Shown here one piece after another: positions 1-64,000 of a DNA stretch of 64,000 nt. Both the position numbers and the translations under genes were made by a program. Below the pieces are notes generated by a model. That model worked only from the letters and a program-made list of their open reading frames with translations. It searched no databases and had not been told where the DNA came from. Each line of letters starts with the position of its first letter. Position 1 is the stretch's first letter. Origin of the DNA: Bigelowiella natans CCMP2755 (lineage: Eukaryota; Protista; Cercozoa); NCBI GenBank assembly GCA_000320545.1, contig ADNK01001859.1:1-64000 (forward strand), written 5' to 3'.

Positions 1-583
1 ACAATCTAGCAGGGATGAGATCAACGTGAAGCTGTCGACATTTCTGAGCCAACCCTCCTTGGTGCGGTGCATATGGCATCACCTCGAAGCTCTGTGTCCC
101 TTACCCTCATCATGCAAACCACGTTAACAAAGGACGAGGTGCAAGCACGCTACGACCAGGGGTAGGGAACCACTGCTACTACTACTGCTACTGCTGCTGC
201 TGTTTACTCCTCCTAGCTTTGTAGTCGTAGTACGGTCAGAGAACACTATCGTCAACACAAAGCCATGAGTTGTAATATACCTCAGGGTGGATCATTTTTT
301 CTGTCCTCTTCCTTCTTCTTCTTCTTCTTCTTCTTCTCCCATAATCAGAGCTTTAGAAGCTTATGAGTCTACTCAGCTGTTGATTCTTCCAGTCAAAGAG
401 GCATTGGCACACGCACAGAGTAGTGCTACCGCCCCGCTTAAAGAGGGGGAAGAACCCTTACATATGACCGCAGCATTACGAGGATCGCTTCAGCTGTTAG
501 ATAAATATCTCAAGAAGCACGACGGCATTAAAGAAAAGGAAGAAAGAGAGGAAAAAGAAGAAGAAAAGCTGCACCAACTATGA
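1..583 (+). CDS. 3' end of an unknown spliced gene (partial, runs off the window)
   Basis: Exon ending ...TKDEVQARYDQG at a GT donor near 161. Terminal exon after a (CTT)n polypyrimidine tract encodes ALEAYESTQLLILPVKEALAH...EEKLHQL* (stop at 583). No recognisable domain. Confidence 0.55.
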
Positions 584-1262
584 AAACTACCTTACTTCGA
601 TTCGAAATTAATTTGATAATGTTGTATGGGAAATAATGAAAAAACGGCTGCATCGCCAAAACTTCATATTAGGAAAAATCTTGTTGGCCTGTTTCGAATG
701 GTTTTCTTCCATCGAGTGATGAAGAGGATCAGCTCTCTTAACTGGTTCTGTCTATTGCCGTGCGATACAGCAGTGTTGCAATAATGCGTGAATCGCTGCA
801 TGCTAGCATGATGGATACATCATAGTCGTATCTATCGTATATATACATTATTTCACCATGAGCGTGTGCGCGCATAACACACACACACACACAATGTGTA
901 CTGTATATCTCGGGCAAACGCAAGCGCTAATATTTGTCTCAATGTTCGAATAGCTTTGGCGCTCACAGACTGTCTAGCTGTATAGTAACACAATAACAAC
1001 AATCCGAGTCTTGCATTTCACAAATGCTTGCGCTACCAACATACGTCGTGGCACATTGGTGATGTCCATGAGTAAACAGCCGTCGTGCTAGCAAGGTTGA
1101 TGACAACGGCTGTCCGCATTCATTCATAAATATGGAATAATTTGGTCAATTTTTACAGTTAAACATCGCATATTGGTGCTTTTCCTCATCACTCTGTACA
1201 TCATGTCTCCTCCAGCTAAGTGTCCTTGCTCCTTCGACAAAGTGTTATATCGTCTTGCCTTT

Positions 1263-4200
1263 CTAGAAGTAATCTCTGAATGTGACATCTTCTGGTCGCA
1301 TCCCGTGCTTGGATGTTAGGTGGTACCTTACCGTGAAGACATAGCAACAACAACAACAACAAAACCAACAACGGGTGCCAGCAAATGAGCAAGATAATCC
1401 AGAGGTAACCGCCACAAGTACAACCCAAACAATGAACAGAGACGATGAAGCAGCATAGCGAAATGTGCGAAGAAGCTGAACTATTGCATATTATTTCACT
1501 TACTTCATCTCCCTTTTCTTGAACTGTTGTCCGCATTTGAGGCATACACACGACCGCATGCCGCATTCAGCCTGATGCTTATCCCTCTCCCTATCACATT
1601 ACAAGTCGAAGCGCCTCAATGTCAACGAACAACAACAAACTGACCGCCATCTCCGCCTCTCCTACAAACAGGTGGCAGCTGCACCGTGTGTGACAATCAT
1701 CACAGCAATGGGGGAATATAGTAGTACTATGTATCTGTTCTCCCCCATACCACAACGATTCTTCTACAAATTCAACACGCATCACGCAAATGCTGCCTGC
1801 TGCTACTTAGGTACTACTACTCCTCCTCCTCCTCCTCCTACCTACCTCCACGTGACTCTCATTGCACAAAACGCGCATCGTAAGAGCCTCATTTTGCAGC
1901 TTCGCAGCTTATGCTCCGAAACCAGAGTGCCTGACAAAAGGAAGTATCCTATCGTATCGTGTTGCGTAATCTCTATCATCGTATTGAAGCATTCCTCCTG
2001 TCGCTCTACTTCTTTCTTGTTCTGCTGCTGTTGATTAGCGTATTACAAACCTTGGTCGCGGCAGGTTTCATTGCAGGCAAGACATTTCATTGGCGAGTGA
2101 ATTAACTCCTGTCGTTGGCACATCATCATTATCATCATCATCATTATCATCATCATCATTATCATCATCATCATTATCATCATCATCATTATCATCATCA
2201 ACCATCCTAAACACGGCTCCTTAAACATCATTCTAATGCCAAGATGTGACTGATAACCCCACTGATCATCAATGCATGCTGACCCCTGCTACTGCTACTA
2301 GTACTAGTACTAGTACCATGTGGCGTTGAAAGTGCCGTTTAGGGACCACCACTTGGCACTTGTCGCAAAACACATTTCGACGACTACACTGCATTTCGTG
2401 CATCGTTAGAGAGGACCTTGGAATCTGAAAGAAAAATAATAATAATAACAATAATAATAACATGATTATGATGATGATGGTAGGAGTAACACAGAGGTCA
2501 GTCAGCATCTCTTTTAAGAATGATGTCGTGTGTATCTGTAGTTGGTCTCCAAATTTAGGCGTTTTTTGAGAGACTATGCAAGCATAGCATTGCACATTTG
2601 CAGCAGCAGCAGCAGCAGCAATGATATATGTTTCTACTTGTCACGATAATCACATCATAATCAAAGGTGCTTCTCAATTTTACCATTCGGCGGCAGTTCT
2701 GACACTGCGCCAAGTTACTACTGCTACTGTTGTCGACCCCGCTTTTATGGCCACCATCGTCATCACCAGATGTTCTTCTTGTTGTCCCGAGCACATAGCC
2801 TACTGCATTGCAAGCTATCAAGGAAAATATCTGCATGATTTTATATGAGAAATAGAGGCTTCTCTGCTCTATTGCCGTCTTTGACATCTTTATGTTGTCG
2901 TTTCAGGCGTTAAAGGTCGTGATTTTTCTTTCTTCTTCTTCCTCTTCTTCTTATTCTTCTTGTTCTCTGTTGTCGTCATTGTCGTCGTCGTCGTTTTCTA
3001 ACCCTTCTTTGCGTCAGCACTGCTGCTTTTTCTGGCTTTAGCCTTCATACTTAACGAGATACTCTTTCCAGAATCTTTACTGTCTCTGTATGTTCAGTGA
3101 TAATAAAAACAGCATTAATACTCCGCATACCTCGCTCCTCTTCCTCCTCCTCCTCATCATCATCATGAAATCGTTGCCCCACATGGCAACGATTTCAATA
3201 ATGATTCGGTGTTAGGAAATGATAGAATCTACAACAACAACTACTACTACTACTACTGCTATTACTACCGTATTCTTACACCGACGTAGAAAGTTGTTGG
3301 TGCGAAACTTGGATGAGAGTCACTTAGCTCTACCATCGTCCTCCTGGTGAGCACAGACAGCAACCAGTATATATTATCATAAAGATCATCATTGTATGTT
3401 TCCTCTCCATGCATGCATGTGTGTGTATCATGATGCCGATGATATTCAGAAGAAGAATAAAATCAGTAGATAAGTATTTAGAAAGACCTCCACCGCCACC
3501 ACCACCACCACCACTACTATTACTACTACTACTAATGCTACTCCGCCTCTTCCCCTCCTCCTCCTCCACCACCTCCTCCTCACTCTTCGCATTGAGAGGC
3601 GAATTGGAAGTCTTGGTGCGTGGGATGCTGGGTCTGGCTGCTGATATACATGTCAATGCCTTGTTGCTGGTGCCCGTTTGCCTGGGTGATGATGCAGTTC
3701 ATGGTAGTGAATAGTAGTGGAGGCACTAATAACGACGATAAAGACGCCTACACGATGATGATAATGATGATGATGATAATGATGATGATGATGATGATGA
3801 TACTACTACACTATCTTAAGGATCCTTCATCAGTGGCATGCACTATTATCATCATCGTTATTTTCATCGACCTTATCATCATCATCATCATCACCCTCCT
3901 CCCCCCTTCTTCCTCCTCCTCCTGCTAATTTTTTTTTTCATGCAACAGCACCACCTCTACGACATATAGCTTTGAAACATCCTCGACGAAGAATTTGCAG
4001 AATGAATACTCACTGAGGAGAAAGATACAAACATGAACAGAGAACGAAGAGAAAGAGACCACACTATGACAAAAAACATCAGAAAGTAAGTAAAATTTGG
4101 GGTTCGGTGCTTACTGCCTGCAGAGGCGACAACACACACATCATCACAAAAGAAATAGCTATTATCTGGCAAATGACTAACCCTTTATTTAGATGAACTG

Positions 4201-4709
4201 TTAGAGCTCCAGATTCTTCTCTAATGATTGATGTATCCTCCTCTTCTTCTTCTTTGTCTTCTTGCTTTGTCCTGTCATTCTGCACTGACTGCTCCATGAC
4301 CTGACCAGATTATTAACAGAAAACATCATTCTGATTTTCTTCAAATATATCTTCTTCTTCTTCTTCTTCTTCTTCTTCTTCTTCTTCTGCCAATCATCAT
4401 CATCATCATCTTTGACACCTCAGTACTGAGGTCAGTGTCCATGATGGAGACTGCAGCTGCTGATTCAGGAACAATCTTGCGAACATGCAATGCATGCGTT
4501 TTGCCCAGATATGGGATTTGCAGCGTTGAATTTGCCTCAAGAAATCTGTCAATATGATAGGTAGTGTTCATAGCATAGGAGAGATAATTTGTTGTGGAAG
4601 AACAAGAGGAGGAGGAAGATGAGAATACAAACAGATACAAAAGGAGGAATAAGAGGAGAGCGGGAGCATGATGCGGCCAATTGATAATGACGATATTGCT
4701 ACACATGTG

Positions 4710-4742
<33 letters not shown>

Positions 4743-4887
4743 CTACATCAACAATTGCAGTTGATGTAGTAAGTGTGTGTGTGCATTAATCTATCTATTT
4801 ACTAATTACTGATGGCGCCGAAGCTCAAACTCCAACACAGCTTTTCGTTCCTGTGCCATGGTTGTAATCAGCAAGTGAGTAGTGCAG

Positions 4888-4923
<36 letters not shown>

Positions 4924-6507
4924 GCATAATGTGAATCAGGTCGTCGTATTCATGCATCTTTGCATCTCCACTGGTAGGTAACATGATCATCGTCATCGTC
5001 ATCGTCGTCATCATCATCATCCCATGAACAACAACAGCAACGATGATGACGACAAGAACTTATTACTTCTTCATCGATGCTGTACCACACGTCATCCTCT
5101 GGTTGGAACCTCACCGACTCAGCCTATTATTATGAAGAGAGCGCTGCTGTTAGTATTGTGACTAGAATTGTCATCCTCACCCCCACCACCCCACCACCTC
5201 CACCATCCACACACATATTGATATGAACATCATCCTCGTTGTCGTCCTTATCCACCTTTGGCAGGAGGACAGTTTTCAAGTTTATAATGTCCCCCGAAAC
5301 CGCCCCAATTCGCTGCATTATGACCTGGCAATAATGGGAGAGGTGAGGGAGAGGATGGGAGAAAGGAAAGTAACATAGAAATAGTCATGCTCCCCCCTCC
5401 AAACCTGTTGCCGTCATTATTAATTTGTGGGTTGTCGCCTCTCTCTCTGAAGAGATATTATGGACTATCGGAGCTGCTTTCTGGTTTGTTCCTATCTAAC
5501 GTAATTATTACCTGTGGCACATACACTGTAGATGTCGGTGCTGTGAATTCGCTCACGCTTCCATGCACTAGAGTATGATCTTCTTCCTCTTCCCGCTCCT
5601 CCCCCTTCCTGTCATCCTCCTCCTCCGTCTCCATCAGACCCATTCGATTTTCTATGTCGTCCATCTCATCGTCATCGTGCTCAACACCACCACCAGCGGT
5701 ATCGGTTTTCTCCGCCTCCTTCTTTCTTCGCGATCGAATTACCATTGTTATTGGGAAGGGGACCTTAGCTTCCAGCATCTTCTCTAGCGAGCTCTGCGGC
5801 AATATCAACCTACCATTTTGTTAACGTTCGAACAACTTTGTTATCATTATCATCTACCATCATCACTACACACACGATCTAATCTAATCTAATCATGGAT
5901 CCTTGGCGTGTGCTACTACTACCTGCCCGTGCGATCAGCTTCCTTTGACTCTTGCACTTGAAGAGTAAGCCCAACCTGAGCACCATCGATGGCCTCTTGC
6001 TCCATCGTATGCAAACTGCCCCCTCCCCCCTCATGTATTCGTTGCTGACGTTCTTGTTCCCATTGCTGTCGTCTTTCCTCTGCTATCCTCCGCCTTTCAG
6101 CTTCACGCAAACGTGCTATGGAAGAGTAAGTTGTGAAGTATTTTTAGAAAACACAACAAGGACATAGCGTTTAAAGAGGTGCTCGATTCCTACGGATATT
6201 TTTCGTGGTATCGAATAACCTTCCTCCGCGCGTCTGAGTGCAGCTTGACGGTCCTCCTCTGCGCGTTTTTCCTGCTCCTTTCGCTCTTCTTCAGCGAGCA
6301 TCTCCTGGGAGAAGAAAAAGAAGAAGAAGAAAAAGATGATGATGACTTTAGATGAAAGAGCTAAAGTACTCGCATGAATCAAGTATGAAGCAGAGGTATG
6401 TACCCATGTAGCAATGTTGATGGATTCTTATAGTGCTGCATTGCGATGAAGATTATTAGTACCTCAATTTTCTGGCGCTCCTCCGCGAGTTTCTCTGATT
6501 CCTCCAT
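1263..6507 (-). CDS. UFD1-family protein with N-terminal coiled coil and C-terminal TRAF-type zinc fingers (multi-exon)
   Basis: Spliced exons give an E/R-rich coiled coil (MEESEKLAEERQK..., EAERRRIAEERRQQWEQERQ). UFD1 motifs follow: ILPQSSLEKM, HGSVSEFTAPTSTVYVPQ, INLKTVLLPK, VRFQP, AVLEFELRRH, LHVRKIVPESAAAVSIMDTDL. Cys/His fingers follow: CQNCRRM, HEMQCSRRNVFCDKCQ, EHKLRSCKMRLLRCAFC, KHQAECGMRSCVCLKCG. Last exon YHLTSKHGMRPEDVTFRDYF* ends at 1263. Confidence 0.85.
2120..2198. repeat. (CATCATCATTAT)n compound trinucleotide repeat in a UFD1-like gene intron
   Basis: 12-bp unit repeated about 6 times. Representative of the many (CAT)n, (TAG)n, (GAG)n and (CA)n tracts in introns. Confidence 0.9.
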
Positions 6508-8034
6508 ATCTTTAGCATCCGCTACGGAAGGCCCCACTGCCTGAATTTTTTCGGCGACCCAACAATTCCCATGAGCTCGTCCGGGTTCTTACTATTACGT
6601 TGTCTTCTAAATGACGACGATTCTTACTGTTCTCTTCACAACCTGTATTCGCTGCACTTTTCCTGTCTTGAGACCCTTAATCTGTCCGATCTTGACCTCA
6701 TTGTCTGGCTGCTTCCTTGGAACGCGCAATCCTATGCAAATTATAGCAGAAAATTATCATATTGCTGCACTCCCATTGGCGGATATCCTTCTTACTCGCT
6801 ATACCTACGATTTTGCAGCTCTGCAGATGGAAAAGTTTGATGAGGTAGGCTTTGAGCTCAGCTGCATAAGCATAATGAGAATTAAGAGTGTTAACTCAAA
6901 AGAGTAAATTTTATCTAGCTGGCAAGCAGCCGTTTATCACAAATCGCGACGATGTTATGGCTAGTTTGATATCCACCGACAGTGGGGGGAGGATCTTACC
7001 AATGGTTCGGGCGGGGGCGAAGTCGAAAACCTGGATTTGATCCTGATTTCAATGAGGCCAAAATATCATAGTGTTTAATCAATTACATTTGAAGATGAAA
7101 CATCAACCGTATGTATCCCTAAAAAAAAAGGGGAATTCACAGAGTAAAAAACATTGCCCACGCGATAACACGTCATCTGGCAACGTTGTAGCGAAGAAAC
7201 ATCGGAATGAAACCTTCCCCATCACCCCCCTAAATACTAGCCAAATGATTCATCAAATAGATTGTAGTCCGACTTTGTGCTTGGCTTGGAATCGCTGAAT
7301 AGCAGTGGCCATGCTTTCGTTTGTAGTGCAGAGGGGCTCCTTCCTCTTGCAAGCTTTAGTTTTTTTTTCAGATCGTGGTGCTCATTCCAAGTAAATTCCG
7401 TGAGTGTCAAATGCCATTGATTCTAGGGCAAAATTCAGTTTTTTCTCATGTCTCGTCAAGGTATCCCCATCAAAACTGCTCGAAATGTCCTTGACGAACC
7501 TTACCTAGCAGCCCAGCAGCCATACTTGTTGGAAAATTGAGATGCGACATGTAATGATTAAAGACGCATGTCTGGAAACCTATGTTTTTTGGGTAATTTC
7601 CCGAGATTATGAGCTTCCTTACATCCAACGTCTCTCCTCCTCCTTCTCCGTTCAGATGTCCCGAATAAATTTTTGATACTAAAATTTGCCAGCTAGCTTT
7701 TGTTTGTGCGACAACAAAATCTTTGTCGCTGCTGTGAAATAGGCATCTTCTTTTTGTAGTTACCGCACCTGATCATCAAACTCCATAACCCGGGAACCGT
7801 TCTCTGGATTACCCTCACCTCCGCCACAGCTGTCCCTCTGATACCGTGATAGAAAGGTAAAGTATAATGAAAAGAATATCAGGGAATCCTGAGTGAAAGT
7901 GGATCGGCATGATGTTAATGTATGGAACTCTTTTTAACCACCTGATGCGCTGTACCTGTACAAATTTATTTCACTGTGTAGCGGAGCTTCCGGGCGAGAA
8001 ACTTCAAAACAAAAGGAACGTAAAGTTTAGCATC

Positions 8035-9499
8035 ATGAGCGATCCTTTCAAAAGTTTTGATAGTGGATTCGGCAGCTCCAACAATTCAAACGCCTTCTCC
8101 ACCAGTTCGTCTTTTGTGCAATTATCTACTCGGTTCAAGTCGATTCCAAACAATGAAAAAATCAAGAAGGATATGATCCAATTAGAGTGAGGCTCAGTAA
8201 AAATTGAAAAAGAGTAAGACAGGCAGATATACTGATAGCGTCTCTCTGTAAAACTATTAGGGAACATTTGCAAAAGCAGAAAGCAGTCAGTGAAGCAATA
8301 TCAAAACATTTCAAAGATTCAAAGTCTAGCAAAGATAAGGTTCAAACAATGTATCAATGAAGTTGTAATCTGATTTTGCACCCTATAGATATTCTATTCA
8401 TTCTTATTGCTATCCAGGGCTATAAAAATGGCATAAGCGATCTGTCCCGCGATGTTGCGATTCTTGGAAGTTCCATTGCAAAAACAATGAGTACTATCGT
8501 GCTGTTCGAGCGCGCAGCAAGAGAAGATCTTCGCACAAAGGATATTGCAAACAATATTTATTACCGAATGAAGAATGCTGGGAGCGCCTATCAAGTCATA
8601 CCATCCACCAAAATCTCTTCACTTGCAACTAAACAGTGACGTTCTTACTATTGTGACACAGGAAAAACTCCATTTGCCTTCGACCTATTTCACTCGAAAA
8701 CTGAGACAATTTAGGGAGACAATGCGAAGTACGGCCATTTTATTAAAAAAAGAACCCCAGTAAATAATACAGTTTGATTGTGTGTCAGGCGTCTCTGTAG
8801 ATATTCAAGAGCTGGAGCAATTCTTACAATCTTCGTTGCAGTCTCAAGGAATGAGCAATCCTGACACCCTCAAAGACACCCTTCGGCGACATCATGACGG
8901 TCTAGTTAATGTTACAGCAAAGGTTTCATCGCTAAGCGAAAAATTAAAAGAACTGCGCCAGAGGTACAAGGACTACCGTGCGAAGTATGGCGACACGAAG
9001 GACCCTTTTGAGGTGGTGAAAAGGACTCATAACTTCTGATTTTCAAAACCAATCCCCTCTTTTCATGATGATGAAGAAATGCTGATGACTTACATGTTAC
9101 TCGATCAAAGGTGAAGAAACTGAAACCAATTCCGGTTCTAAGACTGCAGGGCAGGTGGGTTGATTTTTCCTACAGTGATAATTGAGTGCTGACTTGTCTA
9201 AGATTTATCATTTGCAACAAATTGAATGAATCATCCTTTAACTTTAAGTTCGGGGAACTCGCAGCAACAGAATAATGCCAGGTAAAATGGTATATCTATC
9301 TGTCGCCACCTTGCTTATGGATGTTTTTGGTTTCCTTATATGTTTGGAATTGAGCACAGTGGAATTGGGTTCGGTGGTTTTAATAATTTTAGTAATTTTG
9401 GCAATTTTGACAGTTTCGGCAACAACAACAACAGCAGTAGTAACAACAGCGGCGGTTTTGGTGGCGGTTTTGGTGGCGGTTTTGGCGGCGGTTTTGGCG

Positions 9500-9546
<47 letters not shown>

Positions 9547-9586
9547 GGCGGATTTGGCGGCGGATTTGGCGGCGGTTTCGGTGGGG

Positions 9587-9630
<44 letters not shown>

Positions 9631-9810
9631 GGCGGATTTGGCGGCGGATTTGGCGACGGTTTTGGCAGCGGTTTTGGCAGCGATAGTAAAAGCGACAGTA
9701 GCGGTTTTGGCAATAGTTTTGGTGGAAGCAACAGCGGCTCTGGAGGCGGTAACGCTGGCGGTTTCAACTGGGACAGTGGTTTTAGCAGTAGTAAGAAAGG
9801 GAAAAAATAG
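8035..9810 (+). CDS. NUP58: Nucleoporin Nup58/Nup45 (Nup49-like) with C-terminal FG repeats
   Basis: Coiled-coil exons carry Nup58-like motifs LPSTYFTRKLRQFRETMR, IQELEQFL and LVNVTAKVSSLSEKLKELRQRYKDYRAKYGDTKDPFE. Last exon is GGFG-repeat rich and ends in a basic tail (SSKKGKK*), like metazoan Nup58. Confidence 0.8.
9449..9680 (+). repeat. Coding tandem repeats (GGCGGTTTTGGY)n and (AACAGC)n in the FG domain, duplicated as a block
   Basis: Alternating GGFG x3-4 and (NS)n blocks occur twice. Confidence 0.9.
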
Positions 9811-10610
9811 AGCGACCAAGATTAGTGTGTCTTCACATGTACTGCTGGTACGGTCTAGCCATGTATCGTAGAAGATGCTTTGATCCGGAAAATGAATGCA
9901 ATTTGCAAATGATGATGTAAATGCTCTAGCTAGCTAGTGCTTCTGCAGCAACCTGATCTTGTGCATGCGCATGCGACACAATCAACTGAAGCCGGGCGTA
10001 TCATTATTAGTGCTCGCCGCTCTGTGCATGCAAATCAAGCACAATGTGCGTCGTGTGCAATGCTAGAATGTGCGATCGCATCCATGCAGCAGCCTGTCAA
10101 CCAAGAGTCAAAAACATGCACCATGGAAGAGTTACTAGGCATCGCCTAGTTATGTTTGATAGACGTGCCGAGGTCATATTGATCCATATTTTACAGGTAG
10201 CATGGACACGCTGCATGGCTGATGGGTATTATTTTTCAATTTTTCTAAAGCTCTACACGCCTGTAGTTTGGCGGCGTACGTAGCCTAGATCTGCCTACAA
10301 TGCAACGCCTCTTGCTTCAGAACGCAGTGTGTATTGTAGGCTCTAGGGCTGCACGTACTTGACGGTGATACTGATTTATTTGTGCTGCAGTGTACCACGT
10401 GTGCAGATACACGCGTACAAATATGTACATAGCTAGTCTCGGGATGAGCGTTGGAAATCTTTAATTTGTCCATTGCATCCGTCTCATATGTGTACATGCT
10501 ACATACTTAGCTGTTGTATGTAGTTTAGTACACACGCGCTTCCACCCGCACAATAACCACCCTGTGCGCGAAGCACACACACACACACACACACACTTCA
10601 GTTCACTTGG

Positions 10611-11873
10611 TTAGTTGGTCCAAGGAGATACGGGATTGAGGGGCTTGGGATGAGCAGCTAGAATAATCTGTTTGTGGAGCATTGTCAGCATAGACAGGTC
10701 GCGGATTAGCACATCAAAACTAGTTTGAACGTGCTTTTCCCAGAACTTCGAGGCTAGATAGGATGCTACTAAAGGAATTTTCGTGCCAGTAGACTTGGTC
10801 GGAACAATCCAATGAGTAAAAGGGGCTGAATCATACGTGTGATTACTGCGGCGACGCTCTAAGGGTGCGTCACAACATGTAATTTGACCATTTCTTAAGA
10901 CCTTATGAAGCTTGAAGTTACTTCCATATTTCTCATGAACAATTACATCGTTCATATCGATGGCTGAGTCAGTCTCCTCATAGAGGTACTTAACTAGTGG
11001 GAAGAAGTTGATGCGAATTGCCCACATCAAGAAAGTAAGCGCCTTAGAGTTTCCATGCCAATTGAAACGACGTCTCCTTTCCACAGCGCTACCAAGCGAG
11101 TAGGCTGGAAGAAATGTTTCATCCACGTCAATTTTTCTGGACTCGACAAGGTATTTGATAATATCCATAAATTTAGCGAGTGTTTTGAAATCGGTATGGG
11201 ACAGAGCTTCGACCTTTTCCGATCTTAAGACGCTTAATCCAAGAAGAAAATAAATTGTTGCCTCCAGTGGCACTGAGGCGCAATTTTTTAGCTTTGTCCT
11301 TGCTCCAGCATATTCAAGCAAAAAACGAACATGTTCAAGGTTTCCAGATGCAATAGCAACAGTGAGCGGTACCTCGTTGCAAAAGGGATCATTCACTAGT
11401 GCCTTGGCGTCTACAAGATACTTCAGAACTTCTAAATTGTTAGTATCCACGCTAGCAGCCCCTGCTAAGGCGGATTGTCGTACGGTGTAGCGCTGGCTCT
11501 TGAGCTCAAGGTCTGCATTTTTTTCAACAAGATACTTTACGATGTCTAGGCGGCCATTAACCGCTGCCGTGTGAAGTCCTGACTCAGCATCTGCTTTTCC
11601 TTCCTCAACTAGGCATTTAATGATCTCCATTCGGCCGGAGTAAACGGCTATGTCGAGGGGCGTTCTCGCAGACAAGATATCGAGACTTTCTTCATTTCTT
11701 TCTAGTAGACAACGTACCATGCATAGATTTCCCTTCTCTATTGCAACTTTAAGCGGTTCCACCAAGTTAGTGCTCCCGCTGAAGAGGCCCAACTGCACCT
11801 TCACCGCCTTTGTATGTCTAGAATTAGAGTTATCGAAGATGTGGCTCCCATTGATTAGGTTCTCATGAATCAT
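10611..11873 (-). CDS. Ankyrin-repeat protein, intronless, 420 aa
   Basis: Ankyrin consensus repeats: PLKVAIEKGNLCMVRCLLE, TPLDIAVYSGRMEIIKCLVE, LHTAAVNGRLDIVKYLVEKNAD, PLTVAIASGNLEHVRFLLE. Confidence 0.9.
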   Translation of the reverse strand: MIHENLINGSHIFDNSNSRHTKAVKVQLGLFSGSTNLVEPLKVAIEKGNLCMVRCLLERNEESLDILSARTPLDIAVYSGRMEIIKCLVEEGKADAESGLHTAAVNGRLDIVKYLVEKNADLELKSQRYTVRQSALAGAASVDTNNLEVLKYLVDAKALVNDPFCNEVPLTVAIASGNLEHVRFLLEYAGARTKLKNCASVPLEATIYFLLGLSVLRSEKVEALSHTDFKTLAKFMDIIKYLVESRKIDVDETFLPAYSLGSAVERRRRFNWHGNSKALTFLMWAIRINFFPLVKYLYEETDSAIDMNDVIVHEKYGSNFKLHKVLRNGQITCCDAPLERRRSNHTYDSAPFTHWIVPTKSTGTKIPLVASYLASKFWEKHVQTSFDVLIRDLSMLTMLHKQIILAAHPKPLNPVSPWTN

Positions 11874-12479
11874 GCAAGAAAGTAGTTGCCCTGCTTAGGA
11901 GATCGAGCCCCTCAAATTTGCGGTAAAATTAAAAAAGGTAAGCAAGGACAAACAATTTTGTTTAGTTTTTTGGTGTAAGTCTGTCAAAACACACCTGCAG
12001 ATCCCCATTTCTGGCAGCTTCACATAGAGCAGCCCTTATATTTTCTTTTCGATGTGTGGGCGACGACATCTAGGATTGTGAACAGGGCAAGGGCCACATA
12101 GCGCTATTCCGAGATTCTCTTCGTATCGCGTCGTTGGAATGTGTGATGATAATAATATGCGCTGGAATGAAGACAGATCGTAGACTTTTGAGTTACATCA
12201 TAATATCAATGATCTTTACTTGGATAAGAGCCTATCGGATGCTGTCGCTTCAAATAATTCCCCTCTAACGTTGTATACTTGACACTACTTTGAGAAACCT
12301 ATCGTTCTGAAAAGTCATCTTGTCGCGATCCAAGTGAAGCAGGGCATTCCACCTATTCTAAGACCACCTTTTGGGTTTTGAGGCATCGTGTTCATTCGGA
12401 TGTCGAAGATGCCCCAAAGCCCCTATTTTGGAGGGTGACTTAGTACACATTGCCAAGACCATCTTTGCAAATCCAAGTG

Positions 12480-14819
12480 ATGAACCGAGGGGTCGCTCTC
12501 TTGTCTCTCACTAGTCTGATACTAGTTGAAGGTTCGCGAGAAAGCCTGAGTATTACACAGTGGGGCTCCGACGTCCACAACGACAACATCCCACACATCG
12601 AGAACATAGCTAGCGAAGGTGTAACCGCTGTTGCGTCAAACGAATGTGCTTATGCTGCATTAACCTTCAATGGGAGCTCGGTAGCCACATGGGGCGATCC
12701 AGATTGTGGAGGGAGTTATATTCATCCAGAATCCAGTGATGATGAGGTCGTTTGGGTCGGAAAATCTAATCGTGCATTTGCCTCGCTTTTTCGAAGCGGG
12801 CGTGTATATGCCTGGGGCGACGAGAACTACGGTGGCAACGTTTCAGCCGTAGCAAATTCACTAGCAAAAGGGCTCTTCACTGCAATATATTCTACTTCTG
12901 ACTCTGAAGGTGGAGCCTTTATCGCGATTCAAAAAAACGGGTCAATAATCACATGGGGTCACCCATTAAAAGGGGGCAACAGCTCAACGGTATGATGTCC
13001 ACCAGTTTTCCATGACAACCGAGCAACATTTGTCTCCTCAACTATTTAGGACACTGTTTATTATCTGTGCTGCTTCTTCACCATTAGGTTCAAGCTGCAG
13101 TAAACATGCACGGTGGGGTTGCCAAGGTGGCCGCCTCATCGAACGCTTTTGCAGTAATTACAAAGAACGGGAGCGTGATCACATGGGGTTACAGAGTCAG
13201 TGGGGGAGATTCCTCCACTGTAGAGGTTGTACTATCCAAGAACACTATTTCTCTCTATTCGAACTATTACGCCTTCACGGCAGTTCTTAGAAATGGGACC
13301 GCGGTTAGCTGGGGCAACCCATTCTACGGTCAGAGAAATATAGACATCGCCGCCTCTACTGTTGCATTTTTGAAAAATACACTTCTTCTGACCACATTCC
13401 TTGTTCTGTTTCTACTACAATGTATTCTACACACATACATAGTAGAGAAAACAATAGAGATGAAAAGTTGAGTTTTTACATAAGCGAGATTCCATCGTGC
13501 TGCGGAGTGCTAACGAGGAGGGAGAAAATGAAAAATTAAGTGTCTCTCTTCATAAAGCTATCTCTTCTTCCTTCTGTCTACGCCTCTGTATGTCTGTGTC
13601 GTTGTTACATCAGGCGGTGAGATACCAGTAGAAGCAAAAGAAAAGCTGTCGGGTTCGAATGTGCTTGATATTTACTCCACCAGTAGCGCATTTGTCGCAG
13701 TTCTGGAAGAGAGTGGTGGCATTGTGTCGTGGGGCGATCTTCGTGAAGGCGGTATGACGCTTGAATATACATGCTGTTCACCGTGAAGAGAAAGGAAAAC
13801 ATAGAGTAGTCATCAAATTACGATAAAACAACCTTGCATTCACTCTAGGCAACTGCTCGACAGTAGCGGCTGCTCTGAAGGGAAACGTGGCCCGCATCTA
13901 CTCCAATGAGAAGGCATTTGCTGCTGTAACATCCGGAGACGGAATGGTAGTCACTTGGGGCCGCGCCGATCATGGAGGCGATAGCAGCTATGTAGCTTTC
14001 CGTGCTTCAGCCCTCACGATTAGCAGCACCAAGAATGCTTTTGCTGCGACTCTTTCTGACGGCTCTGTCGTAGCATGGGGCGCACCAACGTCAGGAGGGA
14101 ACATGCAGTCAATCGCTTCGTATTTGCAGAAAGGTGTCTACAGCGTTGTCGCGACGTGCTGTGCATTTGGAGCATTGGTTGAAAATGGCCGGATAGTAAC
14201 ATGGGGCTCTCCAAAGTATGGCGGCAACTCGCAAACGGTAATGAGCGTTTTCATAATGATTGCCATGTCAATGACTGCCCGTTGAATGGTTGAATTGTGA
14301 CGTGTCGTCTGGCGTAGGTTGAGGCTATGCTGAGGGAAGGAATACAGAGTCTCCACGCTTCTACAAAGAATATGGCGGCCTTGAATTTACATGTAAGCCT
14401 ATTATTCTTAACAAATATTGAATTCGAGAGTCTTCGTCGCATCTACAGCTCTTTTGTTATCATCTCTTACTCCTACTTATGTCCGTGCATGGCAGAATCC
14501 AGGCGATCTTGGTAAAACCCAGGAGGGTGACTTTCTGATGTCCCTCGCTATTGCCTTCGCTGTGATTGCCCCCATTGCGTTTGTAATAGGGTGCTTTAGT
14601 TGCTGGGCTAAGAGATCTCGAATAGGGAGGAACAGAGCCAGATTGTCAAGTGTCAACACGGAAATATTTCCTCAGAATGCAAGGGACGGGAGGGTGGATA
14701 CGAAGGATGCTGCTGATTTCGAGAGTATTCCTTACTATTCGATGGTCCGTCGTTCATCCGATTTGACGCCTACAGTCCGATGGTACCCATCCGATGTGCC
14801 GACGGAAGCCCAGAAATGA
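12480..14819 (+). CDS. RCC1/BLIP-II-like beta-propeller repeat protein, predicted type I membrane protein (multi-exon)
   Basis: Signal peptide MNRGVALLSLTSLILVEG. About 9 repeats of the form AFAAxxxxGSVVTWGxxxxGG across exons. Single TM segment FLMSLAIAFAVIAPIAFVIGCFSCW followed by basic AKRSR and a short tail. Confidence 0.85.
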
Positions 14820-15762
14820 GCAGCGTGTTTCCTCTTTGCACCTAATGAAATTATTGTAGAGTTTGTGATGATACCAGGTTGTGCATGGGATAGTGTCACG
14901 TAACAAACTATCAGCATCCACATTCCATGTAAAACGTGACATCAAATGAACACCCTATCCCCGTAGCATGAATGTCTACATGGTCATGCGACGTGATGAT
15001 GCGATGATGGTAGCGTTTGACCGGAATCATGCCTTGAGAGCCCATGATCGCTGTGACAATGTGAAAGATGAGCTGCATCAGGCAAAGTTACACATTTGTT
15101 ACATGCACGCGTACGATGAGTACGACCGATCTAGTGTGATGTTCTTCATCACGTGTCTGGACGTGCTTGTGTGCAAATGCGTTTGCAAGCACGTGTGCGA
15201 ACATTCACTTGTGTGTGCATGATGATGAACGCCACACACTAGGCGCATGGTTTCTTTCCATCCCATGCTGCAAACTTCAGCGGCGGAAAGCTGATCTAGA
15301 TGATGCTGGTTGATTCAGAAATTTCGAAAATGAGCTCTCACCCTTGTTGAGAGCATGCATGCAAATGTGTGCACATCATTGCGTCGCGTAGCCACATTCC
15401 CCATGTGCACCATTCAAGGGCACTTTGTGTAGTGATGCTGTGAATGATGTTCCATGATTTTCTAGCTCTCATCGTTGCTGTTTGCTTTGTGCGCAACAAA
15501 GTGACAAAACTCACTGGTTGCAACACTTTCATTGAATGATGTCCATGCATGCTAGCATGCAACCACCTACAATGAGGATCTCAAGCAAGTGGAAATGATC
15601 AACAACGTCAAGACATGATTCAGATCATCGCACAGCAAATTGCAACTCGCAGTGTTTGTCATCTATGTCAAAGAGGTCAACTCTGCCGGTAATTCATCTA
15701 CATGTTGACAGTTGTCCGCATTCATCAAATGATCTGCAATTACAGCCATCCCTCTAGCTCTC

Positions 15763-17268
15763 TCAAGACTTTGTTCCACAAGGAAGTACATAGTATCCAT
15801 CCTCAGTTCGACCAGTCCCAAGCAAGAACAAGTCATCGCCCTTTTTCAAACGCCACGTTTCGGGACCACATGGATTGTTCTTGAACTCTGGGTCATCAAA
15901 TCGAAGGCTATTCTCTTCACAAATAGCGCCATTTGTGTTTGGCCCCGATTTATAGAAGACGTTATCAGGTGAGCCAGCTTGAGAGAGACCACTTATAAAG
16001 TGATCTTCATCACTGTTTACATCGATGGCAATATTGAGTGTCGGTGCGTGATGGGTGCTGGCGGGATTCCAGCTAGTCCTTGTTGGGGTAACTGCAAGTG
16101 TCAGTTTTTCTTGGTCGTAGGAGTATGGACATGAACACTTAATTTCGTGATTGTGCTGTCCAGGGATAGCACATTCATCACGGAAATCGCCTGTATCTCC
16201 GAGAAAACCTCTATTCGCGTCGAGGTAGTAAACATTGAACGACTTCACAGTTTCATTTGCACCCCAATTTCTCATTGTCTCGCGTGAAAGATGCGCGATC
16301 ATCACAGTGTCACCGCATTTGAAACCGATAGCGCGGGTGTAGTGATGTCCATTTACGTTGTTGTAGAAACATGATTGAATACTATTTTTACCACCCTCCC
16401 ATGCGACATTGAGATAGGCTCCTGGAGAAGACACGAAGTATGTATGGCCTGAGAAATCAGTTATCATTGGATCGCCCTTCTGCTCCATGTGCTTTTTCTT
16501 CTTGTAGTGCTGCTTTTTCTTCTTAAAGTGCTGCTTCTTCTTCTTGAAGTGCTGCTTCTTCTTCTTGAAGTGCTGTTTCTTCTTCTTGAAGTGCTGCTTC
16601 TTCTTGCTAATCCTTTTAATTTTTTTCTTAATTTTTTTCTTAACCTTCTTTGCGATCTTTTTCAGTTTCTTCTTACCAGACTTCTTTCTATTCCTTTTTT
16701 TGCTTCGACGCTTCCACGTCCACTTAACTTTCTTTCTTGGATGCGTTTTCACGAGTTCATCAGAATCACCCTCCTCCTCTCCCTCCTCCATACCAAGCTC
16801 GTCCATTGTCGCATTCTCACCGCTGTCGCAACTTACGCTGTTCTCTCCATCCTCCTTAAAAGTCCATGATATGGAGGAGCCAGAGGGGTCAGATATGCGA
16901 AGAGTTGTCACATTAGTCGGAATGATAACGAGCCCCTCCTCTTCCTCTTGAAAGCATGATGTAGTATCATCACTGCAGGACCACTCAAAGTTTGCGCCGG
17001 AAGCCTTGGACAAAGTGATGGGTCCTTCCGGAAAACTGCAAGTAAAGGAAAAATCATTGACTGCACGGATCATCCTAGGATCCACGTTGTCGTTTACTGT
17101 GATGTTGCCCCTGAGACCCGAGTCATCACCAAAGTTTAGGTTGAGTGCGTACACTGTCTCCGTTTGCAACTCGCGATCCATGATGGATGATGCTTCATAG
17201 TTGGATTTCCACAGAGCTTCAGCCGGCTCAAAAAAGGAGAGGGCGAAGAGTAGCGTAGGAAGCAGCAT
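15763..17268 (-). CDS. Secreted protein, 501 aa, intronless: acidic N-domain, Lys-rich repeat linker, C-terminal vWD-like (GDPx) domain
   Basis: Signal peptide MLLPTLLFALSFFEPAEA, acidic patch EEGEEEGDSDE, about 85-aa K/R-rich stretch, then GDPMITDFSGHTY starting a Cys-containing domain. Confidence 0.8.
   Translation of the reverse strand: MLLPTLLFALSFFEPAEALWKSNYEASSIMDRELQTETVYALNLNFGDDSGLRGNITVNDNVDPRMIRAVNDFSFTCSFPEGPITLSKASGANFEWSCSDDTTSCFQEEEEGLVIIPTNVTTLRISDPSGSSISWTFKEDGENSVSCDSGENATMDELGMEEGEEEGDSDELVKTHPRKKVKWTWKRRSKKRNRKKSGKKKLKKIAKKVKKKIKKKIKRISKKKQHFKKKKQHFKKKKQHFKKKKQHFKKKKQHYKKKKHMEQKGDPMITDFSGHTYFVSSPGAYLNVAWEGGKNSIQSCFYNNVNGHHYTRAIGFKCGDTVMIAHLSRETMRNWGANETVKSFNVYYLDANRGFLGDTGDFRDECAIPGQHNHEIKCSCPYSYDQEKLTLAVTPTRTSWNPASTHHAPTLNIAIDVNSDEDHFISGLSQAGSPDNVFYKSGPNTNGAICEENSLRFDDPEFKNNPCGPETWRLKKGDDLFLLGTGRTEDGYYVLPCGTKS
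16492..16606 (-). repeat. 21-bp coding tandem repeat x5 encoding KKKKQH(F/Y)
   Basis: Near-identical cttcttgaagtgctgcttctt units on the + strand. Confidence 0.9.
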
Positions 17269-17844
17269 TCGCTGATCTGCTGCTACAGTGCTTAGCTCTC
17301 CTATGCACTAGGGGTTTTGAATTTTGTTCTGGAGAGCCAAATGTGACGGGATGTGACAAATTGCGGACTAATATTCTGAGGGACATGGAGATGCTGAGCC
17401 CTGCGTGGACGATGTGACAGACTCATTTGTTCCTGATTTCTGCCTACGACAGGGAGCAGCATCATGGAGGCAATGCAAGCAGCTGGCGTTTACTCGGGGC
17501 ACAGAGAGGAGTACCAAGTCTGCACACACATGCATCTGCCTACAACGCCTACCAACGCACACGGGCACGTGCTCATGACAATTTATTTATTATTATTTAT
17601 TTATTTATTTATTTATGCGCGCTTCATTTCCCTTTCTTGCCTCCGTTGTCGAACGGCAAGAATCCGCGGCATTTCGACTTATCTCCGTGCTCCTAATACT
17701 GGACTTGTCAGGAGAAAATCTATGGGTTTTCAAATAGAGACAAACGCTATATGTTGTCGTACCGAAGAAACATCGTATATTCCCGGCAGAGTTACGGAAA
17801 TTTACGTACTGGACCTCAGAATCCACCCACCCCCCGAAACCTCG

Positions 17845-18907
17845 ATGTCTGCTTCATCCTCTTCCGCGCCGCCCTTGTGGACAAAATTCGCCATTTCCGG
17901 GGTGGCTGGTGTTAGTGGATGGTAAGTGATATCGGTAGAACATAGCGAGTACTACTCATATGAAAGTAGTTGTTGGTGGAGTCAAATTGAGCTGGTCTAC
18001 TGCTCAGGATGTTCGTGCACCCCTTTGATGTGCTAAAAGTGCGCATGCAGGTTATAATCTATCCCACAGAATCATTTAAGCTACTCATATTCAATTAACA
18101 GAAGATGCTCTCTTGAGGGGGAGGAGGGCGAAATATATTTATCAAGTAACTGGCTTAGGTCAACGAGGGTACAGCATCGATGTTTAGCGTAGCTGGGCAG
18201 ATTTACTCGAAAGAGGTATTCAGTTTGGAAACAATGGAAAATGTGAATGCAGTTGTCACAACTTAAGCGTGTGTGGGAAATAATAATTTTAGGGAATCCC
18301 TGGGCTTTACTCTGGTCTAAGTGCGGCGGTCACCCGCCAGGTTTGGCGTGTGGTGTGTGTGTGTGTGTGTGTTTGTGTGTCTAACGATGAACCGAATTCG
18401 GATTATATCGGGAACATTAAACACCAATGTTCAGATTTTAATTCTATGCATGGTTGAGATCACTATGTGATTCCGTACCTTCGTGTGTACTTTTTTTGTG
18501 CGGAACAACTACAGCTCACCTATACTACACTGCGACTGGGGCTTTACGACGTAATTCGTGACTCAATGTCGGGTGGTAAGCTATAAAACATGATAAATCA
18601 TAAGAATATACTAGCTTGAATTAAATGACGTCTTTTTCCTTTTCCGGAATGCATGTGTGAGAGTGCGATTGTGTGCGTATCGCCCGTTTTTGCTGACAAC
18701 GTTTCATTATGCTTTCACAGGGTCCGGAGATGTGTCCTTTGGCCTTAAACTCTGTACCGGCCTCACGGCAGGAGCGACAGCGGTAAGGATTACCACGAAC
18801 TATAGCGGAAGGAATGGAAATTAGCAGTGGTTGAATTGAACAACAAGTTTAACAGCTAATTCGCAATTGAAACGCAAAATAGAATGACGACATCAATGGT
18901 TGAAATT

Positions 18908-18959
<52 letters not shown>

Positions 18960-20649
18960 ATTGTATAAAGGCAACAATATGCTGTCCTGTGGAAGTTTCT
19001 CTTGTTCGTATGCAAGCCGACGGCAGCCGTCCAGTAGCGGATCGAAGGTAGCTAGCGGGCACTTTACAACCATTCCGCTTTCACTCTCTCTCCCCCCCCA
19101 CCTCTCTATCCCTCTCACACTCACTCATCCCTTCCTCTCTCTCCCCTTTATTTCTTGTGGCTCCATTTACTACTTCGTGCTGCTGCTGCTACTACCTGCG
19201 TCTACAAATATTTGCTCAGAAACTACAAGCACATCTTTGATGCCATGATTCGAGTCACAAGAGAGGTTGCTCTCACGAAAACACAGCCGCATACAAATAA
19301 TTTTTGCTTCCCTTGATTGCTTTCCCTCGTTTTCTTCGATTTACTTTTTATTCTTGGTCATTGATTATTAGGAAGGGTTACTGACTCTTTGGAGAGGTGT
19401 CGTACCTACAGGTCATTATCATTGTCCACCATTACATTTGGAGACAAGAATTGATATGGTGCTGTTATCATGTCATCGATACTTCCAATTACTACTAGCA
19501 GCTGATGTTCTCTTGTTGACAAGAAACTAATCCTCTTCTGCTGCTTAATTTAGTGACTCGAGGGGCCGTTGTGTCAACCACGCAGCTTGCCACTTACGAT
19601 CAGGTATGTATACAGGATAGAGATGATAACCATGATGGGAGAAGAGACAGTGACGTTTTCGATGACCATAATAATGATTGTCGCTTCTCATCCTTCGCAC
19701 ATGCGTTTTCATATCTTAAAACTGAAAAAAATCTCTCATCGAGAGCTCTGAAAGCAACAAGGATTCGCCCTAAAATCGAGGAGATGCATGACTTCCTATC
19801 TTGTAACGTAAATATTCAGGCGAAAACCGTGCTGAAAAGCAGCGGCCTTACTGAGGTAGCAAATGCAACTGTTTTTGTAATTATTTTATTGTTATCATTC
19901 CTGACCTAATTCTCGTACGACAACAGTTGAAAGTATAATAATTTCCATCATTAATCTCACTAGCTAATCATTATCAGGGTGTTGCGCTACACTTGGCGTC
20001 GAGTTTGATTTCTGGGTAGCACTTTCGAACATGATTTTTTACAATTACGATTAGGGTGTGCAGTGTCGTCGTCGTGGAATTTTGTTTTCTCTTATTTTTG
20101 TTAAAGTTTTTACCACTTAGGTTCGTGTATTGTTTCACCTCCTTGCCTCTTGATATTTGCAAGACACGCATGCAGGTAATATCATTATTTTCCACATGAT
20201 ACGGTATCTAATTTATATAATTCTAACAGGATCAAAAACCGGGCCCGGACGGAAAACTTCCATACACAAATATACTTCAGGCTCTCGTCAAAATACCGCA
20301 GTAATTTTCTGTTTATCCACTTTATGTTTCCGTTACATCATAGTCCTGGCATCCTCATCTTCACCTTCTGCTCTGAGCTTTTTGTCTTCCATTACTGTGC
20401 ATCTGCCACCTTCTTCACTTGGCAGGCAAGAGGGTATACTAGCTTTGTGGAAAGGGTTTGGCGCATATTTCGCCCGTGGAGGAGGTATTAATGCAATGGC
20501 GAGCTGCATAGTTTAAGAAATAAGCATTATCTGCGAGTATCTGTACAATTTTCTTTCCCCCTCCCTACTTAGGTCACACTGTAGGAATGTTCATCTTTGC
20601 AGAGCAGTACAAAAAGTTCGTGAAGAACTACTATTCTTCAAGTAAATGA
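17845..20649 (+). CDS. Mitochondrial carrier (SLC25), 2-oxoglutarate/malate or dicarboxylate carrier-like (many short exons)
   Basis: Three Px[DE]xx[KR]xRxQ-type signatures: HPFDVLKVRMQ, CPVEVSLVRMQADG, LPLDICKTRMQ. Also GLYSGLSAAVTRQLTYTTLRLGLYD, EGLLTLWRGVVPTVTRG, QLATYDQ, EGILALWKGFGAYFARGGGHT, typical of the SLC25A10/A11/DTC group. Confidence 0.92.
18911..18956. repeat. (AT)n microsatellite in a carrier-gene intron
   Basis: Perfect AT dinucleotide run. Confidence 0.95.
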
Positions 20650-21464
20650 GTAAAGAGGAACTAGGAATAGGTGTACGAAAAGCGAATCACGGTGTGTGAT
20701 GATACTAGCTTCGCGTCATCATCTATTAAAGTAGTTCAAAACATGCGAAGTTCAAGCATCGTCATCTAGCGCTGAGTGTGCAATGGGGTGTATATGAGAC
20801 GGATATAATGAAACAATTAAATTCTTTCAACGGTCATCCTAATGTAGCTATGCATGCAAAGGGGCTATATGCCGGTTACCCATACTAGTAGAGGCGGATG
20901 CACCTGCTGTATGCCAGCTCTAGAGCTGCGCAGTCACTGCTGTCTAGCTATGCATGGCATGCGCACAGCATGCAATGCTAGAATGTGTGCCACCGTGACA
21001 ATGATCGATCTACACTACTTATTGGCAACATTTACGTTGCTGCCGTGCAGTACGCGTCTAATAAGCGTGCTAATGTACTGTACGTACTTGTAGATGTCAT
21101 AATGTGCACACATAAAACATGATCGATGCTGCACGGTACGATGTAGGCGACAATGAACGCGCTAGACGCGATCCATTCACATGCCTGCTATCTTAATGAT
21201 TACAGATAGGTTAGCCCACTCTGTGCTGTTAGCTAGGCTATGCCGTTAGCGCTAGGGCCAGTGTTCATTTTGTCGCATCCACAGCCATATCGCCATATGT
21301 CAACAGATATCAGTTGGTGCATTCTCTCATTTCACATCCAACAGATTCGGTGCTACTGTTTACATACAACGTAGTCAATTTCGTAATTTCAATGAATAGC
21401 AGCTCCCCTTCAAAGGCATGCCGTATTTTGGAGACTGCATCTTGAGGGGATGTAAGAATTGCAA

Positions 21465-22594
21465 CTAATCAAGTTTTGAGATTTTATCGTGAACTACAAC
21501 TTTATTGTCCTTCTTCAGCTTATTCTGATGAAGGCGTTTGTAATCGAAAGTACAGTTATGTGAATCTGGAAATCTATGAAGGTCGCAGAAAACGTACATA
21601 CAGCGACACTCAAACCCAAGAATTCCAACTTTTTTGTTGCATTCGAAGCAACGCTTCTTATTTTTCTGAATTATTCTGGAACACGCTTTCACACCTAATC
21701 TAAATCGATGCAAAGCTTTCAGTTTCATTCTAGCCTTTTTAAATTTGGGTTTCCAGCCGTCTTTAGCAGACTTCGCCGATTTCGCCTCTACTTGTTTTGT
21801 CGTCTCTGGGCTGCCAAACATCTTCTTTTTGTAGCACACAGAGCACAATCCATCCTGGTCGGTTGTTCCCCAAAATCCACAAGGGCAGAGAACCTTTGTC
21901 GATTGTCTCTTTGTTGATGGTTTTTCTGTACCTGATTTTATTTCTTTTATTTTCTCTTGTATCAAGGAAATGCCAATTTTCAAAACCGCTAGATCGGCCT
22001 CCTTCATCAGCAAATGTTCTGTCTTCTTGTCCCCGACTTCTGTGCGCTCATAGCCACATGCCTTCATGAGCTGTTCACCACCCTTTACCTTCATAACAAA
22101 CTTCTTGACCACAATATTGCTCATTTTCAGCTGACGATTGCGATTGTCGGATGGTTTTTTCTCCACTTTTTGGAGAATTTTCAGGATCGCTTTTAGCGAA
22201 GAAGCTTGGGTGGAAACCTTGTTTTCCTCGTACTTTTCAAGAGCCAAATTTATAGCATTGGAAGCTGTCTCTGATGAGTTAGGCTCAGTCTTCATCTCCT
22301 CAACCCTAATATATAAAATGATATCACGGTATTTTCAAGCGAATGTGAGACGGGGGTGTACCTCATCGAATTATTCTCTGCAATTTGCTTAGCAAGAGCA
22401 ACCAACGAATGCTCTAAATCTTGTAATGTAGCGCTCGACTTAATTATATCCTCCATTTTTGTGTTTTCATTCTGTAGCATCTGTTCCAGTACGGTCTTCT
22501 CTTGGAGGGAGAGTTCCTTCAGTCCACGAACCGTTTCCAAAACTTTCTGCTGATTCCAGTGAGAGGAATTGTTTGGAGCAAGCTGCGAAGTCAT
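21465..22594 (-). CDS. PUB domain + A20-type + AN1-type zinc-finger protein (2 exons)
   Basis: PUB-like LKAILKILQKVEKKPSDNRNRQLKMSN...GGEQLMKACGY. A20-like LCPCGFWGTTDQDGLCSVCYKK. AN1 RCFECNKKVGILGFECRCMYVFCDLHRFPDSHNCTFDYK. A phase-2 GT-AG intron (about 22306-22361) joins ORF 22292-22594 to ORF 21465-22295. Confidence 0.88.
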
Positions 22595-23177
22595 CGGCCG
22601 ACCACTTGTATCAGCCGTAGCGAAATTGGTGTGAATGTGAGGAAGCTTTGCAGGTCGAGGGGAAGGAAGTTCGTGTTATGGTGTCGCCACTGCCTCACTC
22701 CTTCTCTCTATCCAAAAAATAGTCCTAACTAGTCCAATCTCTATTCACAGAATACTGAAAGTCCAGTCCAATTATGTTATTATTCATCCAGTACTTATAT
22801 CGTAGAATAAAATCTCTCGAAACCTGCGAAACATTTTGCGAGTTTTAATATTTGAAAGTGTCGCGATCGAAGTCAATAATGCGACATGATATTTTTCGAT
22901 ATTTCCTGAATAATTACCTATAAATTATACTCTTCTCGATGAAACCCGGTGGTACCGTTCCTGATCGTGTCCAAACAAGCAAGCGCATACATCTGTATGT
23001 TGTTGTTTCCTGAAAGCCATTACTAACACGCTTGAAATGCCTTTGTTTAAGGTACTGCGACAACTAAATATTATCACACCTTCCTGATCTCCGGCTGGGG
23101 AGAATTATGAATCCCACCCCTCACCGATTAAGAAGGAAAGAGTCACCATTCATGACCCTCTGATCGAGAGAGTTACC

Positions 23178-25353
23178 ATGGCCGCAAATTTCGCAGCATT
23201 AGTGCTCCCTCTACATATCTGGGCTGCAGGAAGTACAGAGGATCTGCATCTTGGTTCAAGAACACTGACAGAATAACCATAAAACACGCACAGCACTGCT
23301 TAAACATATCATTCTTTCATTCACTTCGTCAATTGATTTCTTAGCTTATTTGTATGAACTAGGAACGGATGTCAAGGTTCGTGCGATCATCAATCCTGAA
23401 CCATTCAAAGGTACCTTGGGTTGGCAGGAACACAGCAAGAATGACATCCGAGGTAAGTAACCGGAGAGGGTTCTTTCTATACCTTTGAAATTCCTCAGAA
23501 TTGATGTTTTTGAAATACAGGTTGGCACCAGATGCTAAAGAAAGGTTCACATCTTACCACTCCTCCTCGTTGTAAACGCGTCACTCTCTCACTCTCCCCT
23601 GTGCATAACCACCGTTGTCTGCTGCCTCTCAGGTTCCCGAAGTTTCAAGATCGACCCCAACTTCCGCTCTCCCCTCTTCTGTGCTACACAAAAAAACTTT
23701 CGAAATAAGTCGGATAATCGTGGGTGCTTCATCCTGAACCACGACAATCCCAACCCGCTCCTGATGAAAATGAGAAATGACTACAACACGACGGAGGATG
23801 TACTGGAGTTCATTGCAAACCCAAAATACGCAAGGCATTTTGGTCCTCAGGTGCCATTCATCTCCTGAAATAATATGACACAATACAGTTCAATCTTTTG
23901 AGAGTGGACAACGATATATGCTTCATATACAGGCAAAGGCACTCTTCCCTGATGCTCCATTCCGATTTTCATTGTGCTTTAAAAACGCGCCAATTGACGT
24001 GTGTAAAGGAGGCAGCAAGAGCCGGTCGTGGCTATCCCTTGTAGATAGCTTCTTTAATGATGCTCAGAGGTTAGTAGCAGAAAAGGACTTGCACGTAAAA
24101 TTTGTTCTCGACGGCGATGGCGCAGGGGCGAACATCTGCAAATGCCTCAAAGATCGGTGGAGACCATGGAACGGTTAGAAGTCGGGGAATAAAGGGTTGA
24201 AGAAGGGGTTAAGGGTGTAGTCTATGAACACGGATATAGATATGAGAAGACGGAATAGAACGAGATGGCAAATAAAAGAGAGCATGTAAGAAAACATCAG
24301 AAGTTCTACAGAAATTATAAAAACCTTCGCTTACCGGTTCTTACTACCACTTACACACCAGCGACGTATATTCCTGGAGGCGGTCAACAGCCTGGATCGT
24401 GCTTGAAAGATGCTTTCACTTCCAACAAAAAGTCGTGCCATAGTAACAACCCCACATGCGGAATAGTATCCTTCGGCAGCTCGCCAGGAAGCAAAAGAGA
24501 TGATGAGCGATGATATTGTATGGGGTGTTGTAGAGCTCGTCACTTTATCTTTCTGCCTATCGTGATAATGATTGTTAGAAGACTTTCATACCCAAGTGTA
24601 TGCAGCATCCTAGTTCCTATTTCGTCGTGTTTTCAGCTACAACATGTTAAAGTTGTACGCGAACTCTTACCAACCCTGTTTGAATCATGATTTGTGGTGA
24701 TGGTGGTGGTGGTCAATCTGTAGATCGATGGGTTATGACCGTTTCCAGATCCTTAACACTCCGTCTGCAACGTTCAACTACGCTACAGAGAAAAGATACG
24801 GAAAGTTTATAAATTCGTCCGAAAACTTTCAGATTTATGAGCCCAAAGACCAGGCAGAGATCAATGACCGCATCTCCGAGTATGTCTTGTGCACACGCCA
24901 AGCTAATACCACGATGCGATCCATCTTAAGCGCCAACCAACCATTTCTTGTTTTTATTTTTTGCAGCTACATATCAGAAGGCATCGTTCATAAACCTGGC
25001 GTGAATTTTGCCATCAACATCGACAGTGCCATGTTCCAAGTCTACTCTTCGGTGTGTGTCATCGTCGTCGTTATGTTTTCTGTGCGTGAAGTGGTAGCTG
25101 CTCAACCCCATCCCAAGTGCTATTGCGTACAGTTGTTGCAGATTAAAAAAACATACGTCTTTCTTTGCTTTATCCTGCGACAAAATCTACACGGGATCTC
25201 TCATTTCAAGACTTGATTCGCACCATGTTGCTGCTCTGGTTTGCATTGTATTGCTTGCATTCTCATTCACTTCTCCGTCTAGGGTATGACCTACTCTGCC
25301 GCAGAAAAAGGAGAAGAAAGGAAGGGATCCGCTTTAAATATTGAGTAAGCTAT

Positions 25354-25392
<39 letters not shown>

Positions 25393-25396
25393 ACAT

Positions 25397-25435
<39 letters not shown>

Positions 25436-26603
25436 GCGCGCGCGCACAAAACAAGAACGACAACAATAACACCAAACATGCATCTAATAGGTACAAACAC
25501 GGGGCACATAGCGTGGGTAGTAGTTTCTCCTCACCGAAGGCCATAGCCTGGCAGCCTGGAGAACATTGGGAGGAGGGGGTGCTAAAGAACCAATCGGTCA
25601 CACGCCTTTTGACGACGTTTAAGCACATCGATGCAGAGGCTGCAAGCTCTTCCGCAGCTCTCACCTATGGAGATGATGACACTTCTCGAGGAAGAGGAGC
25701 GACACGCCTGAAGTACAAGATCAGCGATATCATTAGCGATGGTGATACTATAGACATACGTCTAAAATTAAGATCTAGCATCGATGCTATTGCTCCTGAA
25801 GGAAAATCAAAGGGAACATCGCTTCTACTACTCGCTTCTATGAACGATGCTGCTTTTAGTTTGACTTCTTCGGACTGTGTATGTGCACGTGCTGCTGTTG
25901 TGTTTGCATGATGCATGCGTTGAATAGATAATACATTATTTTGTCAGAGGATGGGATGTCGATCCAACACGTGTGTGAAGGAGACCTTGATCAACACCAT
26001 TTCGCCACCGGTGGCAGCAGCATCAATCATATCGAGTCTCTTTCTACGGCGGCAGCAGTCCTACCTGTCTCTCTTATCCATGGGGAAGAAAAGGTTGTTC
26101 TTCTTCTATCACTACTACTACTACCATTTCTATCTAAAATAAACAAAAAGTGTGTCTGCTTCAGCATCTTGCTTCTCCCATCATCATCTGAATCATAGGG
26201 ACTTTCAAGCAGTGCTCGTGATAGTAATCGCCACAGCCAGCTAAGACGTTTCGTAGCCGCCGCAGACAATGAAGGTCGTGTAGCCGTCTATGAGCTGCTG
26301 CAGCAAGAAGAAAATGATGATAAAGCATTGAAGAAGACCATGGCCATACAACTGTCGTTGTCTCCCTTCGTCACCACGCGCCTTCATAGGGAGGGCGATG
26401 TAAACTCAACCATAATCATGAAAAACTGTGAAGAGGACCGCTTGATCTTCATTCAGGTAGGTGTCCAATGGATGTCGGTAGATATACAACGAAACACATC
26501 AGCAGCTCCTTTCTCTTTCCTTTCCATTTTCATCAACTATCGCCAGTCGTTGATCATTTGTTCATTCTTTTTCTTCTTTTTCCTCTTCTTCCTTTCTCTC
26601 TCA

Positions 26604-26634
<31 letters not shown>

Positions 26635-27177
26635 TCTCTCTCTCGTTCTCTCACCATAGCTTGCTGCGAGGAAAGCAGAGATACTGAGTAAAAGCAATAG
26701 CAACGAAGGCAACAAGCACGCACTGGCGTTGGAGATGCGGCTCTGGGCACTGCCTCTCAATTTCACATCATGGGTGTCGAACCCACCAACGCGAAACTTG
26801 ACGGATCCGATTTTGCAGGATACGATCAACATCGAGGGAACATCGGGCGAATTGTGGTCAGATTCTCTCGACTTCAGCGGAGCAAGCATAGCGCTCGTTC
26901 CTTTGCCGCTGGATTCTCTTCCCCCTCCTCTGTCGTCGCCATCGTCGTCATTATCGTCCTTCAAAATAGCCGCTTCGTGGTCCATAGGAGATAAGGTTTG
27001 TAGTAGAGCTACTCGACGATGTTGTATGACGAGGAGGAGGAGGAGGAGGAGGAGGAGGAGGAGGAAGGGATAGATATACTTAAAGATATGAATTGAGCGG
27101 AACTAGGGCAATTATAGTATATGGGATCTGTATCAAATTTATCATAAGAGCACAAGACTTACAGCATTGCCGCGATC

Positions 27178-27217
<40 letters not shown>

Positions 27218-28035
27218 GCAAGATTGTCGCAGTTGTATTTGTATAAATCGGATATGGATACTGTGTGGGGTTTCTCTTTCTCTTCTTTCGTTTCTTTCTT
27301 CATCTCTCCCACCACACTTTCCGACCACTCATCCCTAAAACCCTGAAACGAACAGATTTGGCTATGCACCCTTAATTTCTCGACAAACACCACTACTTCA
27401 AGCATGCTATCATCGTCGTTAGCGCCTCCAACAGAGGAAGCTAGAGGATTTGGATGGGGCATTGTTTCAGGCCCACGCGTAGTCACCGTCGGCACAAACC
27501 CAGCACTCGCGTACAGCTTTGCACCGTATACCCGACAACAGCAAGAGAATAGAAGTAGCACTGGTAGTTCCATGAATTATGAAGTAGCAACTCTTCCCTG
27601 CATACTCGCGATAAAGAATGAGCGAATATAGAATTTAGAGATCACTAGGAACCTTCTCTTTGCAAACACAAACGAGGATGTGATCCGAAAGTTCATCATC
27701 ATCATTATCGGCGCCATTATTCGTTGTTGTTGTTGTTGTTGTTGTCGTTGCAGTTGTCACGTATGGAACACAAAACCTGCAGTTGCATTCTAATCCAAGT
27801 CATATACGAACCGCTCCCAACATATATCCTCTAGGGTACGACGTCGGCGATGGGGTGCTTGTGCTGGTGAATTCGGATGGATTTTGTCAGAATCAAGAAG
27901 CGAGGAATAAGGCTGCTAAACGTTCAGTCTGCGATATACACCATGACGCGAAGGCCACCAGTAGTGACAATGATGCTAACAAATGACATGAATGACATGC
28001 ATTTACCGAATATAACTAAATGTATACCATTTACG

Positions 28036-28067
<32 letters not shown>

Positions 28068-28440
28068 GATGACCACTAAGTAAAACTTTTCGCTTCAAAT
28101 AGAGGGTGTTCTAGCATACAGCTACGGAAAACTACGCGATATCGAAGCAAAACTGAGGACAGGAGAAATGATGAATGCCTGCGATGAAGATGTGATGTAT
28201 GGGGCCTATGATCAAGGTAGTGCTCCAACAGTGGCACTGTGCCCACAAGTGTCTGCTGCCGCTATTTCCTCAAATTTCTCGTCGTCAGCAACAAGTAGAG
28301 ACAACACAATAGGAAAGTTTGCAATAATAGAACTTCATGAAGGATATAAGGGCGGAGCTGATATGGGCAACTGTGGTCTCCCGGTAGCCAGACCCGATTC
28401 TTTAGTTCTTGATGGATGGCAGCTTGCCAACCTTGATTGA
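23178..28440 (+). CDS. Putative secreted PLC-like phosphodiesterase (TIM-barrel) protein with a long uncharacterised C-terminal region (multi-exon)
   Basis: Spliced N-terminus MAANFAALVLPLHIWAAG...GWQEHSKNDIRGWHQMLKKGSRSFKIDP...GCFILNHD resembles the H-x-x-N / G-x-R-x-x-[EK]-x-D / second-His pattern of PI-PLC/GDPD-like enzymes. Exons continue to ...LVLDGWQLANLD* at 28440. Product call is tentative. Confidence 0.55.
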
Positions 28441-29114
28441 TGAGTATTTAGGCAGGCCTAAAAGACAATAGCATGCAGCATGAAGTTGCAAACATACATT
28501 AATCATTCTAGTACATCCGTCTCATATACATCTATCTACTCATAGACTGAGAAGCAAATCCTCTGATGCGTATCACTTAGCGTGCGTCCAAGTATCGTAC
28601 ATCATCAACCATGCACGTTTGTGCGATGCAATGCATAGCACACAGCATGGCAATAGTCATGGGCGCACATGCTGGTCAGCGCATCGGCTGCACAGCTAGC
28701 ACACTTGGATCAGTGGCATCATTATTAAGTTCGATCAGCGGCATCATTGATGAGTTCGCCCACTATCAAGCTGGCCACGTAATTTCATTGAATTACATCA
28801 ATGGTTACAGCAACATCAACAATGTTTACTTTCATGTTGTATTTATATCAATGTTTACTACAACATCAATAATGTTACGAAGCAGTAGGGCTTTTACGTA
28901 CTAGACTAATTCGTCTGTGCTTTAGCATGGTTGAGATTATCGAGTTGACTGCTAGACCAAAAATTACATCTAATTCAATCGTAAGATTCGCAGCTTACTT
29001 TGACCTCAATTAATATCATCTTATACTTATCCATTTTTTTAACTTTTAAAAAATGTCTGCCGGAGTGACATTTTTGGAAATAATTGGAACCAGTCCCTTA
29101 TTCATTTCGAAGAC

Positions 29115-30223
29115 TCAAAAGTCGTCATCGTCGTCGTCCAGTTCATGTGTTTCAAGCTGAAATAGGAGTTGTTATATTAGCCTGCAAGAGCTCGCACATT
29201 ACTCTTCTGTGAAAATAGTGGTACCGAGTTGAAGGTGTAGTCGTCGTGCTCCTCCCGCAAATACTGGTTTATCGCGCTTGCGATGCCTCCAAGGATACCG
29301 CCGATTGGGTAACAAATACTGAAGAATAGAAGTAGCACACGAAATGTTTATTCTATTTATTTTCTCACTTTATTTTTCTCGTTATTATATCGGACATCAT
29401 ACCTTTCATCGCGAAGAAGAGCAACTTTCAGATGGGCCACATCTGCATCCTCCACATCCAGCAACCCGAATACCAGGCCAAAAATGAAGCCCATAATTAC
29501 GGCAGCGGTAACCACGAGATATACCTGATGGAATCAATGTGAGCGGAGACAGGATCAAGTATTGTATGGAGTTTATGGAGGGAGTCCGATGTACCTGTGT
29601 TTCCGTTTCGACTAAGGGTCTAGCTTCGTGACTCTGGCACATCCCGCAGCAGTAATTTATAAGGTCGATTATCGAGAAAAGGAGTGCAAAGCAAACTGCG
29701 ACACCCAATATTGAATATAGAGGAACTTTGAATCCGGCGGACATATTGACAAACCAGTTCTTCTCAAGAATGAAACACAGCAAACCCGACACAAGGACCT
29801 ACACAAAGTGCATTTCTTCAAGACAACTGATATTTCTTTAAATACACTAGCCAATTCTACCACGTATTTCTATTACCAAAGATGAGAAACTCATTAGAAG
29901 GCACGGCCTAGGATGATCTCCATTCTTCACTCGCCAGAGGATGAGACCAGCAATTAGCAAGAACAGAATTCCGAAGTACTGTGGAGAGTTAATTTTAAAT
30001 GATCAAAAACTATACATCGTACACCCAGGGTTAGGATTTATTTCTAAACGAAGAAATCAGTTATTTGAAATCTTACCACAGCAAAGAAGGCGTTGATGCT
30101 GATTTCTACGAGGGTGCAATTCACGGTGAATGAGACGAGGATTCCGATCACTGCACCAGCAAGGAAAGCCAAGGTGAGCCTCGTAAGCTTTTCGCTGTCC
30201 ATGGAGCTACTCGTCTTCGTCAT
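29115..30223 (-). CDS. Conserved uncharacterised multi-pass membrane protein (about 6 TM, multi-exon)
   Basis: MTKTSSSMDSEKLTRLTLAFLAGAVIGILVSFTVNCTLVEISINAFFAV|YFGILFLLIAGLILW...FKVPLYSILGVAVCFALLFSIIDLINY...MGFIFGLVFGLLDVED...ICYPIGGILGG, ending in an acidic tail LDDDDDDF*. Confidence 0.8.
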
Positions 30224-31374
30224 ATTTTAGGTGTTATTTCGAATGAAGGTTCGGATGTAGATGCTGCCTCCGCTTTGAAACGAAAAGGGGCAGGGGGATG
30301 ACGAATAATCGTTCCTTAATTCTCTTGGAAACACATTACACCAGTGCTTTTCAAATCAACATGAGGCGCATCATGCACCAGGGTAATGAAATTCAGTCCT
30401 TAAGACAAACATTTCAAAGTTGTCTTACGTACAAAAATCAGTTTCTTCTTAAATCATTTGAGATTGGTCATTCATAAGTAAAGGATGAAAAGGCTCAAAC
30501 TTCTGTGTTGTGGCTGCAGTCCTTTTTTTGAGTGATTGGGTTCAAATATGAGATGGATTTTGGGGGGAAATGCGAATAACCCGGTATTTACGACGGATAT
30601 CTATCAAAATAGGTTACATTTATTAATTTACTGCCTAACAAAAATTATGAGTGAGTCGACATGATCCAAAGATCAAAGATTTGAATAAGGATTTCGAGGA
30701 TTTATTTCCCTAGATCTAGGATTCAGGGTTTTCATTATTCATTATAACTTTCATGAAGAGAGAATTTAATATTGAATTTCAGGGTTTCTTGCTTCATTAT
30801 TCATTTACAGTATTTCGCCGATGGGGATTTTCTCCGAACCTCCTATTTTTTTAAATCGCCATAGATCTACACTATGTTCGGAGTTTTTCACAATGGCTTG
30901 ACTCCGTCAAAAAATGCACGAAGATTTCCCAACATTATTTACATAGGGAAAGAAATCTGCGCAATTAGAAAATTCCCCGGATTTTGCACGACCACTGGAT
31001 GTGTGCTCATTAGCACAAATTCAAAATATGTATCTCAGTCCTTAATTTTGGTATCCGATTTTCATGCAATAAATGGTGATAACCAGTGTATTTTTACAGG
31101 AAAATACGAGCGAGAAGACAATGAACGAAATTTTTAGTATATCTGCTGCGAAATATACATCTGATTATTACACATATCGGTCAAACATTTGAACAGATAA
31201 GCACCCAACAAGCAAAATCTAGATGCATGCTATATTTGCATAAGTGGACAATATTTTCCATGACGTATTTGATAATTATCCTCTTTTAATGTTTCAAATT
31301 ATCTTATTTGAACACGTAGTGGAAGCGCAAATTCTGCTATAACCCAACTCTTGCACCCACCACCTTCCGCTACC

Positions 31375-33288
31375 ATGACCGATATGAAGAACTCCAACAT
31401 GAGCCTTGAAAAGGCAGATCCTGAAATGTATGCGATCCTTAAGAATGAGGAGAAGCGTCAGTTCAATGGACTTGAGCTCATTGCCTCCGAGGTGATGATG
31501 TGTGTTAAGTCAGTATTGTTGATGGTGCATCATCAGATTAGCTGCTTTCAACCAACCATCCCCCCCCTTTACTCTTCTATCACTTATCTTCTACATATAT
31601 TGTGCATCTTTATGTAGAACTTCACCTCCAGGGCAGTTATGGAAACTCTGGGAACAGTATTCACCAATAAATACTCTGAAGGACTTCCTGGTACTTATAT
31701 TACGCAATGGGTTTCCTTGAACGCCTTTCTGAAAACTGTGTATATTAAATCAGGTAAGCGCTACTACGGTGGTAACGAATTCATTGATAAGGCAGAGAGG
31801 TAAATTTGTTCATACGAAGTCAATCTGAGAGGATCTGAGTAATAAACTGTATAACAGGCTCTGTCAGCAGCGTGCTCTCACCGCTTTTCACCTCGATGCA
31901 AAGGAATGGGGTGTAAACGTACAGCCTTACTCCGGTTCGCCAGCGAACTTTGCAGTATTCACTGCCCTCATTCGGCCTCACGACAGAATTATGGGGTGCG
32001 AACGCACACACTTCGTAGCCATTTTGATTGATCTGTCTCAATCAAAATATCATAACTGATATATGATTATCCCCTCTGAACAATTAGTCTTGACCTTCCA
32101 TCTGGAGGACACCTTACCCATGGTTTCTACACCCCAAAGAAGAAGATTTCTGCAACTTCCATCTTCTTCGAATCCATGCCTTACCGTGTCAATGGCAAGA
32201 CAGGTCTCATTGATTACGAAGCACTTGAGGCTCAGGCTAAGGTATTGCGATTTTTTTCGTTTCTCCAAATATTGCTTCTCTATTTCCTTTCTCTACAAAG
32301 TATTAAGTTTGATTGACACACTCTTTTGCAGGTATTCCTTCCTAAAATACTAATTTGCGGTGCTTCTGCCTATCCACGTGACTGGGACTACAAGAGGCTT
32401 CGTGAGGTAATGATTAACAACTCAAATGTTGCTGTTCTTCCTTGAACTTGCAAATCAATTCATGTTTGTATTCATCACACATGCGATCCAACTTTTTGAT
32501 ATCCTCGGTGATTTCCACAGATCGCTGACGGTGTTGGTGCATTGTTGATGACCGATATGGCGCACACAAGCGGGCTCGTCGCTTCTCAGCTTCTGAACGA
32601 TCCTTTTGAATACTCGCACGTTGTTACGACTACTACTCACAAGTCCCTTCGTGGGCCTCGTGGAGCTATGATCTTCTACCGCCTTGACGACAAGCTTAAC
32701 CTAAAGAGCCGCATCGATTTCTCTGTTTTCCCTGGACTTCAGGGGGGTCCTCACAACAACACAATTGCTGCTATTGCTGTTCAGCTTAAGTACGTTGCAA
32801 CGGACGAATTCAAAAAGTACTCCGAGCAGGTCATCAAGAACTCTAGAGCCCTTGCTGGAGCTCTGATAAAAAAGGGATACAAAATGGTGACCGACGGTAC
32901 TGATAACCATCTCAATCTGTGGGACCTCCGCCCCAACAAGATCACTGGCTCCAAGATGGAAACACTGTGCGATGAAGTCGCGATTACCCTTAACAAAAAT
33001 TCTGTCTTTGGAGATAAGTCCGCAATCTCACCCGGTGGAGTGCGCGTCGGAACCCCTGCTCTCACGACTCGTGGGTTCAAAGAGGATGATTTTGTACAGG
33101 TTGCTGAGTTCCTTCACCAAACCGTCCAGATAGCCCTTAAGATTCAAGCGAGCTGTGAAACCAAGAAATTGGTGGAGTACAAGAAGGCCATGAAGAGCGA
33201 GAAATTCGCAGGTGAAATCAGTGAATTGAGAGAAGCGGTTGAAAAGTTTGCTGGTAAGTTCTATTTCCCTGGACTCTCTCCTCAATAG
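31375..33288 (+). CDS. SHMT: Serine hydroxymethyltransferase, probably cytosolic (no N-terminal presequence)
   Basis: GLELIASE|[13 protein letters not shown]|[47 protein letters not shown]-lysine motif [46 protein letters not shown]. Confidence 0.98.
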
Positions 33289-34057
33289 ACTTTTTAACAA
33301 TAAGTGTTTGTTTTGCCCCCACGTATGTTGGGTACCCATTCTTTCGTTCGTTGAGAATAGTGAATGAAATATATCGATTTTTACTATGTTGCACCGCCAA
33401 AAGTATTTCTTGCGCTGCGCACCGACGGCGTGCACAATCTACATAGATAGAATACGCATGCAACGCACATTCGTAAGTAATGTACGGCCATACTAGCATA
33501 ACAATGATGCAACCGCCAGCTAGCCAGGTAAAGTCCATCGAATTATATATAATTAGCGTGATGAAACGCGCGCTAGCGCGCGACAACATTACACGACGTT
33601 CAAAGAGCGCGCGTGGCACATGCTAGTGTGCTTCGTTGTTTATCGTAATTGCGATGCGACTACGCTTCGCATCGTCAAACACATGTGTAATAGCGACTCG
33701 CTTGGTGTAATATTGTTATTGGCGTGATCAGCTACGATGACTGGCGGGGCCGTGCATGGCCTAGCTATAGTGTCAATATATCAATCACTTTATATTAGCT
33801 GCATGTACGTGAGACGGATGTAATTGATCAATTAAATTTGTTCAATTGTCACCCGTATTTAGCTGTGCAATGCAGCGGCTACAGCGTGTGCACACATAAA
33901 TTCTAGCTAACACATGCAACACATAGCGATGTACGATACGTAACTAGCTGGAACACGAGCTACACACATGTAGTCTAGATCGATGGCTGTCGACGAAGCT
34001 GCACTGTGATGCGCCATGCTCTGATATACTTCTGGACATTGCACTGCATCGTTACTG

Positions 34058-35437
34058 CTACCCCTCTACACCGCTTGCTACATTACCTTTGAGCGTAAAG
34101 AGGAGAACCCGGGCGATGTCGGCATTGCAATAGTTATCCCGAAGCATTAGATTAGTGAGAATGAGGGCATCTCGGTCTTTGTCCTTTCGTCTTGATTCTG
34201 AAGAGAATGGCTGTACACCTGCTTCTCCGACCGTCCTCGCAGCGCTGCTAGGGTGCTCGCCTCTCCCCATCCCCCCCCCTTCCTCCTCCTTCTCCTCCTC
34301 CTCCTCCTCCTCCTCCATGCTGCTCACCTTTTGATCTCTCTGCTGGTTTCGCCAATCCACAACCACGCTAAGCTGGTCAGGGTCGCCCGCAGATATACTG
34401 ATAGAAAGATAGCATTTCATTTTCTCTGGATAGTGAAAGTATACTCACTGGTTTGGTGCGACATACAGAACTTTAAAATGTTTCAAACTAACGAAGAGCA
34501 AGGCTATTGCCAGATGTTTAGCCTTAAAACCCTCAAAAATGCAACACGGTCGTTGGTTGGTAGGCCATGGTCAGCTTCGAGAAACAATGTGTCTTAGTGA
34601 CTTATGGAGTCGAACGATTCCCTTGCGTTTCCCTTCTCTCCCTTCTTCCTCACCTGACAATGGCGTCAACTAGGGCCTGCAAGAGCGATGGATGGATATA
34701 AGCCTTTTTCTGGTCGCTGACGGTGGAGGACATACACGCTTTTAGGCATGAGTTGAGGATGCTTCTCATCTGCTTTATGAACGCTTCGGCCTAAAAAACA
34801 ATCAATCCATAGGTGAAACGGAAGAAGGGATGCAGGAGGAGGAGCGGGGGAAAATGAGGACAACGTCCAGGAAAAGGAATTATAATGAGACTGAAAAGAG
34901 TAGAGATGAAACGATAACACCGTGGGATGGAGGATTCCTTCCGGGGGGGCCAACTGCTTCGCTGCGATACCTTTCATTTCACAGATACACGTAGTCGTGT
35001 GTATATATGGCTTGTAATCGCAAATAGACCACAATCGATGACTGATCCGCACGATTTTCAATATGGTGATGATTGTTCTCCCTCTCTTTTCGCTACCATC
35101 ATGCTCGTCTAAACGTTGGAAGGTTGGTGGTAATGAGAATGTTGAAAAACAACTACAGGGGGGGGGGGGGGAGGGGGTGCTAAATTACCAAGTGCACGAA
35201 TGAGGAATGCGGCTTCGGGGTGGCCAGTGTGGAGCTGAGAGAGTCTTGAATGGATGCCCTTGGCGACTTCGTTAACCAACTCGCTCGGGGAACATCCAAG
35301 GCACAGTATCTACGCAGAAAGGAGGACCAGCAATGATAAGAACAATGATGATGATGATGATGATGATGATGGTCGATCACTACAAAAGATTGACTGTAAT
35401 GATGGAGGAGGAGGAGGAGGACTGCAAATTACGCCGC

Positions 35438-35470
<33 letters not shown>

Positions 35471-36022
35471 TTGTCAGCAAGTGTAGCGCTACTGCTGCTG
35501 CTACTACTACTACTACTACTACGACTACTACAACTACCTCAAGAGCCCTGAGTGCCGTTACTGCAAGGGCCTCGCCACTCGCTACCGAAGACGAAGTAGT
35601 GGTGGTTGTTGTTGTAGTTGTAGCTGCAATATCTGAACGAATGCTCTTGTTCCCGATCGCATTTAATATATCATTTACTAGCGAGGCCTGATAGTGAGAA
35701 AACAATCAAGTAAAAAAATCACAATATGAATTATCGTTCCAAGCATCATCATCATCCTCGCCATCATCATCATTGCTATTGAAAAGGTTCAAATGCAATT
35801 ATCATAACATGAATAAGTATGAGTTATTCTTTTATTTGCTTCTTCATTCTTCACCCTGTCTTGAGCCAAAGAGAGCGAGGTGGCCTCGTCCACTCCCCAG
35901 CCATGTAGCTCTGATGATGTTATTATTGATAATAATGATAATGACGATGCTCACGATCATTAATAGCAGTACATGAGAACTCGACATTCTTGCACGCAAC
36001 GAAGATATATCCTCCATTAATC

Positions 36023-36061
<39 letters not shown>

Positions 36062-36103
36062 ATTATCAACCTAGTATGCCCATATCATGGTAGTGTTAGT
36101 GTT

Positions 36104-36142
<39 letters not shown>

Positions 36143-36147
36143 CTTTT

Positions 36148-36182
<35 letters not shown>

Positions 36183-36280
36183 CTTTGTGTGTGTCGATCT
36201 CCGTCTCCACTTGTGCAGCTTACCAGAGAGTTTCTGTAGGTTCTCCTCCTCCTCCTCGTCACCCTATAAAACAACAAGAG

Positions 36281-36313
<33 letters not shown>

Positions 36314-39300
36314 ATACATCATCAATATAGTGTATGAATGATCTCTAATGATCTCTTAATACACTCGGTATGGCAAGCCACAGAGCTGTACCAGCAATAA
36401 CAACAAGAATGTCACCATCATCATCATCATCATCATCATCACCATCATCACCATCATCATCATTTTACGATTGCTGCTGCTGCTGCCGCAAGATAGGTGC
36501 ATATATCGCCGAAGCAAGGCAGCATCAGCAGCAGGGGTACTCACTCACTACTACTTACTTCGCGGATGACAGAGCTGGTAAGAGTTATACGAATAGCGTT
36601 ACAGACGAAGAACGACGATGATGGTGACACCGGTAACGAGGAAGGTGATGATATCGTCGTTTCCCCAATTCTTCTCTTCTTGTGCCTTTTCTTCTTCTTG
36701 TTGTTGCTGTTGTTGTGCCCCCCCCCCCTCTCCTCCTCTTCTTCCCCCTCCCCCTCCTGGTTTTCTTCCCCATCCCCACCACCGCAACCACCACCACCAC
36801 TGCTCCTCCTCCTCTCGACTTTGTTATCATCAACAGCAGTAGCAGCAGTCGCACGAAGCAGCCCAGGATGATCCTTGGAGAGAGCGATGAGGTACTTTAT
36901 CATATTCGAGGCCTTTGGAGATATATTATGGTAGCGATCATAAACAGCAACAAGAGGCCATCAGTATGGAAGTAGTAGTAGTAGTAGTAAGTAGCAGTAG
37001 GAGTAGTGGTAGTACTTTGTCGGCGAGTACTTAATTTGATAAATGTGAGCAGAACCACCACCACCACCATCACCATTATCATGCATACATATGTAATTAT
37101 GTACATTATTACCTTTGGACAACTGCAAACGATGTGGTAGGCGGCTGCTCTGATCGATGGCACACCAACATTGTTGGTACATCTTCCTCTCCTCCGCCTC
37201 CTCTTCCTCCCCCCCCTCCTGCGACTGTTAAAACTGCTAAGGTTCCTGTCTCTGCCACCACCAGCTAGTCCGTTTGTTTCTTCTTCTTCTTCTCTCAGCA
37301 AAACATCGTCAAGAAACAGACACAGCTTTGATAAGAATCGTAGCAGTTGCAGCGGTCTTGTAGTTGTAGTAGTAGTAGTAGTAGCAGCAGCAGCAGCAGT
37401 CAGTTTAGCTCTGCGAATCGTCTTTGTTGCTGTTATTCCAGAGGATATTGGAGTTGAAAACGACGACGGAGAAGATGATGAGATACTGGCTGAGAGAACA
37501 GCAAGCAGCCTTTTAACGCATTTCACCACAAGTGAAGGCGGCAGCAACGATAGCGGTGACGATGACGACGACGAAGATGATGATGATGGTGGTGTTGGTG
37601 GTGGTGGGAATGAACGTGCTCGCGATAGGCGAATTAGGAAGCTGGCCAGCACCCGAATCCAGGACGACGAAGACGATGATGATGCTACTGATGGTGGTGG
37701 TGATGATGATGATGATGCCGATGCCTTTTTTGATTTCTTGGCAATATTAGGTAATGTAGATGAGGATAACGATGATGAAAGAACAAGCGAGGATGATTGG
37801 CGGTCTTTGCCGTTGTTGTCGATGCCTTTCTGCTGCTGCTCCTCCTCCTCCTCCTCCTCCTCCTCCTCCTCCTTAAGCATCGAAGCAAGGACGCCACGCA
37901 CAAAGCTGTAGGATGTATCACTATTAGATAGCTATATATGTGGTGCAGTGTGGTGCGTGTGTGTGGCCAGGAGAGCAGCATCACTCTTTAAAAAGAATTA
38001 TTGTACTACTACTGGTAATAATACTAATAATACTAATCGTCATCACCATCCATAGGGTTATGATACTATTAAATACAGCTTAAGAAGATCATCGGTCATC
38101 ACCGTTCGCAGATGACGTCCTCATCTTCCAACAGCAGGGCTGCTACACCTTGCTCAGTATGTATGCAATGTGCTGTGGCCATTCCCTTGCTGCTGCTAAT
38201 CCCACTGTTAGGAGTAGTAGTAGTAGCAGCAGCAGCAGCAGCAGCTGCTAATGCGGCGACAGTATCAGCAGCAAGGCTGCTGTTTCTCCTCTCTTCTCCC
38301 CCCCCTTGCCGTTGAGGGGATGGAATTACAAGGGCCAGACGTATTTCTTGGGAAAGTTGCATCCATTGCCTAGAGAGAGAGCTCCTCGGCAGCAGCTGCT
38401 GCTGCTTCCTCCGTCTCTTCCGAGTTGTTGTTGTTGTTGTTGTTGTTGTAGAAGGAGAGACGGTGCAGGATGGGGAGGAGGCCTTGCGCAGTGCTGTCAG
38501 CAATTCACCCGGTGACCGCTGATGGTAGTTATCTTCATCATTATCACCATCATCATGACTCTCATCGTCATCATCGTCATTATCATCGTCATCATCATTA
38601 TCATTATCATTATAATTATTATCAATCTACCCGCTGCCTTTTATGCCTCTTATGAAGCTCATCCAGGAGGCGTTGTAGCCTGCAATTCTCCTCCGTTAGC
38701 CTTTCAACTTTTGTGTCGTATTCTCTCCGAAGCTCTTCCGTCACTCTGGCTACTTTCAGAGTTGTTCCCTCCTCTTTCTCATCGTTGTCGTGATTAACAA
38801 CATTAGTCTCCTTCCCAGCTTGGTGTTGGTGTTCTCGGAGATCTTGAAGCTCTTTCTGAAGCTGTGCAATCACTTCTTCTTGCTCGTCAATCTTGTCTGC
38901 TTGCTCCTCGTGTTTCTTTCGAGTGGAAAGAACAACAAGAAGAACAACAACAATAAAAGGAGAGTGAGGAGGAGGAGGAGGAGAATCGAGATTGTTACAC
39001 TGATATGTCAATTTAGTAGTAGTGGCACAACGGAGTGATGATGGGATAGGGAGCAATCGAACATCATGACCGGAAAGATGATGATGATGATGACGATGAT
39101 GATGTGATGACATCATTCAAGATAGTAAAGATGGTAATAAGAAGATACTAAAAAGATGATGTTGTGCTACATATACACGAATTGATATAGTTGTATGCGT
39201 GCATATCTATTAATCATTAATGCCACCTCCTGCTTTTTGCGGATGAGTTCCTTGATGGTAAACAGCAACCGATCAGGAGAGGAAGGAGGAGGAGGAGGAG

Positions 39301-40254
39301 GAGGGAGAGAAGAGAAATCACAGTGAGAACCCAGCACGGAATGAGACAATTCTATCCGATAGCGATAAGTCGTCATCGAGGTGGTAGTAGTAGTAGTAGT
39401 TATTTTGGACACATTTACCATGCTTTTCCGGATGCTTATCCTCATTTTTCCGACGCTCTCCTTCATTGCATTGCACTCCTTCCTGTCGCCGCAAAGGATC
39501 ATCAGAATAATAACTAACCCCGATTCGGTAAAGGAAAAGAAGTTCCAAAAGTGGTCGGTGCTAACATGAGCAGCCTCAATTATCATCATCATCATCATCA
39601 TCATTATCACCACCACCAACAACAACAACAACAACAACAATTACGACAACACCATTCATTCCTTCTCTCTTATGTCCTAGTCCCCTAATCATTACTCTTT
39701 CTTCTTGATTTCTTCCTCTTTGGCCTTAATCTCCTTCCTCATCGTTTTCACCTCCCTGACAAGCAAGCAGTTAGTCGTTGAGGCAATTCACACCGCTTTG
39801 CGTCGAGCAGGTCTCAATGAGGGATTAGAGGGAACAGTGAATATTTTGCCTAAACTTAGATTATGGAAACCATTACTCTCTCGCGTCTTTCGCCTTCTTC
39901 TTCGCTCCCTCGTGCATCTTCTTGAGATCTTCATTCAACTTCTCTATTCTCGCCCGCTGTCTATTGTGTTGGGCAAGGTTTCTTTGTAGGTCCTTCTGAT
40001 CTCCATTCTGAGTCTTGAGTTGATATCTGTGGGGTTTGTTGTTCCGGAAGAAGTGGGTGTGCAAGCGAGCAACGAGAGGATGAGTGTCAAAGAAGACGTA
40101 GAACAAGAAGAAGAAGAAGAAAAAAAATAAGGCAGCGATACTACAAGGATTGGACGAAGGTGGTGGTGGTGGTGTGGTGGCATGCAGCAGTGCTATTCGC
40201 AGTATTGCAGTGGTGAGTGGAGTATATATCATCCGTCCACAATCCATTTGCATA

Positions 40255-40292
<38 letters not shown>

Positions 40293-41183
40293 ATGTGTAT
40301 TTTTTGTGTGTATACATATTTTAGCCCGCGCGTATCTGTGTATTATAATTTTACCTCAAATCGCTGTTTTCGGTTTTGATCTTCTCAATTCTTGACTCGA
40401 GGCTCGTTATTCGGGTCTCATCTTGCGCGTGCTTTGTCCTATCAGCCTTGGCATGAAGATCCTTCTCTTTCATCTGCAACAACCATAGTCGTCTTAAGTA
40501 CATGGAAGCAGCGTGTAGAATAACAACATTCAACCTGTCTCTTTAGCTCTCGGACTTGCCTCTCTAGCTCTTCAATCCGCTCTCTGTCCTTCCACGTTTG
40601 AAGCTCGCGGGCTTTGCGTAGTCGTTGTCTATTCCTCTCCGAATCCTCCCTGACGGTAAATTATTCGCATTTTATCGTCGTCCTGTTTTGGTCCTTCTAA
40701 TCTTCATTTCGGTTGTAAAAATCTTTCAATTGCCCCAACCATTTCCTATATATTACCAGAGCTTCTTGTTTTGCTCCTGCATTGTTTGCAAAAAAAAAGA
40801 AGATAAATTAACTCATTTCACGGGGCAACCCCAACAACAAACAAAAGCGAATTACCTTCAGCTGATGGACGGTATTGATGAGCTTTGACATGTCAATCTA
40901 CAGTGTTTATCGATACAGTTAAGAAATATACCCAAGCGTCTCGCATTCAACCGAAAAGCATCATCCGCACACCAACAGCATAACATCACTGGAGGTGCAC
41001 GCTGATCGATCATGAAGCGACCATCTTCTTCTTGAAAGACGTAACGCTCTTATTCATCTTTTCGTAGCTATCGTGCTTCCAGTCATCCTCGTCTCCCCCT
41101 TGTCCTTTTGCCTCCTTCTCGCCATCCCCCGCCGCCAAGCTCCCGGAGGCGCTCGTGGACGAGGAAGGCATAGACGGATCCAT
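34058..41183 (-). CDS. Large hypothetical protein: N-terminal coiled coil and low-complexity/helical C-terminal part (multi-exon, model uncertain)
   Basis: Coiled-coil exons (RERIEELERQVRELKRQ, RITSLESRIEKIKTENSDLR, EQEEVIAQLQKELQDLRE, RREYDTKVERLTEENCRLQRLLDEL) and later helical exons interrupted by poly-S/T/E. Terminal exon ...LFTLKGNVASGVEG* at 34058. Start may be the upstream ATG at 41225. Confidence 0.6.
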
Positions 41184-41606
41184 CTTCCTCGGGATATCAC
41201 TTAAACCTGCATTAATTCTAGTCATTTATTTATACCCAAAACATCTTTTATAAATACATAGACATTTGTTTCATCGGTCCGTCTGAATAACGCGTCCTCG
41301 AAAAACTTGTTCTGGATATCATATACCAAATATATCTTATATATTCGGTCTAGTATTGTCGCTCCGATGGCAAGTGGGCGATGAGAAAGACCGGATGCAA
41401 CCGAGGGCAACCTCGACCGTCACATTTTAGTAATACGATGTTTCTAGAGTTATTCCGCTGAATTTCCTTGTCGCATAGTATAAATGCCCTATTCTATGCG
41501 AAATTACGTTCCGGTCAGAACACGTACGAATTGGACTCTCGTGTACTCACTCCCCCCAACACAGCGTGATCATTAAAGACATTCTCTGTTCTTCGACGGC
41601 CCGTCC

Positions 41607-43187
41607 ATGCGGTGGAGCCTGGATGAGCCGTTCCCTTTAGAGTCAAATGGCGTGTACATTGGCGCCATTATCCTCGGAGTCGGGATCATAGTTGCGGTAG
41701 TAAATCGAACTTAATGCAAACGATGATGCAATATGTGTTCGGGTGCTGGCATTTGACCGTGGGGGCGTTGCAATGATCATCAGGCAATTGTCACGACGTC
41801 AAATTATCTCGCAAGGATACCGAGCGCTTCCAAGGGAAAGTAATAATTATTTATGCTTCACATTTGGTGATCGCATCGTCAGTACATATGCCCAGAGCAC
41901 ATGAATAATTGTCACCACTTATCAGGCGTCGTTCTGGGTGCTCATGCCCGTTGGACGAGTCCCAGCTCGGTGTTTGCTCAGGTATTTCATTTATGCACGC
42001 GGTTTAATGAGTCACGCCTGGTTTTTCTCATAATCGAATATCGTACATGCACACAGCAGAAAGATGATTTTACTATTCTTCCACGCTTCATACACTTTAT
42101 TGTTTGAATTTCTTTCTCAGTGTTCCTGGTAGAGTCTGCTGTGTTCTATGGCCCTATCTCTCTTTCTTGCTTGGATATATACAACGACAGGTAATCAGCA
42201 ACGCACAGGATTTTTGTTGTTGAACGAGCTTACGACAACTACAATGATTTTTCACGTACGATTCTCCTATTGCAGTCCGATTGTGATGGGGTACTGGACC
42301 TTAGTCTTACTGTTGCTAAGTTTATTCATCTATCTGGAGATAAAAGACCCTGCAGCCTCACAACATACAGATCCGCTACCAATTGCCTGCTACTGTGAAG
42401 AGGTACAGCTCAAACACGAACAAGCATCATTCCTATCTTAAGACTCCGTTGAAATATTCTTGGTGCATCTTTGATGGCATATTTATATGTCCATTGCTGC
42501 CATTGACTATGTGATTAGTGCGGGGATTGGTATCAAGGCAGGTTTCGTAAACATTGCTACAGGTTAGCAGCCGACAGCAGATACTAGCTCAAAAAAATGC
42601 TACTGATAGGGATGAGAGAGAAAAATGTATTTTTCAAATAGTCTTTGGAGAGTTAAGGACGTAAAATATAAGTTAACTTTTATGCTTCAAAGCTTCTTAT
42701 TGTCGAAGCTAGTATTCGTCATGGCCATGTCGTAGGTTGAAAATACCGACTGTTTTAAGCATCATTACTCTTCTTGAACTCGCATCATTTTGGACAAAAC
42801 TTTAACGAGAAGATCTGTGATGATGGAAACGAAATCTATGTCTGTTCATGTCTTAATCAGTCATTTGTGTGTCGTGTTAGCGTATTATTGTGACTACTCT
42901 CACGTTAATTATTACTGTTTGTGGTACAAATCAACTATGCGGACGTTTCACCCATCATCTACCTTCATCATCCTAGCTGCAACAAATGTGTTCTCGGGTA
43001 ATAGTAATAATAATAATAATAAATCCACAATAACACGACAACAACAATTTAAAAATTGACTAGCGACAGCAGCGGGACGAGCATGAGACTCCTCAGCAGC
43101 ACTGTGGAAATCATCGATAGTATCCCCAGCTAGCGTTAGGCTTGGGAAAACTATCATCAGCGATTTTCGTAGCTCTGCTGTCTATTT

Positions 43188-43219
<32 letters not shown>

Positions 43220-43690
43220 AAGAAGAGGAAGATATAGCGCCAAGTCACAGATTCCCTTTGCAGCACTAACTAGCACATGTTGCTGGGAGGGTTCCAACGT
43301 TTTATTGACTATTGAACGACGACTGATGTCCATTCGTGCATAAATACATATGACATCAGATTCGACCACCATTGCCACTACATCAACCAGTGTGTAGGTA
43401 GTAAGTAGTAGCAGCAGCACCACTTGACTGATGGTGAATCGTCGTAGGTTCTCATACCCCTTATTGTTGTGTTGGTGGTAGTAGCTTTTTGTAGCACTTA
43501 GTGGATGCATGTTTCTTACCCCCTTTTTAGTATATTACGACTAGAGGGGCCACAAGTATTTATTGTATGTAGTTTGTTTCTTAGCTCATCGCAGTGACAC
43601 CTGCAGTCTTTAAGCTTGTTTGTTATCTACAATGTTAATCCTTAGGCCGAGAAAACTACAAGCCATGGCTGCTGTTCATATTAGGTTGTT

Positions 43691-43721
<31 letters not shown>

Positions 43722-44202
43722 CAGTAGTAGGAGAAGCAGCATTAACATATCTCCAGCTATTAATCATCTTTATCATCATCCTTTTTCGTGATCTTCTTCA
43801 TTTGGATGCCCTCTCTTTTTTTCCCTCTTCTTCCTCTTGCTTTCCCCCCTTCTCGTTGATATCTATGTTCTCACAAACCAATAACGACAACCCACCAGTT
43901 GCTTTCTTCGCGGCGCTGGTTCAAGAGATCATGACGGTGAGAGAGAGGGGAGAGAGAGATAGAAAGAAAGCAAAAACTCTTCCATAATGCATACCAATCT
44001 CCATGCCAGCTCTCCTTACACACGAGATATCGTTTGACGAAAACATGATACATGCCGCTGAATTAATATTAACAAACGAAAAGGTTCATGCTGTGATCTA
44101 CGCCTTCACTCCCTCCTCCGAGTGTCAGAGAAATGTGGATCAATACTTGGGGTTCCACTTCTTCTTTGCTTTAGCGGTGATAACCTTACGCGTGTGTGTG
44201 TG

Positions 44203-44247
<45 letters not shown>

Positions 44248-44253
44248 AGAGAG

Positions 44254-44313
<60 letters not shown>

Positions 44314-45153
44314 GGGAATTTAGAAAGTGAGAACATTATCGAAGACCTCCTCTCCTCTTTCCACCTCTCCCTCCTCCTCATCATTGCAGATTGGGAGTTT
44401 CGTGATTCTTGGACTCGGGATCTTTGCACTTGGCAGCTTAGTATATGAACAGGTATAGCGGTGTTGTCGTCGTCGTCGACATCATCATCATCATCACCAT
44501 CTTCCCATTTATGGTATACTAGACAGAGCATAGCAACGATGAAGATTATAATTATAGTGAGTGTACAGTGGCATGATAGTGACTATAGTGATGATGATGA
44601 TGATGATGATGATGATGACGATGATAATGAGGATGCGTTTTTACAGATAAAAGTAAATCTAGTCTCAAGGAAGTATGGAGGGGCATTCGTTTCGTCCTTC
44701 ATGTGGTGGGGTAACAGGTAGTCGTAGTAAGTAGCATCATAAGCGTGATATGAGGTGATGACGGGGTGGTGATAAGGTTGTTGGCTACGCTCTACATAAG
44801 TGCGTTTCTGATAGCAGCCAACATGATAGTGAAGAGTCAGAGGGACAATGTTTTACATTGCGGTTACTCTTTGGGTCCTTTTGTAAGTCGTTCCTGACCT
44901 CCTCCTCCTCCTCCTCCTCCTCCCTCTCTTTCCACCTCTCTCTGCCCCAAGCTACAAGCAAGAGCATCATGTAGAAGTGCTACATCAGGTGGGTGGAAAA
45001 TTCTACTGGTGTTTGCTGCTGCTGCTCGCGTGCTTTCCGTTGATTCTCTTTGCCTCTTCTCTGGATACATTGTCAGAAATGTGGTGTTGGCAGTTCTGTT
45101 GTGCGCTTCTCCTCCTCCTCGTCATTATTTTGACCACCATCGCACTTGTCATG

Positions 45154-45187
<34 letters not shown>

Positions 45188-47788
45188 GACTATCATTGAT
45201 GTTGTTGCCGTTTCTTCTACTACTGCAGGCCTTGCTGAATTGGCGATATATGATACACCAAAGGGTGATTCTGACATTCCATCGCAAGTACAAAGAGGCC
45301 AAAAAGGGGGGCTACGCTGAAAAAGGTCGGAGAAGGAGAGAAAGTGAGAGACAGTCAGAGAGAGAGAGAGAGAGAGAAGGGGGGGGGGGGGGGAGCAGTT
45401 AGTACAGTGTATCATTGATAGGTAAGCTAATCAACAGATGCTGCTATATGCGATTGTCCTTGTCTTCTTCATTGACTGTTCTGCTACCTTGTGTTTACGT
45501 TATGTTTGCTCCCAAAGATTATCAAATGGAAGTGCAGCTACCTGACAACAGTAAAACACTGCCTTCGGGTAGAAGTACAAGTCGAGGCCTTTGCTCGTCT
45601 TCGCTCTTTTGCTGCTACTGCTGTGCCCCCTCCACCTCACCGCTGCCATCTCCTCCGAATGGCGATTCTAATGCCGGTATACTCCCTTTTCCTTTACATT
45701 CCTTTTATCCAGTCCTATCACGCCACATCTTCTCTTTAGTTTTTGAGTTGGAGACAGTGCATGAGAGCGTGTTTTTGGTGGTATCAGCGGAAATAGCTGA
45801 CGATGACGGCCAAACATACAAGCTTATTCACGGTGCTTTTGCAAAAGGAAGAGGGGGGAAGAAGAATCGTTCAGAGTTGAGCAGAGATGAGTCACATTAT
45901 GGCAATAGAAGCAGCCTATGGGAGGAGGGGGAAGAAATAACAATAATTTGTTGTGCCTATGACAGACACGTCAGTACATGTATGTCATCAAACAGATTGG
46001 TTGGTGCTTTCTTTATCACCACCATCGTTATCATCGTCATCATCATATTGCTATAGAGTGCTACATTGTGACTATGATCGTCTGAAGCGTATGACTATGA
46101 ACATGCTGCAGAAAATGAAGGGCTGCTAGATATTGCAGGAAAAGGAGACTTTCAAGTCTCAGCGTACCAGGTTCTTGTCAACAATGAGGGTGTATGATGA
46201 GGGAAGAGAGATCAGTTGTGAGAAGTGAAGATGATTAAATTTTTGACGCCGGCACCCCCCATAACCACCTCAGGCCGCACCAAAGCTAAATAGAGACTTT
46301 TGGCTGATGAATGCCACGTTATCAGGATATCTCACATGGTGTGTGCTAATGTGTGTGTGCGCGCGCGCGCGCTCGTGTGTGTAGACTTGATCAATGAAAA
46401 TGAGTATGTTAGTGTAAATAAGTGCACTTTAGAACACAACACCATCTACGTCGCCATTTTTACCATATTGCATGAACTTTGATAGGAGCGACATAGAAGC
46501 TTGCTCGAAGTGTGTAGAATGGCCTTTATCCGAGAAGGTAACTAACGTCATCTACACGTGCAAGCTAGCAGAGGATGACGTGATATGTGCTTTGCTCATA
46601 ATGATGATGATGATGGACTGATAATGCCAGGAATGCAAATGGATGATTTCATTACCGAGTTTATTGAGTTCGGACGTGAACCAAAACGGCGACGTGAAGA
46701 AGAAGAAGAACGACGGTGATAAGAAGGGAAACGAGAAGAAAAGTCAATTCTCCCAATTTGGGTTAGGACAAAAGGTTGATCGATTTTTTCCGTTGAAAAA
46801 GACAAACATTATGCTTCATTTTGGGTGTTAGCTGTTCATTGACATGTTTACGATATCCTTCACATCCGAGCTCTGTATGTGTGGTTGTGTAAATATTGTG
46901 TGTGTGGGAAGGGGGGGGGGGGTATTTGGATGGTGTACATTCTTTGGACACATGCACTGACCCGACAAATGAAACAGGGAGAAGGAGGAAAGCAACACCA
47001 TGGACTTCTTAAATCGCCGCCATACATCGAGATAGTTCCGGTATTGATAAAAGTACAGGAGAGTGTAGGGAGGGAGAATCAATCAACACTGTGTATGTAT
47101 ACGAAACAACGGACAATTGATTGACTATGCTACTGTCCCCCAAAGACATTTAACCACAATTCGATCGTAACGTGAAATTGGATGTTTCTCCTCACATCAT
47201 CCGCTCAGGAAGATGACCAGCAACTCGTCCAAGAGGGAGGGTTGGGAGAGAGGAAGGCCCCTTCTTCCGTGCAAACTGCATCTTTCAACCCATCATCAAC
47301 ATCGACTAGAATCTCTCTCAGGCATTATTTACAAATTACCACAATACATAAATGGAACAACTACTACACGACATTCGATGAATTTGCCTTTCTTAAAAAT
47401 CCCAATAGAGGTGCTCGATACAGTAGAGGAGATAGTTTTAATAGTAACAATGTTAGTTATTATCGTATTATCAGAGCTTCATTATACTGTTCTCTTCTTC
47501 CACAACCATCCACTTACTTTCTTCTTATTTTCAGTGATTATCGCCGTCTGATGGACATGACACAACCCATCAAAATTACGAGGAGAGAACTGCAGAACGT
47601 AGAAAACCATAGAATAGCATGAGCATCCCCTATTAGATCGAGGAAGATGTTCTTACTATCGTTGCTACTGATGTGCTGTTAAGTTCATGATGATGACACA
47701 AGGGCGACCAGTTGCGGTGCTATGTCTCTGGACAAGAATCATGAAATTATGATGAAACTATTTTCTTCTCTCGCCCTTCTTTGAGTGC

Positions 47789-47828
<40 letters not shown>

Positions 47829-47965
47829 CTGTTTGACTCCTGGCAGCAAATTCATTTTTTCTGATTTCGTAATACTGCGTTAGGTGTTCCAATGGCTCTC
47901 CTCGTCGTCTTCTTCTTCATCATCAGCACAACTACTTTCAGCAAAGAAAATTGAACAACTCCAGG

Positions 47966-48033
<68 letters not shown>

Positions 48034-48898
48034 TTTATGATCCCAGAATGATCTGAGTTGGCGAAGCTGGGCGTGTGTGTTGTATGTTGGCTGGATTTAA
48101 TATATATTTCCCCAGCTTTTCCCTCTGCATTCATTCTTGCTCACACGGGAGTGCTTTCATAGGAGGCGGTTGTTATCTTATACATATGGACACGTACTAC
48201 GTAATAATCAGATCACGCCTAAGTCCTGGAAAAGGGCTTTGCGACGGTTTAGCCTGAATCCACAAATACAAGAGGAAATACAAGGGATTCATGCAGCATA
48301 TCCTAGTAAGTAGTTGTATGAGCACTAATGGTGTGATGTGTGCAAAAGCTTTCAATATTTTCGTGTCTAGGTTGTGGCGTGCTTGTCGTACATTCGTGTC
48401 CATTGACTCAAGGTCTTAACTATTTCAATCCCCTCCCTTCTCATCTTTCAGGTAAGAGGGAGTTTTCGCCAGCCTCGTCGATTGACGCCTTACAGGTGTA
48501 CTATGTGGGTTTTGCTGATGATGAAAATGCGTAACTAGGGAATTATGATAAAGAAATGTTTATTACGTGCTGTAGATCCCTATGAAAGACCTGGAATCTA
48601 TGATCTTGTGGGCCACGGGCAATAAGTCCGATCAACTTGTAAGTAGCACTTTAGCCAAGCTTATTGATCAGAGTAGCAATGCCATTGGGGCATTCGTTCA
48701 TTTTTGTTGCATAAAATCCTGACTGTTCTGAAACTAAATGCTCAATGGGTTTTTGTCCTGCGAAGAGCATGTGTTGCAGGACAAAAATTGCCCATTTGTA
48801 TGTAGTAGCGATGATAATACCGAGATGACCTAGAAGAAAACGGAACTCCGGAAAATTGCGACTTACATTAGAAGCACAGAGTACAGTATGCTAAACTG
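41607..48898 (+). CDS. DHHC (zDHHC) protein S-palmitoyltransferase with a long C-terminal extension (3' end uncertain)
   Basis: Splicing small exons (42519-42562, 42977-42997, 43360-43397, 43646-43684) gives [52 protein letters not shown], a complete DHHC-CRD flanked by TM helices. An in-frame GT-AG exon path continues through about 45.7-47.4 kb. The last exons (47.4-48.9 kb) are less certain. Confidence 0.8.
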
Positions 48899-49618
48899 AT
48901 GATTCCTGATTGTGCTTCTTTTTAAACTAAAGAGTTGGCCAGAGTTTCTGGCGGTTGTAAGTAAAAAGACATGAAAAAGCTCAGCAAGATCATATACAGG
49001 TAGGTTGTGTGGCATCCACCATTCAGCATTCAGACATGGCGTCATTATGTTGATTATTAGTAGCTAAGCGTACACGATATGTGTTAGCCTAGCATAGTCA
49101 CTAAGATATGCGTACGAAGGTCACTAGCTTTACCGACGTGTGTCATGCATGGCTAAAAAATATAGCAAGCTAAGTAAAATGATTTCAATCGAGTGAAATC
49201 ATATTTCGTTCATACGTCATGCATTGGTTGAGCTGTGCACGATGCGATGTGGGTCACAGGCTAGTGGGGTGCGATCATTTTTCCTGTTTAGTAGTCATTT
49301 GTATATATTTGCAATCCTTACGTGCTAGCGTGTCCGTGCTGTAGCGCTCGCTCGCCTCATGACATCCAGATCGATGTGCTTTCCTCGACCCGCCGCCACA
49401 TCTACTATATGCTATGTAGCTAGGCACACAGCAGCAGCTGCTCGGCGAGCGCGCCGCAAGTAGGCGACTTTTCTCATTTTAGGTCGCAGCACACTGACAA
49501 TTGACACGGTGTCCTACTGTATAGCACGTTGTACATAGCAGAGACTAAGCTATGCGCTATCGCAGCACATTCATCACCAAGCACGTACCCACATATCGCA
49601 TGTGTGTAAATACATTTA

Positions 49619-49620
<2 letters not shown>

Positions 49621-49664
<44 letters not shown>
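49621..49664. repeat. (CA)n microsatellite
   Basis: Perfect CA run in a convergent intergenic spacer. Confidence 0.95.
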
Positions 49665-49666
<2 letters not shown>

Positions 49667-49912
49667 TGTGCCCATTATAGATCGTATGAAATAAATGCTA
49701 CATCCTTATTTTCAAAATATCACCGATCTTGTTCTCATATGGTGGTACATTTTTCTTGGTTTACGATTTAAACCAGATCAAGCACCAACACAAATTTTTA
49801 TTGGATGCCACTGCACGCATTCTCACAAACACGCCCAGCAAGATGAGTTAATTGCAGCGGTTTAAGATATTCTTGTCAAAGATCCACATTTCTTAAGCCA
49901 GAGTTCCACTAA

Positions 49913-50801
49913 TTACTCAGCCTTCTTTTGCTCTTCTGCAAGGGCAGATAACTGTACATTGAGATTATGAACAGTGATTAGATTAATCTTACAAATAAAA
50001 ACATTAAAACTACATTTACCTTCTTTTTTAGTTCTTCTATCTCTTTGTCCTTTGCCTCAAGTTGTACTTTCTGCTCCTTTACCTGATAAGGATGACGACG
50101 AGCATAACTTAAGCTATGGTGGCTGGTGACAACAGTAACGATGGCGAATATTCACAATGCTTTCTCAGTATTATCATCCCCACACACCTGTGCTTGTAGC
50201 TTGTCAACGTCTCCACCTGGAGCTGGGGGGCCCATGCTGTCCTTGATAAAGCTACGAATAGTGTATTATTATTTTAGTATATTTCGAGGATATGGCTTGC
50301 TATATGAAACTAATTGATCTTAACTTAAAATTACCGAACATTGGCACTTGTCATTTAAAATCATTCGAATACTTTACATCATGACATAGTCAGAATATTT
50401 GGTTTTGTTTTATAATATCTTCGGAAAAGAGAAACGTCCTTTGCTTCTTTGTAATTACTTGATAGCGTTCTGTGGTTTCTCTGGGCATTCGTATAGATTC
50501 ACCAAGACTGAACAAGGTATGATAATATCAGATTTCATTTTGCAAAACATTTATCTTCTTCCCCCCATATTTTCCCGCACGAATTTACCTTTTGTGAGTG
50601 TGTCGATGACGCCACTCTTTTCTAGATACTTTTGGAATTCCTCTTTTCTGGATTCAGCCTAGTGTATTCGAAATATGTCACAGTATATCAGCATACATTT
50701 TACTTCTCACACATTCTAAACTTTTCACATCCTCCCTTTCGATAACATCCAATGCAGAATGATTTATTTCACACAAACCTGTGTGTGTGTGTGTGTGTGT
50801 G

Positions 50802-50857
<56 letters not shown>

Positions 50858-50923
50858 TATATAGTATTCAGGGGGTGCATGCAGAAAAGTCCAGATTCTA
50901 GAAAAGGGTGCATTCAAGACCAT
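49913..50923 (-). CDS. MYCBP: c-Myc-binding protein (MYCBP/AMY-1) homologue (5 short exons)
   Basis: AESRKEEFQKYLEKSGVIDTLTK|VLVNLYECPEKPQNAI..FIKDSMG plus a short coiled coil matches MYCBP (KREQFRRYLEKSGVLDTLTKVLVALYEEPEKP). The start is inferred as an ATG-only first coding exon at 50921-50923. Confidence 0.88.
50780..50850. repeat. Compound (GT)n(GA)n microsatellite in the putative first MYCBP intron
   Basis: Visible directly. Similar compound repeats at about 44190-44308 and 47968-48029. Confidence 0.95.
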
Positions 50924-51818
50924 AGTAGTCGGAAGAAGGCCAGGTAGGAAGAGGGCGGGAGGGCGGGTTTTGTAGTTTGCTGTTTGGTTAGCTTTCAACA
51001 GTAGATTGCAATAACGGACAACGAAATTCCTTTCATTTAATTTTTACGACAAATTAATTTGCTCTATTTCAATCTATTTTATTCGGCATTATGAAATTCG
51101 TCATCGGAAAACGTGGAGAATTAGGATGGAAACCTCAATGTTTTGTGAGAGTTGAGCTGTTCCAAAATAGATCTCGCAAAGAGGATATCCTTGGTAATTT
51201 CTTACATACGACATACAATTACTACTCATCTTCTGATAAAAAGAGATTTCAGAGCATCAAAATACTACGGAAAATATCCTGGATTGCCATCTGAATTACT
51301 GTCTTCCCGGCGATACAGCAAATTGATACATGCATCACCAAATATTTTGTGCATGTTGCCCACAAGCAGCGAACATGCGATCATTTTTAGCCAGTTGTTT
51401 GGCCAATCTTTCTCGGCGTCTGATGTCAGCTTACTATTGACGCACGGAGCGAACATGTTCCATTCCCAACTCAGCAACTTGAAGCTCAGCTTTTTTATGG
51501 CTGAGAATTTTTTTGAGAATTCCGGTTTTGGAAATCGAATTGCGAATACCGCCACCATTCAAGGGCTGAAAGAAGAGATCAGTTGTGATATTGGGTAGAA
51601 ATTGGCTGCCTTTGGTTTAAACGAAAAGTCAAGTTGGTCTGAGTTGCTGGATTCTCTTGGAATGGCTCCCGAGACGTGATACGGAAGACGTGTGAGACTT
51701 GACTAAAGGAGGTTGGTGAAAGTATATAGCCTTACTAACATGAATTAAACCATCCAGACCCAATCTAATCATTTGTCTTCTTGGTCGTGAAGGTGAATCA
51801 TCAAACGGAGTGACAAGC

Positions 51819-54480
51819 ATGAAGAAACAAGTTCAATGTTCGCTCATTTTTCTGTCGTACTTCTTCGCCACCGTTGGCGCTTCATCTTTCCCTCCTTCCA
51901 TGCCTTTCGACCTCGACGAGCTTATGTCGGGACCTCTTGATGATGCAAAATGCAATATTGAGGCGGTTGACATGGCGAATAACGTCCAGCTCGCCTGCAT
52001 CCTGTCAGACCTTATGGTAATCAGTGTGACGATGACGATTGAAAGCACATGGTTTTGGTAGTATTCTCCCTCTTCCTCATTGCTTGTCCTTCGTTCAATG
52101 TATTTGTTAATTATGCAACGATAGGACACGACTTTCTTCCGATTGTTCACCGTCGACTTGGAACGCAAATGCCCATTTTTCCAAAAATCCGAGCTTCCAA
52201 AAGCACCCGAAACATGCTCGGGAGGTGGCCCCGATCCGATGCCATTCTCATTCGGGGGCGGGGATGGATTTAGCGAAGATCAACCTCCTAAACCGGCTTG
52301 CTCACTGGAGGGGGCATCAGGGGCGAATGAACCTCCGTTTGCAGGTAGTGGCAGTAAACTTCCACTTTCCTCCGCCACAAAAAGGCGAAAGATTGAACCG
52401 TTCGCAGCGCCTACAGACGAGGTTGACCAGTCGCTCTCCAACAAGGAGAATGAAGCACTTGAGAACTCGAGGGCGAAACAATGCGACGACGAAAATCTGC
52501 CGACCTTTTGGTTAGACATGTGTGATGGGATCGGAGTAACGGGGAAAGATCGAAAGACGGTCAATCTGCGGAAGAACCCCGAACGATGGACTGGGTAATA
52601 TATAGTAGCAGAAACACCCATATCACTATATGTAAACATTATTCTTCTTCCCGAGTAAATATTGCTAGAATGCCAAGTGCACGTTGTGCATCTCGTTTTC
52701 GTGGTTGCATGAGGATGCGTTGGAGAGAGGAAGCGAGCGTCCTTCATAGCTTTCATTCCCATTCCACTTCTCCTTTTCCTCTTTCTCCTCAACACAAATT
52801 TAGTCAACTATTTGTTGTTACGGCAGGTACAATGGGTCGCAGGTTTGGCAGGCGATATATCAGGAAAACTTTCTCGCTACTAACAGGAACAGCTCCACGA
52901 AGAAGCAGAAGGACGACCTAGTATACGAAGAACGGCTACTTTACAAGCTACTATCGGCCATGCACACCTCTATTAACGTCCATATCGCCCTTGACCATTA
53001 CCCTCCTCGAAAGGGTAAACGCACACGGTGGGAGCCGAACCCTGCACACTTCGTTGACCGTTATGCAGACCACCCTGACAGAATTAAAAACCTTCACTTC
53101 GGCTTTGTCGTGCTCCTCCGCGCCGTGAGAAAGGCGGGGCCACAGCTTCTGGAGATGGACTATCGAACAGATATTCTTGCCAACGCAAGTAGCCCTGAAG
53201 GGACCGGAAGGCACACCAGAGCGCTTGTTGAACGCCTTCTCCAAACGGACATGCTCGCTTCTTGCAATGAGGTCGTTGCTAAACCACTCGTCGCAGCAGC
53301 AGCAGCAGCGGCAGCAGCAGCGGCATTATATACTACTAAGAGCGGTGCTGTACTCTCAACTACATAATCATTCATTTGTGGCAAAAAAGCTGCCATGGTT
53401 AAGAAGTGTGTGTATGTACAGGTGTTCGGAGCGTTCGACGAAAGCCTCCTATTCCAGAGCAATAGGGACGGCACTCCTGTGGCACAGCTCAAGCGTCATT
53501 TCAAGCAGGTCGTCCAAACCTTTCCTCCTCCTCACACCCACAAGCAGTATCTCAAAAAAGAAAGAATCACTGCGCTCATGCTGAATAGAGCACCGACAAT
53601 AAGAACAGCAAAGGCTCGCTATCGCCCCTAAACAGAATTATAATAACCAAAACCAACGATGTATTGTGTATGATGATACGGAAGGTGTTCCGCAACATCT
53701 CCCGAGTGCTGGACTGCGTCTCATGTCAGAAGTGTAAGCTGCATGGGAAACTGTCGCTGCTCGGACTGGGAACCGCGCTGAAGACGCTCCTCCTCCCCGC
53801 CCCACTTCTCAAAGAGGGGTTGGTAGCAGTAGAAGAAGAAGAAGAAGGAGAAGGAGAGCAGTTGTTGGCATGACACACGAAGAGGGGGGATGGGGATATG
53901 AAGAAGAAGAATATGAAGAAGCTGCAGTAGCAGCAGGGAGAGAAGTACCGGTTTTATGGATCACAGTACATTATTAAAAGCGAGAGTATGGAAAAAGGGA
54001 GTGCTTTATTATTTAAGTGCACCTTCGCCATGAATCCTCATCCCCCCCCCCTTCCCCCCTCCCCTCGTATTGTTGTGTTCCTAGATTGCGCCGCGAGGAG
54101 GTTGTTGCCTTGATAAATACGTTGGGGAAGTTCTCTAAAGCGATTCAAGGTGGTGACTGCCGTCTGGTCTTGTTGCCATAGTTATTAGTCGATATTATTT
54201 CCAAGGCTCTCCAATTTTAAAGAGAGAAAGAAGGCTACTCCCCGCCTTGATATATCACCTGGAATACGTTGGGCATGAACCCTAGTATACGTGATGTCGT
54301 CAGAAGCATTGCTCATCACCAATAGGGTGTCGCCAGAGGCATTGCTGTGAGCACTATCTCTATTAATCACGTCGTCTCACAACTTTCATCATCATTATCA
54401 TCATCATCATCATCATCTTCATCATCTTCTTCCTTGATTTTGCCAGGAGCTCGCGACCTAACGATGATGTACCGCAAGAA
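51819..54480 (+). other. ERO1 domain of the fusion
   Basis: [99 protein letters not shown] (CxxCxxC active site), [27 protein letters not shown]. Confidence 0.95.
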
Positions 54481-54933
54481 GCTCAACTCTTTGCTCCTAA
54501 AGCAGCCGAAGGGGGGGGCTAAGAAGGGAGTAGGAGTAGCAGACATTCCTAGTAAGAAAAGTAGTCGCGGGAACGCGAAGATCAAACCCGAGCCATTGCA
54601 TCAACAGGAGGTGCGAGAGGCGGGGTTGAAGGGAAGCAATGGCTTCTTCTTATCATCCTTCCTCCCATCATCATCATCATCGTCGTCTTCGTCGTCATCA
54701 CAATATGCTCTTCAAGGCGGCTACGCTGGTGCTGTGAGCGCCGCCGATGCTGCAGTGGCAATGATTGCTCAGCTCTCTTCGGGCAATAACAAGAAGGACG
54801 AGCCAATCGGAGGAGGAGGAGGAAGGGAAGTAAAAAAGCTGACTCAAGATGAGGAAGACCTGCTATTGGACTCCGCTCTCGGTTCGTTGTTTTGAGATGA
54901 TAATAATAGGAGAATAAAATGGTTGTAGAGAAG

Positions 54934-54971
<38 letters not shown>

Positions 54972-57705
54972 CCACAATGGTTGTGGGAAGGGTAGTAGGA
55001 CTAATGTGAGTGAGTAATAAACACTATTTAAGAGAGTGGTACTCGTAGGATTTACTTCCCTAAGCTCATCCTTATCTCATAGCAATCAATTTTATAATAA
55101 TGATAATAATACTACTACTAATATTATTAGTAATAATAGTAATAATAAAGCATGTGCAACTAACGCACTCTGCTCTCTGCCTTCTCCTCCTCCTCCTCCT
55201 CCCTCTCTGCTACTGCTGCTGCTGCTGCTGCTCTTTTTAGGGTTTGATCCACGTGTGCTGATTCTTGCCCGGCACTACTCGTCATCATCATCACCATCCT
55301 CATCATCGTCGTCGTCATCATCCTTTGCCCGCCATGCTCTGAGAGTAATCCGCAACCTCCCCCCCCCCATCGCTGCTACCTTCGGGTCTGCTGCAAGCAC
55401 AACATCACCGAGAAGGCCTGTTGGGGGCAAGGAGGAGATCGTGTACGACCTGATCGTAGTGGGGGGGGGGCTGACAGGACTGACAGCTGCGCTCACAGTG
55501 CTGGATGGCGGAGGGAGTGTTGCGATTGTGGAGAAGGAACCCTTCCTTGGGTAACTACTACTACGATGTGTTTGCAAGGATTATGATCTTTTCTAATAAT
55601 AATAATAATTATGGTAATATATTGACATGATGATATATCGCACGTTGATAGAGAAACGGCGGTGATTATGATGGTTGTCGTAGAGTAGTTAAGTAGTTTT
55701 GGTGTTCGCTCTTATTGCAATCCAACGCCATCATCTCTGCTTACATGTCGTCGTCGTCGTCGTCGTCATCGTCGTCGTTGTCTTCTTCTTGATGTTTTCG
55801 GTGGGTGGTTGGTGCTGCTTTCTTTACCTTACAACGATACGATAACGATACGACGATAAATAGTGGCAATTCGGCGTGGGCTAGTTCTGGTGTAAATGCA
55901 GCGCCACCGCAATATGACGATGGGGAAGAGGCAGAATCCTCTTCTCAAAATGAAGACAACGGGAGCGTTGATTCCATAGCCAGGTCATCAACAATCCCCG
56001 CATTTTCATCATCATCATCATCATCATCATCATCGTTATCTTCATCACTATATCATTCCACCATCAAATCGTGAGTGATGCTATGCTGATATGCTACAAT
56101 TCCATTACACGTCGATGGATGTTATCACCCGTTCATTGAGAAATGAGACATAACAACAGCGCCTTACCACTACACTTAGATTCGCAAGAGATACGCTTAA
56201 ATCTGGAAATGGCGACGAAGGGCTCGTTGCAGCACTTGCCAGTGGTAAGAGTAGGAGAGCGCTAATATGTACAGAAGATCAATCTCCCAGTTGAATATTT
56301 AAGGATGATACGCAAACTACAACAACATGCAAATAACAATAATCGTCATTTCGCCCCTGTTTCAATAAAATCTGTGCTTAAAGTTCTCCTCGATCCGTTT
56401 GCGTCTTATCTGTCTACTGTCTCTGTGTGTTTTGGGGGGGGGGCATCAGGGAGCATGAGCGCTGTGAAATGGATGGAAAAGCGGCTTGACATAGAACTGG
56501 TGACCGATTCATATATGCAGCACTCGTGTATAGTAAATGCTGTGAAACGTGCTCCTGCTTATTGCCGATTTTTTTTTCTTGTTCTTTTCTCTTCTCTTCT
56601 CTTCTTTCTGGTTCTCCTTCTTCTTCTTCTTCTCAGGACAAAGTAGCACAGCTAGGTGGACACTCAGTCGCAAGAACGCGAAGGTTGTTGATGATGGCCA
56701 ATACTGACTGACGACAACAAAGAAGAAGACGAAAGGAGGAGGAGGAGGAGGAGCATGTGATAATGATAATAATCATATTTCTTCCTTTGTTACTACCATA
56801 GATCCAAAGGCGGGATGATAGGGCAAGAGCTTGTGACAAGGTGCTGTTGATGAATGACTGATGCTGTCCTTCTCTTATATGATTGATCGATTCTTAAGTA
56901 AGAAGAGAGTGGTGATGGTGGTGGTGAGAAAGCTTTTAGGTTGCTGCTTTACCAGACCATCTCCTCTTTTTGTGGTGATTGCGGTGTATAACAAAAATAC
57001 TTAAACGGGTAGTCGGAGGAGATCTTTGATTCTCGTGTACTTAACGAATTTTGGTTCATTGATTCTTTAACCCCGTCAACTCAAATTCTCTCCTCCTCCT
57101 CCTCCTTCCTGAACAATGTAGGATTGCTCGAATCGTAAAGACATTCGCAGCAGATTTCAAGAATGGCGATGGTGCTGCTGCAGCTGGTGCTGGTAATCGT
57201 GGAGTTCCTCTCTTCAGACTCCTAACTCGTGCGACTGCCACACGTATTGTTCTCGGTGAAGCAGAAGACGCCTCCCCCCCCCTGGGAGGAGTGAACATAT
57301 TACACTACAGCCTTGCTGATAAGACGAGGAAGAAGCAGGCAAATAGCACCACCACCACCACCATCCAAGGAACTCTCAAAGGCAGGTATATTGCGGTGAC
57401 TACGGGAGGCTATGCGAACGACCGCAGGAGCCATGGGCTACTATATTCAAATCGGCCGGTAAATGTGCGAGTGAGTGAGTTAATGTGTGTGTGTGTGTGT
57501 GTGTGTGTGAGTACAGTGCTTCATTATTCCAACTGTGTGTACGTATGACGTATGGATTCGTATTTATGTGCATGTGTGAATGGATGGCTGTGCTCTACCG
57601 CACCCACCCCACTTGGCACCACCAGCAGCCTCTCTGTTTCTCTAAACAGAACCCGTACGTTTGTCTGTTGTAAGCCGTAGAATAAATAAAATATGCATAT
57701 GTAAC

Positions 57706-57742
<37 letters not shown>

Positions 57743-58795
57743 TAAGCACAAAAGTGCGGATGATTGATCTTATCTCTGCTCCCCTCCCTCTTCCCCCCCC
57801 CCCCTCCCCCTCCTCCTCCTCCCCCACCCAGGACCTGCAAGGGTTTCCAACTACAAACGGGCGTTGGGCCACTGGGGATGGTATAGGCCTCGCGACGGCA
57901 GTGGGTGCAGATACTGTCGACATGCAGCAGGTTCAGGTGCATCCAACAGCCTTCGTTGACCTAGACCACCCCACCGCTGCGCGTAAAACCCTCTGTGCGG
58001 AGCTTCTGCGTGGGGTCGGCGGGATCTTGCTGAAGCGAACATACACCACCAACCGCTTTGTAGACGAGCTTGCCCCTCGCGACGAGATTGTCGCGCGAAT
58101 GAAAAGTGCGGCTGCGGAGTCCGGCTCCCCGTCCTTCGTCATTCTTCTGTCTGAGGCGATGAGCCAGGCGGCAGGAAAGCACGCAGAGCACTACCTGAAG
58201 AAGGCTTTGCTTCGTCGATTCGAGAGCATCGAGGACGTTGCCACGTGGGGGAACATGTCCACTGCCGCATTGAAGCAAACGCTGACGGAATACAACCGCC
58301 ATGCCGCAGCTGGTGGCGCTGGCCCTCACGGCAAGAGGTTCTTCCACAACACGCCAATTGACACCGAAGGAGGATTCGTAGCTGGGGTCGTGGTCCCTGC
58401 CATCCACTACACTATGGGGGGACTTCGCATAGCACCAAACGCATCGGTCATAGCCAAATCGGGAGCAGAAATCAAAGGGCTGCTCGCGGGGGGGGAGGTT
58501 ACTGGAGGCATGCACGGCAAGAATCGGTTAGGAGGGAACGCCTTGACTGAATGTGTGGTCTTCGGACGTACTATTGGACAACGAGTGCTACAGGAGAAAG
58601 ATGAGTGGAGAAAGGAAGAGGAGGAGGAGGAGGAGGAGGAGGAGGAGGAGGAGGAGAGCGAAAGAGACGCCCCCTCCTTGGAAGGGGCTGCTGGTCTTAG
58701 TAGCAGCGGTATTACCCTGAAGAATGTGTCCTCTTCCGAGCTGTCTAAGCATGCATCGGCAGAGGACTGCTGGGTTGCATTGTTTGGAAAGGTAT

Positions 58796-58829
<34 letters not shown>

Positions 58830-59295
58830 TGGAAGAGGAGGAGGAGGAGGAATGTAGTAACTGCCATCGTAGCCTCACACAATATTAGACTGTTAAATAT
58901 CTCTCCCCTCCCCTCTCTTCTTTCTCCACCGTATTTCTTTCTTTCTCTCTCTCTTTCTTTCTTTCTTTGAGGTGTACGACTTCACCGACTTTGTGAACGA
59001 GCATCCAGCGGGTCCTGAAGCCATTCTTAGAAGTGCAGGTGCCAAAATTATCGACGTTCATCATCATACTACAACATAGGAAGAAGACTGAAAAAAAAGG
59101 GCGGGGATGCATATCAAGCGACAGCCTGCCTATTTTCCCCCAACAGACATTGCCGCTTTGAGAAGATTCGTCCAGCCCATAGTAGATTGACCCTAAGACT
59201 TCTTTGTTGCAGGAAAAGACGGGACTGAGGAGTTTGAGGCTATACACGCCAAGAGCATGTTAGACGATTTCGATCCAATCGGAATATTGCGATGA
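51819..59295 (+). CDS. ERO1: ERO1 - soluble fumarate reductase (Osm1/Frd1/flavocytochrome c type) - cytochrome b5 fusion protein, about 1303 aa, with signal peptide
   Basis: 17 exons with GT-AG introns, all phase-compatible: 51819-52016, 52125-52594, 52827-53271, 53422-53508, 53685-53818, 54085-54149, 54447-54881, 55241-55550, 55864-55983, 56180-56244, 56450-56499, 56637-56683, 56802-56840, 57122-57458, 57832-58791, 58972-59038, 59213-59295 (3912 nt including stop). Domain motifs are given in the three sub-features. Confidence 0.85.
55435..58590 (+). other. FAD-dependent soluble fumarate reductase domain of the fusion
   Basis: Rossmann motif [15 protein letters not shown]...[103 protein letters not shown]. 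The His/Arg/His/Arg catalytic set of flavocytochrome c fumarate reductases is present. Confidence 0.95.
58715..59292 (+). other. Cytochrome b5 heme-binding domain of the fusion
   Basis: [22 protein letters not shown]|[22 protein letters not shown]|[17 protein letters not shown]. Both axial His residues are present (HPAG variant of HPGG, and AIH). Confidence 0.93.
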
Positions 59296-59813
59296 TTTTA
59301 GGTTTTAGGATGATGATCGCTGCCAACATTATCGACGTTGTCTTCGTCATCGTCATCGTCATATTACCGTAATCCTCATCCTGTCTCCTCCCAGCGATGA
59401 GTTAATCATTTGCCTTTCTTAGCAAACCACAATATTAATTATTAGACATATAGAGGGACACCGCCTCAGGGAAAACATAGTGTGCCCACGAGGCATGCCG
59501 TACGCGTTTGCGTACACTAGAAGCAACATGCACTGTTTATCTACCCAAGAAAATGATTAAATTACCACAATAAGCTGCATCAGCGATTGGATACGCACAA
59601 CCATTGTTTTGAGTGTGAAAGGTGCGGTTGGTGTGCATGTATGTGCAGCAATGACTGCGTCATGTGCACCTAACAACAGCACCCGTACGCATCTAACTAG
59701 CTAACCTGCATGCATGCGGACATGGAAATTAGAGCTCTCGCATTGCTGCATGTGCTAGTATGTGCGTACATGATGTGCACGAGGCTTTGCACACATATCT
59801 ATATCCGCGTATC

Positions 59814-59851
<38 letters not shown>

Positions 59852-60608
59852 TATAATACCTCTGCTATACATATCTGCCTCGCACAGCTTCATATTAGGA
59901 TGACCATTGAAAAGATTGAATCAATTCATTACATCCGTCTCACATCTGTATCTCTAGCTCCTCCAAAGGGTATTCGTATTGCATGCTGCTTATGATACAT
60001 AGGCAAATTCCATCTACGCCTGTACCGTCTAGCCGTGCGAAAGTAAGCCATTTTAAATTATTTCTGCCCCGGGGCAAGCATCACTTACAAACAGTTTATG
60101 AGTCCTTGTGCAGCGCTGTGGGATAGTTGTTAAAATGCTTATTAGTTGCTCTTACCGGCCAGGATAAGTAGGCTAAGTAAGCTTTTATCAAGTAAAGGGC
60201 ATATCGCTGGCTAATTGCATCGAAGATACTTTTATGACTACTTATTGTTAAAGAGATTGCGCTATGCAGTAATCAAGTATGGTACCTAATAGCAGCATGC
60301 ATGCCCTCACCAGAATAAGATGTATCACCTCGAAATTGGAATGCAAGCACTGAGTACAAATGTGCCTCCCCACGTTAGTCAAAACGCCTGAACTTGTTAT
60401 TGCAAATTGCTAATTAGCTGCGCAAGCTCACAGTGCTAGAATGGCGCGCCGCTCGTTCGTGCACACTTCTGCCAGTGGAAATTAAAACATGAGAACAAAG
60501 CTCAGACGAAGCTAGTGGGCTTGTTGCTTGTTGAGACACAGATGTGAGCAATTTTGCAAGTTTGGCATGTGATAGGGTTGTAGTGCCATGCATTGATTGT
60601 GCCACCGA

Positions 60609-61750
60609 TCAACGCCTGTAATATCCTTTCTTTCTCAGTAAATCCACTGTGCGTTCATACTTCAGTGTCTTCATCTCATTTTCGGTCGGGACTATCGACT
60701 TGACCAACAACGTAGTGGCCAAGATATTCGCCTCATCAAGCCATTTCAGGACATGCCCGTATACGTACGCATTAACAGATTGAAGATCCTCATGTTCCTT
60801 TTTCCTTAATACAGTATATGCTGCATCGGCCAAACGTGTCCGTCTTTCCCGAACGATTGATTTATTTTCCACAGGCCATTGAAGGCGGTGCACGCATAGG
60901 GACTGAGATTCGCCCTTGATCTCAGCGTAACCATCGTGTACCATGGTCTTAACAGCGTCATCAAAATCATCCTCCGCCATTTTAGAGAAAGTTGTCATCA
61001 TCGAGCTCAACTTCGACGTTCCGACTTTCTCCAATGTCCCGAAATTGAACTTTGCATCTTTGACTGATTTCGCAATGTGGTCGTCCTTCCACTCATCAAA
61101 GTTCTCTTGAAATGTAATATCCTCTTCATCAAAGATAGTGTAAGTGCCTGTTGTCGAGGTTTTGCCACTGACGTGGAAGCACACCCAACCCATGTGATTC
61201 AGAGCGTCCTCCATTCGTATTACTAGCATTGGCTCCCTAGTTTTCAAGCTGAATGTGCCGTGCAGAGCAATGGTGCTCTTCATGGCTTTGTACCTCTTGA
61301 GCGCGTTATCCCTCTCCCTTCGATCAGAGCTAGCTGCTTGCTGCTGAGCTTTTTTGGCCTTGTCAATACTTGCGCCTCCGTCGTTGAACATGATGAGAAA
61401 TTTTCTGAGTCTGAACGCAACTTTCGGGTCAACGGGAGCATGTTTCCCCAGCCATGTCTGCTCGCCCTTCTTGCATTGTGTATAGAGCAGGTCAACATTC
61501 TCTACGAACTGTTTCAAAGGATCCGTTTTAGTTCCACTAATGTACTGCTCGACAAGTGCCAGCAGCTCATCACGCGCCCTCTGAGTTTGACCATAACGAA
61601 ATAATAATGAGTTATTGAAGCCTTTCCCCCGCATGCATGCCCGTTACTCTTTCCTGGCTTCTAATGCTTTTCTTGCACGCTCAACCAAAAAATAAGATAA
61701 ATTCAAATCGTACCAACGAATGAATGAGCAATGACACAATATATATACTT

Positions 61751-61786
<36 letters not shown>

Positions 61787-62836
61787 TGCTCCGAAATTAT
61801 TGATCTCCGTCAACACACTACTACCACTACTACTACAACTGCTACATTTGTAATAATGGAAGTAATGATATTTGACACCACACTTCATTCTGACCCTCTG
61901 TCTCCCAGCCTCGTCAAGTGCTTCCTTAGCCAGAAACTGTGACTTGTCTTTAAATTGGGTTGAATAGAGGGTTCGCAGCGCGTCTTTGGGTTCTATTTCG
62001 TCACTGAACTCAGTGCCGCTCGGGTTAATGATATACGAGCCTATTCTCTCCCCAAGGCATGTAACACCAAGGCTTTGCTCAATGCCCTTTATCACTTTTT
62101 GGTTGGCTGACCACACGAATGGTGATTTGGACATGCCGTTCTGTGCGGTGTCCTGCCAGAACTTGAAGGCTGCAACCCCGAACTGATTTCCATCGATGGC
62201 GAGACTCACATCTGCTGTTTTCCTCTCCTTCTCCATCACGTAAAGCACCCAAACGCAGCCGAACTTGGTGTTGCCTTTTGACCCAAAGGCCTTAGTGAGA
62301 AGGTGCCAGGTCTTCGAGAAGCGCTTTACCTCATGATAATTCATCCTCTTGATGGCAGCGTCCTCATAAGCTGCTGTATTGCCACCCTCTGCCAAACCTT
62401 TGTACTCATCATTCCAATTAGTGAGTGATTCAATCAGTGGGCCTGAAAACTCATCCTCATCGTCTCCCCGGTAGAGAGGATGGAATAGAAGCTCCAGATT
62501 GTCGTCAATCATCTCCACCCGAAGCACAACACTCCCTCCATTCCAGAGGATATCGCTTAGCTTCGTACGACTTGCGCCATGTGTCGCGAGATGTGGAATC
62601 AGAAAACCGTCATCAACTTGATAGCCAAGAAGCTCCCATCCTGTCTCTGTACTCGCTTTATCAGTCCACCTGCCCGTCTTTTTCTGCAGCGTATTGGTGC
62701 CGTTATTGAGCCCTAATGTAGCGGCATTTCCTTTTCTTGCGAAGGCATTGATGGGATTGATGTAGCCCAAAGCTGACAATATCAGAGGCATCAACCACAA
62801 GGCTCGAAACGAGCAAGGGGATGAAAGACCAAGCAT
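60609..62836 (-). CDS. Hypothetical protein with signal peptide, probably two large exons (about 650 aa)
   Basis: Two long, non-repetitive ORFs (61703-62881 and 60609-61634) separated by a microsatellite-containing intron-like stretch. N-terminus MLGLSSPCSFRALWLMPLILSALGYINPINAFA is signal-like. No family recognised. Confidence 0.65.
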
Positions 62837-63483
62837 GGTGTCTAGAGGGAGGTTGAGCCTGAGGCTTTTCTCTGGATTCAAAAATTCAAATTTGGATCAT
62901 AAAATAGTTGTTTCTCTTTTTTTTTCTTGTCGTTCCTTTTAATTCCGCTGCAAAATGCAGAAAAAAGGAGGCACAGCATCCGTTCCAGCGTCCGTTTCTT
63001 TGTATCCTCCGCGGACCGCAGAACAAGTGCAGTTGTTCGCAGCTGTCGTCGTCGAATTTTGAGAAATCACTGGACTATATTTTACCCTGAGAACATCCTA
63101 TTCATGTTGCAACAAATTAAGCAATTTTTGTAATATTCTATCATAGATATTTGACGCTTAACAATTTGCCATGTGCTGACGAGATCCTCCTTGCATGAAT
63201 GAGCATCCCCCAGTCGGAACGGCACAGAACTCGCTTCGTAACACCGGAAGCAGAGTGCAGGGGGAGGAGGGCATGAATAGTTCGCATACAGCAGAGGCTT
63301 GTTCGCGGGTTCGTCTCATCTACAAAGTGATTTCACGCACTATGGCGTCGCCGTCGCTAACACCGAGTTGTTGTTGATACGTGTCCTTAGAGTCGTGGCA
63401 GTGGTGGCCAAGGACGACAGCGAGCATACGAAAGTGGAACTGGAGATGCAGGAAGAGAAGAAGAATCCTCAATTCAACCCAGG

Positions 63484-64000
63484 ATGAAGAAGCAAAAAAT
63501 AGAGAAGAAAAGACTTCAAGTCGTTTGGTATCTACTCGTATTTTGTTCCAAGCCTCACCGGCAACATCTGCTTAAAAGTTTCGTTTCTTCTGTCAGCTCC
63601 AATCCGAGGATACTTATCTGCCGAAACTTCATGAGCAAAGTTGAATGCGAAAGAATGATCCGGCTGTCTCTCCCATGCACGAAGCAGGTACCAGATGTAC
63701 TATTAGCATCATATTCAGTGATAACAATGCAAAGATGATATCTGCCCAAGGAGATTGTTGACGACGATGCATATGTTCTAATCTACAGCTACCGGGAGAC
63801 CAGAAACTTAGATGCGACCCCGGCGCTGAGGAAAACAGGGACAAGATATGCTCTGAAGATAGGGTCGGAAGACGAATTACACTAAAGTAGCTTGATTGAG
63901 CTTTCAATTGGGGTGTTTGTCGTTACATGCTTGTAGGAATTTGTTGAGACGATGGAGAGACGAATCGGCGAGCTTGTTGCCACCCCTCCACATTCCAAGG
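63484..64000 (+). CDS. Prolyl 4-hydroxylase-like 2OG-Fe(II) oxygenase, 5' part (partial, start uncertain)
   Basis: VSSVSSNPRILICRNFMSKVECERMIRLS and a later exon EFVETMERRIGELV match the N-terminal pattern of P4H catalytic domains. The HxD...H motif would lie beyond the window. Confidence 0.55.

Follow-up and report, generated by a model that had tools for sequence, protein, structure and literature searches.

Structure of the ERO1-FRD-b5 Gene

The nuclear gene at positions 51819-59295 (forward strand) of the window (the whole stretch of 64,000 nt of Bigelowiella natans DNA that was analysed) consists, when re-derived from the sequence, of 17 exons with 1303 codons; all of its introns are GT..AG, the exon phases are compatible, and the frame ends with a TGA at 59293-59295. 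This is the same model as that given by an earlier sequence-only reading (17 phase-compatible exons, about 1303 aa), and all motifs cited there (leader, CVSCQKC, Ser-rich linker, fumarate reductase (FRD) motifs, poly-Glu run, and the cytochrome b5 histidines) were found again at the locus. The queries used in searches were single exons, references, or orthologues from databases, rather than the exon-joined B. natans protein.

The ERO1 domain is encoded by the first exons, and the Pfam ERO1 family matches exons 2, 3, 5, and 6 in profile order. Exon 1 (51819..52016; 66 codons, ATG at 51819) encodes the hydrophobic N-terminal leader, a predicted signal peptide of about 21 aa (51819-51881), followed by a conserved segment of 18 residues; the leader and an FPPS motif are common to the N-termini of the chlorarachniophyte orthologues P0003 and P0263, with colinear tblastn matches. 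Exon 2 (52125..52594; Pfam ERO1 30.7 bits, profile 12-113) encodes the N-terminal region of ERO1, where the CPFF cysteine and a long Cys-bearing shuttle loop are located; its last two bases are part of a Gly codon, and its boundaries are identical in the public model P0001. Exon 3 (52827..53271; 105.9 bits, profile 116-234) contributes the ERO1 core, with an NPERWTG/YNG junction and the FAD-region His within SAMH, and matches the yeast Ero1p structures 3NVJ and 1RP4 (E about 1e-11). Exon 4 (53422..53508; 29 codons) carries the AFDE motif of ERO1. The active site, a direct reading of 12 residues at 53715-53750 that begins with CVSCQKC (53715-53735), lies in exon 5 (53685..53818; 59 bits, profile 284-318), and the domain ends in exon 6 (54085..54149; profile 332-352 of 354), whose length equals the distance by which the pieces of exons 5 and 7 are offset in the cDNA contigs.

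Ser-rich linkers are encoded in exons 7 and 8. Exon 7 (54447..54881), which ends with one base of a Gly codon, is poorly conserved and matched no Pfam family, except that its last 15 codons form the start of a conserved helical linker module. Exon 8 (55241..55550) holds the remainder of this module (starting with a 12-residue segment), a poly-Ser run, and the Rossmann motif GGGLTG of the FRD (55462-55479; Pfam FAD_binding_2, profile 1-32).

The FRD, a soluble reductase of the Osm1/Fcc3 type, continues through exon 9 (55864..55983), with an 11-residue flavin-binding segment aligned to the family consensus GGNS.kASSGiNa; exons 10 (56180..56244) and 11 (56450..56499); exon 12 (56637..56683), with a 12-residue segment, placed by tblastn with P0003 and P0152 and by contig offsets; exon 13 (56802..56840), placed by tblastn; and exon 14 (57122..57458), the capping-domain region, placed by tblastn and by contig pieces at 57120-57459 in runs X1, X2, and X5. 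The catalytic half is in exon 15 (57832..58791; 320 codons; FAD_binding_2 121.4 bits, profile 217-414), with QVHPT at 57934-57948, the Arg of ELAPRD at 58078-58080, HYTMGG at 58405-58422, and NRLGG at 58522-58536; among solved structures, yeast Osm1 is the closest to it (5GLG, E 1.7e-44). Downstream of these motifs, exon 15 encodes a poly-Glu linker (about 58620-58655) and then the first strand of cytochrome b5 (Pfam Cyt-b5, profile 2-21). The b5 core follows in exon 16 (58972..59038; 22.5 bits, profile 23-43), where the His of EHPAG (59002-59004) is the first heme ligand, and the C-terminal part in exon 17 (59213..59295; 86% identity in tblastn with P0152), where the His of EAIH (59245-59247) is the second.

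The ERO1-FRD Junction

The two halves meet at intron 7 (54882..55240; gt...ag, 359 nt, forward strand), whose boundaries at 54881/55241 read CTC G/gt ... ttttag/GG TTT, exactly as described earlier. If the intron is left unspliced, the frame continues as GSLF and stops at a TGA (54893-54895); the public model Bigna1 138510 (682 aa; P0001) does not use the donor at 54882 but continues to this stop, ending at 54892, and thus splits the gene. This model, together with a separate partial FRD-b5 record (P0272), would fit two adjoining genes, an ERO1 ending at 54893-54895 and a distinct FRD-b5, with the joined cDNA contigs being assembly artefacts or products of rare read-through splicing. The (TCN)n Ser repeats in exons 7 and 8 could indeed mislead a de Bruijn assembler. 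However, the FRD half was correctly described as having no in-frame ATG of its own: in the frame at 55021-55551, which includes exon 8, no Met precedes the Rossmann motif.

The cDNA contigs also speak for splicing across this intron. A 3681-nt contig from run X1 and a 3658-nt contig from run X5, assembled from two different studies, have offsets that fit all of exons 5-15. From the exon 7 piece to the first exon 8 piece the contig positions go from 1940 to 2027 in X1 and from 1725 to 1638 in X5, that is, 87 nt in each; this equals 55328-55241, exactly as the predicted acceptor requires. Pieces of exon 7 reach 54882, 180 nt beyond the exon 7 repeat, and then depart from the genome; none of the listed contig pieces continues past 54882 into intron 7, and contig depth within the intron is zero over 54976-55172 (three runs). 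The joint itself is thus derived from offset arithmetic in two contigs and from the missing intron sequence; it does not appear in the joint listing, from which rows beside the poly-Ser repeat were dropped, and this absence could be counted in favour of two separate genes. GT..AG joints were listed for introns 4, 8, 9, 10, 12, and 16: 53508/53685 (intron 4, listed as 53506 to 53683; three runs), 55550/55864 (intron 8, listed as 55549 to 55863), 55983/56180, 56244/56450, and 56683/56802 (introns 9, 10, and 12; three runs each), and 59038/59213 (intron 16, listed as 59033 to 59208, cut +5; three runs). A raw-read RNA run placed only 9 reads on the locus; most of the 20 matching runs (7 studies) each contain about 0.45-0.49 of the sampled words, close to the exon share of the stretch (0.52).

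Protein comparisons place the junction within a conserved module. In alignments with orthologues, the tail of exon 7 matches the residues that directly precede their FDPR motif (z 4.4-6.1; none of 300 shuffles scored as high), and the BLASTP alignment to P0003 covers exon 8 from its first residue onward (E 4e-20); the 17 residues flanking the B. natans junction are contiguous in single ORFs of orthologues. In P0003, as modelled by AlphaFold, the residues at the junction belong to a helical module (residues 480-542, pLDDT 91-95). The ERO1-FRD linker is predicted to be partly disordered and to end in this conserved module of four helices, for which the prediction is of high confidence; the pTM of the whole model, 0.56, gives no confident inter-domain geometry.

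Two separate genes are largely refuted by the contig offsets, the start-less exon 8, the single-ORF orthologues (found in at least five distant lineages), and the folded module at the junction, and we regard that arrangement as highly improbable. A minor read-through isoform ending at 54893 may exist and would be compatible with the contigs. The cDNA contigs from two studies, the colinear single-ORF orthologues, and the folded linker spanning the junction establish the fusion as one spliced unit encoding ERO1, FRD, and b5.

Distribution and Conservation of the Fusion

The architecture, which had been implied to be unique, is widespread in public protein sets; the part of that claim that stood is that our literature search turned up neither a characterised member nor a publication on an ERO1-FRD-b5 fusion. 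Among 271 proteins retrieved, at least 144 are full-length ERO1-FRD-b5 proteins and 19 are ERO1-FRD proteins. The same fusion occurs in many algae and protists, among them chlorarachniophytes, cryptophytes, diatoms, labyrinthulomycetes, green algae, and diplonemids. ERO1, FAD_binding_2, and Cyt-b5 were all found by Pfam in six of seven long matches, and PF04137 and PF00890 in all 120 listed relatives of P0003 (PF00173 in nearly all). Many of the orthologues are complete transcriptome ORFs (including MMETSP and Trinity assemblies), and others come from genomes; they are named "flavocytochrome c", "fumarate reductase", or hypothetical in the databases. These observations are best explained by a family of fusions that is old and widespread but has yet to be characterised.

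All of 54 orthologues keep the ERO1 CxxCxxC motif, both loop cysteines, and His236, together with the FRD catalytic residues (H, R, H, and R) and the two heme-ligand histidines of b5, without exception; B. natans has every one of them. The fused ERO1 domains have their own active-site signature, CxxCQxC[KR]LHGK versus CVGC[DE]KCRLWGK in canonical ERO1s; of the fused relatives, the 152 whose active-site pattern could be located all have LHGK, whereas canonical ERO1s have LWGK. In the phylogeny of the ERO1 domain, one of the checks proposed by the sequence-only reading, the fused-type domains fall on one side of a branch separating them from canonical ERO1s (SH-aLRT 100%). Such a clade with its LHGK motif would be the natural outcome of a partnership that had reshaped the oxidase. 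In addition, B. natans keeps a second, canonical-type ERO1 (contig C2895), and a stand-alone FRD-b5 paralogue (contig C2863), whose catalytic half shows 41% identity to that of the fusion.

Canonical ERO1s (human ERO1 alpha/beta, plant ERO1/2, yeast Ero1p, and the one on C2895) share the fold, the CxxCxxC motif, and the Cys-bearing flexible loop with the fused domains, and those retrieved are about 430-650 aa long. The shuttle-loop cysteines of canonical ERO1s are spaced by 4 residues (Cx4C); across the fused family the spacing is 10-44 residues, so the shuttle chemistry may differ. This spacing, the His in place of the canonical CRLWGK Trp in all fusions, a Cys pair that is otherwise near-invariant and is broken in chlorarachniophytes, and a canonical paralogue that could serve the housekeeping role would suit a fused ERO1 that is no longer a PDI oxidase, acting instead as a redox sensor or regulator that gates fumarate reduction, or running in reverse, with the flavin-heme module supplying electrons for the reduction of disulfides. 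We consider such a change of role quite unlikely, since the CxxCxxC motif, the loop cysteines, and the flavin-region His have been retained throughout, and the P0003 model predicts disorder in the Cys-bearing loop, as would suit a shuttle. Reverse flow is further disfavoured by the fumarate/succinate couple (about +30 mV), which favours accepting electrons from thiols over donating them.

A Possible Thiol-to-Fumarate Relay

Canonical ERO1 uses O2, but yeast Ero1 with Osm1 and fumarate forms disulfides without O2, thiol electrons passing through two flavins, although the two proteins bind weakly, with a Kd of about 150-200 uM (Kim et al., 2018; PMC6242907). The B. natans protein combines the same two enzyme families (Ero1p, to which its ERO1 half is most similar among solved structures, and Osm1 or Frd1); in yeast these are two proteins, Osm1 being without a heme domain, whereas the fusion unites them in a single chain through a conserved helical linker and adds a cytochrome b5. 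We think it fairly probable that this old, uncharacterised family represents a tethered Ero1-Osm1-type relay, a single secretory-pathway protein that carries disulfide electrons to fumarate. PDI-type thiols would be oxidised by ERO1 through its flexible-loop cysteines and CxxC site, reducing the ERO1 FAD; the electrons would then pass not only to O2 (giving H2O2) but also intramolecularly to the FRD flavin, directly or singly via the b5 heme; and fumarate would be the final acceptor, yielding succinate. The covalent tether would take the place of the weak contact seen in yeast. The path PDI to ERO1 FAD to (b5 or flavin) to FRD FAD to fumarate is plausible: it is consistent with the yeast work (PMC6242907) and with the invariance of all catalytic residues. 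For the fusion protein we infer that electrons run in this direction and along this path and that fumarate is used, which would require a supply of fumarate to the ER lumen. An ERO1-b5 docking job gave a score of 0.00, which speaks neither for nor against a contact. The protein most likely resides in the ER lumen, as far as location can be inferred; no ER-retention motif was found at its C-terminus. Such a widespread fusion suggests a common route to disulfide bonds in which electrons do not pass to oxygen. B. natans is an aerobic phototroph, and so a requirement for O2-independent folding is not obvious.

Alternatively, the fusion may be real while its FRD-b5 part acts on its own as a redox enzyme of the lumen, which might re-oxidise free flavins or accept electrons through b5 from another donor, with ERO1 attached only for co-targeting or co-expression. 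Reductase-b5 proteins had been said to exist by themselves, and ERO1-free FRD-b5 proteins are in fact very common (in fungi, algae, and protists, as "flavocytochrome c", and on C2863 in B. natans itself), with the same module in the same order, but without ERO1 and the linker module; hence other donors can serve the FRD-b5 module. Osm1 also oxidises free FAD, FMN, and riboflavin (PMC6242907). Nevertheless, the architecture, domain order, and folded linker module are kept across very distant eukaryotes, the signature and clade of the fused ERO1 indicate functional coupling over simple co-targeting, and yeast Ero1 and Osm1 cooperate directly (PMC6242907), so that we consider an independent FRD-b5 rather unlikely.

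The fusion has partial parallels in other multi-domain FRDs. Trypanosomatid NADH-dependent fumarate reductases, with ApbE-like, FRD, and cytochrome b5 reductase domains, are likewise multi-domain eukaryotic soluble FRDs with a fused electron-input domain, their input being NADH through the C-terminal b5-reductase domain. Unlike these, the ERO1 fusions among the long matches examined with Pfam have no detected NAD(P)H-binding reductase domain, so that their FRD would need a protein electron donor. Shewanella Fcc3 and Ifc3 share the soluble FRD flavin domain and the His/Arg/His/Arg site, fed by heme on the same polypeptide, and the FRD half matches the Shewanella structures 1QJD, 1QO8, and 1D4C with E about 1e-29 to 1e-35. 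Fcc3 is a periplasmic, respiratory protein with an N-terminal tetra-heme c domain, whereas the fusion has a single C-terminal b5 heme domain and an N-terminal ERO1.

Structure of the fusion gene and its public annotation

We rebuilt the gene at 51819-59295 (forward strand) from the raw sequence and its three-frame translation, and obtained 17 exons and 1303 codons, with GT/AG at each intron boundary and compatible phases throughout. The same exon structure had been proposed in a sequence-only reading of the window, and every motif named there was found at its coordinates by direct reading. The predicted protein consists of a signal peptide, an ERO1 domain, a linker, a fumarate reductase (FRD) and a cytochrome b5 domain; the FRD and the start of the b5 domain are encoded together on exon 15.

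Public data split the locus into two pieces, since the model P0001 (jgi/Bigna1/138510, 682 aa) is ERO1-only and a separate partial FRD-b5 record, P0272 (384 aa), spans exons 15-17 and the last part of exon 14. P0001 is 100% identical to the window, and tblastn shows it passing over the donor at 54882 and reading as far as a stop codon (TGA, 54893-54895). At its 5′ end it has an additional upstream exon (51455-51595), followed by an exon starting from 51759. Long cDNA contigs of two RNA runs (X1 and X5) begin some 100-105 nt ahead of the ATG at 51819, if exons 1-4 are spliced as modelled; because they start so shortly before it, this ATG fits and the upstream exon of P0001 does not. Given these contig starts, and orthologues that begin with a signal peptide at the position of 51819, P0001 looks wrong at both ends. 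P0272 also differs from our model, over 58969-59292, in the splice between exons 16 and 17, where it reads a different string of 15 residues; this splice was rejected, since the present model is favored both by the family consensus (AIL..AG.DGT) and by the cDNA joint 59038|59213.

Transcripts across the ERO1-FRD junction

The two public records suggest a rival reading, namely two separate genes, an ERO1 and an FRD-b5, and the interval that decides between this and a fusion is intron 7 (54882-55240), which lies between exon 7 (54447-54881) and exon 8 (55241-55550). Twenty of the RNA runs listed (from seven studies) contain part of the gene stretch, and in most of these about 0.45-0.49 of the sampled words are present, compared with an exon share of 0.52. 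A 3681-nt contig from X1 and a 3658-nt contig from X5, which belongs to another study, each map to exons 5, 7, 8, 9, 14, and 15, and the offsets between their mapped pieces equal the lengths of the intervening exons. From the piece ending at 54882 to the piece starting at 55328 the distance is exactly 87 nt in both contigs (1940 to 2027 in X1; 1725 to 1638 in X5), and the distance from the predicted acceptor to the next piece (55328-55241) is likewise 87. The joint 54881/55241 was obtained by this exact offset arithmetic in two contigs and does not appear as a listed joint, probably because exon 8 has its poly-Ser repeat close by. The sequence-only reading had singled out the interval 54881-55241 as the place where the fusion could fail if nothing spanned it; two contigs from different studies span it by offset. 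GT..AG joints were listed directly for introns 4, 8, 9, 10, 12, and 16.

None of the listed contig pieces runs from 54882 into intron 7, and X1, X2, and X5, the three contig runs, all show zero depth over the bin 54976-55172 within this intron. In X2, a 266-nt contig departs from the genome at 54882 and continues with 49 more letters. A raw-read run (X21) gave only nine reads aligned to the gene, a number too small to bear on starts, ends, or the junction, and a protein homology search with exon 7 for RNA-contig fragments across the junction returned nothing.

Orthologues and predicted structure at the junction

The exons are colinear along their full length, in both halves, with the orthologous fusion proteins P0003 and P0152 (tblastn), and the Norrisiella protein is likewise colinear. 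In P0003 the alignment of exon 8 begins at the first residue of the exon, and the final 15 residues encoded by exon 7 match the stretch that stops one position short of that point in Amorphochlora and other orthologues of the chlorarachniophyte clade (z of 4.4-6.1; 0 of 300 shuffles as high). A BLASTP comparison of exon 7 with the linker of P0003 found no match, and the conserved tail was seen only by targeted local alignment with shuffles. A linker motif of 23 residues in B. natans also aligns to the orthologues. An AlphaFold2 model of P0003, built on a 54-sequence alignment (mean pLDDT 81.8, pTM 0.56), contains, besides the three domains, a predicted four-helix module at residues 480-542 (pLDDT 91-95), with the splice junction of B. 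natans falling at residues 515-517, within this module.

A separate start for the reductase was also considered. Exon 8 has no Met ahead of the Rossmann motif, which bears out the claim of the sequence-only reading that the reductase half lacks an in-frame ATG. A hidden start at ATG 54919 is unlikely: it opens a 32-codon frame that closes at 55015, and reaching exon 8 from it would need an extra, unsupported splice, in an intron that stands at zero contig depth there. Three independent lines (RNA, orthologues, and structure) thus indicate that the locus is one gene. We regard the ERO1-FRD-b5 fusion gene as almost certainly real, and the triple fusion first noticed from the sequence is upheld by the contigs, by orthologues with a single ORF, and by the predicted linker module.

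Domains and active-site residues

Every search was run either with a single exon or with a database orthologue. Searched as single exons, the ERO1 profile (PF04137; cut-off 27 bits) matched exons 2, 3, and 5 with 30.7, 105.9, and 59 bits, and exon 6 with 19.3 bits; these segments lie in order along the profile, from 12 to 352 of its 354 positions, and P0001 scores 275.6 bits. Exon 3 matches the solved structures of yeast Ero1p and human ERO1 alpha. The active site CVSCQKC (CxxCxxC) is at 53715-53735 (forward strand), and its three cysteines are invariant in all 54 fused orthologues aligned, as are further cysteines of the ERO1 part and the His of SGMH. The shuttle cysteine pair of yeast and human ERO1 has the spacing Cx4C. 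In the fused orthologues two invariant loop cysteines stand 10-44 residues apart (54/54), and 28 apart in B. natans (52125-52960, exons 2-3); the loop is predicted to be disordered in the P0003 model. A further cysteine pair, near-invariant in the family (ENC…mC), reads F and V in B. natans, and is likewise broken in six further sequences, three of which are chlorarachniophyte orthologues. One rival reading is that the ERO1 domain has been converted to a sensor; the lost ENC…mC pair and the retained CxxCxxC cysteines are the residues to be weighed for and against it.

Next to the active site, every fused protein that yielded the pattern (152 of them) reads LHGK, nearly always inside CxxCQxC[KR]LHGK, with Gln after the second Cys in nearly all fused proteins; the canonical ERO1s retrieved mostly have CVGC[DE]KCRLWGK. 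B. natans carries the family signature, in a string of 12 residues that fits CxxCQxC[KR]LHGK, with the LHGK His at 53742-53744, a position that is Trp in most of the canonical ERO1s retrieved. By its sequence distribution, this His is a clade signature adjoining the predicted redox-active disulfide.

The FAD_binding_2 profile (PF00890; cut-off 20.4 bits) matched exon 8 with its Rossmann part (profile 1-32, 29.8 bits) and exon 15 with its catalytic part (profile 217-414, 121.4 bits). All of the FRD active-site residues are present: the His of QVHPT, the Arg of xRD, the His of HxTMGG, and the Arg of NRLGG. These four align to the same motifs of the yeast Osm1 structure 5GLG and are invariant in 54/54 orthologues; structure 6KU6 differs from 5GLG, having Ala at the aligned Arg of ELSTRD, and is probably a mutant. 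5GLG is also the nearest solved structure to exon 15 (E 1.7e-44), followed by the Shewanella flavocytochromes c3 (Fcc3; E 1e-29 to 1e-35), and further off by urocanate reductase (2e-24) and SdhA (1e-18 or weaker), with FrdA and aspartate oxidase also well behind. Judged by profile, motifs, and nearest structures, the FRD half is predicted to be a soluble fumarate reductase of the Osm1/Fcc3 type.

The Cyt-b5 profile (PF00173; cut-off 23.7 bits) gave 15.6 bits on the tail of exon 15 (profile 2-21) and 22.5 bits on exon 16 (profile 23-43), the domain being split over three exons that were searched one by one; intact orthologues score 64-76 bits. Both heme ligands, the His of EHPAG (59002-59004) and the His of EAIH (59245-59247, both on the forward strand), were read directly and are invariant in 54/54 orthologues. 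B. natans has all of the family-invariant residues of the ERO1, FRD, and b5 domains.

A widespread family of fusion proteins

Used as query in an exhaustive, profile-free search, exon 3 retrieved many matches of 1000-1280 aa; six of the seven long matches tested contain ERO1, FAD_binding_2, and Cyt-b5, and the seventh lacks only b5. The nearest among the long matches, P0003, comes from an MMETSP transcriptome as a complete ORF, and when it was used as query, all of the 120 matches listed had PF04137 and PF00890, and nearly all had PF00173. A domain census of 271 fetched proteins counted at least 144 ERO1-FRD-b5 and 19 ERO1-FRD proteins, with a median ERO1-to-FRD linker of 125 aa. The sources include Norrisiella and Amorphochlora (chlorarachniophytes; e.g., GAB5367735.1 from Amorphochlora), Guillardia theta (XP_005833402.1), Prasinococcus, Mesostigma, Diplonema papillatum (Diplonema KAJ9468581.1), Mucochytrium, Aplanochytrium, Hondaea, Incisomonas, Mayamaea, and Pseudo-nitzschia.

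In a tree of ERO1 domains (a quick maximum-likelihood search, midpoint-rooted), the 50 fused rows all fall on one side of a branch with SH-aLRT support of 100%, and the canonical LWGK forms on the opposite side; the B. natans ERO1 is placed within the chlorarachniophyte branch of the fused clade. Fourteen “ERO1-only” LHGK rows group with the fused rows; P0001 is among them, and the remaining ones may be truncated models like it.

The sequence-only reading was aware of no characterised protein of this architecture. That part stands, as no characterised member was found; the architecture itself is not confined to B. natans, being widespread in public protein sets, and the B. natans fusion is one member of a widespread, uncharacterised family. 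Database names of its members include “flavocytochrome c”, “fumarate reductase”, “Cytochrome b5 heme-binding domain-containing protein”, “succinate dehydrogenase flavoprotein”, and hypothetical protein; names such as “flavocytochrome c” and “fumarate reductase (NADH)” conceal the ERO1 half. A description of an ERO1-fumarate reductase fusion was not found in searches of open-access full text, and a 2022 plant paper stated that no such alternative system had yet been identified in Arabidopsis.

Proposed mechanism

In yeast, ER-resident Osm1 can pass electrons from the Ero1 flavin to fumarate, via free FAD or direct contact; the Ero1-Osm1 contact is weak (Kd about 150-200 uM), and docking set Ero1 near the position of the heme domain of Fcc3 (PMC6242907). 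Compared with yeast Ero1/Osm1, the B. natans fusion has both enzymes tethered and carries a heme domain in addition. In the long matches tested, Pfam detected no NAD(P)H-binding domain, so the FRD would need a protein as its electron donor, for which the attached ERO1 is the obvious candidate. Electrons taken from thiols would move on from the ERO1 flavin to that of the FRD, either via the b5 heme or directly, and from there to fumarate. Such a fumarate-linked disulfide relay is the best-supported mechanism, and we consider it rather probable. That b5 acts as the relay between the flavins is a more tentative proposal, and we put forward with similar reserve the full version, a self-contained thiol:fumarate oxidoreductase in which the b5 heme might move single electrons between the ERO1 and FRD flavins. 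A complex prediction of ERO1 (P0003 residues 55-440) with b5 (1055-1134), FAD, and heme scored 0.00 in both runs and speaks neither for nor against binding, and the pTM of 0.56 leaves the inter-domain geometry of the P0003 model unfixed.

A rival to the relay holds that the modules are independent and joined for co-targeting only. Signals bearing on location were scanned in 132 full-length members: about 95 start with a hydrophobic leader, no member shows a membrane span apart from the Rossmann strand-helix, and none has a KDEL-like C-terminal signal. A plastid or periplastid location was rejected, as the stretch after the leader is acidic and not transit-peptide-like by direct reading. A proteome of the B. 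natans plastid fraction lists a fumarate reductase whose sole targeting feature is a signal peptide (SP+/TP-), location unknown (PMC3542566), which may or may not be the fusion protein. On the side of the relay, the covalent fusion, conserved among very distant eukaryotes with its catalytic residues intact, offers independent evolutionary evidence for an Ero1-fumarate reductase partnership, and the family carries this partnership far beyond fungi.

If the relay holds, ER disulfide formation free of H2O2 and independent of O2 would exist in Rhizaria, cryptophytes, stramenopiles, green algae, and diplonemids, and the fusion would be a natural “Rosetta stone”, making fumarate reductase an old physiological partner of Ero1 and no yeast peculiarity. 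It would address two open questions, how Ero1 disposes of electrons when oxygen is scarce and how H2O2 from oxidative folding is limited. To our knowledge, the weak yeast Ero1-Osm1 contact is the sole enzyme answer proposed for them. A single polypeptide, with two flavins and one heme predicted, is a convenient test system, and the relay would bear on the ecology of marine algae and protists exposed to hypoxia or to darkness. The fusion model also corrects the public B. natans annotation, where the gene is cut in two.

Paralogues and additional features of the locus

The B. natans genome also contains a multi-exon ERO1 of canonical type on another contig (C2895, 26000-31417; motifs …CLG/CDKCK…LWGKLQ…), so that the fusion route, if real, would run parallel to a canonical ERO1; this contig stops about 0.6 kb past the last ERO1 exon. 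A stand-alone, single-exon FRD-cytochrome b5 gene is found on contig C2863 (109530-111383, reverse strand; 1078-2931 of the extracted locus L007), with an ORF of 617 aa and an HPGG heme motif. Its identity to exon 15 is 41%, and the fusion's C-terminal two thirds likely derive from a gene of this kind.

The ORFs flanking the fusion gene matched no Pfam family. A two-codon upstream ORF (ATG AAT TAA, 51740-51748) lies in the inferred 5′ UTR ahead of ATG 51819. Trinucleotide repeats at 54582-54778, 55280-55325, and 58620-58655 encode the poly-Ser and poly-Glu linker runs, and several introns are filled with microsatellites. The (TCN)n run of exon 7 shows contig depth thousands-fold from unrelated transcripts, with spurious joints to 56733. 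In X2, a long FRD contig (55804-55981) stops 60 nt within intron 8, with exon 8 at zero contig depth there; this may reflect pre-mRNA left unspliced, an assembly that broke at the poly-Ser repeat, or a gap caused by filtering. In the same run, a 228-nt contig (59010-59237, depth 40) is unspliced over intron 16, alongside the spliced form (depth 121); retention of this intron would stop the frame past the first heme ligand, giving a b5 domain without the second His.
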